In this document: positions 1-64,000 of the stretch, piece by piece | How positions within the stretch are numbered: the stretch's first letter is position 1 | How the letters are laid out: the number at the start of each line of letters is the position of its first letter | Virus record (IMG/VR): IMGVR_UViG_3300042923_000319 | Location: 1 to 64,000 of that record | Strand: one strand, 5' to 3' | DNA from: a virus | DNA length: 64,000 nucleotides | Made by a program: the position numbers and the translations under genes | Notes under the pieces: generated by a model | Database searches by the model: none | What the model saw: the letters and a program-made list of their open reading frames with translations, nothing else | What the model was told of the DNA's origin: nothing

Positions 1-2
1 AT

Positions 3-2771
3 TATTCACTCACATATTGGCAAGAAGTACGGGTTCCAGGGGTTGGTTATAGGTCTATAGTTACTGAAGATATAGTCTACGCTTTAAACCAAGCACCTAA
101 TAAAGTAAATCCGAGACAACATGGAATTATCGCAACCACTTTAAACAATGTAAAAATTAATGAAATTCCATATACTATAATTAACCACAATACCACCCAT
201 ACAGTAACACAAGTTGTTACCACAGTCACTCAACAGGGTCTTCCTGGTTGTTCCGTAGAAACTCACAACGGTTCTCCTTGGCAAGCACCACCGTCAAACT
301 ATAATACTGTTGGTGGCTATAAAAACTGTGCATGGCTCAGAGCTACACTAAAGTCATCTGATAAACTCCAAGGATCAGATCCAACAATTACAGCGGTAAT
401 CCAAGGAATGAAAGTGTACGATACACGCACAGGAGCCAAAGCTTATTCTGAGAACCCAGCAATGTGTCTCCGTGATTACATCCTTAGTAAACGCTATGGG
501 CTTGGTCGTTGGGTTACTTCTGATATGCTCGATGAGGACTCCTTTAAAGAATGTGCTGACCAGTGCGATGGCGAAGTCCACTTCTACACACCGACAACAC
601 TAGCAACCTACGATGCTGTACAGAATAAAATCACAGACCTCCAACGGCAACTAACGTTAAACCCAGGATGGTCATCGAAAACCGTCGATGCAGTTAATGA
701 TGAAATCACAGCTCTCCAGAAATCCCTTATCACAATCCAAAGTCAACCAGTGAGTCAAACCATAGCTATTACTCCGCGATACTCCTGTAATTTAATACTC
801 GCTGACAAAACAAACCACATTGATAACCTTGAGACAATCATGGCTACCTTTGGTGGTTTTTTAGTTTACAATGGCAAGAAAATTAGTCTTCGCATGGAGA
901 AGCAAGAAGTAGTATCTTATGCATTCAATGATAGTAACATATGTTCTGCCGATGGTAAACCAGATATAGTATGGGAAACAACGTCACTCGCTGAGACTCC
1001 TAATAGATATATCATTACTTTCTACGATCCAAACAATAATTGGACAGGGGTTAAATGTCAGGTAAACGATGTAGCAGACCAGAAGTTCCGTGGAAGAATC
1101 ATTGAAAAAGAAGTGTCATTAGATGGCGTAACAAACCAAAGTCAGGCATTGAGACTCGGTAGAATATTCATGGCTAAAAACAGGCTTAACACGAGGATAT
1201 GCACATTCAAAACTGGAACACATGCTATGCATCTACAACCTGGAGATGTCATCAGTTTTACTCATGAAGAAGTCAGTAATATGCCACTTAGAATTCTACA
1301 GATGTCTGAAGAGCAAGGTAAGTTTACCATTAAAGCTCAAGAGTATAACATCAGCATTTATGATGATCGCTTAGGTTCTCAAATAACAACCAAGAATTAC
1401 TGTACGATACCTAACGCATTTACCGATACAATACCAGAAGTTACAGCGATTGCACTCGATCAAGACTATTATATTCAGAAGGATGGCACAGCAATATCAA
1501 CGATTACGGGTGTATGTACTCTTCCGAACTACCCATTTACTAGGATTATCCATATATATTCATCGACTAACAACGGCACCACATGGAACTATTGCTCGTC
1601 AACGACTACTGGTGAATTTACACTGCATAGTATCCTTGTAAATCAAACGTATTACATTAAAGCAATCGTTGAGAACACCGCAGGTCGCAAATCCAATGGT
1701 TTCATAAGTAACCCATTGTTCATCACTGGTAAGGACAAGAATCCATCGGATGTCCCCGATTTTGTTGTGGCTCAATTTGGACACCAGTTTGTGCTCCAAG
1801 GCAAGATTCCATCGGATGTAGACTTTAATCATATCGAAGTTAGAGTCGACGGTACATCATGGGAAACATCAAAATATCTTGCTACGGATATCACTAGTTT
1901 TCCAACGTATATATCCAATAGTGGAATCATTGATGGAACTCATGTATTCCGTGCGAAGGCAGTGGATAATGGTGGTAATTACTCAACGAATGACATTGAG
2001 TATATATTAAATGTCACTGATATTAACACGTACAAGAACATTATACTCACCAGGGATGACGTGTTGCTCGGTGGTGGAACACTTACAGGGTTAACAGTGC
2101 TTCCCAATGGTCAGTTTGTATCATCTAATTCAATCACTTATGGCGACTTTGAAACCTATGCCGACTACCCAGAAACTTATGGGGCTGACCAAACAAGCAT
2201 TGGATATCTATCGCCAGTCATTGATACATTCAAAGTTGGAAAAACTAATGTAAACTTTTGTTTTGACTTCGATTTCTATGTGGACAATCCAACATACGGC
2301 ACGTTAGGCGATAGGACTTATGGCGATTATCCAAATGACACTTATGGACATATCACAGAACCAGTGGATATTACTATTGAAATACGATTGTCAGACGATG
2401 GAAACACATGGAGTGTTTGGCAAACCTATGTATCGGCACAGTACAACTTTAGATATATCCAATATAGAATCACAGCTAATTACGAAGATACAGCCACAAG
2501 AGCAACAATAAAATCCCTACTGCAATACTATGATGTCCCAGATGCCACCTATAGTCAAACATTAAGCATTCCAGCGACAGGAATTAATGTTGATTACGGT
2601 GGTATTTTCTATGAGACACCAACACAAATAACCCCTACAGTTATCAATGGATCAGGCAATGTTTATCCTGATATAACCAATTCAACTGCGAGTGGGCTTC
2701 ATATTGATTGTTATGACCGTACAGGTACAAAGGTTGCTGGTACGGTTCTTTTAGTTTGCAAAGGATATTGA
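3..2771 (+). CDS. Tail tip / host-specificity (central fibre) protein, 5' end outside window
   Basis: The frame of ORF 408..2771 is open back to position 3. Motifs NPAMCLRDY, QALRLGRI and LQPGDVI are typical of J-like tail-tip proteins; fibronectin-III-like segments follow. Confidence 0.8.
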   Translation, partial: YSLTYWQEVRVPGVGYRSIVTEDIVYALNQAPNKVNPRQHGIIATTLNNVKINEIPYTIINHNTTHTVTQVVTTVTQQGLPGCSVETHNGSPWQAPPSNYNTVGGYKNCAWLRATLKSSDKLQGSDPTITAVIQGMKVYDTRTGAKAYSENPAMCLRDYILSKRYGLGRWVTSDMLDEDSFKECADQCDGEVHFYTPTTLATYDAVQNKITDLQRQLTLNPGWSSKTVDAVNDEITALQKSLITIQSQPVSQTIAITPRYSCNLILADKTNHIDNLETIMATFGGFLVYNGKKISLRMEKQEVVSYAFNDSNICSADGKPDIVWETTSLAETPNRYIITFYDPNNNWTGVKCQVNDVADQKFRGRIIEKEVSLDGVTNQSQALRLGRIFMAKNRLNTRICTFKTGTHAMHLQPGDVISFTHEEVSNMPLRILQMSEEQGKFTIKAQEYNISIYDDRLGSQITTKNYCTIPNAFTDTIPEVTAIALDQDYYIQKDGTAISTITGVCTLPNYPFTRIIHIYSSTNNGTTWNYCSSTTTGEFTLHSILVNQTYYIKAIVENTAGRKSNGFISNPLFITGKDKNPSDVPDFVVAQFGHQFVLQGKIPSDVDFNHIEVRVDGTSWETSKYLATDITSFPTYISNSGIIDGTHVFRAKAVDNGGNYSTNDIEYILNVTDINTYKNIILTRDDVLLGGGTLTGLTVLPNGQFVSSNSITYGDFETYADYPETYGADQTSIGYLSPVIDTFKVGKTNVNFCFDFDFYVDNPTYGTLGDRTYGDYPNDTYGHITEPVDITIEIRLSDDGNTWSVWQTYVSAQYNFRYIQYRITANYEDTATRATIKSLLQYYDVPDATYSQTLSIPATGINVDYGGIFYETPTQITPTVINGSGNVYPDITNSTASGLHIDCYDRTGTKVAGTVLLVCKGY

Positions 2772-2814
2772 CCATTGTGTAAGCGATGGTTTTACGAAGT
2801 AAAGGAGGAATATA

Positions 2815-4194
2815 ATGTCACAAATATTTACTAGTGCAATACCAACTACTGAAACCAATGTCAAAGACGATAATATTAATAGTAGAGTCAACGAGAACAC
2901 ACTGCGGTCTAGCTTCAGTGGCACATCGTTTCCAGATAATCCAGTTCTAGGACAACCATGTTATCGCGAGGATATGAATGGTAGATTATATAAATGGAAT
3001 GGGACAACATGGGTTGATGCTGATACTAACTCAGCTACACAAAAGGATGTAGCATTATCCGCAGGAAATCTAACGACACTCAAAGATAGGCTTGCAGTAT
3101 CAATGAATGATGATGGTACACTCAAAGCAAGTCCAACGGCTGTAATCGATGAATTCAAAGACAATGCTTTAGCTATCACTTACGTGTCCACTAATTCATT
3201 TACGACACCTAATGATCTCACTAGTACATTCACACAGTATCGCAAGGTAAAGTGTGTACTTAGTGCATCGTATGTAGTCACTAGCGTTACTGCAAGCACC
3301 TATGACAGTGGCACTAATAAAACCACAGTTACTCTTAAAGATTCTGTGATTGATGCTACGATTACTGAGGTTAAATATGGAGTTATACAAGATGGGTTAC
3401 CAGAGAATGTACTAACGTCTGGTACTAATTCAACCATTGGGACAGCCAATATAACGACGTTAAATATGTCTGGTGCAATTAACCAAGCTCTTACAACGAT
3501 GGCTAGTGCATCTACAATGAGCATTGGTGCTGCTCCTGCAAATTATATTATCGTCACAGGTACAACTACAATAACAGCATTTGACTCAATTACCGCAGGT
3601 GCAGTAAGAACGCTTAGATTTAGCGATACTGTAACAGTGACCTATAATGCAACTACAATGTTATTACCAGGGGCTACAAATATTGTTGCATATGCTGGTG
3701 ATGTATTAACCTTCGTTAGCGGTGGTAGTGGAATCTGGCGCTGTACTGATATTCAAAGATATAAAACGTTCAGAGGAGTAAAAGTTTATAACAATAGCGG
3801 TGGTACTCAAAGTATAGCGACTACAGCAACGACGAAAATAATATTTAATATTACTGAATTTGATACTGATTCATTTTGGAACCCATCTACAACAAGGATC
3901 GAAATCCCAGCAGGGGTATCTTATGTAAAATTAGTTGGTATAGTATCGTGGATTGACGCCTATACAACGGAAGGTACGAGGCGTGGAGGATGGCTATATA
4001 AAAATGGGTCTTTGTTAGTACCTTCTTCTTGTGCCGCTGGATCACCAAACTGCCATAATAACGTAAGTAGTGGCGCTGTTCCTGTTACCTCGGGAGACTA
4101 TTTTGAACTTTACGCGGTTAATGGTGATACTATAGCAAAGAATATATCTCAAAGCCCAGTTAACACATCGTTAACAATGGAGGTAATCGCATAA
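2815..4194 (+). CDS. Tail fibre / receptor-binding protein
   Basis: Thr/Ser-rich, beta-rich, C1q-like C-terminus; follows tail-tip gene; strong RBS AAAGGAGG. Confidence 0.7.
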   Translation: MSQIFTSAIPTTETNVKDDNINSRVNENTLRSSFSGTSFPDNPVLGQPCYREDMNGRLYKWNGTTWVDADTNSATQKDVALSAGNLTTLKDRLAVSMNDDGTLKASPTAVIDEFKDNALAITYVSTNSFTTPNDLTSTFTQYRKVKCVLSASYVVTSVTASTYDSGTNKTTVTLKDSVIDATITEVKYGVIQDGLPENVLTSGTNSTIGTANITTLNMSGAINQALTTMASASTMSIGAAPANYIIVTGTTTITAFDSITAGAVRTLRFSDTVTVTYNATTMLLPGATNIVAYAGDVLTFVSGGSGIWRCTDIQRYKTFRGVKVYNNSGGTQSIATTATTKIIFNITEFDTDSFWNPSTTRIEIPAGVSYVKLVGIVSWIDAYTTEGTRRGGWLYKNGSLLVPSSCAAGSPNCHNNVSSGAVPVTSGDYFELYAVNGDTIAKNISQSPVNTSLTMEVIA

Positions 4195-4547
4195 TGACAA
4201 CATTAACTTTCACAGGAACTAAATACCAATATCTCCACGATATCCTAGTAAAAGCAGGATACCCGCCAACATCAGTGTTCGTTAATGGTACAACCTATAC
4301 GGTGAACTTTGAAACTCAAGCTATCGCTGATGCAGCAATGATTATCGCAGATGCTCAATGTACAGCAATGGATAAACACGTGAGAAAAGCTGCGGTAGAT
4401 GAGAAATACAACGCTATCTATATTAACCTTGATCGTTCATTTGCAGCAGCGAATAGACTTGGAAATCCAACGACTCATCTAGTGGAAAAGAGCGCTGAAT
4501 TACTGGCAGCACATAAAGCAGAAAAGGTGGCGATTGACAATGAATAA
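4194..4547 (+). CDS. Putative tail fibre assembly/chaperone protein
   Basis: Coupled to the tail fibre gene; call based on position only. Confidence 0.4.
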   Translation: MTTLTFTGTKYQYLHDILVKAGYPPTSVFVNGTTYTVNFETQAIADAAMIIADAQCTAMDKHVRKAAVDEKYNAIYINLDRSFAAANRLGNPTTHLVEKSAELLAAHKAEKVAIDNE

Positions 4548-4665
4548 CTTTGATTTTGCATGTGAATACTGTGGAGCACTGATTGACCAAACGACAGGAT
4601 TATGTACAAACCCTAATTGCCCAGGAAGTATCAAGTCTCAAAACACTAACACAACCGAGGGGTAA
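4540..4665 (+). CDS. Small Cys-rich protein (41 aa, CEYC...CTNPNC)
   Basis: Read manually; overlaps the previous stop; AAGGTGG RBS. Confidence 0.5.
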   Translation: MNNFDFACEYCGALIDQTTGLCTNPNCPGSIKSQNTNTTEG

Positions 4666-4794
4666 CTATGGAATATTCCTTAGCTTTTTTCACCATAGGA
4701 TTAGCTCTTGGATATCTATTGAAATCATATCAAGAACAAAGGAAAGCTGAGGTGGAGCAAAGAAAGAAAACTATAGGATTTAGGGGAGATGTAG

Positions 4795-5043
4795 ATGAGC
4801 GATGATGTAACAAATGTATTACTCAAGAAAGTCGATGAGCTTCAAGAGATATCAATGAAAACAGCAGTGGAAGTTGCAGTGATATCAGCGAAACTCGAAG
4901 AACGCGAGAAGCAAGACCATGAAAAACGCATAAGTCAACTAGAGCAAGAACGTAATCAAATCGTAGGTGGCAAGGAAGTAATCTTAGGAGCCGTAGGGTT
5001 AATCTCTACGGTTCTTTCTATTTTAGCCTACTTTAGACATTGA
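4795..5043 (+). CDS. Coiled-coil protein with C-terminal TM helix (XhlA/holin-associated type)
   Basis: Coiled coil followed by hydrophobic VILGAVGLISTVLSILAY; lysis-cassette position. Confidence 0.55.
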   Translation: MSDDVTNVLLKKVDELQEISMKTAVEVAVISAKLEEREKQDHEKRISQLEQERNQIVGGKEVILGAVGLISTVLSILAYFRH

Positions 5044-5051
5044 GGTGAATA

Positions 5052-5270
5052 ATGAAGACTAAGAATTATATCATATTTTTCATCACTGCAATATTTTTGT
5101 CACTCTATGGTGGCATCATGTACAACTATGGATACACTGCTAAACATACGCCCAACTATATCTATACTAATGATCACCGCAGTATTCTTAAGGCAATGCG
5201 TAATAACAATATTGAATTCACTACAGAACAATCCGATGGCATGTTTAGGGATTTGGGAGGTAAGCGATGA
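5052..5270 (+). CDS. Hypothetical membrane protein
   Basis: N-terminal hydrophobic helix; RBS GAGGTG. Confidence 0.5.
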   Translation: MKTKNYIIFFITAIFLSLYGGIMYNYGYTAKHTPNYIYTNDHRSILKAMRNNNIEFTTEQSDGMFRDLGGKR

Positions 5271-5437
5271 TGTTTGAAAAAATCAATATCACAGAATTAG
5301 CAGTCATTATCTCGCTCGGTGTAGCGTTGGTAATGGCTATTTTTTATAACATGGAAAACCTAGCAGGTATTATCGTTGGTGGACTTGCAGGTTACATTGG
5401 TGGACGAGTGATACACAAAGGAGGTAATGAAGTTTGA
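5267..5437 (+). CDS. Putative holin (56 aa, two TM helices)
   Basis: Manual translation MMFEKINITELAVIISLGVALVMAIFYNMENLAGIIVGGLAGYIGG...; directly upstream of the endolysin. Confidence 0.6.
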   Translation: MMFEKINITELAVIISLGVALVMAIFYNMENLAGIIVGGLAGYIGGRVIHKGGNEV

Positions 5438-5973
5438 GAAAAATAACATTAGATGAGCTGAGAGAACTTGCAGTAGCATCCAAAGATTACCTGTGGAATA
5501 ACGCTAATTCAGTCGGTAGAGATGTAATACTTTACCTACACTGGTCAGCAGGTCGCTATGGTCAATTCTATGAGGACTATCACATCAATATTGATGCAGA
5601 TGGTTCTCTTTTTATTTCCAATGATAATCTAGCAGTCACACTATCGCATACATGGCACCGCAATACTGGAGCTATAGGAATATCCTTAGCTGCTTGCTAT
5701 GGTGCTACTACGGATAACCTAGGCGACTATGCACCAACAAAAGATCAAGTAGAAGCTATGGCACAAGTTATTGCTATGCTATGTGAATCTCTTGATCTTA
5801 CCATCGATAGAGCACATGTAATGACTCATGCAGAAGCAGCAGAAGACGATGAATATGGCTATAGTACGACTTGTGAACGCTGGGATTTGCTTATGCTTGC
5901 TACCGGTGATGAACCTTGGTCTGGTGGAGAAACATTGAGAGGTAAAGGAGAGTGGTATAGATGCCAGAAGTGA
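5434..5973 (+). CDS. Endolysin, N-acetylmuramoyl-L-alanine amidase (Amidase_2 fold)
   Basis: LYLHWSA, YHINID, HTWHRNTGAIGISL, VMTHAE Zn-amidase motifs. Confidence 0.85.
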   Translation: MRKITLDELRELAVASKDYLWNNANSVGRDVILYLHWSAGRYGQFYEDYHINIDADGSLFISNDNLAVTLSHTWHRNTGAIGISLAACYGATTDNLGDYAPTKDQVEAMAQVIAMLCESLDLTIDRAHVMTHAEAAEDDEYGYSTTCERWDLLMLATGDEPWSGGETLRGKGEWYRCQK

Positions 5974-6449
5974 CTGTAGGATTTGCTGGAGGTGACACCA
6001 GTGTTGACAAAGTAATCGAGTGGTTCTCACATGGTGAAGACGTAGATATATCCCATGCTTTTATTATGCTCTTCGATAGCACCTATGAGTCCACTGGTAA
6101 GAAAGAGGAATCCGATCCATACCCTGGAGTATGGCTTCACAATCCACAGAAATTCATCGATGATTCCCACGCAAAATTTGTGACTATCGATGTTCCAGAC
6201 ATTGAAGCTGGCAAGGAACTAGCAAGGCAACTATTGGGAACTCCATATGGCTACACTGATTGTCTACGGACAGGCATTGAAGAAATTATTGGCAAATCAG
6301 TGCCAGACAACGACTATACGATGCATTGCAGTGAAACCGTGACGCGTATCTTACGCGCTATGGGAGTCAATGTATGTCCTGAGTTAGAACCTGGGGATAT
6401 TTCTCCAGTTAGACTATATAAATCAATAATTGAAATGAGGAATGTATAA
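5961..6449 (+). CDS. Permuted papain-like NlpC/P60 amidase (YiiX/YebB type)
   Basis: His (ISHAFI) precedes Cys (HCSETV); LGTPY motif. Confidence 0.7.
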   Translation: MPEVTVGFAGGDTSVDKVIEWFSHGEDVDISHAFIMLFDSTYESTGKKEESDPYPGVWLHNPQKFIDDSHAKFVTIDVPDIEAGKELARQLLGTPYGYTDCLRTGIEEIIGKSVPDNDYTMHCSETVTRILRAMGVNVCPELEPGDISPVRLYKSIIEMRNV

Positions 6450-6667
6450 TGAGTAACGAAGCAACAACAATGGTAACTGGCATGGTATCATCTTGGGCAG
6501 AAATGACAATTGCACAGAAAAAGGCATCAGTGGAAGCTGGATTAAATGCAGAGATTATATCCACAACTAGCACATGGGTTAAATGTAGAGATCAAATATA
6601 TCTAATGATGTTAAGTTATGCTAATGAATATCTATTGAATACAATCAATAAAGCATTGACTAAATAG
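6449..6667 (+). CDS. Hypothetical protein
   Basis: Coupled ORF at the end of the lysis operon. Confidence 0.55.
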   Translation: MSNEATTMVTGMVSSWAEMTIAQKKASVEAGLNAEIISTTSTWVKCRDQIYLMMLSYANEYLLNTINKALTK

Positions 6668-6685
6668 TGAGCTAAGGCGAACGTT

Positions 6686-6729
6686 GGGGCGATGGCATGG
6701 GAATTATCCTGTGTTGTCGCCCCGTTTTT
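6686..6729 (+). terminator. Intrinsic terminator of the late/lysis operon
   Basis: GGGGCGATGGCATGGGA...TCCTGTGTTGTCGCCCC stem followed by GTTTTT. Confidence 0.75.
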
Positions 6730-6853
6730 GTCGTTTATACAGTAGAATAGCTGGAGATAGCTCTGTGAGCGTACCTTAGTAATTACATAGACAATCGTAA
6801 GCGATGCATAATAAAAACTCCTCATAACTCACTGTATTTATAAAAATAAAGTG

Positions 6854-6883
6854 TTGACAATGGTATACATATGAGTGTACAAT
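6854..6883 (+). promoter_or_regulatory. Sigma-A promoter with embedded 18-bp operator
   Basis: TTGACA-18-TACAAT with A-rich UP element; near-identical copy at 15516. Confidence 0.75.
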
Positions 6884-6909
6884 AAAGACACAAGAGAGGA
6901 GGCGAGGGG

Positions 6910-7080
6910 ATGGAAATTAAAGCAACACAGTGGGTAGCCAAAAGTTTTAACTTGGGTAATAGCTTCGGTGATGAAGTATTTGAAGCCATCAATAAATTCC
7001 AAAAGTCTGGCTATGAAGTAGAGATTCAATATCAACAGTCAAACAATGTTGTATCAGCGTTTATCATAGGAAGGGGTTAA
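6910..7080 (+). CDS. Small early hypothetical protein (56 aa)
   Basis: GGAGG RBS; MEIKATQW...; read manually. Confidence 0.55.
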   Translation: MEIKATQWVAKSFNLGNSFGDEVFEAINKFQKSGYEVEIQYQQSNNVVSAFIIGRG

Positions 7081-7129
7081 GTGTATCTATTACGTCTACA
7101 CATTAGTATACACGAAAGGAGGAACCACG

Positions 7130-7342
7130 ATGAACACACAACAACTCCACAGTATAGCAAAGAAACTCGAAGGAGTTGCTTCCCATGCTAATATTCTGAG
7201 TATCAATGCTGCAATCGAAGCTGCACACCTAGGAAGTAGTGGTAGAGCATCCCATGTAATAGCCGATGAAATCCATAAGCTAGCAGAGATAGCTATGGAA
7301 GCATCAAGGGAAATCGAAAGAGAATTGGAGGGAGAACGATGA
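7130..7342 (+). CDS. Stand-alone methyl-accepting chemotaxis protein signalling-tip fragment
   Basis: ANILSINAAIEAAHLGSSGRASHVIADEIHKLA matches the MCP consensus [33 protein letters not shown]; strong RBS AAAGGAGG. Confidence 0.85.
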   Translation: MNTQQLHSIAKKLEGVASHANILSINAAIEAAHLGSSGRASHVIADEIHKLAEIAMEASREIERELEGER

Positions 7343-7514
7343 GTCTAACTAAGAAATACATTGAGAAAAAGTATGGAGCACAACTCAGTAAAACCACAGG
7401 GTTTGATGATAATCGTCAATATTGGGAATGTTGGTTAGGCGATGAGTATGTTGATGGTTGGACATTGGCAGAAATAGTGGAAAAACTAGAATGTATTAAG
7501 GAGGAACAAAGCTA

Positions 7515-7742
7515 ATGGAAAGTATTATTTTATCAATTCTCCAATGTCTAGCGGTGACATACATCGCACAGTCAAGGAATCGCAAACGGATCTGGGCTTG
7601 GACAATCTTTGGATTATTCATACCGATCATACCGTTAATCGCTGTGTTATGTGTGGACAAACTCAAGGTGTGCCCAAACTGTGCAGAGTCGATTAAAGAT
7701 GAAGCTAAGGTGTGTAAGCATTGTGGTAGGGAGGTAGAATGA
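7515..7742 (+). CDS. Membrane protein with double zinc ribbon
   Basis: Two TM helices, then CPNCAE...CKHCG. Confidence 0.7.
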   Translation: MESIILSILQCLAVTYIAQSRNRKRIWAWTIFGLFIPIIPLIAVLCVDKLKVCPNCAESIKDEAKVCKHCGREVE

Positions 7743-8068
7743 TGAAACCAGTGAGTGAAGCTATAACATGTCTAAAGGCGCAATTGAATCATGAGGTATT
7801 TTGTGTTTACTATGCTAAAGCAAACAATGATCAGTCTAGTGAAATACAACACAGCATATTAATGAATTCTTATAGAACAGCATTGATTGCACTAGAGAAG
7901 CAAATACCAGCAAAACCAAGAGAAAACATGAATTGGGATGACGTTTGTAACGATGAAGATTTTGTAGATGAACATTGGTTATGCCATGGGTGCGAAAATT
8001 ATCTTGATGAATCTGAAGAATATTGTCGCTTATGTGGGCAAAGAATTGACTGGAGTATGAACCAATGA
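7739..8068 (+). CDS. Zinc-ribbon phage protein
   Basis: ALEKQIP...CHGC...YCRLCGQRIDWS. Confidence 0.65.
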   Translation: MMKPVSEAITCLKAQLNHEVFCVYYAKANNDQSSEIQHSILMNSYRTALIALEKQIPAKPRENMNWDDVCNDEDFVDEHWLCHGCENYLDESEEYCRLCGQRIDWSMNQ

Positions 8069-8395
8069 TTGACCAAGCACTCCTCAGCAACTTCAAAGCT
8101 CAAGCCGATGCGCTATCATTGAAATACCATAAGCCAACTATCGTAACATTCAATGAACACGCGGGAATGCAGGCGTGGATCGATAGAGAAATACCGAAAG
8201 ACTATGAAATACTATATGAGAGTGAGGGGAAATAATGATGTTACGTAAGTGCTGTTGTAATTGTGAATACTATGATTGTGACACTGGAGAAGACTGTGAT
8301 GGTGAAGATGATGTTGAACTAAACTATTGTGATGAATACGTTGAAACGCATTTTACATCATCAAATCTTCGTATATACGATAAGGAGGACACCGA

Positions 8396-8728
8396 ATGAA
8401 CACTAATGTATTCCACCATACTCTCCACCGTTCCCTATGGCAGTGGCTTGCGGATAACCCAAGTAAATCAAAGGAAGGCTGGACGAGATGGGAGAGTAAT
8501 GGTGGAGACGTAGAGGTCATATGGAGTCATTGTTTTGCATGTAAATATGCTAAAGAGTGTGGTACTTGTTATTATTGTCCTCTAGTGTGGGGTGGTAAAT
8601 ATGATAGATGCTTTGTTAATAATGGCTTGTTTGGCCAGTGGCAAAACTCCACAGATCCCCACGAGCGCACAGACCTCGCATTGAAAATCAAAGATTTACC
8701 TGTGAAGGACGGTGTGGTGTGTGACTAG
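8396..8728 (+). CDS. Cys-rich hypothetical protein
   Basis: CFAC...CYYCPL; RBS AAGGAGG. Confidence 0.6.
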   Translation: MNTNVFHHTLHRSLWQWLADNPSKSKEGWTRWESNGGDVEVIWSHCFACKYAKECGTCYYCPLVWGGKYDRCFVNNGLFGQWQNSTDPHERTDLALKIKDLPVKDGVVCD

Positions 8729-9127
8729 ACGTAAGAGGTGGGCGTGGTTTAGAATACGGAACACCAATAAGTATAATCTAAAGAAAAACGATGTACTTCA
8801 CTTGGATCATGGAATATACACTGGTGATTATTATATTGATGACATTAAATATTCAGAGGACAACTCTGATTTTGCAATGCATTTAACGGAGGTTGAACCA
8901 TGACCTATCAATACTTTATATCATATGTACAACAAGGTGGACTTTTTGGTAATTGTGATATAAGTTCGACAACAAGAGCAGAGGAAAATATTAGCGGATT
9001 CATTAAAGAAACAACGAAAGCTCTTGAGTCAAAAGGATTCAGTAATGTTGTCGTATTGTTCTACAAGAGGATATAGCTGTGTCTATAGTGTCCACTGATG
9101 TGTGGACAAGGAGAATAGGAGGAGACA

Positions 9128-12100
9128 ATGGAAATTATAGATGAGGCAGTAAATGTCCATACGCATACACAGTATTCATTAATGGACTCAACAAACAAAC
9201 CAAAGGAACTCGTAGCTAAAGTGAAAGCTATGGGGCAAGCATCAATATGTATTACGGACCACGGTGAAACTAGTGGATTAATCGAAGTGTATAACGAATG
9301 TAAAAAACAAGGAATTCACATGGTATTCGGTTGTGAGCACTACCTAGTACCCGATGTTTTAATCAAAGAAGGTGGCTATAAGCACATCATATTTTGGGCT
9401 AAGAATAACATTGGATACAATAATTTACTCAAGCTGACCACAGAAGCACATCAGAATTTCTATCGTAAACCACGTGTTGACATTGATATGATTCGTAAGT
9501 ATTCAGAAGGACTTGCGATGTCAACAGCGTGTATCGGTGGATGGCTTAGAATCAAAGATGAGTATGGGAATAACACAGTTGACATAGATTTACTTGAGCA
9601 ATTTATTGAAATATTCCCTAATGATCTATGGATAGAACTCCACACTTACTCTATTAATGAGCAGAAGTGGTGGAATAGGATTCTTATTGATATAGCAGAG
9701 AAATATAATCTACCACTCATAACAGCCTGTGATGCCCATTATACAAACAAAGAAGATGCCTATGCTCATAAAATGTGGATCACACAAGGGAAAGAGCGTG
9801 AAGATGGCTACTATCAACATCCAGAGTTTTTTCTTCATAGTGGTCAAGAAATACGTGAAGCATTATCATATCTACCTAGTGACATTGTTGAAGAAGCTAT
9901 AGCTAATACTAAGGTTCTCGCTGATAGTTGCCAAGTAGAAATAAAGTTTGGTGAACAGCATTATCCAAAGGTTGAATCAGAGAATTCAAAGGAATCAGTA
10001 AGACAGATAATGTTGAAAAATTGGAGATCAAAGGTTCCAAGGAGTGAATGGAAAGATCATGAAGCACGAGTGAATCATGAGATGCCAATCTTAGAGAAAG
10101 CAGATTATTTCCCTTATTTTCTTATTATGCATGACTTTATGGAGCACTGTCAGTCACATGGAATTCCTGTATACCCAGATTCCCGTGGTAGTGCTGGTGG
10201 CTGTGACGTAGCTTATATTATGGATATCCATAAGACTAATCCAATAAAGTATGATTTGATGTTTGCTAGGTTTCTGCATGAGGCTAGGATCACCCCATGT
10301 GACATAGATATTGATGTCTCACAGAAAAAACGTGGAGAAGCAATAGAATACATTAAAAATAAATATGGTCACGACAGAGTGTTCCAAGCAAGAACCTATG
10401 GGTACATGAGTGCTAAGGGAGCATTAAAGAGAGCTGGGAGAAGCCTTGGGTATGACCCACAGTATATTAACGATTTATCAAAAGGTATCTCAAAGTTTGG
10501 CGATGATGAATTCAAGGGTGAAGCGAAGGATAGACATCTGCTTGACCAATTGGACGCACCTAAAGACCTTATTGAGTTAGCTAAGTCTTTCGTTGGGATA
10601 CTTCAAAGTTATTCTGTACATGCCAGTGGGGTCATCGTTTTCCCAGACGATCCAAACAATTATTGTGCCATTGAAAAATCTGGTGACAATTATGTAACAG
10701 CCTATGAGTTTCATACATTGGAAAAATTAGGCATCTTAAAACTGGACATTCTTGGAATAAAAACAATAGATGTTATCTACGATACCTTAAAACTCATAGA
10801 TAATCCACCAGATATCATTAACTTACCTCCAGCAGACACGAAGACATTCGATATGTTATGCAAAGGTAAAACAGCAGGAGTATTCCAGATTGAAGGCAGA
10901 GGATTTACGCAGTTGGTTCAAGCAATTCAACCGAGAACCTTTGAAGACCTTGCTCCACTTATGGCAGTTTACAGACCAGCTATTATATCAGCAGGATTAC
11001 TTCAAACGTATATCGATAGGAGAACTGGGAAAGAGCAGGTAGAGTACCTACATCCAGACCTTGAACCTTTACTTGGACAAGTCTATGGTCTAATGATTTA
11101 TCAAGAAAATATCATTGAGGTAGCAAAGACTATCTGTGGTTATTCCGCAGGTGAAGCTGATATGATCCGTAGAGCTTGCGGTAGAAAACTCCCAGAAGAA
11201 ATGGCAAAAATTAAGCCAGACTTCATACAGCACGGGATCAGCAAAGGTTACGATATAACATTCATTGAAAGATTATGGGAATTAATTGAATTCTTTGCAG
11301 AATATGGTTTTGGGAAAGCCCACACTTACGGGTATGGGACAAGGGCGTACATTACTGCATATCTCAAAGCTAATCACACAAAAGAATTTATGGTTTCTCT
11401 TATCAATTCAGAGGATAACCAAGAAGATACAATACCATACATTGAAGAGTGTAAATCATTAGGTATTCCAATACTTCCACCAGATTTATCCGTCTGTAAT
11501 ACTCAATGGATAATCGAAGGTGATTCCATTCGTATTGGCTTACATTACCTCAAAGGTGTTGGAAATAATCTCTGTACTGATTACACAGAAACACTCAATG
11601 ATATCATAGCGCATAACCATAAGAATACTATTGAATCACTCATCAAATCTGGAGCCTTGGATTACCTCGGCCACACCCGTGCATATATGCTGACCAACCT
11701 TAGCTCACTCCAAGATACAATGAAGCGTGTTAAGCAATGCCAGCAGAAAATACGGGATAACCAAGAGTTACTGCAATCGTCCACGCTCGACAAGGACAAG
11801 CGTAAATATGAACGACAGATAAACTCATGGACACAGAAGTTAAACGAAGCACAGGCTCACACAGAGCTTACAGAAGAGTCCTATGATGAAGTCAAGGGTG
11901 AATGTGAGGTACTTGGGTTCAGCTTCAAAGAAATTCCAAAGGTTAAACTAGGGAAACTCACAAACATATTCAAGAAGAATGATAAGAACTCACACGAGAT
12001 GGCTTGGCTCACAATGGATTCAGATTATGGAGAATACCGATGTACAGTCTTTGCAAGCGGATGGAAACTCATAGCTGACAAAGTTATCGTTGGTGAATCA

Positions 12101-12196
12101 TATAAGTTCATTGTTGGTGACACGAATATATTGGAAGAACTCAAGGTTAACGGTGAAGTCATTAAGTTAAACGAAAGGAAGTTTTGGAAACGATGA
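9128..12196 (+). CDS. dnaE: DNA polymerase III alpha subunit (family C)
   Basis: PHP domain (HTHTQYS, ITDHG, DAHY), RGSAGG, catalytic DIDID and KLDILG, C-terminal OB fold. Confidence 0.95.
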   Translation: MEIIDEAVNVHTHTQYSLMDSTNKPKELVAKVKAMGQASICITDHGETSGLIEVYNECKKQGIHMVFGCEHYLVPDVLIKEGGYKHIIFWAKNNIGYNNLLKLTTEAHQNFYRKPRVDIDMIRKYSEGLAMSTACIGGWLRIKDEYGNNTVDIDLLEQFIEIFPNDLWIELHTYSINEQKWWNRILIDIAEKYNLPLITACDAHYTNKEDAYAHKMWITQGKEREDGYYQHPEFFLHSGQEIREALSYLPSDIVEEAIANTKVLADSCQVEIKFGEQHYPKVESENSKESVRQIMLKNWRSKVPRSEWKDHEARVNHEMPILEKADYFPYFLIMHDFMEHCQSHGIPVYPDSRGSAGGCDVAYIMDIHKTNPIKYDLMFARFLHEARITPCDIDIDVSQKKRGEAIEYIKNKYGHDRVFQARTYGYMSAKGALKRAGRSLGYDPQYINDLSKGISKFGDDEFKGEAKDRHLLDQLDAPKDLIELAKSFVGILQSYSVHASGVIVFPDDPNNYCAIEKSGDNYVTAYEFHTLEKLGILKLDILGIKTIDVIYDTLKLIDNPPDIINLPPADTKTFDMLCKGKTAGVFQIEGRGFTQLVQAIQPRTFEDLAPLMAVYRPAIISAGLLQTYIDRRTGKEQVEYLHPDLEPLLGQVYGLMIYQENIIEVAKTICGYSAGEADMIRRACGRKLPEEMAKIKPDFIQHGISKGYDITFIERLWELIEFFAEYGFGKAHTYGYGTRAYITAYLKANHTKEFMVSLINSEDNQEDTIPYIEECKSLGIPILPPDLSVCNTQWIIEGDSIRIGLHYLKGVGNNLCTDYTETLNDIIAHNHKNTIESLIKSGALDYLGHTRAYMLTNLSSLQDTMKRVKQCQQKIRDNQELLQSSTLDKDKRKYERQINSWTQKLNEAQAHTELTEESYDEVKGECEVLGFSFKEIPKVKLGKLTNIFKKNDKNSHEMAWLTMDSDYGEYRCTVFASGWKLIADKVIVGESYKFIVGDTNILEELKVNGEVIKLNERKFWKR

Positions 12197-12489
12197 AAGT
12201 TTATGTACTAGAATATTACGATGATGAACACAGTGGCATCCATAATATTTACCTCAGTAAAGCCAAAGCGGAGCAGGACAAACTAGAGCTTGAACAAAAG
12301 GAAATCGAAAGAAGTTTCAAAGACTTGCTGAGTTATTATAATGATTTTACACCAGAGGAAAGAACCCTTGTTGAACAAGAGGAAGGCTATGGTTTCTTCT
12401 CAGTTGAGCATGTTCAATCGATAGAGAAAGACGCGAAATCATATGTAGAATATTGGTATATCATTGATGAACATGAGGCGATCGAGTAA
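12193..12489 (+). CDS. Hypothetical acidic protein
   Basis: ATGA overlap with the dnaE stop. Confidence 0.55.
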   Translation: MKVYVLEYYDDEHSGIHNIYLSKAKAEQDKLELEQKEIERSFKDLLSYYNDFTPEERTLVEQEEGYGFFSVEHVQSIEKDAKSYVEYWYIIDEHEAIE

Positions 12490-12504
12490 AGAAAAAGCAG
12501 AGGA

Positions 12505-13104
12505 TTAACCTCTGCTCAACTCATATAACTTTATTAATTTATCCGCTGTATCTCCCTTGAGTAGCCACTGATACACCTCAGTCGGTAGTTTTTCGCGTAA
12601 CTCAATGAAACTATAGAATTCAGTGCGATCATCTTGGGATACATTGGCAAATTTATCAATAGTCTCTGCTGTTTTATTGGTATCTGTGAGAACCTCTAAT
12701 GTTGTTCCCAATGCAGCAGCGAATCTCTTTGCTTCACTAGCTCTTATCGGATTCTTGCGAGATTCTTTTATGTGAATCCCTTGTCTACCTTTGAAGCCCA
12801 ATGTTTTAGCAAGTTCATCCGTTGGTATCTCTTTAGCTATTCTATATTTCTTCTCATTGTCCCAAAATGGCATCGGTGTAATGAAGTAATCCCAAAGTTC
12901 TTCTATAGTCTTATCAAGGAGTATCGATGCTTTGCTTTGGAGTTCCTGTGACACTTCTTTGGTTGAATTATTTTCGATTTCAGAGTAGTTATTAGGGTTG
13001 ATACCTAAAGCTTCAGCTATGACATCTATAGTAATATGCTTGGTCATCCTGTAGGTTTTAACGTTGTTCCAAAAGATTCTTGAATCCATTATCGTCATCT
13101 CCAT
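12505..13104 (-). CDS. Tandem XRE-type HTH transcriptional regulator
   Basis: Two repeated HTH units (FWNNVKTYR...IAEALGI; FWDNEKKYR...LAKTLGF); divergent from xis. Confidence 0.8.
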   Translation of the reverse strand: MEMTIMDSRIFWNNVKTYRMTKHITIDVIAEALGINPNNYSEIENNSTKEVSQELQSKASILLDKTIEELWDYFITPMPFWDNEKKYRIAKEIPTDELAKTLGFKGRQGIHIKESRKNPIRASEAKRFAAALGTTLEVLTDTNKTAETIDKFANVSQDDRTEFYSFIELREKLPTEVYQWLLKGDTADKLIKLYELSRG

Positions 13105-13182
13105 TTCTTTGTGTATCTATAGTATACCATAAAGTATACGGTAGTAAACACAAAATATCAAAAATATTTAGGAGGCACTATT

Positions 13183-13362
13183 ATGAATAAACCAGAGTTT
13201 TATACCGTTGATGAGGTTAAGGAAATCTTACGAGCAAAAAAGAGAGACACTGTGTACAATATGTGTCGTGCTGGAGAAATACCAGCGATACAGTTTAATA
13301 GGGGTGGAACGTGGTTAATACCCAAGGATAAATTCCATAGAATGATTGAGCATATGATGTAA
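13183..13362 (+). CDS. xis: Excisionase / recombination directionality factor
   Basis: Manual translation MNKPEFYTVDEVKEILRAKKRDTVYNMCRAGEIPAIQFNRGGTWLIPK (HTH_17 type), next to attP. Confidence 0.8.
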   Translation: MNKPEFYTVDEVKEILRAKKRDTVYNMCRAGEIPAIQFNRGGTWLIPKDKFHRMIEHMM

Positions 13363-13382
13363 TCTACGGTGTAATCAGGGAA

Positions 13383-13413
13383 TAAAAAAGAGTCCGTGAA
13401 AACCCACGGACTC
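13383..13413 (-). terminator. Terminator downstream of the att-core tRNA 3' end
   Basis: GAGTCCGTG...CACGGACTC hairpin plus T-tract on the minus strand. Confidence 0.75.
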
Positions 13414-13425
13414 GCTGTTTCACTA

Positions 13426-13473
13426 TGGAGCTGATAATAGGATTTGAACCTACGACCTACTCATTACGAATGA
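13426..13473 (-). mobile_element. attP core = 3' half of tRNA-Thr(CGT)
   Basis: Minus strand TCATTCGTAATGAGTAGGTCGTAGGTTCAAATCCTATTATCAGCTCCA contains anticodon loop, T-arm and CCA; GRTGTAATS arm-like direct repeats near 13356, 13368, 13589 and 13602. Confidence 0.85.
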
Positions 13474-13585
13474 TAAGATATTGCAATGTGTTGACAATCG
13501 TCAACTAGCATTATCAATGGCTCAAAACTCTGGTTTCTCATTTGTGTTGACGACATGTCCACTAATTTACACAACAAAAATAAGG

Positions 13586-14785
13586 CTATGGTGTAATCGA
13601 TGGTGTAATGAAATCACTCTCAAATAAATCTGCTGACTTCTGCTCTGCGAAACTAATGTAATGAGCATAGGTATCTAAGGTTATCTGCACACTAGCATGT
13701 CCAAGCCTTAATGACACTGTTTTGATATTAATATTGTTCCCAATGAGCTTCGTTGCATGTGTATGTCTAATACTATGGAATGTTATTTTTCGTTCTATTT
13801 TGGCACTACCGCATGCAACTTGGAAAGCTCTTAGAATATTCCTTGGTTGTATACAATTGCCAGTAACGGTGTGAAATACATATTTAGACTTTGGTGACTC
13901 ACGTTTCTTATAGATTTCCTTTAGCTCAAGCAACAGGATCGTCATCGAGTGAGGTATCAGAATATTACGGATTGACTGTTGTGTTTTCGGAAGTCCTTCT
14001 TTTAGTCCATCCCCAGGTACATATGATATATTATTATTGATAAATATTCGATTTTCCTCTGGGAAGAACTGTGACCACCTAAGTCCAGCCATTTCACCCT
14101 CACGAATGCCTGTACAGTATGCAAGCATATAGATTACATAGGTTAGCCAGCCAGTTTTCTGTTTAGATTCTTTGTATTGATCAAATACTCCCTTGGTGTA
14201 CTTTAGTATCGCCTTATGCTCATCACTAGAAATAACAGTGATATTGCCAATAGTACCTCTTTTGCTCTTAAAGCTCTTACAGGCAGTCACAGGGTTGTCT
14301 ATGACGGTTCCCTTGGTTACAGCCAGTGTAAACATATTATTCATTATGGTTCTATATTTGGTAACAGTGGATTGGCTAAGATTCCCTTTAATAACCAAAT
14401 TTGACAAGTAGAATTCTATTGATTCAGTGTCTATCTTGCGAATATCATCGAAGTCAAAGTGCTTCCCTATATACTTTGATATTTCCTTGTAGTCAAAGGC
14501 TGTCTTAGGTTTCATGTGTATAGCAGCTACTTTGTTATCAAGGGAATCCTCCCAGAGTTCACGTAAACTCTTGAATGTTATTTTCTTGCGAGAACTTATG
14601 GTGGGCAATTTGTTTTTCTCTTTAAGGTTCTGTAGTAACCTCAGTTCTCTCTCAGCTTCAGTTTTACCATTGCGAGTTTTAGTGATTTTTCTACGCTTAC
14701 CATTTTGTGGTGATAGTTCTACAACAGCTTGCCATCGTCCATCTGGTAGTTGTCTAAGAAACCCAAGTCCTTTAGTGCCACTCAT
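13586..14785 (-). CDS. int: Tyrosine integrase
   Basis: GIREGE, HSIRHT, RLGHAS, TY catalytic motifs; N-terminal arm-binding domain; adjacent to attP. Confidence 0.95.
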   Translation of the reverse strand: MSGTKGLGFLRQLPDGRWQAVVELSPQNGKRRKITKTRNGKTEAERELRLLQNLKEKNKLPTISSRKKITFKSLRELWEDSLDNKVAAIHMKPKTAFDYKEISKYIGKHFDFDDIRKIDTESIEFYLSNLVIKGNLSQSTVTKYRTIMNNMFTLAVTKGTVIDNPVTACKSFKSKRGTIGNITVISSDEHKAILKYTKGVFDQYKESKQKTGWLTYVIYMLAYCTGIREGEMAGLRWSQFFPEENRIFINNNISYVPGDGLKEGLPKTQQSIRNILIPHSMTILLLELKEIYKKRESPKSKYVFHTVTGNCIQPRNILRAFQVACGSAKIERKITFHSIRHTHATKLIGNNINIKTVSLRLGHASVQITLDTYAHYISFAEQKSADLFESDFITPSITP

Positions 14786-15004
14786 TGTATCCCTCCTATT
14801 TACAGATTACCCATGATTTACTTGTATATTATCAATATTTGTTATGGTAAAATTGACCTATGGTTTATTAAATATACTAGGAGATGGAGCAGATGAAAGA
14901 GTATATAGAAAGTATCAATATTAATATCATCAAAGATAACGGAATATTCAGATGGTGCTGGTATCATGGAGAATATTGGGTAACAGAGTCTTATGAAGAT
15001 GAAC

Positions 15005-15343
15005 TCATTGAGAAACTTTCCGCGAAGCTAGAGGTTTCAGCATAGCTCTAACATCAGATATCGTTAAATTAGCATCTTTAACTTCAGGTATCATCGCATA
15101 TACAATGTCTTCATTAGTAGATATATGTTCAATAGACGCATTGTCCTCATCGAAATATCGAGGTGGCAATCCAGCGATCCGAATAAGGGTCGCTTCTTTT
15201 TGTCTGCTAAGTCTTTTGGTATTTGTTGGGCTTTCAAGTGTTGAGATGTATTTCTGTGTTACTCCAATAGCCTCTCCTAGTTGAAGCTGTGTCATTCCAA
15301 GGGATTCCCTGGCATTTCTCATTTTCTCATTATAGGTTAACAA
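15005..15343 (-). CDS. CI-like XRE repressor
   Basis: MTQLQLGEAIGVTQKYISTLE HTH; upstream of int. Confidence 0.8.
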   Translation of the reverse strand: MLTYNEKMRNARESLGMTQLQLGEAIGVTQKYISTLESPTNTKRLSRQKEATLIRIAGLPPRYFDEDNASIEHISTNEDIVYAMIPEVKDANLTISDVRAMLKPLASRKVSQ

Positions 15344-15515
15344 AATTGAACCTCTCCTTTACAAAATAAAATAATACCCTCAGAAAGTTCTTGACTTACA
15401 GAACCATGAGTAGTATTATGTGTTTATAGGGTAATTATACCACAAAATTACATAAAATACAGAAGAAAAATATGACAATTTCGTTAGCATTCATTACACT
15501 CATAAAAATAAAGTG

Positions 15516-15545
15516 TTGACATGCGTATACAGATGAGTGTACAAT
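15516..15545 (+). promoter_or_regulatory. Sigma-A promoter with embedded 18-bp operator
   Basis: TTGACA-18-TACAAT; near-copy of the 6854 promoter. Confidence 0.75.
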
Positions 15546-15683
15546 ATGGATACAGGAAAGGAGGACAGCACATGAACAAATATGAACGAAGGCGATTCTT
15601 TGAGTGCTTAAGGATCACAATGATGGTCACAGTAATTCTAGCATCACTAAAATTTATAATGATAGGGTAAGGAGAGAACAGAA

Positions 15684-15935
15684 ATGGATAACGAAAGCAA
15701 CATGAAATACATCTTAGAAAGCACCATGAGAAATGCATCAGAAAATCATGAAGCATACCAACAGTTTCAATTGGAATATCATATGCATCTCAGTAAACGC
15801 ACAGTGAAGAACATTAGCATCTTAGATTACATCGATGAGTACTTAGGAATGATCCCAGAGCTGTACAAAATTACCTGCGAGTTGCATAAGAATAAAGCTA
15901 AGGAATTTACTAAAGGGATTCATGGGGTAGCATAA
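15684..15935 (+). CDS. Hypothetical protein
   Basis: AAGGAG RBS. Confidence 0.55.
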   Translation: MDNESNMKYILESTMRNASENHEAYQQFQLEYHMHLSKRTVKNISILDYIDEYLGMIPELYKITCELHKNKAKEFTKGIHGVA

Positions 15936-16159
15936 TGAGATTTGTTGATGGAACTAAAGAACCAACGGTAAAAGTGAACGGTGAAATTGATGAAGATGGT
16001 AATTTTGTAATATTGGTCGACAATATCCCAATAGCGTATTTAGATCACATAAATGGTAGACTAATGTTAATACGAATTAGCTCATATAATTCAAAAGAAT
16101 ACTTAGAAAAACTTGGAATAGATTTTTCTACTGACTATATATCGATCAGCGTTCTGTAG
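15935..16159 (+). CDS. Hypothetical protein
   Basis: Coupled ORF. Confidence 0.5.
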   Translation: MRFVDGTKEPTVKVNGEIDEDGNFVILVDNIPIAYLDHINGRLMLIRISSYNSKEYLEKLGIDFSTDYISISVL

Positions 16160-16254
16160 TTAGTTTTAAGCACTACGTAAAAATATTCGCTTATGATTGT
16201 CTACGAAACACATTAAAAACGCTTAGAGGGAGCGTGAGATACCTTAGAAATGGT

Positions 16255-16449
16255 TCAGTGGTTTTTACGCCCCACAAGGTAGTCTATGGAGACATCAAAG
16301 TAGTCAGCGAGAGCTATTAAGGAAGATAGTGGGATATCAACGGTTCCTGCTTCGTATCTTCGATATTGTCTTTCGGACAAACTAAGCGCATCCGACAATT
16401 CTTTTTGAGTTAAACCTTTATTATTTCGAAGTATTTTAAAATTATTCAT
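16255..16449 (-). CDS. Small XRE HTH regulator
   Basis: LTQKELSDALSLSERQYRRYEAG...LADYFDVSIDYLVGR. Confidence 0.9.
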   Translation of the reverse strand: MNNFKILRNNKGLTQKELSDALSLSERQYRRYEAGTVDIPLSSLIALADYFDVSIDYLVGRKNH

Positions 16450-16467
16450 AATTCACCTCAAAAAGTG

Positions 16468-16522
16468 TTGACAGGACATAAAACGTCCTATATAATAAAC
16501 ATATGAGGACATAAGAAGTCCT
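16468..16522 (+). promoter_or_regulatory. Consensus promoter with two palindromic operators AGGAC-N7-GTCCT
   Basis: TTGACA(16468)-17-TATAAT(16491); operators at 16473-16489 and 16506-16522. Confidence 0.8.
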
Positions 16523-16553
16523 CCAATAAAAAACAAAGGAGACTAAAACAAAC

Positions 16554-17315
16554 ATGGAGACTAACTTAGTAAAAATTGAAAATGGACAACCAGTAACATC
16601 CAGTAGAAAAGTAGCACAGGATTTCGAAAGACTTCATAAGAATGTATTGGTAAACGTAGAAGAAATTATTGGGGTGGCTGAGAAGTCAGCTGACCTATTC
16701 TTCAAAACAACCTACACTCATCCGCAAAACAAACAACAATATCCTGAGTACCTAATGAACCGCGACGGATTCACACTGTTAGCAATGAGCTTTAAGGGAG
16801 CTAAAGCTATCAAATGGAAAATGAAGTACATCGCAGCTTTCAATGAGATGGAACAACAGCTTGCAACCTTGGATCAACCATCGTATCAAATCGAGGATAA
16901 AATCAAGAGAGCTGAGAAGTGGATCGTGGAAGCTAGAGAACTCATGGATACACAATTGCAACTCCATGAAACTAAACAACAGCTTACTGAAGCCAAACCT
17001 AAAGCCGACTTTGTAGATAAATATGTTGACAAAGGAATTACCTATAGTATTCGTCAAACAGCGAAGATTCTCAATATCCCTGAAAGACAATTCGTTGATA
17101 TTCTAATGACATCTAAAATTGTCTTTCGCCAATCTGGTTGCATTATGCCATATGCTAATAAACAAAGCGAAGGATATTTTGAAGTAAAAGTTGGTTATAA
17201 CTACGGATGGCAGTATGACCAAACACGGTTTACTACAAAAGGTATCTACTGGATTGCTAAAAGACTTAAAGACATCGCTGATCCTAATTGGGAATCAAAG
17301 TTACGCATAGCATGA
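16554..17315 (+). CDS. Rha-family antirepressor with C-terminal KilAC/ANT domain
   Basis: VTSSRKVAQDF, YLMNRDGFTLLAM, YIAAFNEME; KPKADFVD, TRFTTKG. Confidence 0.9.
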   Translation: METNLVKIENGQPVTSSRKVAQDFERLHKNVLVNVEEIIGVAEKSADLFFKTTYTHPQNKQQYPEYLMNRDGFTLLAMSFKGAKAIKWKMKYIAAFNEMEQQLATLDQPSYQIEDKIKRAEKWIVEARELMDTQLQLHETKQQLTEAKPKADFVDKYVDKGITYSIRQTAKILNIPERQFVDILMTSKIVFRQSGCIMPYANKQSEGYFEVKVGYNYGWQYDQTRFTTKGIYWIAKRLKDIADPNWESKLRIA

Positions 17316-17725
17316 ATTTGTTCTGGCACATCTTGGGATTCTGTATATTCGTTTACGGAATCATAGTTTGCTACGGTAACTATCTAATGTACAAACTTTG
17401 GAGTTCATATTGTACATTGTCTGTATTCTGTGGTGTTATGAGTTCGATCATCGGACTAGCAATGATGCTCGGAATAAAATGACGCTCTACAATCGTTTCT
17501 CAGCGGTTTAATCTATGTGTCACTTACGATTGCACTCGTAATACACTAAAAACGCTTAGAACTAACGTGGGACACCTTAAAAACGATTCAGTCCATTTAA
17601 GGAGGTGAACATCGGTGCTACAACACCAACGAGGTCATCCACTGATATTATTATATCATAAAACCATTAGAAATATTCATGTAAATTAAAAAATATTTTC
17701 AAAGAAAATAGACGGAGGGTTAACC

Positions 17726-17950
17726 ATGATAGCAATACGTTGGACTTACACAGAAGGGTTTGGGATAAAACCAGAGCAAAAATATGACACAGTAATGGTA
17801 GAAACACAAGATGAACTAGAGGACGCACTACAAATTATCAATGATGATTACAATAGAACAATCAGTGAAGAGGACTATGAAGTTAAAGTAGATTCTATTG
17901 AGTATTTCCAATGTACAGCAGTGGACAACCCTAAAGAATTCTTAAAATAA
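17726..17950 (+). CDS. Hypothetical acidic protein
   Basis: GGAGG RBS. Confidence 0.55.
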   Translation: MIAIRWTYTEGFGIKPEQKYDTVMVETQDELEDALQIINDDYNRTISEEDYEVKVDSIEYFQCTAVDNPKEFLK

Positions 17951-17976
17951 TTAACGAAAAGGAATGTGATGTATAA

Positions 17977-18597
17977 ATGGCAACTAACAAAACAATTAAG
18001 AGAGTCCCAGAAAAAACACCTGAAGGATTGGCAATGTGGGCTAAAGTTAATACGGTAGTAGATGAGTTTAAAGGCGGTAGAAAATACAATATCAAGCTTG
18101 AGTTACCAGAAAAAGACGAAAAAGAATTCATTGCAAAAATCGAAAAAACATACAAAGACTTTCAGGCACTACCAGAAAACAAAGGTAAACTATGGAGACC
18201 AGACGACAGAAAACGCTTAAGTTTCAAGCCAGATAAAAAATCAGGTAAAATTCAGTTTACATTCAGTACCAATGCTTTCTACAAAGACAAAGATAACAAG
18301 GAACAAAAGAAAGTTATCTCTGTTAGAAATCGCTATGGGCAACACATTGAAGACCAAGCTATCGGTAATGGTTCATTAGTTAAAATTGGATATCTTATGA
18401 AACCATACTGGGAAAATGAAGATCAAAACGGTATCAAGCTGTACCTCAATGAGATCATCGTTAAAAAATTAGTTGAATTTGGTAATTCTTCATTATTTGA
18501 TGATGAATTTGAAGAATTTGATGGAGAAACACCAACCACAGGCAATGATGACTTCCCAGATGATGACGATGATTTTCCAGACAAAATCAATATCTAA
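17977..18597 (+). CDS. ssb: Single-stranded DNA-binding protein, T7 gp2.5-like
   Basis: KTPEG.A.WAKV, IGNGSLVKI, GIKLYLNEI.V.KLVEFG and an acidic C-terminal tail. Confidence 0.8.
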   Translation: MATNKTIKRVPEKTPEGLAMWAKVNTVVDEFKGGRKYNIKLELPEKDEKEFIAKIEKTYKDFQALPENKGKLWRPDDRKRLSFKPDKKSGKIQFTFSTNAFYKDKDNKEQKKVISVRNRYGQHIEDQAIGNGSLVKIGYLMKPYWENEDQNGIKLYLNEIIVKKLVEFGNSSLFDDEFEEFDGETPTTGNDDFPDDDDDFPDKINI

Positions 18598-19173
18598 GGG
18601 CTAACCACAGCCCTTCCCTTTGAGGGAGCATTAAAATACGAAGGAGACAATAATTATGAACAAAGAAGAAATCAAAGCACAAATCATCGACATCTTAAAT
18701 GATGCTAAAATCACTACTGCAGAATGCAAAGAAATTCTTAAAGATTTAAACAAGACAATCGATGGTGCGCTAGGCAAAATCCCATTTAATATCAAAGGAG
18801 AGTAATTATGACGCCACAAGAATTCAAAGAACAACTAGATGAGTTTATGGATAAAATTAAAGAGCTTAGAGGAGTGCTTAGCTTAATTGATAAAGGCTTA
18901 AATTTACTTGATGATAAACTGAATGATAACTATTCGCTTTCTGATAATTTTGCGATGATGCATTGTCATACTCGCCGAGATATGCTTAGAGAGCGCAATA
19001 GTATCCGTAGTAGTCTCAAGGAATACGAAAAAATTATCCAACGGTTAAAATCGACTCTCTGAGTTAACCTGTGGTGATACTTTATAACATCACTAGATAA
19101 CTTGTAAGTATAACACAATAAAAACGCTTAGAACGAGCGTGAGACATCTTAGAATTGAAACGGAGGAATATCG

Positions 19174-19848
19174 ATGGAATTATTCAAGGTAAAAATAAAA
19201 GGTGTACGCGAATTACGCAAAAGTAAAGACTATACGGAAGAATTAGATGAGTATGCTGGTGAAACATCGGAAGTCATTAGAAAGTACACAGGTAACACTA
19301 GAAGAGAATTCTATAAATTAACAGTAGATGATGGTTACTGGGCTTGGGGTATGGATATGGTGGATTTAATAGAACCATCGCACTCCATCACAATCACCTC
19401 AGATAGACACAGAAAAACAACCGCGACCTACAATGGTAAATCCGCAGTAGCTAAATGTAATCCAAGCGACACATTCGATATCTTCAAGGGTACAAAGTTA
19501 GCATTGGAACGCTTAGAAGCAGCGGAGAACTTTAAGCCACATTTGGAATGCCAAGGAAAATCTTATGGTGTCTTAGGAACACCTACAAAAATCAAGGATG
19601 AACTAGGAATACCATTAAAAATTGGTGATATTACTACAGTGTACGATAAATATCATCAATCAAACTGTGGTGATGGTGTAATTATCAATGATGGTAGTGG
19701 TGATTATGTCAGTGGAATACGCTACGCATGTAACAAAGACGGAACAATTTATTCTGAGTGGTTAATCATTAAAAAGCAATCACATAACGAAGTAACCGAA
19801 GATGAGGTTGATGAGTATCGCTACATCAGAACCCCTCGCTTATCGTAA
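19174..19848 (+). CDS. Hypothetical multi-domain phage protein
   Basis: AVAKCNPSDTFDIFKG motif common in phage proteins; GGAGG RBS. Confidence 0.6.
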   Translation: MELFKVKIKGVRELRKSKDYTEELDEYAGETSEVIRKYTGNTRREFYKLTVDDGYWAWGMDMVDLIEPSHSITITSDRHRKTTATYNGKSAVAKCNPSDTFDIFKGTKLALERLEAAENFKPHLECQGKSYGVLGTPTKIKDELGIPLKIGDITTVYDKYHQSNCGDGVIINDGSGDYVSGIRYACNKDGTIYSEWLIIKKQSHNEVTEDEVDEYRYIRTPRLS

Positions 19849-20151
19849 GTTAACGCCACCCAAGCAACTCCACGCACTCACCATAGCATTCTTTGATAAA
19901 GCAACGGATGAACCTATGGTAGTCAATAAGAAACTATCGTCTGGCTTCTGGAAGGTCAAAGCTTTCTTTAAGAAACAAACATTAGAACAACAACATTTAC
20001 TCTATGATTATCTGTGGAGTATCGAAGAGAAAACACCACATACAATGACGGAGTTGTTTCAGAAAGCTGATGAATATAACCAAGGATTGAAATTTAAGGA
20101 TACAACAGTTGTTACAGAGAAATATGAAGATTTTATGGAGGTGCTCCAGAA

Positions 20152-20619
20152 ATGGAACTAGAAGAACTCGAAAGAAAATATAGAGAACTCGGTGAAGAAA
20201 TCGAGAGAATCAAAAGTAAGCCAGAGGAGCTATGGATAGTAGATTGGTCAGGCTTAGATGGAAACATCGCTTATCATGCTCATCACATTGTTCGTACTAA
20301 TGATTGCGACAGTAAGGCTTGTGTCCGTCAATCCAATGCTTTCTCCACGGAACTCGAAGCAGCACGCATGGCTGAACGGTTCAACCTTGAGTTAGAAATC
20401 AGTAAATTCATCAAGGATAATCATGGGGAGGTCGATTGGAAGAACAACAAAGGATTCTATATTGACTATTATAAAAACAATGATTCCTTAGGAGCCTATT
20501 GGAGCGCAGATTATCACAATGGTGCATTTGAGTTTTCCACTAAGACTCTCGCACAACGCGCCATCGATATCTACGGTTCACGCCTAAAATTTGCATGGGG
20601 TATCACTGATGAGAGATGA
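20152..20619 (+). CDS. Hypothetical protein
   Basis: GGAGGTG RBS; N-terminal coiled coil. Confidence 0.6.
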   Translation: MELEELERKYRELGEEIERIKSKPEELWIVDWSGLDGNIAYHAHHIVRTNDCDSKACVRQSNAFSTELEAARMAERFNLELEISKFIKDNHGEVDWKNNKGFYIDYYKNNDSLGAYWSADYHNGAFEFSTKTLAQRAIDIYGSRLKFAWGITDER

Positions 20620-21003
20620 CATTAGACAACTCCTGGAAATATCCACAACAGCACCATGGATGCCTACAGATAAACTACTGGACATTGCAGAACGCAATGG
20701 ATTTCGAGTGATGAGCGATGGAAGTATAATGGATATCTATGATAGATTCGAGGAGTGTTGAATGAATAAGACAATAATTAAAACACTAGAATATTTAGGA
20801 TTTACTGTTGATCGAAATGAAAAATTTCAAGTATCTGCTAAAAGAGAAGAAGGTGCAATATCGTTTTCTGTGTGGATAAAAATAAGCTACAAAGGATATT
20901 TTTTAGAATTAGATGAATTTATTGGCAATAACTTTGGTAAGATTAGTCGATATAACTCAACAAAACAAAAAGATATCGCTGAATATTTAAAACACAATGT
21001 AAG

Positions 21004-21294
21004 ATGACACAATCTACCGCAGGTCGCATTAAGCAACTCCGCAGAGGATTAATGGTCAACAGATGTTTATACTATGTGTTCGATGCAACCTGTCTCATCA
21101 CTGATGAAGACTATGATCGCTATAATAGAGAACTCAATGATCTCGAACGTGATTACCCAGAGATTGCATCCAAGGTTGAATTCGCGGATATTTCGCCAAA
21201 TAGGGTTGTTGGATCATCGGATGTCAGTGATTATCCACTAGACATCGTGAGAACCGCAGAGTATTTAATGAATAGAGCAAAGGAGAAACGATGA
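21004..21294 (+). CDS. Stand-alone NAD-dependent DNA ligase domain Ia protein
   Basis: YYVFD...ITDEDYD...ELNDLE..YPE...SP..VVG is the LigA Ia signature; no nucleotidyltransferase domain follows. Confidence 0.8.
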   Translation: MTQSTAGRIKQLRRGLMVNRCLYYVFDATCLITDEDYDRYNRELNDLERDYPEIASKVEFADISPNRVVGSSDVSDYPLDIVRTAEYLMNRAKEKR

Positions 21295-21373
21295 AAATTA
21301 TTATAGGTTTCCTATCATTACCACTATTACTATTAGATATCTATTATTATATTAAGGAAAGCGAAGTGACACT

Positions 21374-21745
21374 ATAGAATTCACATTTACACTACTTTTG
21401 TGCCTCCTTAGTCCACACATCAGTGGACATTGGACACTACAGGACAACTCAGAAATTATGCAGGTCAAGCAAGAATATCGCGAGGTGTACGCTGAAACCA
21501 CAGGATATACATTGGGTGACGGTAATACACCAAGTACAATCATGGCAAACGGGGAGAAACCCCATAGCGGAGCAGTGGCTTACAATAGAGTACCACTGGG
21601 AACACGGTTGGAAATACAAGGAAAAATCTATGTAGTCAGTGATAGAGCAATGAATGATGACATTGTTGATATTTATATGGATAGCATTGAAGAATGCATG
21701 ATGTACGGTAGGAGAATACAGAAGATAAAAATATTGGAGGATTGA
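21374..21745 (+). CDS. 3D-domain (cell wall binding / lytic transglycosylase-like) protein; probable ATA start
   Basis: TTGY...MANG...VA...PLGT.L.I...Y.V.DR...VDIYM...YGR; in-frame hydrophobic N-terminus begins at ATA 21374. Confidence 0.75.
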   Translation: MEFTFTLLLCLLSPHISGHWTLQDNSEIMQVKQEYREVYAETTGYTLGDGNTPSTIMANGEKPHSGAVAYNRVPLGTRLEIQGKIYVVSDRAMNDDIVDIYMDSIEECMMYGRRIQKIKILED

Positions 21746-21747
21746 CA

Positions 21748-22746
21748 ATGGAAATACTCAGAAACATCAAAGTACCAACAGGCAATATTTTAATTGTCAG
21801 TGGTGACAGGGGTAAACTCGAATGTGTTTCGTTGGGTGACTATGGAAAAGAGAATAATCTCAAAGCTGATTTTTTAGGATTAACTAAGGAAATCACCAAA
21901 GTTAAATCACAAAAAATAATGCCACTCACAGATAAATGGGTGATAACCGTTAGCACTCAATATGGTTGCTCAATGGGGTGTAAATTTTGTGATGTTCCAA
22001 AAGTTGGCGCAGGTATTAACGCAACATGCGATGATTTAAAACAACAGATTATCACAGGGTTATCAACGCATTCCAATATCAAATCAACGAAACGCTTAAA
22101 CGTTCATTATGCTCGTATGGGAGAACCAACGTGGAACTATAGTGTCATTGATTTTACATTATGGATGAAAGAAGAGCTTAAGCCATACATTGGTGACTCA
22201 TTAATTCATCCAGTAATATCAACAATGTTACCAAAGAACAATGCACTTCTTGAGCAGTATCTAAGAGATTGGATGGTAATAAAAAATGATACATTCAATG
22301 GTGATGCAGGACTACAGTTTTCAATCAATAGCACATCTGACGATGAGCGTGATGAAATGTTTAATGGTAACTCATGCAGTCTTGATGAGATTTCACGCAT
22401 CGGTAAAGCATTGAGATTCCCTAAAGGTCGTAAGATTACATTGAATTTTGCTATTGCTGGCTATGAAATCGACGCTGAAAAACTTCGCAAACTCTTTGAC
22501 CCTAAGAAATTCGTAGTAAAATTAACGCCTATGCATAAAACATCTTCAGCATTGCAGAACGACATCAAGACTGATGGTGACTACACAACATTTTACCCAT
22601 ACAGACACATTGAAGAACAATTGAAAACCGTTGGGTTTGATGTACTGGTATTCATTGCTTCTGACGATGAAGACCTGGGAAGAATCACATGTGGTAATGC
22701 AATATTGTCTGGTAGTGAACCATTGTGTGAATACGAGGAGGATTGA
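21748..22746 (+). CDS. Radical SAM enzyme, RlmN/Cfr-like
   Basis: STQYGCSMGCKFC, RMGEP, QFSINS...R, C-terminal TCG. Confidence 0.85.
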   Translation: MEILRNIKVPTGNILIVSGDRGKLECVSLGDYGKENNLKADFLGLTKEITKVKSQKIMPLTDKWVITVSTQYGCSMGCKFCDVPKVGAGINATCDDLKQQIITGLSTHSNIKSTKRLNVHYARMGEPTWNYSVIDFTLWMKEELKPYIGDSLIHPVISTMLPKNNALLEQYLRDWMVIKNDTFNGDAGLQFSINSTSDDERDEMFNGNSCSLDEISRIGKALRFPKGRKITLNFAIAGYEIDAEKLRKLFDPKKFVVKLTPMHKTSSALQNDIKTDGDYTTFYPYRHIEEQLKTVGFDVLVFIASDDEDLGRITCGNAILSGSEPLCEYEED

Positions 22747-24081
22747 CAGTGGAAGAAACATGGCAAGACCCTAAGTTCTGGACATTTATATTACAACTCA
22801 TTAGCATCCCATTAGGAACACTAGTCGCTTGTTGTATTTTGAAGTATTTAATAGGTGATGCCCAATGATCGACAATAGTAAATTCGTGATGTCAAAGTTT
22901 ATCACCAAAGAAGAACTATTGGAAGCCAAATGTGAAGCGTACAAAGCAGAGCTAAAGAAAACGGAGGAACTATTGAGAGAAACACAACCGTATGTAGTAT
23001 CAGACATCTCTAATGAAAACATAATTCTCTCAATGATAGCTAAGGGATTGTATGACAAAATCAATAATTATTTTAAGGAGGACTAATGAATAACCGTAGT
23101 CGCTCAAAGAAGCGAGCAGGAATGTGGTTCACTAGATTAATCAAAAGAGATTACAATAGCATGATTCATGATATGGCTATGTATCAAATGAATGTATTAT
23201 GGAATGGAGGAACAATAAATGAAAATGCTTAAAGTATCGGCTGAGATCAGATACACCGTAGCCAACAAATTAAATCACCCTGACACGCCAATATTCACAA
23301 GAGAATTTATAAAAGAAATGATAGGGTACGGTATAGAAGATGTTGAAACGGTTGATGTCTGGAATGTGACAGTAGAAGAAGTGGAGGACTAAGCAATGAT
23401 TAAAGTATCCATCGAACCACCAAAGGAACGCATTGTAACAATACAGATGACCGAGGGTGAAGCGAGAACACTTAGCACTTTATCGGCAAACATTAGCTAT
23501 ACTGTGATTCAAGACTTTGGTGGATGTCATAAAATTGCCGTTGATGGTTCAAAGTTATTCAAAAATATCAGAAAAGTGCTTAGGGAGGGAAACCTATGAA
23601 AACCATCGATTTAACCTTATACAACAACACAGAATTACTAACACTCAGTCGCAAGGTTGACATTGAAGTAGCTAAGAGACTCACAGATATGACCAAGGAG
23701 CGCGATGCGTTGGCGAGTAAGGTATCGAAGAATGATTAGAGCTGCTAGTGGCATAATGTGGTTAATGTCAATTATAGTAGGCAGTCTTGCAGCGTCAAGA
23801 GGTGACATTGCTTTTACTATTGTTTTTACAGGAATGTCAATAATGTATTGTATGATTTTTCTATGGTTACGCAATGACTAAGCTCAATACCACAGAATCC
23901 ATCGGTATCGGCTCGGTTATCTTAGGTATCGCCTATGTCATCGGTGCAATCGCTAGATACCTGTGGAGCAACCCAGAAGTAATATTGAATATCATAGTGT
24001 GGACACTAGCAGCTTATGTAATCGGTAGAGTACTTGGGGATTGGGTGGGAAATACAAAGGAAGAAAAGCGGTGATACAGAA

Positions 24082-24957
24082 TTGAGTGTCGTAGATATAC
24101 TCCGATCAAAAAACATGGTTGAATACATTCCAGAACTAGAGCGACAATCCGATGGTTCATGGCGTTGCACGTGCCCCATGCATACCAATGCTACTAATCC
24201 AACGTCATTCGCTGTATTCGGTGGTAATCGAGGATACTGCTTTAGTTGTGGCTGGAGTGGTGACTTAATTCAATACAAAATGGACAAAGATGGGCTTGAG
24301 TTTAACCCAGCGGTGCGAGCGTTATGCGATGATTTTGGCATCGATATCGACAAGGATGAAACCTATGTTAAACAACAGTCAATCGCAGATAGAAATGAGC
24401 AATACGTCAGGTCATGGGAGAAGAAAGTCGATGTCTGTTATGATTATCTAACGAAGAAGCGTGGGTTGACCGATGAAACCATAAAACACTATCGGATCGG
24501 CTGGAGCGAGAAAGGTTCATGTATTACAATTCCAATGACTAATCAATATAATCAAACCGTTGGATTTCTATATCGTTTCTTTGATAAGCAACCAAAGTAT
24601 AAGAACAGTAAAGCTAATGAGTTATTTCATAAAGGTTCATTTTTGTTCAATATCAATAATGTACCGAAATTACTAAGAAAAACGAAGAGACTTTGGGTAT
24701 GCGAAGGCGGATTCGATAGTATGTCAGCATATCAGCAAGGAGAAGCCAGCGTTTCCTATTGTGGAATAACGTTCTCTAAGGATCATGTCATGTTAATCAA
24801 AGACCTCACAAAGAGAATTGATGGATGTCAGATAATACTCGTACCCGATGCGGACGGTAAAGCATGCAAGTTTGTATCGAGAGGTCGAGAGTTATTCGAG
24901 CAGAATTTCCCAGACGCCAATGTTAAAGTTGCAGTAATCGGTGGTGATGAACATTAA
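24082..24957 (+). CDS. dnaG: DNA primase (CHC2 zinc finger + Toprim), lacking the terminal KDxND motif
   Basis: CPMH...CFSC, KYKNS, VCEGGFD, VPDAD; TTG start after GGTGA. Confidence 0.9.
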   Translation: MSVVDILRSKNMVEYIPELERQSDGSWRCTCPMHTNATNPTSFAVFGGNRGYCFSCGWSGDLIQYKMDKDGLEFNPAVRALCDDFGIDIDKDETYVKQQSIADRNEQYVRSWEKKVDVCYDYLTKKRGLTDETIKHYRIGWSEKGSCITIPMTNQYNQTVGFLYRFFDKQPKYKNSKANELFHKGSFLFNINNVPKLLRKTKRLWVCEGGFDSMSAYQQGEASVSYCGITFSKDHVMLIKDLTKRIDGCQIILVPDADGKACKFVSRGRELFEQNFPDANVKVAVIGGDEH

Positions 24958-26131
24958 AGACCTCAACGATTTGCTCGTAGCAGGGCTAGAAATATCCTCG
25001 CTACCCTTAGTCCCCATCGACATCTATGTGGCACAACAGTTACTAAAGCAGTACCCAGAGGACACACAGGCTCAACAGAAGGCAATTGAGAAATTCTCGA
25101 AGACAATCCGCAATCCACTTGTGAAGAGTGATTTGGCTAATCTATTGGTGAAAACATGGGGTAAAGAATTAGGAGATATCAAAGAGTTTCTGTCAATGGC
25201 TAATGTCGAAACATCAGACGAAATACTTGATGAATTCAAAGATCCCCTCACGTGCATCAGAGAGATGGAAGAAAGTATATTGAACTTCGAAGGATTAACC
25301 ATCGGATATCCATCGTTTGATAAGGCAACAAGAGGACTTAGTTTAAGCGATGTGTTCTTTATTGCTGCAAGACCAAGCGTTGGTAAAACATTTGTTGCAA
25401 TGGAAATAGCTCTTCATATGGCGATAAGGCTAAAGTTAAATATAGTGTTTTTCTCTTTAGAAATGTCTGCTGCTAAACTATATAAACGCCTCGTTGCTAA
25501 TGTTTATAAGATTACCGTTGAAGAATTAGAACAACAAGTAAAAGAAAAACGTATTGATTATCAAAAAATACTTTCGCAAATCCAAGAATTTATATATGTG
25601 AACGATAATCCATCATTAACAATCGACGATATGGAAAAAAGAATAGTCGCTTTAAATTCTAAAGGTAAATTCAAGCATAACAATGGTAAAGCACAGGTTA
25701 TTTTAATAGATTATGTACAAATGATGCCAAAGATGAGTGACTTTAATTACTTTGAAGAGAAAGTTATGTCATTCAAGCCAGTGGCAAGACGTTTAAATAT
25801 TATATTAATTGCATTGTCTCAATTAACAAGAACAGTTAAATCGTGGGAGGAACCAGATATTTCTAACATGAAGGGAGGAGGAGCTATAGAAGCTGTTGGT
25901 GATCTTGCATGGCTTCTATGGAAAGAATCAGAAGACCCCAAGATATCACAAATAGACCGCGAAGCAATGGAAAAATCTGGTGAGGATAACATTATAAAAT
26001 CAAAGATAGGCAAAGCTAGAAATGGGATTGAGAGTGGTTGTTCAAAGTATTGTAAATTGATATCCAACAAGAAAACCACGAGTGTTCGAGAGTATACTCT
26101 AGAAAAACCAAAGGAAGATGTAGATAAGTAA
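24941..26131 (+). CDS. dnaB: DnaB-like replicative helicase (start uncertain: GTG/ATG 24941-24947 or ATT 24953)
   Basis: AARPSVGKT, FSLEMS, IDYVQ, LSQLTR, KARNG. Confidence 0.9.
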   Translation: MVMNIKDLNDLLVAGLEISSLPLVPIDIYVAQQLLKQYPEDTQAQQKAIEKFSKTIRNPLVKSDLANLLVKTWGKELGDIKEFLSMANVETSDEILDEFKDPLTCIREMEESILNFEGLTIGYPSFDKATRGLSLSDVFFIAARPSVGKTFVAMEIALHMAIRLKLNIVFFSLEMSAAKLYKRLVANVYKITVEELEQQVKEKRIDYQKILSQIQEFIYVNDNPSLTIDDMEKRIVALNSKGKFKHNNGKAQVILIDYVQMMPKMSDFNYFEEKVMSFKPVARRLNIILIALSQLTRTVKSWEEPDISNMKGGGAIEAVGDLAWLLWKESEDPKISQIDREAMEKSGEDNIIKSKIGKARNGIESGCSKYCKLISNKKTTSVREYTLEKPKEDVDK

Positions 26132-26158
26132 CATCTCGGTTATCTGAGAAATAAAACG

Positions 26159-26188
26159 TTGACAAGCGTATACGCATCGGTATACAAT
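26159..26188 (+). promoter_or_regulatory. Promoter with embedded 18-bp operator
   Basis: TTGACA-AGC-GTATACGCATCGGTATAC-AAT. Confidence 0.75.
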
Positions 26189-26209
26189 AAGAACACAGGA
26201 GGAGATACA

Positions 26210-26836
26210 ATGAATAATTTAGAGAGATTCCGTAGAGGAGAAATAGTATTACACACGCCAACACAAGAGTTGTACGATAGGTTGATGCAGTGGTGTGATG
26301 AGGAAGGATTACGGTGGGGTTATAGTAATAACCAAGCAACACATGGTAGTTATTATAGTACATTTAATGAATCAACCTATGTTACTCTTAAATACCAAGG
26401 ATTAATGTATAGTTCGATACTATATAACGGCACTGACACCATCGTCACCCTAACAAACAAAGATTTCGAGGAGGAACATCAAATGACCAAAGAAGATTTA
26501 AAGGTAGGACAAGTGGTAGAAACCAAAGATAACGCTAAACATGTCTTAGTTAAAAACAATGATATCGAAGTTTTATATCAGCTAAACAATGATGATTTTA
26601 TGCAACTTGATGATTTTAGTGATGATTTAACCAATGATTACGACGATGATTTTAACATCACCAAAGTATACACCACGTCCGACCTAGTGTCAGTCCTAAG
26701 TGGTAACTATGATTCCCTAGAACTCATCTGGACACGTGAGAATCCCGAAGTTACAGCAATGAAAGCCAATGTTGCGAAGATGGAAGCTGAACTAGAGAAT
26801 ATGAAGGAAAACCTTAGAAAAATGGAGGAGGTGTGA
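26210..26836 (+). CDS. Hypothetical protein, paralog of 30696..31271, with internal restart at 26483
   Basis: GGAGG RBS at both starts; shared KxDLKxG...ITK...IWxRE-coiled-coil domain. Confidence 0.65.
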   Translation: MNNLERFRRGEIVLHTPTQELYDRLMQWCDEEGLRWGYSNNQATHGSYYSTFNESTYVTLKYQGLMYSSILYNGTDTIVTLTNKDFEEEHQMTKEDLKVGQVVETKDNAKHVLVKNNDIEVLYQLNNDDFMQLDDFSDDLTNDYDDDFNITKVYTTSDLVSVLSGNYDSLELIWTRENPEVTAMKANVAKMEAELENMKENLRKMEEV

Positions 26837-27309
26837 TGAACAACACAACTGAATCTTATATAATCCTTAAGCCTATCTCTGAAAGATTCAATAGAATAGC
26901 CAAGGAAATTACTGATGATGAAATTAAGTATTTAATCAAAGATACTATCAAAGAACAGCTTATAAAAACAGTGAGTCTATGGAAAGCACAAGATGTAATT
27001 GATGAATTTATTTATGACCATGAGGATGAAATCAAAGAATTAACAATGGCATCGATCAAAGATAAGCTGAAAGGAGTTCGTTAATGACTAAACAAAAGAA
27101 ACAACCCAAAGCACAAAAACCCACCAACCCCATCGTATCAACCTTAGAAGCCATCGTATCCAATAGGCAAGTCACAACTCCCGAAGGTAAGTTCATAATT
27201 GATCGGTTGTATCGCAGAGGATATATCATGAAAGACGTTGTGAGCTGTGAGTATTCATTGAATGACCATGGAGAATCATTGTTGAGACAGATGACGAAGG
27301 AGGAAACAA

Positions 27310-28053
27310 ATGAGCTTTTATAACATGTTTTTCGGAATGAACCAAAATACAGAATTGATATTAGCACTGATTAAACTAAAAAAATGTGATATCGAACGTT
27401 TTAGAGATTGTGATATTGATTACAGCAGTAGAGAAATTAGTATATACACACGTACTGGCGGAGGAAATCGAGAAGATTATCCTAATGAATTACTCCTAGA
27501 TAATTCATATTACAAATACGACGAAGATGATGAATATGACTCGACATATGCTACATTTTATTTTGAATTTCCTAAAGAAATAGCGGGTGATATCTTGTAG
27601 TTTCAAGATATTAAAACTAATGGTATTCCAGCAAGTATTATTCAATGGGTAATAGAGGTATCCAATAGACCAAAGACTGATAATGAAAAATATATGGAAC
27701 ATTATGACAAACAAAAGAAAACTATAGAAAATCTTCAGAGAAGTTTTATGCTATCAGAAGCGTTTAACGGACATACAATAGTCCCTCTTTGTGATAATGG
27801 AATGGAAGCAATGTTAAAAGTCGTTGAAGAGAATAATGGAGAATCAATTGTTTATTGGTTAACCCCATATAAGCTTAAAGTAATCCAAAATGCTCCAAAG
27901 TATTCATTCGACAAAGATTCCATCACTAGGATTGGTATTGATATTGAATGGAAAGTTGATATAGAAACATGGGAAAGATACAAGAAAAAATTCAGTAAAA
28001 AATATCCAAAATCAATTGCTAAACTAAAAGAAAAATTAGAGGAGTGTGAGTAA
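27310..28053 (+). pseudogene. Hypothetical gene interrupted by an in-frame TAG at 27598-27600
   Basis: ORFs 27310..27600 and 27694..28053 are in the same frame and the frame is open between them. Confidence 0.6.
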
Positions 28054-28935
28054 TTGCCAGCAAAATACTTCCTATGTTCCGATGGTCAAACCTGTGAAAT
28101 AGAACAATGTAAAAAACAATGTAGGCTCAATGAGCGTTGTATGGCTCTCCCTGCGATACTTGCTGTGGGAAGGCAAAGGGGATGGAAAGGTAAACCATCG
28201 GTTACACAGCTAATCAAACCAACACGACCAGCGTATCTTGAGATCGTCAATGATTTTACCATTGATCCACTCAAACAAATCGCTAGTATGATTGGGACAA
28301 ACAGCCACAGTCTGATGGAAGGCAATGTTCCTAACGGTTGGTTATCAGAGGTAAGACTAGAGGATGACATCACGAGTGGCGCATTTGATGCCTATGATTG
28401 CGCAACACAAACATTGTGGGATTATAAATTCTTCGGATCTTTCCGTGTAGCTAAGGCTCTAGGTCATCGCTCACGTTGGGTTAACAAAGGTGTATATGCC
28501 AGAGGCTCCAAGAAAGGTGAACAAAAGTGGGAGCAAGTGTTCGAACCTGGTGGAGTCAGAGATATTATGGAAATCGCAATACAGCTATCGTATTACAAGA
28601 TTTTACTTGAGAAACACAATATGAAAGTCAAAGATATTAACGTGCAGATGTTCCTCAGAGGTGGCTTAGATAAGGTAGCGAAATCCTATGGATTAACTAA
28701 GCAAGCCTATATTGTACCGATACATCCGTTGAGTGAACATTGGGTCAACCTGTTTATGAGAGCAAAGCACAAAGCATTGATGACAGCATTAGAAACCAAT
28801 ACACTACCAAAGGTTTGCTCAAAGAAAGAGCGGTGGGACAGCTCAAAAAGTTACCCAGATCGCAAATGTAGAGACTGGTGCTCGGTCAATATATTCTGCC
28901 CATATTGGCAAGAGCATTACGGAGGTAAACAATGA
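28054..28935 (+). CDS. Cas4-like PD-(D/E)xK exonuclease
   Basis: SGAFD...LWDYKF, QLSYY, C-terminal C...CRDWC...FCP. Confidence 0.75.
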   Translation: MPAKYFLCSDGQTCEIEQCKKQCRLNERCMALPAILAVGRQRGWKGKPSVTQLIKPTRPAYLEIVNDFTIDPLKQIASMIGTNSHSLMEGNVPNGWLSEVRLEDDITSGAFDAYDCATQTLWDYKFFGSFRVAKALGHRSRWVNKGVYARGSKKGEQKWEQVFEPGGVRDIMEIAIQLSYYKILLEKHNMKVKDINVQMFLRGGLDKVAKSYGLTKQAYIVPIHPLSEHWVNLFMRAKHKALMTALETNTLPKVCSKKERWDSSKSYPDRKCRDWCSVNIFCPYWQEHYGGKQ

Positions 28936-29441
28936 AAGAACTACTAAAAACAATAGTGTTCACAATGTTAGGATCAATAGTTATAGCTGCATATATTTAT
29001 TTGTTTATCATTAGTTTTAGCCTTGGATATATAGTATCAGTATTGCTTGTACTTGGATATCTGTTTCAGTTAGCCGTAAGAGCGTATATTGACTATAAAA
29101 GTTAACCACCGTCCACACATCGGTATACACCAAGTATACCATAGAAAGGAGCAATCAATACATGAAACTTTACAAAAACGTGAAGATTTCCATAGATTCT
29201 AAAAGAAAATCCAATGATACCACAAAGAAATTAATCATGGAATTTGTGAGAAGATATCGGATTGACGAGGTGAGAGCGTGAGTATTTTAGCCCCAAACCT
29301 TGCGTTCATCGTTGTGGACAGGCAAGGTAAGTACATTAAATCCTATGACAAACTACGGTACGCCAAGAGTTTCCGCACGAGAAACGGTGGACTCTATGAT
29401 ATTTACCGCACAGTAACTGTGGAGAAAGTTGAGGTGGAGTA

Positions 29442-29957
29442 ATGAAAGTCATTGCACTCGCAGGAAAAATGAGGTCAGGCAAAGATACCACAGCAGACAT
29501 CATCGCTTCCTCTCCAGATTTTGCCTATCGTACAGCCTTTGCAGACCATCTAAAAAACATCGCATTAATCCTTGGTTGGAACGGTGTTAAAGACAAAAGA
29601 GGTCGTAAGTTTCTTCAGCAATTAGGCGATGTAATCCGAGCGTACAACCCAGACTATTTCATTAATAAAACCATTATAGATATCAAAAGTAGAGCACCAT
29701 ATTTACCCAATGAACTGGTTTGCATAACCGATGTACGCTACCAGAATGAGCTACAGGCGATCATTGATTCATTTCCTAATGTAACTACGATACGCATTGA
29801 ACGCAACGCCACCAGCGACCTCACAGACGCTCAGAGAGCACACCAAAGTGAAACCGAGTTAGACTCATATCTCAACTTTGATTACATCGTACACAACAAC
29901 GGTACGCTCGATGATCTCGAAAGAGAAATAAAGTTCATACTGGAGGAGATAAACTAA
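29442..29957 (+). CDS. Deoxynucleoside monophosphate kinase
   Basis: GKMRSGKDT, FADHLK, ITDVRYQNE, HQSE. Confidence 0.85.
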   Translation: MKVIALAGKMRSGKDTTADIIASSPDFAYRTAFADHLKNIALILGWNGVKDKRGRKFLQQLGDVIRAYNPDYFINKTIIDIKSRAPYLPNELVCITDVRYQNELQAIIDSFPNVTTIRIERNATSDLTDAQRAHQSETELDSYLNFDYIVHNNGTLDDLEREIKFILEEIN

Positions 29958-30183
29958 TGATATCAGTAGCCATAGAAAATGAAGAAGTAAACATTAAAAT
30001 GTCCATTAATGAAGCAAAGAAAACCGCAGCCCTTATCGGTGCAACAACACTCGAAGATGTTGAAAGATTAATTGCGGAAGACCCCGAAAATTTATATGCA
30101 AATCAATATTCACTAGAAGATATTGATAGTACAGCTTACGACTTATTTGAAGCATTAGCTAATGAATTAGGAGCTGGGCAACA

Positions 30184-30696
30184 ATAGCCTCCAAGCGTAG
30201 AAGTCTCAAAACACTCTACAATGGTATCCTATATGACTCCAGAATGGAAGCACAGTACGCGGAGCATCTAGACAAGCTCATGAAAGCTGGAGAAATACTA
30301 GAGATTAAACGTCAGATACATTGTCAGATCATCCCTAAGTTCGAGAAGTACGGCAAGAAATTCCGTGGCTCCCAATATACTCCAGATTTCTGGGTGAGGT
30401 ACAAAGATGGCTCGACCGCGTACATCGAAGTCAAAGGTATGTCTGATACAGCAGCAGATTTGAGAAGAAAAGCCTTTGACTCACAGTATCCCGATACACT
30501 ACTTTGGGTTACTGGTGTTGACTCAGTGAATAAACGATGGACACGGTGGCTTCCCTATGATGATGTAGTGAAGATGCGTAAGGCGAAACGGAAAGAAAAG
30601 GCATCTAATAGTGCCAAAGTTGAGACGTCGGATACCTTTGTTTACCATGTAGACCCTAAGATAAGCAAAAGAAAAAAGAATGTGAGGAAAAGCTAA
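30184..30696 (+). CDS. DUF1064-like endonuclease / resolvase; probable ATA start
   Basis: YTPDF...IEVKG; the conserved NGILYDSRMEA N-terminus lies upstream of the first ATG. Confidence 0.7.
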   Translation: MASKRRSLKTLYNGILYDSRMEAQYAEHLDKLMKAGEILEIKRQIHCQIIPKFEKYGKKFRGSQYTPDFWVRYKDGSTAYIEVKGMSDTAADLRRKAFDSQYPDTLLWVTGVDSVNKRWTRWLPYDDVVKMRKAKRKEKASNSAKVETSDTFVYHVDPKISKRKKNVRKS

Positions 30697-31271
30697 TGAA
30701 AATTAAAGCTAAACTTAAAGACAATTCAAATAAGTATTTCTCCGATGTATTAAGTTATAAATTCTTAAATTGCGACGATGGTGTTTTAGAAATCCATATG
30801 AATAATCCACTTAATAATTGTTATGTTGTTAATGTTAAATCAGTAGAACAGATCAAGGAGGAAACAATGAATACATTTAAGAAATCCGATCTAAAAACTG
30901 GGATGATGGTGCAGATGAGTAATGGACAATGGTCTCTTGTGTTGACTAGTAATGAACCATACGAAAGTGAAGATTTAATATTAGTACAATTTGGTGGAGA
31001 TGAGTTCATGACTGGTCGATATTATGATGATAATTTAGATTATACTGGATCTTACCCAGGAATTTTTATGATTACTAAAATTGCCTCTTGTAGTGGATTC
31101 CAAATAGGTACTATGAAATCATTCGTCAACCACAGCGACCCCACAGCTATCCCAGAATTCCACATCATCTGGTCGCGGGAATCCGATGAGAAAGCCAAGG
31201 TTATCAGTGTTATCGAAGGATTACAAAAGGAACTCAATGATGCCAAAAGAAAACTGGAGGAATTGGGATGA
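30696..31271 (+). CDS. Hypothetical protein, paralog of 26210..26836, with internal restart at 30867
   Basis: Shared C-terminal domain; AAGGAGG before the internal ATG. Confidence 0.6.
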   Translation: MKIKAKLKDNSNKYFSDVLSYKFLNCDDGVLEIHMNNPLNNCYVVNVKSVEQIKEETMNTFKKSDLKTGMMVQMSNGQWSLVLTSNEPYESEDLILVQFGGDEFMTGRYYDDNLDYTGSYPGIFMITKIASCSGFQIGTMKSFVNHSDPTAIPEFHIIWSRESDEKAKVISVIEGLQKELNDAKRKLEELG

Positions 31272-31608
31272 GTAAGAATTGTGGCACTTGTTTATACCAA
31301 GGAACACCAACTTATAAGCACCCATGCGACACATGTTGGCTACAGAAAAACTGGGAACCACAGGAAGAAGAACCAGTAAAACTAGCAGTGGATTACTATT
31401 GTTTCCCATCACCTCCTTGTGCTCCCACCACCTCTAAAGAAATCCACGATCAACTCCATGTACTCTACAGTCAATACAATGATCTCGGTGAGGCACTATC
31501 ACGAATAGACGATGTGGACAACTCATACACCTATGAGTTAATCCAAGCGAGATACAATGCACTGGCACAGGAAATTGAAAGTATATCTAAGAAGGAGTGG
31601 AGAGAAGC

Positions 31609-31947
31609 GTGAAAGATATCATTAAAGCATTTTTAGGATTTCTAATGTTTATTATAGTATTCCTTGGTGTCGCATGGTTTATCCAAGGTAGTAACTTCTT
31701 TATGTACAAAGTATTTGCACCGCAATACGAGCAAGTTCGTAGAGAAACCTTTGAAGAATCCAAAGCTTATAACCAAGGTGTAGCACAGGATATATCAAAC
31801 TTTGAACAACAGTATGCACAGGCAAGCGATAGTCAAAAGGACGCATTGGCTTCTGTAATTATCCATCGATATGCTGATTATGATTTAGGTAAATTACAAC
31901 CAAGCCAAAGACAATTCATTGAAAAATTAAGAAGAGGTGATAGATAA
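31609..31947 (+). CDS. Membrane-anchored protein
   Basis: N-terminal TM helix followed by a helical domain. Confidence 0.65.
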   Translation: MKDIIKAFLGFLMFIIVFLGVAWFIQGSNFFMYKVFAPQYEQVRRETFEESKAYNQGVAQDISNFEQQYAQASDSQKDALASVIIHRYADYDLGKLQPSQRQFIEKLRRGDR

Positions 31948-31948
31948 C

Positions 31949-32416
31949 ATGAAGAAAATTATTGGAGCATGTTTGATTGGAGTTATGGCGTTGTCATTGG
32001 TTGGATGTTCAAAATCTAGTGGAATGAAGGAATATCAATCGCAAGAAAAACTTCAACAAGAATCCATTGCTCAAGCAGGGTTGCCAGCAATACAGCAATT
32101 TAGAGAGAAGAAATTACTCAAAGATATCTATGAACTCCGTGACCAAGATGGTTTAGTGACCTACACGTATATCGTAGCAGAAAACACTGGTAAACTTGTG
32201 TTGCTCGGTGAATCTATCGGCTATGGCATTCCAGCAGCTACACAATATAACAACCCAATGAAATCATCAGGTGTACCACAAGCTGAACCTAATGGATTAT
32301 ATTCACCGCAATCAGCAGAAGGTACATGGGTAATGCTTAAAGACCCTAATGGTAAAACAGTGAAACCAGTGTATGTCGAAGCTAGAGTCATTGTAAGTCC
32401 ATATAAATTACAGTAA
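31949..32416 (+). CDS. Lipoprotein
   Basis: MKKII...SLVGC lipobox. Confidence 0.75.
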   Translation: MKKIIGACLIGVMALSLVGCSKSSGMKEYQSQEKLQQESIAQAGLPAIQQFREKKLLKDIYELRDQDGLVTYTYIVAENTGKLVLLGESIGYGIPAATQYNNPMKSSGVPQAEPNGLYSPQSAEGTWVMLKDPNGKTVKPVYVEARVIVSPYKLQ

Positions 32417-32430
32417 TAAGGAGGAATCAT

Positions 32431-34641
32431 ATGTCATCAAATACAAACCTAAATGGTAACTGGTATGAACGCGAAGTTGGTTCACAGGTTCTACAAAAGA
32501 AATATCTACATGAAAACGAAGACTTTAACGGTATGATTGAGCGTGTCACCGCTACCGCTGGAGTTCCTGCAATGAAGGACTACCTTAGAAACGCTGATTT
32601 CTTCTTGGCTGGTCGCAGTCTCTACGGAGCAGGACTCAAGGATGTTAAAAAGGTCACAACATCGAACTGTTTTGTACTCAAGACACCAGAAGACACCCTT
32701 GATTCAATCTATGATACATGCAAAGATGCAGCCATCATTGGTTCTCTTGGTGGTGGCGTTGGTGTAGCAGTGGATAACATTAGACCCAAAGGTTCAATTA
32801 TTAACAATTCAGCGAAGGAATCCAGTGGCGTAGAGTTCGTAATGAATCTCTTAAATGAAACAGGGCAGAACATTGGTCAACAAGGAAGACACATGGCTAT
32901 CATGGTTATGCTTGATTGTAACCATCCAGATATCATTGAGTTTCTAGGGATAAAACAGCGGAATAACCGATTGGACTCAATGAATATCTCAATAAAATTC
33001 ACAGATAAATTCATGGAAGCTGTAAGAGACAATAAAGAATATACACTACAATTCGATGTGAAATCCACAGGTGAACACATTGAACGTACAATAAACGCCA
33101 AGGATTTCTTCATGAAGTTCTGTGAGTGCCAATATGACTGGGGTGATCCAGGAGGATGTTTTATTGACCGTGTGAAAGATTATCAGTTACTCAGTGGATA
33201 CGATGATTATACGATAGATGCTTCAAATCCATGTGCAGAATTCTTTGGAAACGCTGGCAATGCATGTAACTTAGCTAGTATCAATTTGTATAATATAGTC
33301 GATGATCCATTCACTGATAATGCAACGATTAATTATAATAAACTCAGAAATCTCGTTCAAAATGGTGTGGTAGCTCTCAATAACATTCTAAATTATGGGT
33401 ATGATATGCAACCATTAGACCAAAATCGTAAGTGTATCGATGATTGGCGTTCAATTGGGTTGGGTATCTTTGGTTTAGCAGATATGTTGATAGCATTGGG
33501 ATTGCGATACGGCAGTGAAGAGGCTAATAAGAAAATTGATTATGTAATGGATTATATTTTATATAATGCACTAGTAACATCGAACGACTTAGCAGAGGCA
33601 GAGGGGTCATTTGGTAAGTTTAATTGGAAATCAACAAAGAAATCTAAGATAATTGACAGTATTAAAGATACAGATCTCTACGACAACATTAAACAATATG
33701 GACTTCGCAATGGCACACTGCTCTCCATCGCTCCAGCAGGGACAATCAGTACAATGTGTGGCATCTCTAACGGATGTGAACCACTATTCATGATTTCCTA
33801 CGAGCGCACAACGCACTCCTTAGAAAAACAAGGGAAATACTTTAAAGTCTACGCTAAATCCGTTGAAGACCTACTGAAACACCACGGTATCGACCCAGAA
33901 TCAATCACAGTGGACGAAATAAAGAAACGCTTCCCATTTGTTGTGGACTCCCATGATATCACTCCAGAAGAACGTGTGAGAACCCAAGCAGTCATGCAGA
34001 AATACGTTGATAATGCCATCAGCTCTACAGTAAATCTCAAGGAATCAGCAACAGTACAGGATATCTTTGATACCTATATGTTAGCATGGGAGCAAGGGTT
34101 GAAGGGGATTACAGTGTTTAGAGATGGATGTAAACGTGGATCAATCTTAGGTGGTTCTGGTGCAAATCCCGAACCAAAGAAATTCAACAGTATCTCACCA
34201 GTTAAACGCAACAATATCCGCAAGATGGACGGTAGCACATTCGTTGGTCATACAGCGTGTGTCAAGAATCTGTACACTACAGTCAATAAAATGGGGGATG
34301 ATGTGTTTGAAGTGTTTACTAATGCGTCTACAGGATGCCGTAGCAATATCAATACAATTACTCGGTTAGTATCATTAGCACTCCGTAGTAGAATCAAAGT
34401 TAGCGAAGTTGTTCATGAGTTAAAAGCAAACTCTTGTCCAGCGTGTACTGTACTAAAGGGTCAAGGGAAGAACATTAGTAACTCTTGCGGCACTTCTATT
34501 GCAGAGGCTATCGAAGAAGCTTATGGAGCCACGGAAGCCGATGAAACACTCGCGATTTGTCCAGAGTGTGGCAAAAGAGGATTAGTGCCTACTGGAAAGT
34601 GCGTTTCGTGCAATCAATGTGGCTATTCAAAATGTGATTAA
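32431..34641 (+). CDS. nrdJ: Class II (B12-dependent) ribonucleotide reductase
   Basis: SNCF, NPCAE, CNLASINL, SIAPAGT, ISSTVNL, KGITVFRDG, C-terminal TSCPD-like domain and zinc ribbon; no R2 subunit gene seen. Confidence 0.9.
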   Translation: MSSNTNLNGNWYEREVGSQVLQKKYLHENEDFNGMIERVTATAGVPAMKDYLRNADFFLAGRSLYGAGLKDVKKVTTSNCFVLKTPEDTLDSIYDTCKDAAIIGSLGGGVGVAVDNIRPKGSIINNSAKESSGVEFVMNLLNETGQNIGQQGRHMAIMVMLDCNHPDIIEFLGIKQRNNRLDSMNISIKFTDKFMEAVRDNKEYTLQFDVKSTGEHIERTINAKDFFMKFCECQYDWGDPGGCFIDRVKDYQLLSGYDDYTIDASNPCAEFFGNAGNACNLASINLYNIVDDPFTDNATINYNKLRNLVQNGVVALNNILNYGYDMQPLDQNRKCIDDWRSIGLGIFGLADMLIALGLRYGSEEANKKIDYVMDYILYNALVTSNDLAEAEGSFGKFNWKSTKKSKIIDSIKDTDLYDNIKQYGLRNGTLLSIAPAGTISTMCGISNGCEPLFMISYERTTHSLEKQGKYFKVYAKSVEDLLKHHGIDPESITVDEIKKRFPFVVDSHDITPEERVRTQAVMQKYVDNAISSTVNLKESATVQDIFDTYMLAWEQGLKGITVFRDGCKRGSILGGSGANPEPKKFNSISPVKRNNIRKMDGSTFVGHTACVKNLYTTVNKMGDDVFEVFTNASTGCRSNINTITRLVSLALRSRIKVSEVVHELKANSCPACTVLKGQGKNISNSCGTSIAEAIEEAYGATEADETLAICPECGKRGLVPTGKCVSCNQCGYSKCD

Positions 34642-36331
34642 CGTCTACACATCGGTATACAGAAAAGGAGAACCTATGAACCCAGATTATTTCATGTCAA
34701 CCTTTGGATATCAAAGAGTAAGCGAGGAGAAACCAATGAATATGGCAACTATAAGTATAATCACAGAGGAACAATCCAAAGCTCTTCAAATGGTTCGCAA
34801 GGAAATTCCTATATTATGGAAAGAAATAACTATGAATAGTTGCTGTGAAATCTATTGTCCTAAAGAGCCAGTCTGTGAAATCTGTTGGAATAATGCAGCA
34901 GATAAACAACGAGGAGGAACCAATGAAAATTATTGTTCACACTGATGAACTAATCAATGATTTATCCCGTATCGCTGACCTAAAATTATCAAAGACGACT
35001 CGATTAGTTCTACACACCAACCAAGAAATAATCCCTGGCTCCACCTATGTCTTAATCGATGGTGAAGAAGTGTATCCCAGTGCTTTATCAATGTTTACCG
35101 AGATATATTCGCAGGGAAGAAAGGTGGAGATTTAGCCAATGGTCAAATATGTGATTCATCCTGGGTGGGTATGGAGTAAAACTGATGGGGATGACCACTA
35201 TATAACTTATGGAAAACTCATCAGTTTATACAAAGTTAGCTCACATGAGTGTGTTAGGTATGATAACCATGGTTTTTCTATAGATAGAATTTGTGATAAT
35301 TATATTCATTTATTCCCTAGATATGATGGCGACTACCAAATAACAAAGGAGGACACCAAATGAAAGCAATCGCAGAATACATCGTTAAAATCAAGGTAAT
35401 CGAAGATTGCACCGATGAACTAGCTAATAATATATTAAGCTTACCAAAAGAAGATATTGATAGCATCAGAGGAGTAATCGAGGCTGACATTAAGGATGCA
35501 GTTGTAGATCATATGAAAGCTAATGCTGAGGTGTCCGTCAACACAATACGCTTTGAATTTCTGGAGGAAATGTGATGCAAGCTACAAAAGAAACAAAGTT
35601 CAACATCGGTGATACCGTAAAACCAATTACGCTTTACAACAGTAATATAGCCATCGATATACTAAGGATTGAACCAGAAATCACCATCGTTGATTGCAAG
35701 GTGACACAAGTATCTTATCTTTGTGAATATCCCAATGGTGAACGAAAGTATATACAAGAAAATATGTTGTGTACTACCGAAGGTGCTGACGAATTAGTTA
35801 AGGGGTATCTATAAAAATGCAAACCACTCTAACCTCAAAGCACAACATCGGTGATACCGCGATCCTACGAGCCATACACTGGCGTGAACCAGTGACTATC
35901 CAAGATGTAATCTTTGACGACCATGAAAGAAAATTTAGATACCTCACAGACACTTATGACTGTTACATTGATGAAACGGAGTTGGATTGATGAAGATACC
36001 ATTTGATACCGATGGAAACATGCAATCTTATGAATATTACGGTACAGAACTTAAAGATATTGAAGAACTCACCACTGAGCTGACATTAGTCAACTTTGAG
36101 CGTGGCAGAAGCGCAATGAATTTTATCTATAAGGATGTCTACAATCACACTTATTCAATGTTCCTTGGTGAATTTAAAAAGTTAACAAAGATGTTTAATG
36201 AAGGCAAACTTAGTAACCTTGGTAAAATCTACGGTAAATGGACATTCAGAAAGCAAGGAGCTAATTATAGTATAACACTGATTGAAACAATGGAACACGA
36301 AGATTATGGCTTTAGATAAGGAGAGTGAACA

Positions 36332-36964
36332 ATGAAAGTTCTTAATGCAGGCTCAATAGAGCTACTAGATCACATGGGTACTGATGATTCAATCGTGAAA
36401 GCTGCTAGACAATGCTATGGAAGTTCTGGGAATGAACTAGCGGATGAACGATTGTTAGAATCAGTGGTTAAACATCGGCATACATCGTGTCTTGAGCATA
36501 CAGCATTGACGTTCAAGGTTAAAGCACCGATATTCGTGGCTAGACAATGGATGCGCCACAGAGTCGGATGTAGTTATAATGAGAAATCACTGAGATATAC
36601 TGAAGCAACACCAGAGTTTTATATGCCATCCGATGAGCAATTTGAGAATTCTCCCTTATCATACAAACACAAGCCATTGAAAGAATGGTGGCTTAGAACC
36701 ATAGAAGAACAATATGATGAATACCTAATGTGGATAGACTATCTTCCCAAAGAGCAAGCTCGTGCAGTGCTTCCCCTTGGTATCTACACTGAATTTATCT
36801 TTAGTTGTAACATGGCAAGTCTATTGCATTTCTTAGAGTTACGTCTAGCAAAGTCAGCCCAAGTGGAAATCAGAGTCTACGCACAGGCAATACTTGAGCT
36901 GATTCAAGAAGTATTTCCTAAGACAACAAATATTATACGAAAGGAATTTGGAGGTAATCAATGA
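36332..36964 (+). CDS. thyX: Flavin-dependent thymidylate synthase
   Basis: RQWMRHR...SYNEKSLRY motif. Confidence 0.95.
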   Translation: MKVLNAGSIELLDHMGTDDSIVKAARQCYGSSGNELADERLLESVVKHRHTSCLEHTALTFKVKAPIFVARQWMRHRVGCSYNEKSLRYTEATPEFYMPSDEQFENSPLSYKHKPLKEWWLRTIEEQYDEYLMWIDYLPKEQARAVLPLGIYTEFIFSCNMASLLHFLELRLAKSAQVEIRVYAQAILELIQEVFPKTTNIIRKEFGGNQ

Positions 36965-37374
36965 AACACACAATAAATGAATGGGAGAAAATCGTCGGTA
37001 TTACCATAGTTGACCCAGACGGATTCGATAGAAGCAATCCAAATTTATACAATGAATTATTTACAAAGGAAGAATTCGATGATGCTCTAATGAGATGCAC
37101 AGTGATTGTGAGGTTAACCAATGCTTAAAATCAAAGACAACTATGATCTACAACAGCTTACCAAATATGGCTTTGTAAAGCTTGCCTATGGTAACATGTG
37201 GGAATATACAATGTTTGGTGAAAACGACCAAGAGCTGTGTTTGATTGTCAATGCTTACAATGAACAGAATCGTGAAATCAAAGTAAATTATCTTGGTGAT
37301 GGTGATGCGGACATTCTTGGTGATCTAACGGTACTCTATCAGATGATCATGGATGGAATCGTGGAGGTGGTTGA

Positions 37375-38136
37375 GTGAAGGTTGGAGATAGAGTAAGAGT
37401 TGTAAATATAATCAATGGTGCTCCAAAAGAAACACTAGGACAAGAAGGTATTCTCAAAGATATCACCGATTTTGATGACTATATAAGTTGTAGAGTTGAT
37501 TTTGGTGATGACTGGTGGCAATATGCAGGTCAAGAACTTGAGCTAATCCCCACTGGTGGAATCATAGATGAAAGCTGTGGAATTATCCCAGATACCGATG
37601 GATTAATCCTACCATATGACAGCAAATGTCTTGCTGATTGTCAAACATGGTATCCTGGAGGTAAATTGTTTGCATCTCATGGCGCTCGACCTCGTAAAAC
37701 CCGTGGATTCGAAGCAGTCACAGGTTACTCCCCAGTCCTACCAAAGCGTTCCACAGCTAAATCCGCTGGCTATGACATAAGTGTCATCGGTGAAGCCATC
37801 GTACAGCCTGGACAAACCGTAGTATTCAACACAGGACTCAAAGCTTACATGCAGGACGATGAAGTTCTACAGATTCACATTAGATCATCCGTGGGAATTA
37901 AGCGTAACCTAGTGTTATCCAATGGTACAGGCATAATTGACGCAGATTTCTACAATAATCCAGATAATGAAGGGCACATTAGAATTGCTGTGACGAACAT
38001 CGGTAATGAACCACAGTTAGTCAATGGTGGTAAGCCTATAGCACAGGGAATTTTCGTGAAGTATCTTACGACTGACGATGATTGTGCCGATAGAGAAAGA
38101 CTAGGTGGCATAGGTTCGACGGATGAAATTAATTAA
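37375..38136 (+). CDS. dut: Trimeric dUTPase with N-terminal extension
   Basis: AGYD, RSS, GIIDADF, IAQ, RLGGIGST motifs; about 105 extra N-terminal residues. Confidence 0.9.
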   Translation: MKVGDRVRVVNIINGAPKETLGQEGILKDITDFDDYISCRVDFGDDWWQYAGQELELIPTGGIIDESCGIIPDTDGLILPYDSKCLADCQTWYPGGKLFASHGARPRKTRGFEAVTGYSPVLPKRSTAKSAGYDISVIGEAIVQPGQTVVFNTGLKAYMQDDEVLQIHIRSSVGIKRNLVLSNGTGIIDADFYNNPDNEGHIRIAVTNIGNEPQLVNGGKPIAQGIFVKYLTTDDDCADRERLGGIGSTDEIN

Positions 38137-38182
38137 TGTGTCCACTGATGTGTATACAACAATAAAACGATAGGAGAATTGG

Positions 38183-38821
38183 ATGAAAATTTTAGTAGCC
38201 TGTGAGGAAAGCCAAGCTGTAACCATCGAACTACGCAAGTTAGGTCATGAAGCATACTCATGTGATATCGAAGAATGCTCTGGAGGACATCCAGAGTGGC
38301 ATCTACAGCAAGACGTTACAACTTTATTACATGGTAGGTGCAGTTTTAAAACTATTGATGACAAATATCATGCAATATGTAGAAGATGGGATATGATCAT
38401 TGCATTTCCACCGTGTACGTACCTGAGTAACGCTGGAGCAAGGCATTTATATCCTAACCATGTATTAAACGAAGAAAGATATCAAAAAGGCTTAGGGGCT
38501 AAAGAGTTTTTCATGATGTTCTACAATACTGATTGCGATAAAATTGCCATTGAAAATCCATTACCAAGTGGCATCTATGGACTGCCAAAACATTCACAAG
38601 TTATTCAACCATACCAATTTGGACATCCATTCAAGAAAAGAACGCAGTTATGGCTTAAAGGATTACCTTTGCTAGAACCAACGGATATTGTAAGTATCTC
38701 CCAGAGTACAAAGATTCCTGGCAATTGGTTCAACAAAGGTGGTAAAGAGAGACAAAAGAATAGATCAAAGACATTCCCTGGAATCGCAAAAGCAATCGCG
38801 ACACAATGGACACAACTATGA
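38183..38821 (+). CDS. Phage C5 cytosine methyltransferase-like protein
   Basis: LVACEES, FPPCT, IENP, K.T.LW motifs. Confidence 0.75.
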   Translation: MKILVACEESQAVTIELRKLGHEAYSCDIEECSGGHPEWHLQQDVTTLLHGRCSFKTIDDKYHAICRRWDMIIAFPPCTYLSNAGARHLYPNHVLNEERYQKGLGAKEFFMMFYNTDCDKIAIENPLPSGIYGLPKHSQVIQPYQFGHPFKKRTQLWLKGLPLLEPTDIVSISQSTKIPGNWFNKGGKERQKNRSKTFPGIAKAIATQWTQL

Positions 38822-39148
38822 CCACGCCGTCTACACATCAGTACACGAAGGAGCTGACTCAATGATTCACCACGTACTCATCGATATTGACAAAGACTAT
38901 TACATGACAGCCATAGAAACATCAGCATCCAAAAGCGAAATCCTAGACTACTTCGAACAACACAGTCCAGACGTTAGATACCTCAGAGCAACCCATGAGC
39001 GTTCAAAGCATGATATAGGGACACGACAATGCCCCCTTGGTACCATCATTAAATGCTCATATTTTGACAATAAAATTATGGCGTATAAAACCAAGAGTAA
39101 ATATAAGTTGGATACATTGAATAATGCAGAGATTGATCGGAGGCATAA

Positions 39149-39922
39149 ATGTTAGAAATCAATAGAATTTACAATGAAGATTGCTTGGAAGGTATGAAGA
39201 AAATCGATGATGGTAGCGTGGATATGATACTATGTGATTTGCCGTATGGGACAACGCAAAACAAATGGGATTCAGTGATACCTTTGGATAAACTTTGGGA
39301 GCAATATAATCGCATCATTAAACCTAGTGGAGCTGTAGTGTTAACAGCGAGCGGAAGATTTACTGCAGAGTTGATGATGTCTAATATTAAATATTGGAAA
39401 TACAACCTTGTTTGGCAGAAAACAACTCCAACTGGATTCTTGAATGCAAAGAAAATGCCTCTAAGAATTCATGAAGATATTTGCGTGTTCTATAAAAAAC
39501 TGCCTATATATAATCCGCAGAAAACAAAAGGAAATCCTAGAAAAGTCAGCAAAGCAACTCATAAAATAAACTGTAAAGAAACCACAAATTATGGCAAGCA
39601 TAACCTCAGCACCTACGATAGTACTGAAAGATATCCTACAAGTATATTTAAATTTCCGACAGATAAGCAAAAGAGTTCTTTACATCCTACACAAAAACCA
39701 GTGGCACTCTTTGAATATCTCATTAAGACCTACACCAACAAAGGCGACCTTGTGCTTGACAATTGTATTGGCTCTGGTACAACTGCAGTAGCAGCCATAG
39801 ACACTAACAGAAACTTCATTGGTTTTGAGTTAGACAAGGATTACTTTGATATTGCCAATGAACGTATCAACGCTACACCTATGACTACACCGTCCACGCA
39901 TCAGTATACAAAGGAGGCATAA
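39149..39922 (+). CDS. N4/N6 DNA methyltransferase (beta class)
   Basis: DLPY, HPTQKP, VLDNCIGSGTT. Confidence 0.9.
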   Translation: MLEINRIYNEDCLEGMKKIDDGSVDMILCDLPYGTTQNKWDSVIPLDKLWEQYNRIIKPSGAVVLTASGRFTAELMMSNIKYWKYNLVWQKTTPTGFLNAKKMPLRIHEDICVFYKKLPIYNPQKTKGNPRKVSKATHKINCKETTNYGKHNLSTYDSTERYPTSIFKFPTDKQKSSLHPTQKPVALFEYLIKTYTNKGDLVLDNCIGSGTTAVAAIDTNRNFIGFELDKDYFDIANERINATPMTTPSTHQYTKEA

Positions 39923-39925
39923 ACC

Positions 39926-40573
39926 ATCGACATACTAGAACAATACCTACAAGACTACAACGACGGCATCCTATCGATCTCTACACTTACCGCAAGACTA
40001 TCCTGTCATGAGCTGGCAGAGATATATAAACAGACACGCAAGACCAGTCGTGTAGTGTCCAAGCTATCCGATTATATCTCACCGAAACTGCTGAACCCAC
40101 AAGACATTGTGTGTGAGCGCGAGAGATTACAGGAGATATCAGGAGTTGTCCAGAGAATACTCACAACTCTACCCGATAAGCAATATCAGATATTTCAGTT
40201 GGTTGTGATCGATGGTAGAACGCAGGAAGATGTAGGAGATACCCTTGGAATAGCACATCAAAATGTTAGTAAACATCTAAAGAAAGCTATCGAATTCATC
40301 AAAGAAAACTTTGAACTATCCTGTTTACGTCCTATGTTACTCCCAACGTCATCTACGAAGGAAATCGGTGGAGCACAGTACAAAGTAAGGTATCCCAGTG
40401 ATTGGCTCTCTGAACGAAGCACAGGTGGTCACATGGGTAAACGTAAATGGATCGTGGATATACATTGTGATGTCGATAGTTATCTCGATGATGCGTTTGG
40501 GGATAAACTGACAGTATGCGAAAAATGCGAACACTGTATCAACAAAGTAATGCGAAAGAGGGTTGAGGGGTAA
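39926..40573 (+). CDS. Sigma-70 region 4-like transcription factor; probable ATC start
   Basis: TQEDVGDTLGIAHQNVSKHLKKA HTH; frame open from ATC 8 nt after GGAGG. Confidence 0.7.
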   Translation: MDILEQYLQDYNDGILSISTLTARLSCHELAEIYKQTRKTSRVVSKLSDYISPKLLNPQDIVCERERLQEISGVVQRILTTLPDKQYQIFQLVVIDGRTQEDVGDTLGIAHQNVSKHLKKAIEFIKENFELSCLRPMLLPTSSTKEIGGAQYKVRYPSDWLSERSTGGHMGKRKWIVDIHCDVDSYLDDAFGDKLTVCEKCEHCINKVMRKRVEG

Positions 40574-40852
40574 CAATGGAAAATCTAAATACACTTCTTA
40601 ACTGGATATTCCAAGACTTCTGGCATTTCATTGGAACATTATATTTACTCGCTGTAATATTTAGGAGGTAATAATGAATAAAGTTATCATCACACTTAAC
40701 TGTACTATTATATTCTTTATTATATTTTACTGGAATTCAATTATTTCATGGTTATATTCTTAGACACCCAATGTGGTGTCTTATTTTTTTTACTGACAAT
40801 AAACTGTGGATATACTATAATTTAACTTACAATTAATATTGGAGGTAATATT

Positions 40853-41251
40853 ATGCCCAAAGACAATTACATTTTTCCTGCTATTTTAGATTATGCAGAT
40901 GATGGAATTACTATTGAGTTCCCCGATTTGCCGGGTTGTGTATCTTGTGCTGATACCGATGAAGAAGCTCTTTATATGGCCAAAGATGCTCTGCGAGGTT
41001 GGTTGATGGTAGCAGAAGATAACGAAATGGAAATTTCAGAGCCGACTCCTTTAAAGAAAGTTGTATTAGAAGAAAATCAACGTGTGGTCTTAGTAGAAGT
41101 TTGTTTGGCTTTTTATCGTGAAGCATATCGTAATAGATCAGTAAAGAAAACACTAACTATACCAGCATGGCTAAACGATTTGGCGGAAAAAGAAAACGTA
41201 AATTTTTCTTTTGCGCTACAAAATGCATTAAAGCAGCAACTTAAACCCTAG
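40853..41251 (+). CDS. hicB: HicB-family antitoxin (orphan)
   Basis: FPDLPGCVSCADTDEEALYMAKDAL; C-terminal RHH VKKTLTIPAWL...NVNFS. Confidence 0.9.
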   Translation: MPKDNYIFPAILDYADDGITIEFPDLPGCVSCADTDEEALYMAKDALRGWLMVAEDNEMEISEPTPLKKVVLEENQRVVLVEVCLAFYREAYRNRSVKKTLTIPAWLNDLAEKENVNFSFALQNALKQQLKP

Positions 41252-41892
41252 AATACCTCTGGCGCTTCCTGTGTGCCTTACTGTGAAGTTTTTATGTATA
41301 TACCTACGTAACTGTATTAGTGGACATAAAAAGAACGCCCAGAGATTAATCTGAGGCGTTCATTGGGTTGTCAATAATTTATTCTCTATATTCATCATAG
41401 ATTTCAATCTCTGCTTTCTTTCTAAAGAATATTATAAGGTCTTCTTCTATTATTTCTTGAAACTGTAACAACTCTTCCAAAGTTTTTATCTCTATATACC
41501 AATACTTTCCCTTTTGATACGCTTGTTCGCATGGCTTACTGGTATCGTCACAAGTTCTACCTATTTTAAATTCCATTATTATTCCTCCTTGTCTAAAGTT
41601 TACAACTTTACATGTTCCTTGTAATTACTAGGTATTTCATTGTATATATTTATTTCCATGACACGAATATCGCTTGAATGATAGTCTTGAGTTTCAATAT
41701 ATTCCCTTGCTAATTCTTCTGTTGAGAAAATCAAGTCATCCATAATTTTCCCATTATAACTTGACAAGTAATAGATTAAGTATGCTTTTGTTATAACTTT
41801 ATTAGCTTTTAATTGCTCATTTTCTATACGATATTTTTCCTTAAGTTCAAACATTGCTTTGATAGTTGAATTATCCATTGTTCTTCCTCCTA

Positions 41893-42675
41893 TTATCCAA
41901 ATACTCTACCTATGGCATTCTTTACCTGTTTACCGCTGATATTCAAGTACATCTGCGTACTCGCCATTGATTTATGCCCCATAGCAGCCTGTATGACTGA
42001 TATTGGCACATTATTATCATTCAATGTATTAGCAAAAAGTCTCCTAAAGCTATGCATATGATATTCACCGCATCCACAGTCTCTATAGACTTCCTTGAGT
42101 GTATCTTGGATTTGCTTTATGGATAACCTACCGCGATTCGATGTGAACAATGCGTCACACGTGTTCTGACGAACACTCAGATATTTCTGTAGTGCTTCCT
42201 TGACATTTGTTGTCATTGGCTTTGCTATATCTGTGTGATTCTTTGTATCCCTAACGATAATATCGTCTTGCTTGATATCCTCCAAGTCAATCCCTGTCAT
42301 CTCAGACACACGCAAGCCCATCTCTGATGCCATCAAGAAAGCAAGACGATACTTTGGGTCGCTAACGCTTCCCAATATTTTCTGATATTCTTCCTGAGTA
42401 GGGCAGGGTTGGAGCTTGCGGTTGACCTTGAAATTCTTGATTATGTCCAGGGATTTTGGAGAGTCCTTCCTTGAGTATTTCAAGAATTGACCAAGGATAA
42501 CAAGGCGATTCTTTATAGTTACATCGGATTGACTGCGTTGGCTTTCGATGTAGCGTAGGATATCCTGTGGTTCAAACGTGCGATAGCCAGAGAATGTCTT
42601 GAGTGCTTCCATGTAGGTTTTATAAGTGTTCTCTGTGCGTGTTATGCGGATTTCATTGAGGAATTGTTGGAACAT
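41893..42675 (-). CDS. Second tyrosine recombinase (XerC/D-like)
   Basis: GLRVSE, HSFRR, MGH, TQMY; no arm-binding domain. Confidence 0.9.
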   Translation of the reverse strand: MFQQFLNEIRITRTENTYKTYMEALKTFSGYRTFEPQDILRYIESQRSQSDVTIKNRLVILGQFLKYSRKDSPKSLDIIKNFKVNRKLQPCPTQEEYQKILGSVSDPKYRLAFLMASEMGLRVSEMTGIDLEDIKQDDIIVRDTKNHTDIAKPMTTNVKEALQKYLSVRQNTCDALFTSNRGRLSIKQIQDTLKEVYRDCGCGEYHMHSFRRLFANTLNDNNVPISVIQAAMGHKSMASTQMYLNISGKQVKNAIGRVFG

Positions 42676-42689
42676 TTATTGCCACCACC

Positions 42690-43130
42690 TTAATAGTACA
42701 ATTGTTCTTTCAATGCTTTTACTTCTGCTTCCTTTGTCTTTAATTCATTGAGCTTATCCTCGATTTCACTAGGTATTACATAGATTCTCCTTTGTTCATC
42801 CCATTCAACCTTGATAAGCATAGTGTCACAAAATTGAGAAGCCCTAGGAGTATCAAGATGATACACTAAATGTTCTGAATTATACACCTTGTCTTTTTCG
42901 ATGCTCACAACCCTAAATTGTTTACCGCAATATTCCTCGTCTTTTCTAATAAATAACAGTCCACTTGTCTTTGTGCAGTCTGTGCGTATTCTTTTGTTAT
43001 GCTCATAGTATCCATATTGCTCTACCATTTGATCCCAACCTTTGATTATAACCATGTCGCCAACTTGAGGTAGAGTAGAGGATTTCTCTGGTTTACTATA
43101 GAGCCAATTGTGTATAAATGTAAACATCAT
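42690..43130 (-). CDS. Hypothetical protein
   Basis: GGAGGG RBS; QVGDMVII SH3-like start. Confidence 0.55.
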   Translation of the reverse strand: MMFTFIHNWLYSKPEKSSTLPQVGDMVIIKGWDQMVEQYGYYEHNKRIRTDCTKTSGLLFIRKDEEYCGKQFRVVSIEKDKVYNSEHLVYHLDTPRASQFCDTMLIKVEWDEQRRIYVIPSEIEDKLNELKTKEAEVKALKEQLYY

Positions 43131-43213
43131 TATCCCTCCATTCGCTTTCGCTTATATTTTCGATGGTGCTACACAGAATACCAATAGTATCACGATTGCA
43201 GAGAGTACCATTG

Positions 43214-43849
43214 TTAGTCACCAGCTTTCATATGTTGTTCAAGGAATGGTTTAAAGTATTTTTCTTCAGCTTCCTTACGTGCTTTTATAGCATCGTTTTT
43301 ATTTGTAAAGCTTCCTATCCATATTTTTCTTTTTTGGAATCCAATATAAACACGCCATCTTTCATGTTTGCTATCGTAATAAACACCCCTATGCCCACTT
43401 GTATTATTTCTGGGAATTGTTTCGTTTTGTATTCTGCCCACATTGGTATTATCAACAACATTTATTTTTATTAAATCTGTAATATTGCCTACTCGTATAC
43501 ACCCACATGAATTTATTTTACCTTTCCTCATACAATGTCCATCAATAATTTTCTCAGTACCACAGTCGCATCTACATAGCCATTTTGAGCCATGCTCAGT
43601 TGTCTCAATAAATGATAAAACGGTTAGCTTACCGAATCTATTACCAGTAATATCCTTATACGTTCCTTTTGCGCTCGGTGGGATACGTTTGATCTGTTCT
43701 GGTCTTTTTATATCTTCTTTATTGATAACCCATATCCTTCCTGATTTTACTCCTTTTAATTTCCCATGAATTAACCATTCTCTTACTGTCTCTCTAGTAA
43801 CATTCATCAATACAGCTACTTGCTCTACAGTATATTTCATCATTAACAC
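43214..43849 (-). CDS. HTH_17 + AP2-domain DNA-binding protein (homing endonuclease related)
   Basis: YTVEQVA..VTRETV; DITGNRFGKL, WLCRCDCG, SCGC; NNTSGHRGV...AIKARKEAE. Confidence 0.75.
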   Translation of the reverse strand: MLMMKYTVEQVAVLMNVTRETVREWLIHGKLKGVKSGRIWVINKEDIKRPEQIKRIPPSAKGTYKDITGNRFGKLTVLSFIETTEHGSKWLCRCDCGTEKIIDGHCMRKGKINSCGCIRVGNITDLIKINVVDNTNVGRIQNETIPRNNTSGHRGVYYDSKHERWRVYIGFQKRKIWIGSFTNKNDAIKARKEAEEKYFKPFLEQHMKAGD

Positions 43850-45573
43850 TCCTTAGTTCTTTGAACTGTCATAATTTCTTTTACAGTTAATACCTTCGCC
43901 ATACCCTATGAAACGCTACCGCTGAGCACACCCAAGACTATCATAGGGTATAACCAGGATATCATTATGCGACTCTTTGTAGATTGCTGTGTTTAGTTGT
44001 ACGGTTGTATTCATTGGCTACCTGTGTAAATGCTTGGTTGTACTTATATGTATCCGCTAAGGCTAACGTAGGCAGTGTAGATGCGATGTTTGCCACTGAT
44101 ACACGAAAGAGTTTTTCCTTAAATACCTGTGGATACATTGATGTTAGCTTTAGGAATTCTATAGAGATTTCATTGGTGATATCATCAAGATAGCTACTTG
44201 AAATGTTCGATAGTTTAGCGTTGATGTCCTCCTGTAGGTCTTGTAGCATTTCCTCTAGTAAGTCGATGGTTTTCATAGTCATGATCGTTATTCTCCTTTA
44301 GTTTTATTTTAGATTTAGAATTGGTAATCCAATGAATTCATTAAACATCGTGTGTATCAGTATAGGTTGACCGTTGTATTCCTTTATTTTATCAATAAAC
44401 CATTCTACAGAAATACTGTTATCAACCATTTCCATTATGTTGAAGCATTCTATGGCTATTTCATTTGCTATATCTGAATCATAACCTTTGGCTATAATCA
44501 TTTTGGTAGCTTTACGCATATTATTGTAAGTTCTTATTTTCACCCTAAACACTCCTTTGCAACTTCATAGATTTTATAGACACCACACCAGAATACAATA
44601 GCTATCAATATGCAGGCTATGAGTGCACTAACCTTACGCCAGTCGATGTTGCTCATGGTTTCACCTGTGCTTTCTGCTGTGATACCGCTAACAATAACCG
44701 TTTGAAGTCTTTGTTTTTACCTTTAAATGACATTGATGCACGTTTCATTTCTGTGAGCCTCCTTGAAGTGGTGTTAAATCGTTAGGTTTTACCAAGGTGA
44801 CAAGGACTCTATGCCCTATATTAATTTCTATTTTTGACCACCCAAGTTTCATAAGTTGTTCATAGCCATAAGTCCATGAGTTTGCACTTTCACATTCATA
44901 AAGATATATTGCATTCCGATATTTTTCTAAATTATTTAAAGATAATACATTTTGTTCATCTTCTGTTAATTCATAGCTTTTCATTTATTCGCACCATCCT
45001 TTGATTTATCAATGTAGTTCACCATGAGGATCAATAGTAATTCACGTTTGATTGTGGTTTTCATAACGCTGCGCTTGCCTCCTGTAGTTCTGTTTTGAAG
45101 AAATATAATATTTCATTACCGACTTTATCAAAATAACCTTTGTATGATTTTATATATTCATCATGTTTAACCCCATATCTAAACCATTGGTTACTCTCTG
45201 TGCCATAAGCACCCTCTAAGTCAACTATAGTTCCATTACCATATTTTGTGATTACTCTTTGTCCGACTTTCATCATTAACTCATTCCTTTCAATAAAATG
45301 TATAGTTTCCTTGGTTGACACCACATTCAATAATAGAGTCTAATTCTTCCTCTAGTTCTCTTTGTGTATTGTGCGCTGATACTACAGTATTTGTGTTATC
45401 AAAGCAGATAAACCAGCTTTTACCATAGTATCTATCATCGTAGTTAATAGGATTATCAGTAACATACATTGATTTTAGTTTATTGACTTTCTCTGCAATT
45501 CTTTTAATCATTTGTAATCACTCACTTTCTATGTTATAATTTAGGGAAATATTGATAAGATAGGGGTAGTATT

Positions 45574-45834
45574 ATGGAAATTGATAAAATGAAAAATTTA
45601 GCTATGGCAGTTTGTAATCGCACTATGAGGTTTAGAGATAATCATAGTATCCAGAAGTTTGTCTATGAGCTTACAGAGAATCGAATGAGCAGTGACACCA
45701 TTAACATTAAACTTCTACAGTTGTTTTCTAGTGCTTCTATGCCAGTCCCAATGTTTGACACAGAAGAGGAACTAAGGAAATTTAGGTTGGTTGTTTGTTG
45801 GTGTGCTACACAACATTTTAAGAAGAAAGCTTAG
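45574..45834 (+). CDS. Small protein on the opposite strand with its own promoter
   Basis: TGTTATAAT extended -10 near 45532; AGGGG RBS. Confidence 0.55.
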   Translation: MEIDKMKNLAMAVCNRTMRFRDNHSIQKFVYELTENRMSSDTINIKLLQLFSSASMPVPMFDTEEELRKFRLVVCWCATQHFKKKA

Positions 45835-46534
45835 TTAATTTTAAATATTTATCAAAGATTGTCTTTGGATTTACGTTGTATTCACATTCGCCATACCATA
45901 GAATTCTAAAGGTGTTCGATAGCTCGAATTGTGAGCCGTAGAGTTCTAAGGTGTAGCCGTGGAAGCGGTAGCGTTTCATAGTGGTGCTCTCACTTTCTTG
46001 ATTTTTATCCCAGTTAATCCACTAGCATTTTCACGATAACATTTGAGCTGTGTCTTAGCTTCTTTATATGTTTCTTCCGTGAGTTCAACTTCCCAACCAT
46101 AGCCATAATTAGTGATAAGCTGATATTCGTCTTTGGTTTTGCGTATATACATTTTGTATTCCCTCCGTTTATTTATTAGTTTATCATTGGTATACCGATG
46201 CGTATACGGTGGGTATCGGTTTGTAACGTTGTTACATTTCAACGATTCTTAGTGCTATTTTGTTACCGTCTTGTATTGCTCCGTCCCATACATAAGTATC
46301 ATTAAATAGTGCGTGGTGGATACCATCGATTTTTACATAGCCTGTTCTATGATACCCTACTTGTTCCAAGAATTTAGTCAAGAAGTCGAGTAAGTTGTCT
46401 ATGTTACGATCTACCTGTAGTTCCCAAACTTTAGCTTTTACTGGTCGTCCGTGGTTAACACTAAGGTTGCTTATAAACTCTTCATATGCTGTCATTGTTT
46501 ATCATAGTTTGCCTTTGTTATCTTCTGTATCTCT

Positions 46535-46564
46535 ATTGTATACCAATGTGTATACGTTTGTCAA
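46535..46564 (-). promoter_or_regulatory. Promoter with embedded 18-bp operator
   Basis: Minus strand TTGACA-AAC-GTATACACATTGGTATAC-AAT. Confidence 0.75.
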
Positions 46565-47169
46565 CGTTTTATTTGTGTAATTCTCTGTATTTCTTTCTAC
46601 CAATCTCAGTATAATAAGTGTCTACCTTAATATCTAAATCTTTCATTATCTCATATATAGCGTTTGCTTTATCTGCTAGTTTTTCTATAGTACTTGCTAA
46701 GCTTATTCTATCAGTTTCATTATGCGTATGTTCAAGTTCTTCTAGGTAAAATCCATATGATATAATATATTCTGCATAATGCTCAATAATTATTTGACGT
46801 TCATTTTTAGTCATTTCAATGATTCTCCTTTATCTTAATTTGTGATGGTTCGATATCATAACCGATGCAGTAATCAAAGGCATCTGAGAAGGTTGGAAAG
46901 GTGTGAGAGAGGACTGTGTAGGTCATAGGTTGTCACTCCTTTGAGAAACAGCAGTTGACTGAAGTGTATGACCACAACAAGGACATTTAAAACTTTTAAC
47001 AATTACTGTCTTGTCATCATTATTAATAAATGATTTTCTTGCAACTCTTAGAAGAGTTATGTTAGTGCCTCTAAGTCTTTTACAGCTAGTACAGTAATTT
47101 TGATTATGTAATTTCATTGTTATTCACTCGCTTTCTTTGTTGTCTTTAGTATCTCTTTTCTATGTCTTT

Positions 47170-47198
47170 ATTATACTATGGTTGAGCATTGTTGTCAA
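47170..47198 (-). promoter_or_regulatory. Consensus sigma-A promoter
   Basis: Minus strand TTGACA-17-TATAAT. Confidence 0.8.
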
Positions 47199-47297
47199 TA
47201 GTTTTTCTTACAAATCAATAAAATATTATTACGAATTATACATTTGCATTACTCATATGATATAATGATTAATCAATAGATAAGTGGAGGAGATAGC

Positions 47298-47489
47298 ATG
47301 AGCATATCAAATGAGATAAAAGGCTACATCATCACAGCAGGGCAGAGTATACAAGGCGTGGCGGGGCTACTGGGCATCACAAGGCAATCATTGTATACTA
47401 AGCTTAACAATGAGTCTATAAGGTATAAGGACGCACAAGAGATTGCTCGTTTGCTTGGCTATGAGATACAATGGGTTAAGCGTGAGTAA
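47298..47489 (+). CDS. Small HTH regulator
   Basis: IQGVAGLLGITRQSLYTKL; divergent from the early cluster. Confidence 0.75.
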   Translation: MSISNEIKGYIITAGQSIQGVAGLLGITRQSLYTKLNNESIRYKDAQEIARLLGYEIQWVKRE

Positions 47490-49100
47490 GCCTGAATGGC
47501 TCTATGAGCGTTGTTTGTTGGTTGTACTTATGATTGGCTATGTATGAGCGCTAAGTATGCGTAGAGGTAGCGTGAGAGTATATTGTCTAAATAGTAGTAT
47601 TCTTATTTAGGTCATAGTAAGCATAGCGATGTACTATGTATTACATTGATTATCATTGGTGTAGTATTGATAAAGCATAGTATGACAGTATGTGTTATAC
47701 GAGATAGCGTTAGTGCGACAAGGTGTAGTACTTGACAGGTGCATTGGATAGCATTGGTAGTTCATTGCTTTACTGTGGTAAAACATAGTAGTCATATATG
47801 ACATCATTGGTAAACTGTGGATAGGCATTAGTGTATCATTGTTGCGCTAGTGTATTAAATAGTAATATTCTTATGTAGTAACATTAGTAATACGACAAAG
47901 CGCAATTCATACCTTGATTTTAGTTAGATGTCTAACTATTATTATGTTAAAACTTGGTAAAACTGCTGTATACTGCACTACTATGCACCATAGTTATACA
48001 TTGGACTACATTGTATGCACATTGGCTATCATCATTCGCTCTATCAGTACTTAACCGCGTATAATTATAGTTATGCGAGGTAACAAACGTTGAAGTACCG
48101 CCATTGCTGCATTTGTGAGTGTTCAATGTATGTCTATGGAGGACACTTTGATAGGCGGTGGGGTGACTTTTGTGATTCCAAAGAGGGTACTTTGTTGTGC
48201 TGAGGGTACGGTATTACCCTACGCTACTCCACAGCTATATTCACTAAAATTTACCATGGAGTACCATCGAACTACATCGAATTTACCACAGATATACATG
48301 TGTTACCTATGGTATACCTATGTATGCATAGAAGGTACACTGGAGCCTTATTGTATCTACATTGGTAAGTCATTGAACTTCATTGGTATACATTGGGTGA
48401 TATTGGAGTATTGTAAACTATCACTGGGTTTACCATAAAACACTTACATAAGTGTATCATCAGAAAAACAAATGACAAAACACTGATATCAATCAGAAAA
48501 ACAAATAGCAAGTATATGGTAAATTACATAGCTCTACACCATTGATTTCATTGGGTTCATAGGTATCATAAGTTTTAACTATGGCTATCATAAAAATTTA
48601 GTATGGTAAAAACATCAAAAATAGGGTGCAAAGGTTCCTAAATCTGACCATTACTATGTAGGGGTTAAACAAGTGGTACTAGGGTATATCAATGAAGAGC
48701 TTAAGGGATACTTAGGATAACCTAAAATATAATCATAATAAATCGTAACGAGTGAAACGAGGTTACGGAGATATACGTAAACGTATATCTCAACTCATCG
48801 CTTACGCTTGAGTTATTCTTAATCAAATAAATATTGACCAGACTTAGAACAGAGCCTAAGATATACTTTGGTAAGCTTTAGTCCAATATAGTTATTCTTA
48901 TGAAATCCGCTTCGCAGTGAACATAAGTTAATCTATAGTATATTAAAGTGATTCAAAGTAACTACTTAGGTATATAACCACATCAGCTTATATTTATTGA
49001 TAATGCGTTCTAGACGAAGCGTAGCGAAGTGATTGTCATCAGACAATCTAACCCACTTTAGCTATATATTGAATACAACCAAATAAACATTTTTTAAATA
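47490..49100. other. Long non-coding region (candidate pac/terminus and origin)
   Basis: No credible ORFs; phased CATTG repeats and hairpins; upstream of the packaging genes. Confidence 0.5.
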
Positions 49101-49156
49101 CACCTTTGATAATTCATTGGTGTATTTTTTATGTTCAAAAACAGGAGGTTATAACA

Positions 49157-50020
49157 ATAATAGATTTAGAACAGCTTGTTCAAACAACATGGTGCTCTGC
49201 AAATAAAGATTTGTATGTGAGCAAAGGATATGTTTACACAAAGATGTTTGATAAATTTTATGTCCATGCTAAAGACTTACCATTAAAATATGCTGTCAAA
49301 GTAAAATATACTTGCAATGCTTGTAGAGAAGAATTTGAAATTAATTACTATAGTTTTAATATTAGTAATAGTTGTTTATGTAACCATTGTGCCACTAAAA
49401 CTATCGTAGCGCAAAAGCTAAAAAAGCCATTTAGTGATGTCAGAGCAGCGTTTTTAGCTCGTGGGTATATATTAATATCACCTAAAGGCGATTACAGGAA
49501 TAGCACAAGTAAATTAGTATGCACATGTAAAGTACATGGGGAATTCACCACAACGTATCAATCTATTTCTATGGGTCAAGGTTGTCCGCAATGCGCCATA
49601 GATAACCATAAAGGCTTAGGCAATCCAAACTACAAAGGTGGCATTACCGAAATCGCAAAATATCTCCGCAACCAATTATCGCCTTGGATTCAACAGCAGT
49701 TACAACGAGCTGGTTGCAAATGCGAAATAACTGGAAAAACAGGAATTTTAAATGTGCATCATATGTATTCTTTTAAAAACATTCTCGATAAAACTATGGA
49801 AGAACTTAATATTGATATTCGTCCAAACATAGGAAACTATAGCGGAGATGAACTTCAACTAATTACAGTAAATTTCCTCAAGAACAACATTCTTCTAGCC
49901 AAACCCATAGTAATGCTAGAATCAATTCATAGAGATTTCCACAAGTTTTGCGGAGGAACAGCTAAAGAAACCACCTATGCACAACTAAGAGAATTCAAGA
50001 AACAACTCTTATCAGCATAA
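49157..50020 (+). CDS. Zn-finger/HNH-like putative homing endonuclease; probable ATA start
   Basis: Multiple CxxC, CEITG...VHHMYSF...HRDFHKFCG; paralog of 62003..62869. Confidence 0.7.
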   Translation: MIDLEQLVQTTWCSANKDLYVSKGYVYTKMFDKFYVHAKDLPLKYAVKVKYTCNACREEFEINYYSFNISNSCLCNHCATKTIVAQKLKKPFSDVRAAFLARGYILISPKGDYRNSTSKLVCTCKVHGEFTTTYQSISMGQGCPQCAIDNHKGLGNPNYKGGITEIAKYLRNQLSPWIQQQLQRAGCKCEITGKTGILNVHHMYSFKNILDKTMEELNIDIRPNIGNYSGDELQLITVNFLKNNILLAKPIVMLESIHRDFHKFCGGTAKETTYAQLREFKKQLLSA

Positions 50021-50056
50021 TGTCTACACATCAGTATACAATGAAAGGAGATACCA

Positions 50057-50695
50057 ATGTCAGAACCAAAGAAAAGACCAGGTAGTAAAGCCAGACCTCC
50101 ATTGAATACATCAGCGAAATCACCATTAGCTGGACTCGCAGTTAACCGTGTTGACCTATATGGGCTACAAGAGGTTGTCCGAAGATGTAGAGAAGAATAT
50201 CATTGGGGTTCGATGAAGATCAAAAAATACATCGAAGATAACAACTTGCTTCCAGAAGGCAAAGATATAGCGAATATGAGTATCTATCGTTGGTACAAAA
50301 AGAACGTTGACCAACAAGAGGATGACACTACTACAGATTTTGCTGTTGACACTGCTGCTCAAGAGAGGTCAATGCTCAGGGCAATTAACGACAGTATTGA
50401 TACGATAACTGAATGCCTTGATAACATTAGTGATACAAACAATGTAAAGGACATTAAAGACTTGGTGCTTGCTCAAGAAAAGTTAATAGCTCGTAAGCAA
50501 TGTCTCAATGCCACTATAGGCACAACACAAGAAAAAATATACACATACGATAGATTTGCTGAGATCGTCAACACAATGCTTGACGTATCGAAATCATTCG
50601 GAATTGATTTATATGCAGCTATCAAAGCTAGAATCGAAGCTGACCCAATGTTAGCTGAGGGGTTCCGTAGAATTGAGTCCAGTAAGCAAAAATAG
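50057..50695 (+). CDS. Putative terminase small subunit
   Basis: N-terminal HTH-like part plus helical oligomerisation region; first gene of the packaging region. Confidence 0.55.
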   Translation: MSEPKKRPGSKARPPLNTSAKSPLAGLAVNRVDLYGLQEVVRRCREEYHWGSMKIKKYIEDNNLLPEGKDIANMSIYRWYKKNVDQQEDDTTTDFAVDTAAQERSMLRAINDSIDTITECLDNISDTNNVKDIKDLVLAQEKLIARKQCLNATIGTTQEKIYTYDRFAEIVNTMLDVSKSFGIDLYAAIKARIEADPMLAEGFRRIESSKQK

Positions 50696-50767
50696 CCAAC
50701 CCATACAACTACATTGGAAAACTACAAAACACGCTCAAAAGGTCACACAGAGAGCACAGGAGGAATA

Positions 50768-51142
50768 ATGGAACACATTGAGAATGTTATAGCGTTCATG
50801 GATACACCTTATGATTTGCGTGACGAACAAATAAAGGATCGATGTATTGTCTATAGAGCTGACATGGTGCGTAGCGACACAATATCGATGAGAGTCATGG
50901 GTATTGGCAGTAAAATCTGTGGTATCTCATTTAAAGGGCAAAGACCAAGCAGAGTATTAATCAAGGAACCAACTATAAACACTCAGACAGAACTCAAGCA
51001 GTACATTAATTGGCTATCAAAAGAAGTATTGACATGCGCTAGTAATGACTGTGAATTCACCTATGGAACCAACTATACATCAACGAAATTCACCGGGCGT
51101 AAAGAGTTCAGTGAATGGCTATCTAGGGTGCGCCAATGCTAG
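50768..51142 (+). CDS. Degenerate terminase-ATPase fragment paralog
   Basis: GIGSKICG...GQRP...WLSKEV...FTYGT aligns with TerL GTGSKIRG...GRRP...WLTKAV...FIIGT. Confidence 0.65.
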   Translation: MEHIENVIAFMDTPYDLRDEQIKDRCIVYRADMVRSDTISMRVMGIGSKICGISFKGQRPSRVLIKEPTINTQTELKQYINWLSKEVLTCASNDCEFTYGTNYTSTKFTGRKEFSEWLSRVRQC

Positions 51143-51447
51143 TCTTATTAATCACCGACTCAAACTCTCATTTCTTCGACGATGCCAACGTTATACCAAC
51201 AGATATTTTAATGCTTCGACGCTCTACCGATGACCTATCCAATGTATCCGACACTGACGGCAATGTTCCAGACAAAGTTATTATTGATGCTGAAGCAAAT
51301 GTTGATTTCCAAAGATACGTTGATTTAGCAAAGACACTCAAAGATGACGCAGAAATAATCTATAGAATTTCTGGTGTAAATCGAATAGCAACAAGGAATT
51401 TGTTCATAGAAATGTTAGAAATAATTTTAGGGAAAAGAGGAATGTAA
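51136..51447 (+). CDS. Hypothetical protein, possible P-loop fragment
   Basis: DGNVPDKVIID resembles the RGxRPxxxxxD Walker B approach. Confidence 0.5.
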   Translation: MLVLLITDSNSHFFDDANVIPTDILMLRRSTDDLSNVSDTDGNVPDKVIIDAEANVDFQRYVDLAKTLKDDAEIIYRISGVNRIATRNLFIEMLEIILGKRGM

Positions 51448-51450
51448 ATA

Positions 51451-51738
51451 ATGGCAGCGATATCAACAGCAACACCAATACAGATTAACGGGAGCATTAC
51501 GGCTTCAACTGACACAGAAGCAACGATAACAGCAACAGAAATGCTCGTGGGTAGTGTTTACTATACATTCGTTATACCAAAGACATTCACAGTAGCAACC
51601 ACAGACTACTCAACGACAGCACTAAGTCCATCCGAAGAAGCAGTCGCAGTAAAGCTAGCAACTGGCACAACGCTACAATCGAATTTAACACAGATTGAAA
51701 AATTGGCATCAACGAGTTTAGCACAGAAATTAGCATGA
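51451..51738 (+). CDS. Thr/Ala-rich hypothetical protein
   Basis: ORF with GAGG RBS. Confidence 0.5.
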   Translation: MAAISTATPIQINGSITASTDTEATITATEMLVGSVYYTFVIPKTFTVATTDYSTTALSPSEEAVAVKLATGTTLQSNLTQIEKLASTSLAQKLA

Positions 51739-52838
51739 TGGAAGACCAATACAGACCACCGAATGTAACGTTAGAATCTTATGATTGCGGTAGATTCAAG
51801 GTATTTATCGATGGTAAACATATGGAAACTGTACAGAAATTCAACATATCTGGTGGTATTGGTGAATGTTCATTAGTTAAACTTGAGTTTCTAGCGGATG
51901 TAAATATTAAATAAATCGTTGGAGGTACAATGATACCAAAAGGTACAATCATAAAATGTCCAGAGTGTGGCACTAAACTTTATAAGTACACCGCAGATAT
52001 AACTGGTGATATGAATATGGTTATTGTACACATGCAATCAATGTTTTATTATGGTAAACAACCAAAGTTAGACATGAGTAGTTTAACAAGACAACATTGT
52101 TATAAGTGTGGTCATTCATTTGATATGCGTGATTTAGAAAGAGATGTTTACATGAAATTCAAGTACAACACGGAGGTACAATGAATAATCCAATTACAAA
52201 CCTAAGACTAGCTGCTGAAAAGTTCAAATTGGACTATGATAAACAATCATTTTGCGAAGTCGAGCTTGAATGTTACAAAAAGGGCATCGAAATAGAAGAT
52301 GACATAATCCCTACTATCGATTATATAAAAGAAATATGTAAGAAAACTGGGTATGAGCTATGGATTAAAAAGGGTGGACTTAAATTCTACAAAGCTATAT
52401 CGAGACAGACCTTTGATTTACCATTTATGTTACTCGAAGAAGGCGATATTATAACCTTTGGTACTAGTACTGGTATTTCCTATAAGTATACTGTGTTTGC
52501 TACTAATTATGTTGATGGCAGACTTAAGGTGACTGTTGAATGAGCAAGGAAGAACAAGATCGTCACAAGCGGAAAACCATAAAGAAACCACGGAATATCA
52601 AGAAATACATCAAAGAAAAGCTCAATAAACTTGAGTACATGGAGGAAATCTATGGAAAACGATGAATTAATCGAGGTTATCGATGATCTACGTGAAGAAA
52701 ATGAATACTTAAGAGATACATTGATTGTAGCATTGGTTAAACTGTCGAAATATCAGCAGGAAGAGATCGATGGCTATGATAAATACTTCGCTGGATTCGG
52801 CAATAGGTCTAACTAAGGTGTCTACTGATGTGTAGACA

Positions 52839-53105
52839 ATGTAACTGGAGTAGCTACCAGTGAGGGCGTGGCGGTAGTCACAAATACTGTGATAGCGTGG
52901 ATGGGGCAATTGCAGACTTTATTACAGACGCTGCATCGACACGGTGGCAGCGATGGTGTGCGGCGATTCGGGTTGGGGCTGTGCATATTCTAGTCTTAAC
53001 CTTCATTGGTTGACATTGCCTGGGGTTACACCTGGGTTACATAGCGGGGTGGAAATCTGCGGATGACACTTTGGATACTCGGATGCGTCTGAGTATCCTT
53101 ACGCT
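52839..53105 (+). ncRNA. Candidate structured ncRNA (about 265 nt)
   Basis: GC-rich, ORF-free, several hairpins with GU pairs, abuts tRNA-Trp. Confidence 0.55.
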
Positions 53106-53110
53106 GATAT

Positions 53111-53185
53111 GATTCGATAGTTCAATGGTAGAACAGCGGTCTCCAAAACCGTTAGATCAAGGTTCAAATCCTTGTCGGATCGCCA
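53111..53185 (+). tRNA. tRNA-Trp(CCA)
   Basis: Acceptor GATTCGA/TCGGATC, anticodon loop CTCCAAA, GGTTCAAATCC T-arm, encoded CCA. Confidence 0.9.
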
Positions 53186-53187
53186 AT

Positions 53188-53261
53188 GCTTCCTTAGTTT
53201 AACGGTAGAACGAGGATTTTGTAAATCTTTAGCGATAGTTCAACTCTATCAGGAAGCTCCA
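53188..53261 (+). tRNA. tRNA-Thr(TGT)
   Basis: Acceptor GCTTCCT/AGGAAGC, anticodon loop TTTGTAA, T-loop TTCAACT, encoded CCA. Confidence 0.85.
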
Positions 53262-53346
53262 AAATAAAACTAAATATTAACTAAGATATAAACCGAGAGC
53301 ACCAGTGAGAAATCGCTGGTGCTCTTATTAATCTAAGGAGGAAACA

Positions 53347-53604
53347 ATGTTAAAGATTGAAAAACTTCAAGAAGCTTTAGAGGCAACAAGAGGTAGAGGT
53401 AATACGACACATTTGCTAAAGTCGGTTCAAGGAACCAATGTTGACTTGTTGGTTGATACTGAATGCACTAGAGAGATTTTAGGACATACAAATGTAGTCT
53501 CGTTTAAATCGTACAGTCCCGACAGAGCATTTGTGCTAGATAACAACGTTATACAAGATGCAATTAATGAAGCATTAGAACTAATCGCTAGATTAAGAAA
53601 ATAG
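53347..53604 (+). CDS. Small protein with degenerate Walker A-like motif
   Basis: RGRGNTT...FVLDN; strong RBS; flanked by hairpins. Confidence 0.55.
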   Translation: MLKIEKLQEALEATRGRGNTTHLLKSVQGTNVDLLVDTECTREILGHTNVVSFKSYSPDRAFVLDNNVIQDAINEALELIARLRK

Positions 53605-53655
53605 CTTGAGTATATACTCCGAGGGACTCATGAGAAATCATGGGTCTTTTTTGTA

Positions 53656-53770
53656 TGCACTCAAGTGCAGAGCGTTGGGTTGATCCCCTGATGCTAGGGT
53701 GTTTGGTACGTCTCCGCTGAACACCCTAAAACAATTTTATGGAGACACAGAATAAAACGAATGGGGCGAT
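53656..53770 (+). promoter_or_regulatory. Structured leader (two stem-loops plus pseudoknot) upstream of the BRO-HNH gene
   Basis: 12-bp stem 53695-53728; loop GTCTCC complementary to GGAGAC at 53741-53746. Confidence 0.55.
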
Positions 53771-53775
53771 GTTAA

Positions 53776-54759
53776 ATGACAAAAGAATTACAAGTGTTTA
53801 AACAGCAGGAAGTTTTAGGAAAAATGTTCACAATTTATGGTGATGCAGAAAATCCATTATTCTTAGCTAAAGAGGTTGCTGAGTGGATTGATTATAACAA
53901 AGACAAAATCGGGCAAATGCTTAAGACTATTGACGAGGAAGAAAAAGAAACCTCACCGATATTTTATAGCGGTCAGGTTAGAGATATGTGGTTTATCAGT
54001 GAAGATGGTCTTTATGAAGTACTTATGCAATCACATAAACCAATCGCTAAACAATTTAAGAAACAAGTCAAATTTATCCTTAAGACCATCCGCAAAACTG
54101 GTCACTACGAAACACCAGAATACAAAATTATGATAGAAACCCAAAATGAACTTAAAGAAATGAAAACAATGTTAATTGAAAGTGGTGTCATAGGAGCTTA
54201 TGTGAATCCAACCCACTTATTTTATAGACTCAATGTATCATACAAAATAACTACTAATGATAATAGTCACAGGGGTATCCACGAAGCCATCGGTAATTAC
54301 TTTGGAGTTAACGTTCCATATAGTGATCAAATCCCAGTTACATTAAGAGACTACTTGATCGACAAAGTTGGTATCGAAGAAATTCGTAAGTTTATCGTAG
54401 GAATCCAATCGGGTAGAATTGTTAAATCTAAACGTGGTAACTATGTAAACCTCAATGGGTTCGGTAGTAATAACTATGAGTGGTCAAAAGTAGTTGATGA
54501 GTTTGATCACAAATGTGCTTACTGCGGAATATCTGAAGATAAAACTAAAATGATTCCAGAGCATATCGTTGCTCAATCAATAATGTCTGAGGAACATCCA
54601 GAATTATGCGACCTTGTTGGTTCTATCGTTCCAGCCTGTGGATGTTGCAATGGCTCCAAGAATACTTCTGATATGGAAACATGGTTCCGCAAGCAATCAT
54701 TCTTCTCAGAGTATAGACTCCAGAAAATCCAAAGACACATCAAAAAATATGAACTTTAG
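53776..54759 (+). CDS. BRO-N antirepressor-like protein with C-terminal HNH nuclease
   Basis: PLFLAKEVAEWI, FISEDGLYEVLMQSHKPIAKQFK; CAYCG...EHIV...ACGCCNGSK. Confidence 0.85.
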   Translation: MTKELQVFKQQEVLGKMFTIYGDAENPLFLAKEVAEWIDYNKDKIGQMLKTIDEEEKETSPIFYSGQVRDMWFISEDGLYEVLMQSHKPIAKQFKKQVKFILKTIRKTGHYETPEYKIMIETQNELKEMKTMLIESGVIGAYVNPTHLFYRLNVSYKITTNDNSHRGIHEAIGNYFGVNVPYSDQIPVTLRDYLIDKVGIEEIRKFIVGIQSGRIVKSKRGNYVNLNGFGSNNYEWSKVVDEFDHKCAYCGISEDKTKMIPEHIVAQSIMSEEHPELCDLVGSIVPACGCCNGSKNTSDMETWFRKQSFFSEYRLQKIQRHIKKYEL

Positions 54760-54806
54760 AAGCCACCGAACAAACGGTGGTTATTTTTTATTTATAGGAG
54801 GATTCA

Positions 54807-55346
54807 ATGACTTGTATCGTTGGCTTTATTGATAAAGGTAATGTTTATATCGGCGGAGATTCAGCGTCATCCAACCAATCAATCATAAGGACTCGCAAAG
54901 CACCAAAGGTATTTACTAATGGCGAATTTCTAATTGGCACAAGTGGTTCATTTCGTATGAGTGGCCTTATTAGATATTCATTCAATCCACCTAAATATAT
55001 TGAAGCTGCACATGGAGATATCTGTAGATATATGTGTACAGCTTTTGTTGATTCGTTACGTAACTGCTTGACAAGCGGTGGATTCGCGAAGGTTTCATGC
55101 AATGAAGAGACTGGCGGATTTTTCTTAGTTGGATTCAAGGGAAAGTTGTTCACAGTCGAGGCTGATTACCAAGTTGAAGAATGTGTTGATCAATACACTT
55201 CTATTGGTTCTGGAGAATCATACGCCCTCGGTTCGCTCTTTAGCTCAACCAAAGAAACACCAAAAGAAAAGATAGAAGATGCATTAAAATGTGCTGAATA
55301 CTTTAATCCATTCGTTAGAAGTCCATTCACAATACTGAAGATATAG
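54807..55346 (+). CDS. Ntn-hydrolase (HslV/proteasome-like) protein
   Basis: N-terminal Thr (MTCIVG), GGDS, KVF, SIGSG. Confidence 0.75.
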   Translation: MTCIVGFIDKGNVYIGGDSASSNQSIIRTRKAPKVFTNGEFLIGTSGSFRMSGLIRYSFNPPKYIEAAHGDICRYMCTAFVDSLRNCLTSGGFAKVSCNEETGGFFLVGFKGKLFTVEADYQVEECVDQYTSIGSGESYALGSLFSSTKETPKEKIEDALKCAEYFNPFVRSPFTILKI

Positions 55347-55359
55347 GAGGTGAGAACCA

Positions 55360-56970
55360 ATGGATGACATAGTACTACATGACTTATTCCTCGGTTCAGA
55401 CGAAACAAGACCAGATGAAGATCAGCCACTCAAAGAACAATGTAGATATTCACTAAAACTATTCTGTGAAACCTATCTCAAACATTGGTTCTACGCTCCA
55501 TGGTGTGGTTTTCACTTAGAAATTATCCAGATGCTCGAAGATTTAACCTTTGCTAAAACACGAAGAAAACAATACACAGCAGTGGCAAGTCCTAGAAAGC
55601 ATGCCAAGACAACCATAGTGTCCAAGGCTTATTCATTATGGCTTATATGTTACAAACATGAGCCAAACATCGTACTTATCGCTGATACCATCGGTCAATC
55701 GTGTGAGTACTTAGATGACGTTAAGAATGAGATTGAATCCAATGATTTACTCATAGCTGACTTCGGTAATCTCATGGGTAAACTGTGGAGAAACAATCAG
55801 ATCACAACGGCAAACGAAGTCACTATAACATGCAAAGGTACTGGCAGTAAAATTCGTGGGATGGCTAAGAGAGGTCGTCGTCCAGGTATTTTCATAATGG
55901 ATGAATTGGAAAATGATGAGTTCGTAGAAAACGCCAATATCCGTAAGAAACTTCGCTCATGGCTCACTAAGGCTGTCATTCCATCATCCTGTGAAACTGG
56001 TAAGTTCTTCATTATCGGAACCATCATGCATGAAGATAGTCTTTTGAATAATCTTCTGAACAGCAAAGAGTTCTCTTATTGGAAGCGATATTTTTACCAA
56101 GCAGTCCAAGAGTTCAGCGAAAGTCCTCTGTGGGATGAATGGGTAGCCATCATGGAAAACGAGGAATCCAATGATTCCGAGGAACAAGCCTACCAGTTCT
56201 ATAAGGATCACAGAGATGAGATGCTGAAGGGTGTTAAGGCTCTCTGGATGGACAACTATGATGATTACTACTATGACATGATGGTAATGAAGTGGTCTGA
56301 CCCAGATGCATTCTCAAGTGAAGAAATGAATGTCGCGATATCACCAGAAAATCAAACGTTTACCGCAGAGTTGCTTGATAGTGTTACATTCGATGATATT
56401 CCATGCAAGATAACCGAGATAAAAATTGGTGTAGACCCTAGCCTTGGCAAGAGTAAGAAAAGCGATCTATCGTCAATCTGTGCTGTAGCCAGAGGTGAAA
56501 ACGGCAAACTCTACGTTATTGACGTTGACGCCAAGCGCAGGAAGGTTGATATTCTCGTCGAGGATGTCTTTAGTATGGCTATGAAATACAATGATAAATT
56601 ATCGAAAATCAATATTGAAGCCAACGGATTGCAACATTTGTTCTTAGAACAATTTGTGATGGCTAGTGAGAAAACTGGCGTTTACTTTGCATACGAAGGT
56701 ATCAAAACAGATAGCAATAAGGAAATCAAGATTCAAGCATTGGCTCCTAAGATGAAGCAAGGCTCACTTAAGATACACCGTAGACTCAAGACATTACGCA
56801 ATGAATTACTGGCGTTTCCAAAAGGCAAGACTGATGACATCATGGATTCTGTTTGTTTGGCTATTGATGGTGCGTTCACATCTTCTGGATTCTGCTTCAC
56901 ATCATTGCCAGGATCAAGAGAGTCTCATCGACACGTAGGTATCAATAATTTTCTTAATAGGAGGAGGTGA
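55360..56970 (+). CDS. terL: Terminase large subunit
   Basis: PRKHAKT Walker A, FIMDE Walker B, IGT motif III, GVDPS and DDIMDS nuclease residues. Confidence 0.95.
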   Translation: MDDIVLHDLFLGSDETRPDEDQPLKEQCRYSLKLFCETYLKHWFYAPWCGFHLEIIQMLEDLTFAKTRRKQYTAVASPRKHAKTTIVSKAYSLWLICYKHEPNIVLIADTIGQSCEYLDDVKNEIESNDLLIADFGNLMGKLWRNNQITTANEVTITCKGTGSKIRGMAKRGRRPGIFIMDELENDEFVENANIRKKLRSWLTKAVIPSSCETGKFFIIGTIMHEDSLLNNLLNSKEFSYWKRYFYQAVQEFSESPLWDEWVAIMENEESNDSEEQAYQFYKDHRDEMLKGVKALWMDNYDDYYYDMMVMKWSDPDAFSSEEMNVAISPENQTFTAELLDSVTFDDIPCKITEIKIGVDPSLGKSKKSDLSSICAVARGENGKLYVIDVDAKRRKVDILVEDVFSMAMKYNDKLSKINIEANGLQHLFLEQFVMASEKTGVYFAYEGIKTDSNKEIKIQALAPKMKQGSLKIHRRLKTLRNELLAFPKGKTDDIMDSVCLAIDGAFTSSGFCFTSLPGSRESHRHVGINNFLNRRR

Positions 56971-56975
56971 TAAAA

Positions 56976-58286
56976 CTGAAATGGTATCAAAAATTATTCT
57001 CAGCAAGACCTAGATCAATCCCTGCTCCAACAGCAGAAACATCCGAAGCAGACTCATGGGGACTTAATAAGTTGCTCCCACGCAGATATCGAACCTATGG
57101 GTTAAACAAGAATAAGCAAAGGCAATTACGACAGTTATCTCGTAGCGGTATCATAAGGCGTGGTATTGAGCGAATTAAGCGTGGCGTAAAGAACCTCGAT
57201 TATGAGCTTGAAATCCAAGGTAAGATGAGTAACAAACAACAGGAACAATTAAGAGCAGCCATTGATACAGTTCTGCAATCACCAAATATAATCCATGATT
57301 ATGATGCGTTTATCGACATGATACTTGAGGATTTGATAGTGCTTGATGCAGGAGTATTTAATGTAGTTAAGGGTGGCAATCCAATGCGACCTCTCTTTTT
57401 ATACCCTGTTGACTCTATGACAATTGAGATACTACAACCGTATGACTTTACTAACCCCAATGGTGATCGATATGTACAACGAGCATCATGGGCTATCGAC
57501 GAGAAAACGTTTAGTACAACCGATATGGCATATCTACAGATCAACCACTTTACTGATACACCGTATGGCTTAAGTCCAATTGAGAAACTATGGCGATATC
57601 TTAACTACTTTATGGATGCTCTTGATAATGCTTCTGATATCGCATCTGCTGATACACCAAAATTCATAGTCGGTCTTAAGAATGCCGAAGATGGAAAACT
57701 CAAGAAATTCCAAGAATACATGCTTAATGAAATCGAAGGAACTGGACACATACCGATAGTTGGCGGTGAGGTTGATAGTAAGCAAATAGGAGCTATCAAT
57801 AGTGATTCATTATTCCTTGAATGGCAAAAGTTCTTACTGACACTCGTCGCTAAATGCTTTGACTTACCAGAGTCATTCTTTATTACTGCTGATGTTAATG
57901 ACCGCAATAACTTATCTGAGGTTGAACAGCAGGTACTCATGGAAGCTGTTAAACCTTATGCAAAGGTTATTCAAAGGGCTATTAATGTAAACGTCATACA
58001 GGCTATGGGAATTTACAATGTTAAATTCAAGTTTAAATATGACGAAACAGAAACAGAGAAGAAAACCAAGGAAGACAGAATCAGTAACAAATATTTACGT
58101 GGTGTTATTACTCAGAATCAAGCATTGGTTGAACTTGGTTATCAATTGAGCACATCGAAATACGCTGATTTAACCATAACTGAAGCCAAGGCTAAAATCA
58201 ATAAAGACTTTGCTGTAAACACTGGCGGATTTAACGGTCAAGGTTCAGCAAAAGACAATAGTAATCCAGAAACTAAGACGGGTTAA
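56976..58286 (+). CDS. Portal protein; probable CTG start
   Basis: L.P.D...I, YGLSPIE, FLEWQ motifs; follows terL; the GTG at 56967 lies within the SD. Confidence 0.85.
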   Translation: MKWYQKLFSARPRSIPAPTAETSEADSWGLNKLLPRRYRTYGLNKNKQRQLRQLSRSGIIRRGIERIKRGVKNLDYELEIQGKMSNKQQEQLRAAIDTVLQSPNIIHDYDAFIDMILEDLIVLDAGVFNVVKGGNPMRPLFLYPVDSMTIEILQPYDFTNPNGDRYVQRASWAIDEKTFSTTDMAYLQINHFTDTPYGLSPIEKLWRYLNYFMDALDNASDIASADTPKFIVGLKNAEDGKLKKFQEYMLNEIEGTGHIPIVGGEVDSKQIGAINSDSLFLEWQKFLLTLVAKCFDLPESFFITADVNDRNNLSEVEQQVLMEAVKPYAKVIQRAINVNVIQAMGIYNVKFKFKYDETETEKKTKEDRISNKYLRGVITQNQALVELGYQLSTSKYADLTITEAKAKINKDFAVNTGGFNGQGSAKDNSNPETKTG

Positions 58287-58299
58287 GGAGGTGATAACG

Positions 58300-59265
58300 A
58301 TAGATAAACTACAGTTACAAATACAAGATTTAAGTTTTACAACAGACCAAAAGCATTGTAATGTTATGACTTGGACAGGCGCAGTAACAAAGGTTGGTGT
58401 TCCTAGCGATTACACGCCAGGTGGCGCAGAGACACCTGTGGTATGGGAAAGAGAAGCTGTAGAAGCTGCCAAGGATACAATGTTAGAAATGCCATTGAAC
58501 TGCGAATATCCAGATGATGAATGGTTCAGTAATCCAGCACTGGCTTTTACACAGCATAACACCAGATTTGTCATTGGCTCTGTGCGAAAGACATGGATTG
58601 ATGGTGAAAACTTTATGTGCTCAGGGATTATCTGGAAGGATAACTTTGCAGATGTCGCATGGATGATTCAAAATGCTAAAGATGCACTAGGATTTTCCGT
58701 AGAGCTTTATCCATTAGAGCACGAGGCACAAGCTGATGGTTATGACCATATTACCAAACTTGAATTTACAGGTTTGACTATATGTTGGAAAAACGTAGCT
58801 GCATTTTCCGATACATTCTTAACTCAATTAGCAGCATCAAGAAAAATCAAAAACGAAAAGGTGGATGATACAATGACTCCAGAAGAAATGAAAGCAATGT
58901 TAGAAGGTTTTACCCAAAGCATGACAGCAGAAATTGCTAAAGTACAATCCAGTGTTGAATCTAAGGTAGACGCATTGGAATCCAAAATTAAAGTACAGGA
59001 AGAAGCAGAGAAAGTCGAAGCTTCTAAAAAGGTCGAAGCCGATGCATTAGCTAAGGTAGAAGCTGAAAAAGAAGCATTGAAAGCGGAATTAGCTAAAGTT
59101 CAAGCATCAGTAATTCCAGCTCCAGCAGCAGTGCAAACAGCAGCATCTAAAGATAATACAGTGGATTATACTGGCGAGTTCGCTAAAATTAACCAAATGA
59201 ATTGCAGTGTTTCAGAAAAAGTAAAACTTAGAGCTTCATTGGCACTTAAAGCAACAGCAATCTAA
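58300..59265 (+). CDS. Prohead protease / scaffold; probable ATA start
   Basis: H...IGSV, LGFSVE protease motifs plus acidic coiled-coil scaffold C-terminus. Confidence 0.75.
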   Translation: MDKLQLQIQDLSFTTDQKHCNVMTWTGAVTKVGVPSDYTPGGAETPVVWEREAVEAAKDTMLEMPLNCEYPDDEWFSNPALAFTQHNTRFVIGSVRKTWIDGENFMCSGIIWKDNFADVAWMIQNAKDALGFSVELYPLEHEAQADGYDHITKLEFTGLTICWKNVAAFSDTFLTQLAASRKIKNEKVDDTMTPEEMKAMLEGFTQSMTAEIAKVQSSVESKVDALESKIKVQEEAEKVEASKKVEADALAKVEAEKEALKAELAKVQASVIPAPAAVQTAASKDNTVDYTGEFAKINQMNCSVSEKVKLRASLALKATAI

Positions 59266-59338
59266 TATCAATAATTTCTTATGGATCACCAATGGGTGGT
59301 CTTTTTTATTTACCCAAAAATGAGAGGATGATGAATTA

Positions 59339-60406
59339 ATGAATAACAGTTTTTTATTTAATCAATACGCAGGGGAAACTTATAACAAGTATGTTAATGC
59401 AGTACAACAAAGAGCTACGGCTAGAAAAATGGCAGCAGCAGGTATCACGACTCCGACATTAAACGAAGGTCATAACATTCACTTAGCATTGTTTGAAGAT
59501 ACGATTTATGACTACTTAAACCGTGATCTTTCAATCTACAACTTGATCCCTTCTTATGAAGCTACTGGGCAACCTACATTGTGGTTTGAACAAACGAAAC
59601 GTCCAGAAAATGAACAGTTTAGTTCTCCTACGAGCTTAACATATAAAGCTATCGATGCAGACTATGGTCGTGTTCCAAAATCAGCGATGATCAAATGTAT
59701 TACCTCTAAATTTAATGTTCCATTCTTCAATACCTTGGTGGCTCGTCAACAAAACGCATTGCCAGACTTTGTTGCTAAGGATATTGAAGATTGGGCTTAC
59801 AGCTTAAAACGCTTTATAAACACTAAATTATACTATGGCTCTGACACTGACTTGGCTACGCCAACTACTACAGAATACATGGGTATTATGAAGCAAATAA
59901 CTAACATTGCTACAAAAGCTTATACTGATACCGCTACTCATATCACAGACATTCTTGAAACTGAAATTGCAGCTATGGATTCTGACATTGTTAACAACAC
60001 TGGTTCTGGTAATGATTTAATCATTATGATGAATGGTATGACGATGGACAAATGGGTTAAACAGGAACGTGCGTTAAATTCTAACTTCCGTCCTGAAACT
60101 GCTGAAGTTCGTCCTGGTTTCAATATTCCAGCAATCAGAACAGCTAAAGGATTAATCCCAGTTATTACCGATAATTTCATCAATACCACTGCTGAAACTG
60201 GTTATACAAATCACCCAATTGTCGTATTGAACCGTCGCATGGTTGAACGTCGTTACATCGGTTCTCCAGACCCAATGGTATTTGATTGGAATATGGGGAA
60301 TGACCAATTAACCACTGATAAACTTGCGGTATTATTCGACAACGTAATTGTTCGTGGTGGTTCATTTGCTCATGCGTTAGTTAATTATCAAGTAGCAACA
60401 GCATAA
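59339..60406 (+). CDS. Major capsid protein
   Basis: Size, position after the scaffold, biased codon use, followed by a terminator. Confidence 0.8.
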   Translation: MNNSFLFNQYAGETYNKYVNAVQQRATARKMAAAGITTPTLNEGHNIHLALFEDTIYDYLNRDLSIYNLIPSYEATGQPTLWFEQTKRPENEQFSSPTSLTYKAIDADYGRVPKSAMIKCITSKFNVPFFNTLVARQQNALPDFVAKDIEDWAYSLKRFINTKLYYGSDTDLATPTTTEYMGIMKQITNIATKAYTDTATHITDILETEIAAMDSDIVNNTGSGNDLIIMMNGMTMDKWVKQERALNSNFRPETAEVRPGFNIPAIRTAKGLIPVITDNFINTTAETGYTNHPIVVLNRRMVERRYIGSPDPMVFDWNMGNDQLTTDKLAVLFDNVIVRGGSFAHALVNYQVATA

Positions 60407-60410
60407 TCTA

Positions 60411-60440
60411 TGGGAGCTTAACGGCTCCCTTTTTTATTTT
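60411..60440 (+). terminator. Intrinsic terminator after the capsid gene
   Basis: GGGAGC-TTAACG-GCTCCC plus T-tract. Confidence 0.8.
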
Positions 60441-60457
60441 CAAGAAAGGGTGAGTAA

Positions 60458-60667
60458 ATGGCTGGTAAAACTATGGCAATCAAAAAAGATACCAAAGAAA
60501 AAATAGAATCAGTAAAAGTAAAGTTAAACAAAAAGAAAATCGAAGCAAAACTTGGACATGCCCCAGCTTCTATATATGTCAATGGTAATAGACTAGTTGT
60601 ACATGAGGATGAACGTAATGTTTCTGCTGAATTTGCAGAGTTATTAAAGAGTGAAGGATTGATCTAA
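60458..60667 (+). CDS. Small head-associated hypothetical protein
   Basis: Position after the MCP gene. Confidence 0.5.
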   Translation: MAGKTMAIKKDTKEKIESVKVKLNKKKIEAKLGHAPASIYVNGNRLVVHEDERNVSAEFAELLKSEGLI

Positions 60668-61221
60668 TGCCTAAATATCTACAGCTTTCAGAAGTTCCAA
60701 CCTATTGTGAATACTTCGACGATATCACAGAAACAACAATAGACCATGCTGAGTCGCTTGTGGATTCCTACTTAGGTCAAGACCTTATGGAAGCTACGGA
60801 TACTTGGGAAGGTAAACTCACAAGAAAAAACACAGGGAAGCTTGGACATACCAATGTTACTACAATATTGAGCGTTAAAGCTGTGTATAAGACACCTGTT
60901 GGATTCCAAGAATCACCAATTGATGTATCAAGTGTCTACTGTGACCATAATGGGTATTTTGAGTACACCCCGTTCATATCTGCGATGTCAATTAATGCTT
61001 TCTTAGGATATCCACTGTATCGTATGAAGATTGACTATAAGCATGGTTATTTAACAGCTCCTACTAATTTAAAACGTGCGGTTGCTATGATTGCTCAGAA
61101 TATGAGTGAGAAGAAAACATTTGGTAATATCAAAAGCTATTCTAACCTTGAAGGACAAATGGCACTCTTTGATGAGTCGGTATTCACTAAAGATATTAGA
61201 ATGTTGTTGGATTCATTATGA
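60667..61221 (+). CDS. Head-tail adaptor
   Basis: AESLVDSYLG...YKHGY...P..LKRAVAMIA pattern; position. Confidence 0.7.
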   Translation: MPKYLQLSEVPTYCEYFDDITETTIDHAESLVDSYLGQDLMEATDTWEGKLTRKNTGKLGHTNVTTILSVKAVYKTPVGFQESPIDVSSVYCDHNGYFEYTPFISAMSINAFLGYPLYRMKIDYKHGYLTAPTNLKRAVAMIAQNMSEKKTFGNIKSYSNLEGQMALFDESVFTKDIRMLLDSL

Positions 61222-61757
61222 TAGAACCATTAAATATGTTTAGGTCACAATGGCAGACTGCAAAAATCAAAGGTAAGGCTGATGAGCACATTGTGATCAC
61301 AAGGTCTGAAAAAAGTAATTCTCAAACTAACTATAATTATATCCGTAAAGGTACTGTGAAACGAAAAACAGCTATTGTAAACGGTGATTTTATTACAGTT
61401 GATAATGATGATTACTTTGTAACTGGATCAATGCCCACACAGGTTAAATTGATAAAAACCAACTGTACTGTTGATATCTACAAAGTAACTGGTAGTAACG
61501 CTAGTGGATTTACAAAAGCATTGTTATCCACTAGCAACCCAAGCTTTCAAAGGACTGTTAGTGATAATATGAGGCTTTACGACGCTGGTTTACTACCACT
61601 GACAGTAAAGAAATTCATATTACCTGCGTTAGACATTACACTTACCAATAGGATTGTATTTAATGGTATCAATTATTCAATTAATGCAATTGACAATAGT
61701 AAATACGAGAATCTATTGGAAGTCCAAGTTGAACCAGATAAGAGAAACGCTAAATAG
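61218..61757 (+). CDS. Head closure / neck protein
   Basis: Position; NRIVFNGINYSINAID. Confidence 0.6.
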   Translation: MIEPLNMFRSQWQTAKIKGKADEHIVITRSEKSNSQTNYNYIRKGTVKRKTAIVNGDFITVDNDDYFVTGSMPTQVKLIKTNCTVDIYKVTGSNASGFTKALLSTSNPSFQRTVSDNMRLYDAGLLPLTVKKFILPALDITLTNRIVFNGINYSINAIDNSKYENLLEVQVEPDKRNAK

Positions 61758-61768
61758 GAGTGATTTAG

Positions 61769-61945
61769 ATTAAACCAAATAACTTCATCAATGAGTATCC
61801 TTGTACTTTCGTCGAAGAGCATAAGTTTCTTCAACAGAATGGATTTAAATATAACTTTGTCAAAGTAGTTGATGGAGTTACTACTTGGAAATATCCGAAG
61901 TCACGAGAAATATATCAAAAGTTACAAGAATTTTATTACAAATAA
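61769..61945 (+). CDS. Small protein (58 aa); probable ATT start
   Basis: Open frame IKPNNFINEY...YYK after GGAGTG; no ATG/GTG/TTG start available. Confidence 0.55.
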   Translation: MKPNNFINEYPCTFVEEHKFLQQNGFKYNFVKVVDGVTTWKYPKSREIYQKLQEFYYK

Positions 61946-62002
61946 CCACTTGAGAGAAATCTTGGGTGGTTATTTTTATGTTCAAAATAGGAGGGTTATA
62001 GA

Positions 62003-62869
62003 GTGATAGATATGGAGCAAATAGTTGAAACAAAATGGTCTTCTGGTAATAGATGGTTGTATGAAGAAAAAGGATACGTATTTACTAAAAAGAACGATAC
62101 TTTATATGTTAAAGTAAAAGATTTATCATTAAATTCTCATATAAAGGTAAAATATACTTGTGATATGTGTGGTAAAGATTTACAAGGTTCTTATCAAATG
62201 TTTAATAGAAGTAAAGATAGTTTATGCTGTGCTTGCGCCACTAAAACAAAATCAGCAGATAAACGCAAGAAATCATTTGAAAAAGTAAAAGAAACTATAG
62301 AATCAAGAGGTTATCAGTTATTATCCACGGAAAATGATTATAAAAGAAATACGAGCAAATTATTATGCGTGTGTAAAGAACATGGTAATTTTATATCGAC
62401 GTATAAATTAATATTCAAAGGGTGTGGATGTCAAACTTGCGGAGTAAAAAGAAGAAGTGGTGAGAATCATCCATTCTGGAATGGTGGAACAACTGCAATA
62501 GGACATTATCTCCGAGATATTATTGTTCCATGGACTCACCAACAACTACAACGTACTGGTTGTAAATGTGAATTGACTGGCAAATATGGCACTCTTAATG
62601 TTCATCACATGTATTCTTTTAGCAATATTATTAAAGATACTATGGAAGAATTACAACTTGATATTAGACCAAATATAAGCGACTACAGTGAAGACGAGCT
62701 TCAACTGATAGTCGTTAATTTTTTGAAAAATAACGAACTAAAAGCTAAACCAATTGTGATGCTTGAGTCAGTTCATAGGGACTTTCACAAGTTTTGTGGT
62801 GGCACATCTAAAGATACTTCATTCAAACAACTAGAAGAATTTAAGAAGATGTTTAAGGAGGTGGTTTAA
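62003..62869 (+). CDS. Zn-finger/HNH-like putative homing endonuclease (paralog of 49157..50020)
   Basis: Near-identical C-terminal domain QQLQR.GCKCE.TGK.G.LNVHHMYSF. Confidence 0.7.
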   Translation: MIDMEQIVETKWSSGNRWLYEEKGYVFTKKNDTLYVKVKDLSLNSHIKVKYTCDMCGKDLQGSYQMFNRSKDSLCCACATKTKSADKRKKSFEKVKETIESRGYQLLSTENDYKRNTSKLLCVCKEHGNFISTYKLIFKGCGCQTCGVKRRSGENHPFWNGGTTAIGHYLRDIIVPWTHQQLQRTGCKCELTGKYGTLNVHHMYSFSNIIKDTMEELQLDIRPNISDYSEDELQLIVVNFLKNNELKAKPIVMLESVHRDFHKFCGGTSKDTSFKQLEEFKKMFKEVV

Positions 62870-63403
62870 ATTTTTGAACCACAGATAGCTTTAATTCTCC
62901 ATTCATGGAGCCGAGGAGTTGCAGCAACATTAGAAGCAAAATGGGGGAATTTGAGTGGCATCGACGGTACAGGTAAAGTTCTCGAAGATTCACCATTTGT
63001 TCAAAGCGGTAACATTGTTGAGTATATACGATGCGTTGGTGCTCGTGCGTGGATTGGAGAATATGGAGGTGGTTCGGAAGCTGATTTATTGAATCCTTAT
63101 TTGGACGAATACGTTAATAATCCTAACTTCAACCATTACCGTAGTAAATCAGACATGACGGTTCGCGGTCGTGACGCTGGCGAGTATCTTGACCTTAACG
63201 GAGAAGCCCACGAATCTACAGGCAGAGCTGCTGGTAAGGACTTGGAATTAAAGCCAGTATATCAAGGAATGTCGATGCCACCGATGCACATTATCGAAGA
63301 AAATATCCAAGCATCACTCCCAGATTTGTATGCTAGGCTCAGCGTCGTAATCCCACAGCTCATAGCACAACAACTTGCCATCGATTTCACAGTAACCATA
63401 TAG
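62870..63403 (+). CDS. Neck / tail completion protein; probable ATT start
   Basis: EYGGGS motif; frame open from ATT 8 nt after GGAGG. Confidence 0.6.
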   Translation: MFEPQIALILHSWSRGVAATLEAKWGNLSGIDGTGKVLEDSPFVQSGNIVEYIRCVGARAWIGEYGGGSEADLLNPYLDEYVNNPNFNHYRSKSDMTVRGRDAGEYLDLNGEAHESTGRAAGKDLELKPVYQGMSMPPMHIIEENIQASLPDLYARLSVVIPQLIAQQLAIDFTVTI

Positions 63404-63413
63404 GAGGTGAGTT

Positions 63414-63836
63414 ATGGATAACGCCTTCAGAGCACAAGAGAAAATGTTCCAATGTTTCCTCTCAGATGAACCACTATGTACACTGTTTGGTATCACAGAT
63501 ATCACTGATATGACATTGGTTGATGCGAAGGTACGACGTGTAGCAGCGGACACGACCGTGCTAGACCCTTCAAATACCGATGTGTTCCCATTTTTTGATT
63601 TTACGTTTCTGCCTATGTATGGAGCTACGAACAACTACCTAACTTATCGAAGTACTCTTGAGTTTAATATCTATGTGTCAGAGCTAGGACAAGCCCAAGA
63701 TATCTATGAAACAATCAAGAGGATACTTGATGATAATTATGATGAAAGTGCAGTGATATACCAAGGTCAAGGCAGTAGTGGAATAAAAGATGTGTACAAA
63801 TATACTTTCAGAATACACCTCTTGATTAGATCGTAA
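63414..63836 (+). CDS. Tail terminator protein
   Basis: Position; FP.F.FT...LEFNIYV pattern. Confidence 0.6.
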   Translation: MDNAFRAQEKMFQCFLSDEPLCTLFGITDITDMTLVDAKVRRVAADTTVLDPSNTDVFPFFDFTFLPMYGATNNYLTYRSTLEFNIYVSELGQAQDIYETIKRILDDNYDESAVIYQGQGSSGIKDVYKYTFRIHLLIRS

Positions 63837-63890
63837 GGACACCATCGAGTGTCTATTTTTTATACCCAAAAACGAAAGGATGATGCATAA

Positions 63891-64000
63891 ATGGCTTTTG
63901 ATTTAAACAAAGAATTAGTGCTCCACAAAATTGGTAAAGGATACCTTAAAACAAAATCTGGTAATTTCAATGAAGTAACCTATGGACAAAAAATGACTTT
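63891..64000 (+). CDS. Probable major tail (tube) protein, 3' end outside window
   Basis: AAAGGATG RBS; MAFDLNKELVLHKIGKG...; position after the tail terminator. Confidence 0.5.
   Translation, partial: MAFDLNKELVLHKIGKGYLKTKSGNFNEVTYGQKMT

Follow-up and report, generated by a model that had tools for sequence, protein, structure and literature searches.

Genomic context of the tip gene

The gene described here (7130..7342, + strand) lies in a stretch of viral DNA of 64,000 nucleotides, hereafter the window, taken from the start of a 72,676-bp record that is complete according to CheckV (IMG/VR). In the ORF list the gene has an ATG start and a product of 70 aa, and it is the second in a run of ten small ORFs on the + strand that is followed by DnaE at 9128. 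The preceding lysis module is closed by a terminator-like hairpin of 18 pairs with a T run (6685..6724, + strand), found by scanning, and the operon starts with a sigma-70-type promoter-like site, TTGACA-18-TACAAT (6854..6883, + strand; 11/12 letters); both calls are consensus matches whose function is predicted only. The first ORF of the operon (6910..7080, + strand; 56 aa) has no Pfam or PHROG family above the cut-off. A Shine-Dalgarno sequence, AAAGGAGG (7115..7122, + strand), stands 7 nt upstream of the ATG of the tip gene, and the tip gene ends in a TGA that forms ATGA with the start codon of the following ORF (7339..7515, + strand; 58 aa, no Pfam or PHROG family). These features bear out the description, in an earlier note on this DNA, of a complete small gene with a strong ribosome-binding site in an operon behind a promoter. 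A separate promoter for the tip gene at position 7094 was considered and ruled out, as the promoter scan found no further promoter between 6883 and 7465.

Downstream lie an ORF of 75 aa (7515-7742, + strand) with a Zn_ribbon_3 domain and a match to phrog_8436, and a Cys-rich ORF of 109 aa (7739-8068, + strand) that matches phrog_10714. The 75-aa protein has a hydrophobic N-terminal half and a C-terminal zinc ribbon, and both PHROGs are phage families without an assigned function. Zinc ribbons are carried by several of the neighbouring small proteins. No sensor family was found by Pfam or PHROG in the ORFs that adjoin the tip gene, and none of three proteins (the tip protein and its two neighbours) matched a defence family in PADLOC.

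The 18-bp site that had been reported directly upstream of the tip gene is there, as a copy of GTNNAC-N6-GTNNAC (7094..7111, + strand) located by motif scan in the 49-nt gap before the gene and ending 18 nt upstream of its start codon. Another copy (6863..6880, + strand) lies inside the spacer of the promoter-like site. The window contains 17 exact matches to this motif versus 0.76 expected, a number reached in 0/100 shuffles; the copies span 6863-52837 (e.g., 6863, 7094, 9090, 13122, 15525, 34643 and 50022), and several stand directly upstream of genes. The site looks like a genome-wide operator or a phage-specific regulatory site. If it is an operator, expression of the operon would be blocked in lysogens and released during the lytic cycle.

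The phage and its host affinity

The record encodes a tail protein J-like protein, an Amidase_2 endolysin, DnaE, a DnaB-like helicase, ribonucleotide reductase, a tyrosine integrase (13586-14785), TerL and a portal protein, and we read it as a temperate, integrase-bearing tailed phage with a G+C content of 37.6%. The 3' end of the endolysin gene is overlapped by an ORF of 162 aa (5961-6449) that has no Pfam family and a weak PHROG match only (phrog_1128, E 1e-8). Genes for tRNA-Trp(CCA) and tRNA-Thr(TGT) adjoin each other at 53111-53261.

No match to a phage collection was returned by megablast of 7 kb of the window. Relatives of DnaE, TerL and the integrase in cultured phages are only 26-35% identical and belong mostly to phages of Bacillota, Pseudomonas and Actinomycetota; for TerL, the relatives in phages of Bacillota are approximately 33% identical. 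TerL has a match in 20 of 301 Spirochaetota genomes, in each case at 25-35% identity, and none in the four genomes that were reached through loci, and a search of IMG/VR with DnaE gave a single distant locus of 25% identity. Strong Shine-Dalgarno cores precede 33 of the 75 mechanically called ORFs of at least 100 aa, a frequency that is a hint only as a pointer to the host. Domain searches found no CheW or response-regulator domain encoded by the phage, and so any partner of the tip protein would be a protein of the host.

Homology, size and fold of the tip protein

The product of the tip gene, an acidic, soluble protein of 7.6 kDa, matches the Pfam family MCPsignal (PF00015) with an E-value of 7.6e-14 and a score of 52.4 bits, above the gathering cut-off of 34.6. 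In a genome-wide search the score is 52.3 bits and the match is the only one to MCPsignal in the whole record; NCBIfam gives only partial matches below threshold, to models of full-length MCPs. Residues 3-64 correspond to profile positions 32-93 of 172, and no other Pfam match lies within the 70 aa; no input module (sensor, transmembrane, HAMP, PAS or partner sensor) was found in the protein or, by family, in the adjacent ORFs. Sensor, transmembrane segments, HAMP and methylation helices can be ruled out because a total of 70 aa leaves no room for them, in agreement with the earlier description of a hairpin consisting of the tip only. Also absent are the glycine hinge and the adaptation helices and flexible bundle that flank the tip, as the chain ends approximately 32-34 residues from the turn.

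A phmmer search of PDB sequences aligned residues 3-67 to residues 358-422 of Tsr (6s1k_E and 8c5v_I, with letters from 1qu7); such alignments are ungapped over 62-65 residues with E-values from 2e-10 to 9e-9, and 26 of 65 residues are identical to Tsr. The ungapped alignment makes the residue number of the phage protein plus 355 equal to the Tsr number, and the turn G35-S-S-G38 falls on Tsr G390-G393. The N-terminal arm comprises approximately residues 3-34, and the C-terminal arm residues 39-69, giving near-symmetric arms of approximately 34 residues before the turn and 32 after it. The AlphaFold2 model, built from a 30-row alignment, has a pLDDT of 93 and a pTM of 0.75, and its best Foldseek matches in the PDB are receptor tips (9a65, 9a72, 6s1k, 2ch7, 1qu7 and 8c5v), on which it can be overlaid with TMq 0.85-0.91 and rmsd 0.7-1.2 A over 66-67 columns; the Foldseek E-values of approximately 1.5e-3 to 1e-2 are as expected for so short a query. 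The protein is confirmed as a genuine, unusually minimal, phage-borne MCP tip. As a functional chemoreceptor it falls short, being without input module, adaptation region and the invariant Phe of the tip.

Two other accounts of the gene were rejected. The Pfam E-value, the predicted fold and the existence of three variants speak against a chance ORF, and the lack of a second MCPsignal match in the genome speaks against what is left of a longer MCP gene after breakage.

Conserved and altered residues

The hairpin tip of a receptor binds CheW and the P5 domain of CheA, and packs into trimers of dimers. In Table 1 of a 2026 review, 12 residues of Tsr are given as being no more than 4 A from CheA-P5 or CheW in the two best core-unit models (6S1K and 8C5V), namely F373, Q374, I377, L378, L380, N381, A383, V384, E385, A387, R388 and R404 (PMC13098124). 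The phage protein was compared at these tabulated positions with its 23 nearest canonical MCPs. At eight of the 12 it has the commonest residue of that group (S, L, N, A, I, E, A and H), at two it has a conservative replacement (I replaces L at 377 and M/L at 380), and at two it differs (Q374H and R404H). Over the equivalent of Tsr 376-388, the canonical pattern is kept at ten of 13 positions and the other three are conservative. Judged from this alignment, the face of the N-terminal helix that would meet CheW and CheA-P5 is largely canonical, and the phage tip may behave toward CheW and CheA like a receptor tip.

The earlier note had also pointed to altered conserved residues (AHLGSSGRAS), and these are present: residues 31-41 read AAHLGSSGRAS, and Ser41 aligns with F396 of Tsr. 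Among positions with a conservation of 80% or more in the 23 MCPs, those changed non-conservatively are Q374H, T375A, A389L, G395A, F396S, A397H and R404H, of which four cluster at the turn and in the first turns of the C-terminal helix. A Phe pair has been described at the centre of the tip in all known MCPs, where its aromatic stacking stabilizes the tip of the dimer; the pair is also a proposed ON/OFF switch, according to the account in PMC6681711. In the phage protein, A389L may refill the space left by the Phe, giving a tip that packs and cannot switch. Without the invariant Phe, the protein may just as well have ceased to act like a receptor tip.

Rarity of tip-only proteins and of Ser at the Phe position

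At the position of F396, Phe occurs in 23/23 of the nearest canonical MCPs, in 85/85 tip motifs from 80 GTDB loci (80 of 155 confirmed) and in 80/80 IMG/VR loci (80 of 185 confirmed). Over 210 tip motifs from 157 proteins the residues are F (199), S (9), V (1) and L (1), and all nine Ser cases belong to the family of the phage tip and to a family of 147-aa mini-MCPs. The latter consists of P0057 and five variants (P0153-P0157), which are sensor-less, come from metagenome contigs of 1-2 kb, and are 51-53% identical to the phage tip over the region of overlap; the motif HLG..GRAS.VIADEI is common to both families. No relatives of P0057 were found in IMG/VR or in JGI metagenome contigs, and a search for proteins of near length returned only P0057 itself.

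A check proposed in the earlier note, a search for short MCPsignal-only proteins in phages, was carried out on the IMG/VR loci with MCP tips: of 80 loci (80 of 185 confirmed), none encodes a tip-only protein or any such ORF of 130 aa or less, 78 have ORFs of more than 250 aa, and the two with ORFs of less than 250 aa run off the end of the contig. A search of IMG/VR with the tip protein itself gave ten loci, and the MCP of each is full-length (341-693 aa). When 1.84 billion representatives were searched exhaustively with HMMER, 49,747 hits had E-values of 1e-3 or less, among which the only close relative is P0001 (71 aa, 94% identity); a word-indexed search at near length likewise gave P0001 alone, and P0001 was not found in JGI metagenome contigs. 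The search for longer proteins with the tip yielded a single protein of 867 aa that has two tips and keeps GRGF.

Many of the top-scoring relatives (P0002-P0007, P0016, P0059 and P0158) have two or three tandem tip motifs per chain, and some of the tandem-tip proteins have lipoprotein-like N-termini. The ESM Atlas contains clusters of short (78-104 aa) bacterial MCPsignal entries, which are either real small proteins or truncated gene calls.

Variants of the tip protein and mosaicism of the surrounding region

The 90%-identity cluster of the tip protein comprises three distinct sequences: that of the window, found in three contigs, P0001 and P0152. Compared with the window's protein, P0001 has an extra N-terminal Met and the substitutions L23I, N26K, S37N and K50R, and P0152 has an extra Gln and the substitutions S36N, S37N and K50R. 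All three are intact, differing by three or four substitutions and one added residue, and decay by frameshift, which the earlier note had named as evidence against a function, was looked for and found in none of them, nor was a stop codon. The changes are conservative or in the loop, with the exception of N26K in P0001, which places Lys at the position of Tsr N381, one of the interface residues tabulated in PMC13098124.

The stretch is present in seven soil-metagenome runs from five studies, of which four may be the source sample; none of the seven is on record as RNA. The contigs of four soil-metagenome runs were compared over positions 6600-9200. A contig of approximately 92% identity in run X7 aligns over 7093-7290 without gaps and with 16 letters changed, and the X7 relative also covers 7278-7746 with 43 changed letters. 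The comparison further showed joints of position 6907 to 7093, 7076 to 7093 (with 285 letters between), 7342 to 7499, and 7744 to 8062 (with 439 letters between). Judging by the joints on both sides of the tip gene, relatives seem to lack the flanking ORFs or to have other sequence in their place, which suggests that the tip gene was kept while its neighbours were swapped. More skipped or replaced segments occur elsewhere in 6900-8900 (8238-8384, 8463-8659 and 8727-8899).

Proposed function and alternative explanations

Homology, fold, size, gene context and retention in variants are all matters of observation. Beyond them, we give slightly less than even credence to the reading that the tip protein is an early-expressed, soluble decoy for CheW/CheA or for receptor trimers. 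In the sequence of events that we infer, with regard to partners, timing and direction of effect alike, the tip gene would be transcribed with the early/replication operon of the phage; the free-standing interaction region of a receptor would then compete with the tips of the host for CheW, CheA-P5 or both, or alternatively the phage tip would slip into receptor trimers; and the kinase would be uncoupled from its receptors, altering the chemotactic behaviour of the infected cell. The changes F396S, A389L and G395A together would eliminate the switch by Phe stacking and make the protein a mimic of one fixed state. The outcome may be kinase-off, kinase-on or dispersal of the array. The phage might gain by an infected cell that stays put, by a change of flagellar rotation, or by blocking of a receptor under chemosensory control. 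The more specific proposal of a natural viral array jammer, in which a receptor has been cut down to a soluble, signal-blind tip of 70 residues for gripping CheW and CheA, with the switching Phe changed to Ser, and poisons or titrates the array early in infection, is put forward tentatively, as possible and somewhat doubtful.

Binding to CheW was modelled with two copies of the tip protein and CHEW_BACSU, a Swiss-Prot entry used as a stand-in for the host protein. The complex scored 0.56, compared to 0.01 for the best of three controls, relative to a mark that is reached by 58/80 solved complexes and 2/110 mismatched pairs, although at scores of 0.60 or less it is reached by only 7/80 solved complexes and by both of the mismatched pairs that pass. 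At least 90% of contacts are shared between runs, with a pLDDT of at least 77 for the partner. The model gives weak support to CheW binding; as similar complexes have been solved (3UR1 and 4JPB), it shows likeness rather than binding, and the score may reflect memory of the solved complexes.

As background, a fragment of Tsr of approximately 50 residues is reported to inhibit CheA. Experimental precedent for the decoy reading exists in engineered 71-residue tips of Tar and Tm14, which, when pre-assembled, associate with CheA and CheW and either activate CheA of E. coli or deactivate CheA of T. maritima, by 2.5- to 20-fold (bioRxiv 10.1101/2020.03.27.011866). Those tips are covalently dimerized and are trimerized by a foldon (bioRxiv 10.1101/2020.03.27.011866), and a free hairpin, unlike the foldon constructs, may bind weakly. 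Tip fragments of Tsr have been described as readily activating the kinase (PMC10998596, in a statement that cites Ames 1996), and to the extent that tip fragments can activate rather than inhibit, this counts against the jammer. Replacement of Phe by Ser may also leave a protein that neither dimerizes nor behaves as a receptor tip, and Q374H, R404H and, in P0001, the Lys at the position of Tsr N381 count against the decoy as changes of interface residues. The dominant-negative mimic or decoy inferred in the earlier note is therefore upheld only in part: the largely canonical N-terminal helix, the engineered tips and the weak 0.56 model with CHEW_BACSU are in its favour, whereas the loss of the invariant Phe is not.

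That loss, together with the non-conservative change of seven positions that are at least 80% conserved, would suit a receptor-derived hairpin that has been repurposed for a non-chemosensory partner, either a phage or a host protein, with the changes at the turn and R404H marking a new specificity. The setting among small neighbours without known function, several of them with zinc ribbons, and the lack of any defence-system family match (0/3 proteins) would suit it as well. We consider such repurposing unlikely, as the surface equivalent to Tsr 376-388, which would face CheW, P5 and the trimer axis, is canonical at 10/13 positions and conservative at three, and the model with CheW is above its controls, if weakly.

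The decoy might also be directed at a CheW/CheA-type pathway that is not flagellar, such as one that governs pili, second messengers or development; a pathway of this sort might also control the phage's own receptor. As far as is known, the interface of the tip with CheW and CheA is common to all MCP-type systems. The phage proteins Tip, Aqs1 and Zip act against type IV pili and exclude superinfection (PMC11656802), a precedent for such a target. Nevertheless, no particular pathway is indicated within the window, and a copy of the 18-bp site lies in the promoter spacer, where, if it is an operator, repression in lysogens would fit poorly with exclusion by a prophage; a non-flagellar target is accordingly rated as improbable.

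Capture of a piece of a host receptor gene without selected function is no better a prospect. In its favour are the strong mosaicism of the early operon among related contigs and the presence of only a single 90%-identity cluster, of three members, in the proteins searched. Against it, the boundaries are symmetric about the turn (approximately 34 and 32 residues), a strong Shine-Dalgarno sequence and translational coupling belong to the gene itself, no MCP remnants flank it, three variants are intact with only N26K of P0001 at an interface position, the gene appears to be retained where its neighbours are swapped, and an independent family of 147-aa proteins, 51-53% identical, has conserved the unusual tip HLG..GRAS.VI.

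Significance and comparison with known systems

Neither a tip-only MCP of a phage nor interference by a phage with chemotaxis signalling was found in the literature among the matches listed. If the proposal of an array jammer is true, the protein would be the first virus-encoded factor described as inhibiting or hijacking chemotaxis signalling in bacteria, and a natural minimal ligand for the CheA/CheW lattice. If it binds CheW, CheA or receptor trimers, phages would steer host chemotaxis by copying the interaction module of a receptor, and a naturally evolved 70-aa tip without Phe would be a probe of the Phe pair and possibly a tool for dissolving or locking arrays. If it is merely a repurposed hairpin, it would still be a case of a phage taking over an interaction module from its host for use as an independent mini-protein. 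Chemotaxis is reported to let bacterial populations evade phage predation, according to a statement in PMC13674483, and in the ecology of soil phages the finding bears on chemotactic escape from phage.

The tip protein resembles the tips of MCPs such as Tsr of E. coli (1QU7, 6S1K and 8C5V) and TM1143 of T. maritima (2CH7) in its homology, its predicted helical hairpin and the largely canonical contact residues of its N-terminal helix, but differs from Tsr and TM1143 in being encoded by a phage, in having approximately 34 residues per arm, and in the replacement of F396 by Ser along with A389L, G395A, A397H, R404H and Q374H. Outside the family of the phage tip, Ser at the Phe position was found only in the 147-aa mini-MCPs, which are about twice as long, with roughly 69 and 74 residues per arm. 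An MCPsignal domain is also borne by cultured jumbo phages (a CDS of 611 codons in Vibrio phage vB_VmeM-Yong XC31 and a CDS of 471 codons, annotated as MCP, in Escherichia phage A4), but those MCPs are long, have hydrophobic N-terminal regions and a canonical GRGF tip, and look like working receptors. Tip, Aqs1 and Zip are small helical proteins of phages, each binding a component of the motility apparatus (PMC11656802). The analogy is confined to function: their targets are PilB or PilZ rather than the chemosensory array, and they are not copies of a host interaction module. Fragments of Tm14 with lengths of 85 and 90 aa have been crystallized with CheA-P4P5 and CheW (3ur1 and 4jpb), and residues 3-63 of the phage protein align with 3ur1_C and residues 4-63 with 4jpb_B. 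The closest counterparts in size are the engineered tips of Tar and Tm14, which have 71 residues compared to 70 in the phage protein and are centred on the matching region; the engineered tips are single-chain dimers, trimerized by the fibritin foldon, in which the Phe is kept, whereas the phage protein is a natural free hairpin.

Follow-up and report, generated by a model that had tools for sequence, protein, structure and literature searches.

Organization of the terS-terL interval

The window, by which we mean the entire 64,000-nt stretch of viral DNA that was analysed (positions 1 to 64,000 of IMG/VR record IMGVR_UViG_3300042923_000319), carries a complete large terminase gene, terL, and, upstream of it on the same strand, a candidate for the small terminase gene, terS (Table 1). 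We found homologues of the terS candidate upstream of terL in all eight related loci that have one, and in locus L006 the two genes are adjacent. This synteny supports the first-pass annotation, which had located the genes described here between terS and terL. The nearest named Atlas cluster of the terS candidate is Terminase_5 at 0.89, a match that serves as a lead only.

Table 1. Features in and around the terS-terL interval (positions are those of the window).
Feature	Position	Strand	Remarks
First 18-bp site, GTNNAC-N6-GTNNAC	50022..50039	+	Just before terS
terS candidate	50057..50695	+	212 aa; no Pfam or PHROG match; 8 related loci have a homologue just before terL
Shine-Dalgarno sequence AGGAGG	50758..50763	+	4 nt before ATG 50768; marks the likely start
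mini-TerL gene	50768..51142	+	124 aa; P-loop-less, catalytically dead stand-alone derivative of the TerL ATPase core
103-aa ORF	51136..51447	+	Shares 7 nt with the end of the mini-TerL gene; coding-like; no significant similarity to TerL
Six tightly packed small ORFs	51451..52816	+	95, 59, 84, 120, 41 and 61 aa; accessory island
Second 18-bp site	52820..52837	+	With the first site, brackets terS, the mini-TerL gene and the small ORFs
tRNA-Trp(CCA) and tRNA-Thr(TGT)	53111..53261	+	Within the island
85-aa ORF	53347..53604	+	Shine-Dalgarno sequence present; P-loop look-alike without Lys, at chance level
Bro-N and HNH endonuclease gene	53776..54759	+	4 related loci have a homologue immediately before terL
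Proteasome-subunit-like (Ntn hydrolase) gene	54807..55346	+	Immediately precedes terL; contigs from 2 of the 4 runs skip it
terL	55360..56970	+	536 aa, complete; deviant P-loop (residues 78-85), D181-E182, G220-T221, nuclease domain

The interval between the two terminase genes measures 4,664 nt in the window, as against 3 nt to about 1.34 kb in the eight related loci, and searching these eight loci with a profile HMM of the mini-TerL family revealed no homologue of the mini-TerL gene. Two HNH endonuclease genes flank the region. Moreover, in contigs from co-occurring relatives, one or another gene of the island is skipped. The joints in these contigs show 85% likeness over short sides (30-89 letters) and constitute moderate evidence; in such relatives, the 103-aa ORF is possibly replaced or absent. 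The view that the mini-TerL gene is an accessory gene heading an expanded, strain-variable island of about 4.7 kb is thereby supported. The stretch is present in six soil-metagenome DNA runs from four studies, each of which may be a source of this DNA, and no RNA run is among those listed as containing it. Across the mini-TerL gene, a single identical contig was recovered in four runs (49000-51476 in three of them and 49000-51321 in the fourth), and therefore there is no variation to score at this position. As for INPHARED, from which the window's own record may be excluded, megablast of 49000-57000 retrieved no near relatives and tblastn of the mini-TerL ORF gave no match.

A small gene homologous to the TerL ATPase core

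The open frame of the mini-TerL gene spans 50714..51142. Its likely start is ATG 50768, as named by the first-pass annotation; alternative starts are a Met codon at 50798, used in the gene-caller record (114 aa), and a TTG at 50714 that has no Shine-Dalgarno sequence. The codon score is 0.11 in frame versus -0.29 and -0.70 in the other frames, below that of most neighbouring genes (about 0.25). The gene is probably transcribed together with terS. Searches against Pfam, PHROG, NCBIfam and PADLOC, the models of which cover defence and not anti-defence, yielded no meaningful match for the ORF.

The resemblance to TerL of the same phage that had been noticed by eye was borne out by several comparisons. 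BLASTP aligns the mini-TerL protein with residues 151-241 of the resident TerL (28% identity over 94 aa, E 2e-5). When a profile of 10 TerLs was run, with all filters off, against the 1017 six-frame ORFs of the window, the mini-TerL ORF ranked second after TerL itself with an E-value of 5.2e-6, and the next ORF followed at 0.35. Comparison of the mini-TerL family with the TerL family by hhalign gave a probability of 93.4% (E 2.6e-7, 67 columns). Conversely, the mini-TerL family HMM matches 61 of 63 TerLs, always at the same segment, and among 20,934 ORFs of 83 loci it retrieved only full-length TerLs (best E 2.4e-10) and one match at chance level. Several foreign TerLs outscore the resident one in the search of the 63 TerLs, that of locus L006 reaching 35.9 bits versus 25.1 for the TerL of the window. 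Altogether, ORF 50768..51142 is truly homologous to the ATPase core of TerL, and it corresponds to TerL residues of about 100 to 245, from the strand that follows the P-loop helix through the strand bearing the coupling motif. Sequence searches of the PDB were uninformative: the mini-TerL family profile found matches at chance level only (E >= 0.55) and the TerL profile found nothing even at E <= 10. There is therefore no residue-level sequence bridge to the solved TerLs.

An exhaustive phmmer search of 1.84 billion representative proteins identified four small homologues of the mini-TerL protein (E 5e-8 to 4e-4), and a fifth was recovered by profile search. The family thus comprises six proteins of 113-167 aa with seven invariant columns, and its other members are 23-30% identical to the protein of the window. 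The longest contigs encoding these five members measure 62,370, 15,934, 3,896, 1,369 and 72,470 nt. No viral contig encodes a homologue according to single-protein search; the family alignment pointed to one viral locus, L083, where the match is a full-length TerL. Likewise, family-alignment searches of metagenome contigs and genome contigs found no locus encoding a homologue. In a tree with 42 TerL segments, the six small proteins form one group (support 100/99) set apart from the TerLs and outside the clade of the resident TerL. Long branches and an open backbone leave this group unplaced within the TerL tree, and no donor lineage is claimed. The family is very rare, with six clusters, and hence a weak or lineage-specific function is possible.

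The AlphaFold2 model of the mini-TerL protein has a pLDDT of 85 and a pTM of 0.80. We compared it with 48,161 PDB chains, and the best match was the PhiV-1 terminase (8dgc_E; Z 6.8, 107 aligned residues, chain residues 79-218), followed by the packaging ATPases of phi29, phi28, T4 and Sf6 (Z 5.1-5.8). These Z-scores are middling, and generic Rossmann-like methyltransferases also score between 5 and 6. Among the structure matches listed, 17 of 50 in BFVD are named terminase and 5 of 10 in the Atlas are terminase clusters. A Foldseek search of the PDB gave nothing below E 1e-3, with only weak matches to Rab GTPases. In this model, the predicted fold is closest to the terminase ATPases. An unrelated ORF that resembles TerL by chance could be proposed on account of the low identity (28%) and the absence of a Pfam or PHROG match. 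This possibility is extremely remote, as the independent profile, the profile-profile comparison and three structure comparisons all indicate TerL; the TerL-profile search, the alignment of the two families and the search of 63 TerLs with the family HMM effectively refute it.

Selective loss of catalytic motifs

The homologous segment and the core fold region are shared with TerL ATPase domains of the phrog_38/Terminase_6 type, such as those of PhiV-1 (8dgc_E), T4 gp17 (2o0h), Sf6 gp2 (4idh) and phi29 gp16 (5hd9). Unlike TerL, which has about 540 residues, the proteins of this family have about 120, lack the P-loop with helix alpha1, the lid and the nuclease domain, and are accessory instead of universal. 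The first-pass annotation had described a protein without Walker A or nuclease domain, in which the Walker B Asp-Glu is changed to Lys-Glu, and both statements hold. None of the six proteins contains [AG]x4GK[ST] or even [GA]K[ST], and the fold alignment with 8dgc_E (79-218) begins after the P-loop helix. At the other end, the mini-TerL protein stops at a position that corresponds roughly to TerL residue 245, ahead of any nuclease domain, and the only match to Pfam Terminase_6C is in the 536-aa TerL. The Walker B pair D181-E182 of TerL corresponds to K66-E67 in the protein of the window. While all 42 TerLs have Asp at the position of D181, the small proteins carry Glu (three members), Lys, Phe or Asn there; R166, also invariant in the 42 TerLs, is replaced in four of the six (Cys in three, Gly in one) and kept as Arg in two.

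Other positions are retained. The TerL-invariant residues G167, R174, P175 and W201 are present in all six small proteins, which means that four of the eight TerL-invariant residues are kept throughout the family, and the second acidic residue of Walker B (E67 in the protein of the window) is Glu in every member. On the other hand, the coupling motif G220-T221, found in 42 of 42 TerLs, is not conserved in the family. A by-eye match between FTYGT in the small protein and FIIGT in TerL had been reported at this motif; it is seen in the protein of the window, whereas the other five members have no Gly-Thr and the MAFFT alignment places it one column out of register. With no P-loop, and with the Walker B Asp, the R166 equivalent and the Gly-Thr motif lost, the mini-TerL protein is unable to bind or hydrolyse ATP, and judging from its residues it is a catalytically dead mimic of TerL. 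The retained Gly, Arg-Pro and Trp are the most conserved residues of the TerL core, and their retention may serve folding alone and not a mimicked surface.

This selectivity bears on whether the gene is a decaying, functionless relic of an earlier terL or of a partial terL duplication, left for instance by homing-endonuclease-driven recombination close to the two HNH genes and still open by chance. The two flanking HNH endonuclease genes, the codon score below that of the neighbours, the missing catalytic residues and the extreme rarity of the family would all suit such an origin. Nevertheless, we consider it very unlikely. Signs of a relic or pseudogene were not found: the frame is intact, a strong Shine-Dalgarno sequence is present, there are five homologues of the same small architecture, and the fold is confidently predicted. 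Six lineages at 23-30% identity share an architecture of about 115 aa, seven invariant columns and a compact predicted fold, and they form one group in the tree; residue loss is selective; and the fragment is not collinear with a terL 5' end adjoining terS. The five small homologues, the confident fold and the selective residue retention support the conclusion that the mini-TerL ORF is a selected gene and not debris.

The 103-aa and 85-aa ORFs

Two further ORFs of the island had been put forward as weaker fragments of TerL, and our data do not bear this out. The 103-aa ORF compares with TerL at E 12 by BLASTP and at E 0.3, with a probability of 0.2%, by hhalign; for the 85-aa ORF, the corresponding values are E 20, and E 0.088 with 0.65%. 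Neither is among the 15 ORFs that reached E <= 10 when the TerL profile was run against the 1017 ORFs of the window. The best local hhalign alignments of these ORFs do coincide with the motifs noticed by eye, Walker B and Walker A/beta2, but at chance level, and the AlphaFold2 model of the 85-aa ORF (pLDDT 44) is unusable. By every test used neither ORF is a TerL fragment, and the proposed set of degenerate copies thus does not exist; what stands is one inactive stand-alone ATPase derivative between terS and terL. A second terL broken into pieces was likewise rejected, given that the supposed fragments lack collinearity with TerL and that only one of the three resembles it. The idea that the 85-aa ORF complements the mini-TerL protein as part of a split ATPase was also dropped (hhalign E 0.088).

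Possible roles of the mini-TerL protein

We favour, with a probability of about 0.6 for the explanation as a whole, the view that the 124-aa protein is a real member of a rare family that arose from a large-terminase ATPase core, that it is catalytically dead and accessory, and that it likely acts as a structural mimic, the 103-aa and 85-aa ORFs being unrelated small accessory genes. In the most likely mechanism, the mini-TerL protein would mimic the structure of the TerL ATPase domain and thereby occupy a partner that normally binds this domain. Candidates for this partner are a terminase sensor of the host and TerL or TerS of the same or of a rival phage.

The terminase is one of the main molecular patterns that reveal tailed phages to bacteria, via Avs1-3 and Upx. 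The TerL ATPase domain is sufficient to activate EcAvs2 and Upx, and EcAvs2 directly contacts Arg154 and Trp179 of PhiV-1 TerL (PMC13601566). Small phage proteins that resemble the TerL ATPase, namely vs.8, Ksap1 and Ksap2, also sit in the Avs2 pocket that receives the terminase (PMC13601566). T4 vs.8 (219 aa) is an uncharacterised ATPase-like protein that is homologous to the T4 terminase ATPase and toxic in combination with EcAvs2 (PMC13601566). Like vs.8, the mini-TerL protein is small, stand-alone and lineage-restricted, and the two resemble each other in the motifs around the Walker B strand; hhalign of the mini-TerL family against vs.8 gave a probability of 7.9% (E 0.0044) over 41 columns located at the Walker B strand only. 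In contrast to the mini-TerL family, which has neither Walker A nor the Walker B Asp, vs.8 keeps both Walker motifs, and its gene is not beside terS or terL whereas the mini-TerL gene lies between them. Ksap1 (74 aa) and Ksap2 are small, lineage-restricted proteins that stimulate KpAvs2 (PMC11564622, PMC13601566); their secondary structure, with a central sheet and flanking helices, is described as like that of the terminase ATPase, and they are reported to bind the pocket in which Avs2 receives the terminase (PMC13601566). For the Ksap proteins, homology to TerL at the sequence level has not been reported, while that of the mini-TerL protein is demonstrable, and the two are likened here through the published description only. 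Ksap1 and Ksap2 are sensor activators.

One way in which mimicry might operate is as an immune decoy or sponge, with the mini-TerL protein binding the sensor pocket of Avs1-3 or Upx without triggering it and so shielding the real TerL. The failure to trigger might stem from the inability to hold ATP, which forms part of the recognised surface. The protein mimics the ATPase domain, the very part that suffices to activate EcAvs2 and Upx, and it has no P-loop and hence would be without the terminase-bound 'bridging ATP' that EcAvs2 contacts (PMC13601566). Furthermore, the invariant R59 and W82 of the family appear to map to Arg154 and Trp179 of PhiV-1, a correspondence drawn from motif collinearity through T7 gp19 (R153/D160/W178, equal to PhiV-1 R154/D161/W179 minus one). 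The accessory, patchy and fast-evolving distribution of the gene inside a variable island is consistent with such a role, and an anti-defence role for TerL-like activators has been suggested (PMC13601566). However, vs.8, Ksap1 and Ksap2 are activators of Avs2, and loss of Ksap1 allows phages to escape (PMC11564622). That the published small TerL-like proteins activate and do not block Avs2 cuts against a simple decoy. In the available part of a report on anti-Avs proteins, those named are a DNA ligase and a DprA-like protein, neither of which mimics TerL (10.1101/2025.06.06.658234). In the retrieved parts of published texts on Avs and the large terminase, 'decoy' refers only to target-decoy filtering in mass spectrometry. 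We regard a decoy as unlikely.

A more specific version, a silent competitor, seems quite improbable to us. The mini-TerL protein would present the Arg and Trp that are gripped by Avs2-type sensors and bind without triggering oligomerisation, lacking the terminase ATP; it might equally soak up Upx-type sensors, which thread strands of the ATPase core. If true, this would be the first anti-Avs or anti-Upx decoy made from the sensed protein itself, and it would hint at the original purpose of vs.8 and Ksap1/2.

The packaging motor offers another set of partners. As a modulator, the mini-TerL protein could dock on its own or a rival TerL via the ATPase-ATPase interface, either as a capping, dominant-negative subunit or as an Arg-donating activator, and thus time packaging or exclude competitors. 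On the same strand, terS immediately precedes the gene, which is part of the block bracketed by the two 18-bp sites. At the Walker B strand, its product retains the invariant Arg-Pro together with an acidic residue. The preference of the family HMM for several foreign TerLs over the resident one also fits this proposal. According to the accessible part of a published study, trans-acting arginine fingers are indispensable in the terminases of phi29, P74-26 and D6E (PMC7617512). Nonetheless, R166, the other arginine invariant in TerLs, is lost in four of the six family members. The mini-TerL gene is absent from all related loci examined, so its product is not a core part of the motor. A complex prediction of the mini-TerL family with TerL residues 1-345, run without controls, scored 0.01, which counts neither for nor against an interaction. 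On balance, we find a modulator role doubtful. Judged by titles and abstracts, a literature search on terminase paralogues and dominant negatives listed nothing relevant, and a literature search excluding supplements found no work under truncated large terminase.

Under the favoured view of a catalytically dead structural mimic, the family is relevant to a question left open by a 2026 study, namely why some phages carry extra small terminase-ATPase-like proteins such as vs.8 and Ksap1/2. It represents a cleaner case than these proteins, as its homology to TerL is demonstrable, it is certainly non-catalytic, and few TerL-invariant residues are kept. At about 120 aa, the protein could be easily synthesised and used as a probe of which TerL surface is needed by sensors or motor subunits, of whether ATP-free mimicry blocks or triggers immunity, and of whether phages use motor fragments against rival phages. 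Even if the mini-TerL protein were inert, the terS-terL junction is documented here as a hotspot of accessory genes.

Results

The first-pass annotation had read three ORFs of the island upstream of terL as degenerate fragments of the large terminase (TerL) of the same phage, and its claim holds for the mini ORF, which encodes a 124-aa mini protein. BLASTP aligns this protein with residues 151-241 of TerL (E 2e-5, 28% identity over 94 residues). When the 1017 stop-to-stop ORFs of at least 30 aa from the six frames of the window were searched, all filters off, with a profile of ten TerLs (57-100% identical), TerL ranked first, the mini ORF second (E 5.2e-6) and the third match stood at E 0.35. 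Comparing the mini-family and TerL-family profiles with hhalign gave E 2.6e-7 and 93.4% probability. The mini-family profile matches 61 of 63 individual TerLs in the same segment. By contrast, the 103-aa ORF at 51136..51447 and the 85-aa ORF, both proposed as weaker fragments, do not stand: BLASTP returned E 12 and 20, hhalign against the TerL profile E 0.3 and 0.088 (probability <1% for each), and both are missing from the E <= 10 list of the TerL-profile search. Their best local hhalign alignments, at chance level, fall at Walker B and Walker A/beta2, respectively, which accounts for the earlier resemblance by eye. In the 85-aa ORF, the look-alike is a P-loop without its lysine, followed by a strand resembling beta2 of TerL; its single-sequence fold is unusable (pLDDT 44).

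Searching 1.84 billion cluster representatives exhaustively with phmmer recovered, besides the mini protein, four small proteins of 113-167 aa, P0053-P0056 (whole-library E 5.3e-8 to 3.7e-4). A fifth, P0057 (119 aa), came from a profile search of 5.8 billion proteins. These six minis align over their whole length, share 23-30% identity with the window member and have seven invariant columns (D16, G52, R59, P60, E67, W82 and C95). Maximum-likelihood analysis of the segment shared with TerL, run with 42 TerL segments selected at >=15 bits, places them in a single group (support 100/99) outside the clade of the resident TerL; long branches and an open backbone mean that no donor lineage can be named. 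The mini ORF starts with an ATG located 4 nt after AGGAGG, as for other genes of the region. Its frame scores as coding, at 0.11 (off frames: -0.29 and -0.70), which is below most neighbours (about 0.25). We regard it as very unlikely that the gene is a relic.

The shared segment of the 42 TerLs has eight invariant residues (R166, G167, R174, P175, D181, W201, G220 and T221), of which all six minis keep the G, the R-P pair and the W. Immediately following the Walker B Asp position, every mini has Glu, where 40 TerLs have D and two have E. D181 itself is lost (E in three, K, F and N in one each), R166 is replaced by C in three and G in one and kept in two, G220-T221 are lost, and Walker A is absent from all six. 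The loss is thus selective. Without Walker A and these catalytic residues, the mini protein therefore cannot be an ATPase. The 'FTYGT/FIIGT' match emphasized earlier exists in the window member, but is peculiar to it within the family.

AlphaFold2, using the six-sequence alignment, predicts a seven-strand sheet with two helices (pLDDT 85, pTM 0.80). Foldseek found no match to the PDB below E 1e-3. When 48,161 chains were compared exhaustively with VIA-align, the PhiV-1 terminase (8dgc_E) ranked first, at Z 6.8 and with 107 aligned residues (positions 1-123 of the model, 79-218 of the chain). The top 30 also include phi29 gp16 (Z 5.8), phi28 gp11 (5.3), T4 gp17 (5.3) and Sf6 gp2 (5.1), alongside numerous generic Rossmann-like methyltransferases (Z 5-6), and values of this size would not prove kinship by themselves. 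Among the matches listed, terminases account for 17 of 50 by name in BFVD (best E 7.5e-4, TM by query up to 0.62) and terminase clusters for five of ten rows with the independent ESM Atlas model. The Walker B Asp of PhiV-1 TerL is D161 (PMC13601566), which places the ends of the mini protein about 80 residues before and about 57 after Walker B. This is the part of the ATPase core that follows the P-loop helix, with neither lid nor nuclease, in keeping with the absence of Walker A and of the nuclease domain noted in the first-pass annotation. Several small uncharacterised proteins of other phages in BFVD (e.g. 117, 136 and 91 aa) fit the model about as well as terminases (TM by target 0.46-0.61), and a broader group of small phage proteins resembling the terminase core may exist.

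Layout of the packaging region and the terS-terL island, with Bro-N + HNH homologues in related loci
Feature	Position	Strand	Remarks
HNH endonuclease	49106..50020	+	
212-aa ORF, terS candidate	50057..50695	+	
Mini ORF	50768..51142	+	
Eight more small ORFs	last ending 52816	+	
ORF-free stretch	52838-53110		about 270 nt, between second 18-bp site and tRNA pair
tRNA-Trp + tRNA-Thr	53111..53261	+	
85-aa ORF	53347..53604	+	strong SD
Bro-N + HNH protein	53776..54759	+	
Proteasome-like protein	54807..55346	+	
terL	55360..56970	+	phrog_38 E 1.6e-83; Terminase_6C
Portal	56967..58286	+	
Bro-N + HNH homologue, L005	8970-9986		
Bro-N + HNH homologue, L013	9065-9970		
Bro-N + HNH homologue, L020	1196-2107		
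Bro-N + HNH homologue, L003	8343-9278		

The window covers the first 64,000 of the 72,676 bases of the IMG/VR record, complete by CheckV estimate, and six soil-metagenome runs contain near-identical DNA. The 212-aa ORF has no Pfam or PHROG match, and its ESM Atlas Terminase_5 cluster (0.89) is a lead only. Its homologues occur in eight of the 83 loci, upstream of terL every time, which supports its assignment as terS and thus the reported location of the mini ORF. The homologue adjoins terL in L006 (gap of 3 nt), and the gap is ~440 nt in L004, L009 and L010; a Bro-N/HNH gene is the sole gene between them in L005, L013 and L020, accompanied by one small ORF in L003. Hence, the interval is as short as 3 nt and at most about 1.34 kb in these relatives, versus 4,664 nt in the window phage, where the insertion begins with the mini gene. 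The eight loci hold no mini homologue. Against all 20,934 six-frame ORFs of the 83 loci, the mini-family profile retrieved full-length TerLs at E <= 1 (best 2.4e-10, in L006) and a lone non-TerL match at chance level, the Bro-N/HNH ORF of L005 (E 0.063); no small homologue was found among them.

An identical contig is present in four runs, spanning 49000-51476 in three of them and 49000-51321 in the other. Contigs of co-occurring relatives pass over single island genes (51914>52172, 53094>53268 and 54788>55343), although these joints count only as moderate evidence. Single small genes and the two tRNAs are skipped or replaced at 51914-52172, 53094-53268 and 51192-51447; the island therefore differs from strain to strain within the same soils. 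An 18-bp pattern, GTNNAC-N6-GTNNAC, is over-represented: shuffles predict 0.76 occurrences and the window has 17. Two of these sites, at 50022-50039 and 52820-52837, enclose terS, the mini gene and the small ORFs, which hints at one regulatory unit; the 15 others are spread across the window.

Discussion

Altogether, we read the mini protein, with a probability of roughly 0.85, as an inactive, P-loop-less offshoot of the TerL ATPase core encoded on its own, belonging to a rare six-member family and accessory in a terS-terL island. The most economical mechanism would be mimicry of the TerL ATPase domain toward a TerL-binding partner.

An immune sensor could be one such partner. According to PMC13601566, the TerL ATPase domain activates EcAvs2 and Upx by itself; EcAvs2 contacts Arg154 and Trp179 of PhiV-1 TerL and reaches terminase-bound ATP through a bridging ATP, and Upx is modelled as threading core strands of an unfolded ATPase. 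T7 gp19 has R153, D160 and W178, each one below the PhiV-1 numbers in that text, and its R-x6-D-[DE]-x-E...W motif is collinear with R174-x6-D181-E182...W201 of the window TerL. By inference from this collinearity, the EcAvs2 contact residues would correspond to R59 and W82, invariant in the minis, which is suggestive of a sensor-directed role, although the same residues are simply the most conserved ones in TerL. We view an immune decoy as an unlikely explanation, though a better one than a relic. That the mini protein modulates the packaging motor seems comparably doubtful, and the remaining probability goes to other partners.

The same source describes T4 vs.8, which carries Walker A and B, as an ATPase-like homologue of the T4 terminase ATPase that is toxic with EcAvs2, and Ksap1/2 as having ATPase-like secondary structure; its authors suggest anti-defence for these proteins and leave their function open. 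Ksap1 (74 aa) binds and activates KpAvs2 and is mutated in escapers (PMC11564622). The EVADES preprint (10.1101/2025.06.06.658234) names a DNA ligase and a DprA-like protein as anti-Avs proteins. The published vs.8 belongs to a related kind, but it has the Walker A that the minis lack, and its likeness to the mini family by hhalign (7.9%, E 0.0044) is faint and at motif level only.

The packaging genes have an endonuclease gene on both flanks. The one directly 5' of terS encodes zinc-ribbon/CapR-like motifs (phrog_681, E 1.3e-15). The Bro-N + HNH gene lies directly upstream of terL in the window and in four related IMG/VR loci (E 4e-53 to 2e-60), a conserved position suggesting an HNH partner of the terminase rather than a free homing endonuclease. 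Between this gene and terL of the window sits the proteasome-subunit-like gene (179 aa, Ntn hydrolase, PF00227 E 3.2e-5), missing where contigs in two of four soil runs join 54788 to 55343. Around the ORF-free stretch, the one strong rise in contig depth covers the tRNAs (53005-53271).

What the first reader, a model, noticed from the sequence alone, without database searches (positions are those of the whole stretch)
52839..53105. Candidate ~265-nt structured RNA between an operator site and the tRNA pair
Seen: GC-rich, ORF-free stretch with hairpins at 52929-52952 (CGCTGC...GCAGCG), 52970-53002 (GGGTTGGGGCT...AGTCTTAACCT) and 53073-53098 (GGATACTCGGA-TGCG-TCTGAGTATCC). Long-range pairs: GGGCAAT/ATTGCCT, ATGTAAC/GTTACAT and GCGTGG/TTACGC. 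GU pairs favour the + strand. tRNA processing would release its 3' end. Known: phage tRNA clusters host large ncRNAs such as GOLLD, ROOL and Y RNAs. I cannot match this one to a known family by eye.
Basis: partly seen in the sequence, partly recalled or inferred. Interest (0 to 1): 0.7.

Follow-up and report, generated by a model that had tools for sequence, protein, structure and literature searches.

The report
Folded RNA cassettes before phage tRNAs
The gap in front of two tRNA genes of an uncultured soil phage most likely encodes a string of small folded non-coding RNAs, one of which recurs nearly unchanged in an unrelated phage lineage, but whether it is expressed and what it does are unknown.

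Summary
Window 52817-53110 (294 nt) is ORF-poor and has 50-52% G+C against 37.6% for the genome. It folds far better on the + strand (-107.1 kcal/mol, z -3.0) than on the - strand (-67.7, z -1.9). The three named hairpins are predicted with probability 0.91-0.98. Only 1 of the 3 proposed long-range pairings is in the predicted fold.

No Rfam family matches (E up to 10), and ARAGORN finds no tRNA in the gap.

The new result is a 52-nt core (52859-52910). It is 94% identical in a largely unrelated soil phage (G001) and 85% identical in that phage's relative G002. In both it lies inside long non-coding, cassette-like regions on the transcribed strand. It forms two hairpins that stay paired in 27 of 27 cells, with four one-sided wobble changes and no double compensation. 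A 1-nt indel excludes coding.

Contigs from soil runs suggest variants that replace the 5' part, lack the 3' domain, or lack both tRNAs.

Best reading (0.55): a string of self-contained RNA modules co-transcribed with tRNA-Trp and tRNA-Thr, not one rigid 265-nt RNA. Only three copies were found, so covariation is weak. Function is unknown.

The scan has noted the same kind of element before, on other DNA: 55 notes in at least 54 genomes. None of the scan's earlier windows in other genomes shares short words with this stretch.

The parts
52817..53110 (+). Whole non-coding gap (294 nt) between the ORF 52631-52816 and tRNA-Trp. It is rich in G+C and in G+U on the + strand.
   Evidence: + strand MFE -107.1, z -3.0. 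- strand -67.7, z -1.9. No Rfam match.
52819..52838 (+). 5' hairpin: 7 bp with a 6-nt loop. It starts 3 nt after the stop codon.
   Evidence: Pair probability 0.97. Folded alone: z -3.4, with 3 of 200 shuffles as good.
52857..52918 (+). Conserved two-hairpin block. Hairpin A is 52868-52881 (5 bp, GGUA loop). Hairpin B is 52887-52915, presenting a G-rich loop of about 15-19 nt (bounds depend on how far the stem extends; about 52892-52910). The 52-nt core 52859-52910 is shared with phages G001 and G002.
   Evidence: 94% identity to G001 and 85% to G002. 27 of 27 cells paired, with 4 one-sided changes. Model R1 scores 81-91 bits on the three copies only. Folded alone: z -0.7.
52929..52952 (+). 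Hairpin: 6 + 4 bp.
   Evidence: Pair probability 0.91-0.94.
52955..53017 (+). Long hairpin with a 12-bp distal stem at 52970-53002 that contains G-U pairs.
   Evidence: Probability 0.93 for the distal stem. 52929-53017 folded alone: z -2.5. One contig type in soil runs joins 52628 to 52975 and another joins 53020 to 53108.
52839..53042 (+). Predicted long-range closing helix: arms 52839-52867 and 53018-53042. It is a prediction only, built from TGTAAC-like repeats.
   Evidence: Probability 0.57-0.90. It is not supported as a conserved feature: the variants separate the two arms.
53043..53105 (+). Y-shaped 3' domain: a 4-bp closing stem, a 5+3-bp hairpin and the 11-bp hairpin 53073-53098.
   Evidence: Folded alone: -26.3 kcal/mol, z -4.4, 0 of 200 shuffles as good. 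53032-53094 is kept (8 differences, 2 gaps) in a variant contig that lacks the tRNAs. 53021-53107 is skipped in another contig.
53111..53185 (+). tRNA-Trp (CCA). Its 5' processing would release the 3' end of the upstream RNA.
   Evidence: ARAGORN. Rfam RF00005, 70 bits.
53188..53261 (+). tRNA-Thr (UGU).
   Evidence: ARAGORN. Rfam RF00005, 62 bits.
53295..53334 (+). Terminator-like hairpin: 14 bp with a GAAA loop, followed by a U-containing tail. It is the likely end of the RNA-tRNA transcription unit.
   Evidence: Folded within 53262-53346: -28 kcal/mol, z -7.6. The consensus scan did not flag it.

Best explanation
The 294-nt gap is a non-coding, structured RNA region. No convincing promoter of its own was found. 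It is therefore probably transcribed on the + strand together with the upstream small genes and with tRNA-Trp and tRNA-Thr, up to the strong hairpin at 53295-53326.

RNase P cleavage at the 5' end of tRNA-Trp (53111) would free its 3' end. This step is inferred.

It is best read as a string of three to four self-contained folded modules, not as one 265-nt molecule:
- the 5' hairpin;
- the conserved two-hairpin block 52857-52918 with a G-rich loop;
- the central hairpins 52929-53017;
- the Y-shaped 3' domain 53043-53105.

Soil phages appear to gain, lose and exchange these modules as cassettes, as they do tRNA genes.

The likely products are small stable RNAs of the kind T4 makes from its tRNA region (RNA C and RNA D). 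Their most plausible action is to bind a protein or an RNA through exposed loops, such as the invariant part of the G-rich loop. The target is unknown. This functional step is inference only.
For: Shown here:
1. No credible ORF, and G+C 13-15 points above the genome.
2. The fold is strand-specific: -107.1 (z -3.0, 0 of 200 shuffles) against -67.7 (z -1.9). It has the lowest energy of 88 genome windows. The 3' domain alone reaches z -4.4.
3. The 52-nt core is 94% identical in G001. Whole-genome blastn between G000 and G001 otherwise finds only one methyltransferase gene, at 68%.
4. The core is 85% identical in G002. It was not found in G003 or G004, the other two relatives of G001.
5. In all three genomes the core is in the orientation of the surrounding genes and in non-coding DNA.
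6. A 1-nt indel lies inside the core, so it is not coding.
7. The two hairpins are paired in 27 of 27 cells. Four pairs change on one side only, and always between a wobble pair and a Watson-Crick pair. On the other strand these changes would be mismatches. Slid controls give 15-70% pairing.
8. Neighbouring modules of the G001-lineage region each show one compensatory pair.
9. Cassette behaviour in four soil runs:
- a contig about 85% alike in the upstream ORF replaces 52756-53031 with 275 unlike letters, keeps 53032-53094, and joins to 53268, so it lacks both tRNAs;
- other contigs join 53020 to 53108 and 52628 to 52975.
10. T4 annotates two small stable RNAs next to its tRNA genes. A review passage states their roles are unknown (PMC3014915).
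Against: - Only three copies of the core were found. No base pair shows a change on both sides, and the shuffle control cannot discriminate with three rows.
- G000's copy is closer to G001's (94%) than G002's copy is (about 86% by my count). That points to recent transfer, so the identity may reflect little elapsed time and not purifying selection.
- The core folded alone is not unusually stable (z -0.7). G001's whole 938-nt region is not either (z -1.4).
- The whole-stretch z of about -3 is matched by 2 of 88 ordinary genome windows.
- The joints each rest on one contig per run with only 30 letters on one side. The tool warns that such joints can come from other organisms or repeats.
- No own promoter was found.
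- Processing and stability are inferred.
Confidence: 0.55

Rival explanations
1. One large RNA of about 265-290 nt. A long-range helix (52839-52867 with 53018-53042) closes a four-way multiloop, and the molecule acts as a single ornate RNA released by tRNA processing.
For: The minimum-energy and centroid folds both contain the closing helix, with pair probabilities 0.57-0.90. The whole-stretch z is -3.0.
Against: - The helix is built from short TGTAAC-like repeats. By my estimate, complementary 8-mers are expected by chance in 294 nt.
- Two of the three proposed long-range pairings are not predicted.
- The conserved core occurs in G001 and G002 without the other arm or the rest of the stretch.
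- Variant contigs separate the arms.
Confidence: 0.15
2. A DNA-level element and not an RNA. It would be a cluster of protein-binding sites, such as regulatory operators or packaging or recombination signals. The shared 52-bp core would be a common binding site or a recombination patch.
For: - Direct repeats of about 12 bp lie 29 bp apart inside the core (family D4).
- Three TGTAAC-like copies occur in inverted orientation about 190 bp apart.
- The locus lies 2.3 kb upstream of terL. In G001 the core lies between a late-activator gene and terS/terL.
- The very high identity between co-occurring phages fits recent recombination.
Against: - All four substitutions at the hairpin positions keep pairing only on the transcribed strand.
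- The strong G+U skew and the 39 kcal/mol strand asymmetry have no DNA-level rationale.
- An attP reading is unlikely. G001 has neither a tyrosine nor a serine recombinase. G002's serine recombinase is 38 kb away. G000's integrases are at 13.6 and 41.9 kb.
Confidence: 0.12
3. A spacer with no function of its own. It would be a tRNA-operon leader or recombination debris that happens to be G+C-rich and foldable.
For: - No covariation on both sides of any pair.
- z about -3 is reached by 2 of 88 coding windows.
- Variants that lack parts of the stretch seem viable.
- The element is rare: no further copy in the GenBank phages, PLSDB plasmids or the one JGI pattern scan, and only G001 and G002 in IMG/VR.
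Against: - Phage genomes are compact, and a 294-nt inert gap is unusual in this gene-dense arm.
- The core is by far the most similar DNA between two otherwise largely unrelated genomes.
- A relative keeps a replacement of the same length, 275 for 276 nt.
- There is no trace of decayed tRNAs.
Confidence: 0.1
4. A cis-acting leader that modifies the transcribing polymerase (put-like processive antitermination). Transcription would then read through the hairpins at 53295-53326 and 53686-53699 into the packaging genes.
For: - The position fits: upstream of two terminator-like hairpins and of terL.
- In G001 the core lies in a leader that starts at a TGnTATAAT-type -10 element right after a late-activator gene and precedes terS/terL.
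- The two-hairpin format resembles put RNAs in outline. This is recalled, and it was also the closest-known choice of earlier notes on other phages.
Against: - No similarity to put was tested, because no put sequence was in hand.
- G003 and G004 lack the core yet share the same gene layout.
- The core is 4-6 kb from terS/terL in G001.
Confidence: 0.05
5. A small protein-coding gene, possibly read with an alternative genetic code.
For: Under TGA=W a 124-aa frame (52828-53202) opens.
Against: - That frame needs three recoded TGA and runs through tRNA-Trp.
- Neighbouring genes are intact under table 11.
- The conserved core carries a 1-nt indel between genomes.
- The table-11 ORFs are 38-41 aa.
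Confidence: 0.02

Closest known systems
T4 RNA C and RNA D (species 1 and 2 small stable RNAs of the T4 tRNA region)
   Same: Non-tRNA small RNAs encoded head-to-tail with phage tRNA genes on the same strand, with unknown function. The T4 record annotates rnaC (139 nt) and rnaD (119 nt) directly next to tRNA-Arg. A review passage says they are transcribed from the tRNA region and their roles are unknown (PMC3014915).
   Different: No sequence or model similarity: blastn best E 0.36 and R1 at most 4.7 bits. Here the RNA lies upstream of the tRNAs; in T4 the RNAs lie downstream of tRNA-Arg. Expression and stability are shown for T4 and not shown here.
GOLLD (RF01998) and ROOL (RF03087) large ornate RNAs
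   Same: Phage or prophage context, often next to tRNA genes. This context is recalled; the papers were seen only as search listings.
   Different: The Rfam library was scanned at E up to 10 and returned no GOLLD or ROOL match. This element is 294 nt and modular, while those RNAs are much larger (sizes recalled).
RNA anti-CRISPRs (Racr; solitary repeat units)
   Same: Small non-coding RNA modules carried by phages that mimic a host RNA to trap host proteins (PMC10651486, abstract and passages). From memory only, hairpin B plus its 3' G-rich tail resembles the hairpin-plus-handle layout of some type I repeats.
   Different: The host and its CRISPR repeats are unknown. The Rfam scan at E up to 10 listed no CRISPR repeat family; that Rfam holds such families is recalled. 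No promoter was found within 250 bp, and no acr gene was recognised nearby.
HK022 put RNAs (cis-acting antiterminator RNAs)
   Same: A two-hairpin RNA in a transcribed leader upstream of terminators. The properties are recalled. Earlier notes of this scan chose it as closest for other tRNA-proximal phage RNAs.
   Different: Not compared by sequence or structure here. There is no evidence of antitermination.
Candidate structured RNAs predicted from IMG/VR ('DNAVirus_X', Comput Struct Biotechnol J 2023, PMC10690425)
   Same: Short motifs (29-151 nt) from phage intergenic regions found in at least three IMG/VR regions, including tRNA-like ones (passages). The 60-nt block has three IMG/VR copies and could in principle be among them.
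   Different: This could not be checked.

Membership tests
Any Rfam 15 family (including GOLLD, ROOL, Y RNA/YrlA, tmRNA, RNase P, 6S, group I/II introns, ribozymes) | Covariance-model score at or above the family's gathering threshold | tested here: not met
   The window scan at the gathering threshold found only the 2 tRNAs. A permissive scan of 52600-53350 at E up to 10 gave no match inside 52817-53110. That each family named in this row is in the library is assumed, not checked.
tRNA or decayed tRNA | Cloverleaf with a T-arm and acceptor stem, detectable by ARAGORN or RF00005 | tested here: not met
   ARAGORN finds only 53111-53185 and 53188-53261. There is no sub-threshold RF00005 match in the gap at E up to 10.
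T4 RNA C / RNA D | Sequence or structure homology to T4 rnaC or rnaD | tested here: not met
   blastn (word size 7) of the 294 nt against T4 70599-71299 gave best E 0.36. Model R1 scored at most 4.7 bits on T4 66000-78000.
T4 RNA C / RNA D | Encoded contiguous with phage tRNA genes on the same strand | tested here: met
   The last predicted pair is at 53105 and tRNA-Trp starts at 53111. For T4, rnaD ends 1 nt from tRNA-Arg.
T4 RNA C / RNA D | Accumulates as a discrete stable RNA processed from the tRNA precursor | not testable with these tools
   No RNA data could be laid on the stretch. It needs Northern or RNA-seq analysis.
RNA anti-CRISPR (Racr / solitary repeat unit) | Sequence and hairpin similarity to the CRISPR repeat of the host's system | tested here: inconclusive
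   The host is unknown. The nearest cultured phages are at most 42% identical in the proteins compared. No CRISPR repeat family was listed in the Rfam scan. The resemblance to type I repeats is recalled only.
RNA anti-CRISPR (Racr / solitary repeat unit) | Own promoter within about 250 bp upstream (selection criterion in PMC10651486) | tested here: not met
   The scan found no + strand promoter-like site between 52053 and 53110.
put-type antiterminator RNA | Two stem-loops in a leader that make RNA polymerase resistant to downstream terminators | not tested
   Only the position is compatible: terminator-like hairpins at 53295-53326 and 53686-53699. No put sequence was compared.
Phage attP core | Lies next to an integrase and matches a host gene fragment | tested here: not met
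   G001 has no PF00589 or PF00239 hit. G002's resolvase-domain gene is 38 kb from the core. G000's integrases are at 13586-14785 and 41893-42675.

The most novel reading that the evidence does not exclude
The 60-nt two-hairpin block with its invariant G-rich loop is a mobile, self-contained RNA cassette that largely unrelated soil phages trade. It acts as a decoy that traps a host defence or RNA-processing protein, for example as a repeat-mimicking RNA anti-CRISPR. The long non-coding arrays after the late-activator gene in the G001 lineage, and the gap before the tRNAs here, would then be 'RNA moron' loci: exchangeable sets of such decoys, ended by tRNAs or tRNA-like elements that supply the processing signals.
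Probability: 0.1. Interest if true: 0.8.

Novelty: new variant of a known kind. Interest (0 to 1): 0.45.

Why it matters
Phage tRNA clusters have been known since T4 to carry small stable RNAs that are not tRNAs, and nobody knows what those RNAs do.

This locus adds an uncultured soil-phage example with two useful handles. The first is a short core of about 60 nt that is kept almost letter for letter across two phage lineages that share little else. The second is contig-level evidence that the surrounding modules are swapped in and out like cassettes.

If the modules are real RNAs, the core is small enough for direct tests: pull-down of binding partners, structure probing, and deletion or transplantation. 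Those tests could show whether such cassettes are counter-defence decoys, processing signals or regulators.

If a larger alignment shows no covariation, the finding shrinks to a recombination patch in a tRNA leader.

Tried and rejected
Homologue hunting
- GenBank phages, blastn 'distant' with 52600-53350: 29 records matched, all only in the tRNA part.
- PLSDB plasmids: no match.
- 80 IMG/VR loci around distant TerL relatives (at most 37% identity): nhmmer found nothing, and blastn found only 14-21-nt chance matches.
- TerL as a single query in IMG/VR: none.
- GTDB genomes with the TerL alignment: 4 loci at 23-29% identity, none useful.
- Closer TerL relatives exist in ENA, Logan and JGI (78% and 56-67% identity in the alignment).
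- Pattern scans of IMG/VR: true hits were G001 and G002 only. L087 and L089 were chance matches inside high-G+C coding DNA.
- The single JGI metagenome scan with a 20-mer gave 4 stretches, all chance matches in 60-71% G+C DNA.
- G001's activator protein, alone and as an alignment, gave the same four records both times.
- G001's 938-nt region against GenBank phages: no match.
- Model R1 over 1.17 Mb of held DNA and over G002-G004: apart from its three training copies, the best scores were 19.4 bits (a 36-nt stretch at a gene start in G002) and 11.9 bits.

Sequencing runs
- 6 of 6 listed holders are soil metagenomes from 4 studies, and all are marked as possible sources of this DNA.
- No RNA holder is listed, so nothing can be said about expression.
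- The main contigs in 4 of 4 laid runs are identical to the window over 52500-53004. They therefore give no variation inside the element.

Ideas dropped
- An antisense target of the G-rich loop within the phage genomes. The best non-self duplex lay inside a small Cro-like ORF at 47342 and looks like chance.
- A functional link to the one gene shared by G000 and G001, a DNA methyltransferase (phrog_757). No rationale was found.
- RNA-related enzymes in 10 large ORFs of G000: none. They are a tail protein, DnaE, an integrase, a primase, a helicase, RNR, dUTPase and unknowns.
- attP.
- Hammerhead, k-turn, D-arm and GGA-motif readings, made by eye: none held.
- A centre genome for a Bacillota-wide search could not be obtained, because control genomes carry no handles. 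The CRISPR-repeat idea is therefore untested.
They may list this motif.

Full report
What is there

The window is the first 64 kb of a 72.7-kb IMG/VR virus record with 37.6% G+C. On the + strand a run of small ORFs ends at 52816. A gap of 294 nt follows (52817-53110), then tRNA-Trp(CCA) at 53111-53185 and tRNA-Thr(UGU) at 53188-53261.

After the tRNAs comes a 14-bp hairpin with a GAAA loop at 53295-53326 (-28 kcal/mol, z -7.6). Further downstream lie an 85-aa ORF, a Bro-N gene (an HNH domain is the first-stage note's label, not shown by my Pfam scan), a proteasome-like gene, and terL at 55360.

The gap has 50-52% G+C and a strong G-over-C and T-over-A skew. Its longest + strand ORFs are 38-41 aa. 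Reading TGA as Trp opens a 124-aa frame. That frame needs three recoded codons and runs through the tRNA-Trp gene, and all neighbouring genes are intact under table 11.

Is the fold more than chance?

- The + strand folds at -107.1 kcal/mol (shuffles -92.9 +/- 4.7, z -3.0, 0 of 200 as good).
- The - strand folds at -67.7 kcal/mol (z -1.9, 7 of 200).
- In my own control of 88 windows of 294 nt along the genome, z averaged -0.13 (sd 1.21). Two of 88 windows reached -3.
- In that script the target scored z -2.8. Its energy (-105) was lower than that of every control window (minimum -88.5).
- So the stability is exceptional mostly because of composition. The excess over composition is moderate.

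Of the three long-range pairings, only ATGTAAC/GTTACAT is in the fold.

By parts:
- The Y-shaped 3' domain 53043-53110 is the most convincing (z -4.4).
- The centre 52929-53017 is fair (z -2.5).
- The block 52857-52928 is ordinary (z -0.7).

Known families

Rfam 15 finds only the two tRNAs at the gathering threshold. At E up to 10 it finds nothing inside the gap. ARAGORN finds no tRNA or tmRNA there.

Relatives

This phage has no close kin in GenBank phages or IMG/VR. TerL is at most 35-37% identical to anything there.

Contigs of four soil runs, laid on 52500-53700, gave two leads.

The first lead is a set of variant contigs:
- One type (749 nt) is about 85% alike over the upstream ORF. It replaces 52756-53031 with 275 unlike letters and resumes at 53032-53094 (8 differences, 2 gaps). 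It then joins through 16 letters to 53268, so it has no tRNAs.
- Another type joins 53020 to 53108, so it has no 3' domain.
- A third type joins 52628 to 52975.
- Each was seen as one contig per run in 3 of 4 runs, with 30 letters on the short side. The tool warns that such evidence is weak.

The second lead is a contig that holds only 52859-52910, in foreign flanks and at higher depth than the phage itself.

The conserved core

A 20-letter pattern from that segment found one true IMG/VR record. This is G001, a 50.9-kb phage with 34% G+C. The match is 52 nt at 94% identity, and similarity extends to 82 nt at 79%.

Whole-genome blastn between the two phages finds only this segment and one methyltransferase gene at 68%.

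In G001 the core sits in a 938-nt non-coding region of raised G+C. That region starts at an extended -10-like element right after an ArpU/RinA-like activator gene (phrog_36/248). It ends in a tRNA-like element that ARAGORN does not call and that Rfam's tRNA-Sec model scores at 22.9 bits. Small genes, terS, terL and the portal gene follow.

Three relatives of G001 were found, with activators 73-78% identical. An alignment of the four non-coding regions shows them to be mosaics of present-or-absent blocks. The core is present in G001 and G002 (85% to the window). It is absent from G003 and G004.

Further pattern scans of IMG/VR and one of the JGI metagenomes added only chance matches in high-G+C coding DNA.

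Structure of the core

The three copies differ by a 1-nt indel and 3-8 substitutions, so the core is not coding. They share two hairpins:
- Hairpin A is 5 bp with a GGUA loop (window 52868-52881).
- Hairpin B (window 52887-52915) presents a G-rich loop of 17-19 nt.

On the alignment all 27 cells of 9 pairs are standard pairs. Four pairs change on one side only, each time between a wobble pair and a Watson-Crick pair. No pair changes on both sides. Sliding the partners gives 15-70% pairing.

These changes would be mismatches on the opposite strand, which favours an RNA read from the + strand. With three sequences this is suggestive, not proof. By my estimate, four pair-preserving transitions have a chance probability of about 1 in 16.

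A covariance model of the block scores 81-91 bits on its three training copies. It found nothing credible in 1.17 Mb of other phage DNA, in G003 or G004, or in the T4 tRNA region.

Two neighbouring modules of the G001 lineage each show one compensatory pair. That fits an array of structured RNAs.

A caution: G000's copy is closer to G001's (94%) than G002's copy is (about 86%). The two phages also co-occur in the same soil runs. Recent transfer is therefore likely, and the identity is not by itself a measure of selection.

Interpretation

The data fit a string of self-contained RNA modules better than one 265-nt molecule.
- The core travels alone.
- The 3' domain folds well alone and is present or absent independently.
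- The closing helix is made of short repeats and is split by the variants.

No own promoter was found. The element is therefore probably transcribed with the upstream genes and the tRNAs, and released by tRNA processing. This is inferred.

The nearest precedent is T4. Its record annotates rnaC (139 nt) and rnaD (119 nt) beside tRNA-Arg, and their roles are unknown (passage in PMC3014915). There is no sequence similarity to them.

Function is open. I commit, at low confidence, to binding of a protein or an RNA through the exposed conserved loop.

Rivals are:
- a single large RNA;
- a DNA-level site cluster;
- an inert leader;
- a put-like antiterminator;
- a small gene.

An attP reading is unlikely.

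Context in this scan and in print

Earlier notes of this scan describe G+C-rich folded stretches upstream of phage tRNAs in at least 54 other genomes. One is read as swappable cassettes, and several were compared with T4 RNA C/D or with put RNAs. A look-up by shared short words finds this sequence only in its own genome.

A published survey predicted 8,495 short structured RNA candidates from IMG/VR v3 (passages of PMC10690425). Its motif lists are in supplements that I could not open, so I cannot say that the block is unpublished.

None could be made by sequence.

Noticed in passing
L097 3454-4390 (= G001 18610-19546); also L098, L099, L100 from 3454: The G001-lineage phages carry a non-coding, cassette-like region of roughly 350-940 nt after an ArpU/RinA-like activator gene. 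It starts at a TGnTATAAT-like element. In 3 of the 4 phages (L097, L099, L100) it ends in a conserved 94-nt tRNA-like element that has a T-arm and acceptor stem but no normal anticodon arm. ARAGORN does not call this element in G001 (L088, the only copy scanned), and Rfam tRNA-Sec gives 23-26 bits. Another block looks like a tRNA split by an insert of about 130 nt.
   Followed up: partly
window 52810-52817 and 53278-53285: An exact 8-nt direct repeat (within a 19-nt repeat of 74% identity) brackets the RNA-plus-tRNA segment. It is possibly a trace of cassette insertion. A variant contig joins 53094 to 53268, close to the second copy.
   Followed up: no
window 47490-49105: A 1.6-kb stretch without long ORFs, holding many CATTGG-like repeats, lies between a small Cro-like ORF and an HNH/CapR-domain gene. 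It was also flagged by first-stage notes and was not studied here.
   Followed up: no
window 54807-55346: A 179-aa proteasome/HslV-like protein (Pfam PF00227, 24.1 bits against a cut-off of 22.4) is encoded directly upstream of terL.
   Followed up: no
window 53115-53196 in soil runs X1, X2, X3, X6: Summed contig depth over the tRNA-Trp gene is 95-763, against 9-30 in the flanks. Many loose ends run into other sequences. The conserved tRNA core is evidently shared with contigs of other organisms in these soils.
   Followed up: no
G002 30639-30674 (L107 240-275): A 36-nt stretch at the start of a structural-module gene scores 19.4 bits with the block model. It repeats the hairpin-A motif and nearby GTAGCTAC and ATGTAAC words that also occur in the window at 52839-52857. 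It is probably chance.
   Followed up: partly
window 53262-53346: The hairpin after the tRNAs (14 bp, GAAA tetraloop, z -7.6) was missed by the consensus terminator scan. It is followed within 10 nt by a strong ribosome-binding site for the ORF at 53347.
   Followed up: partly
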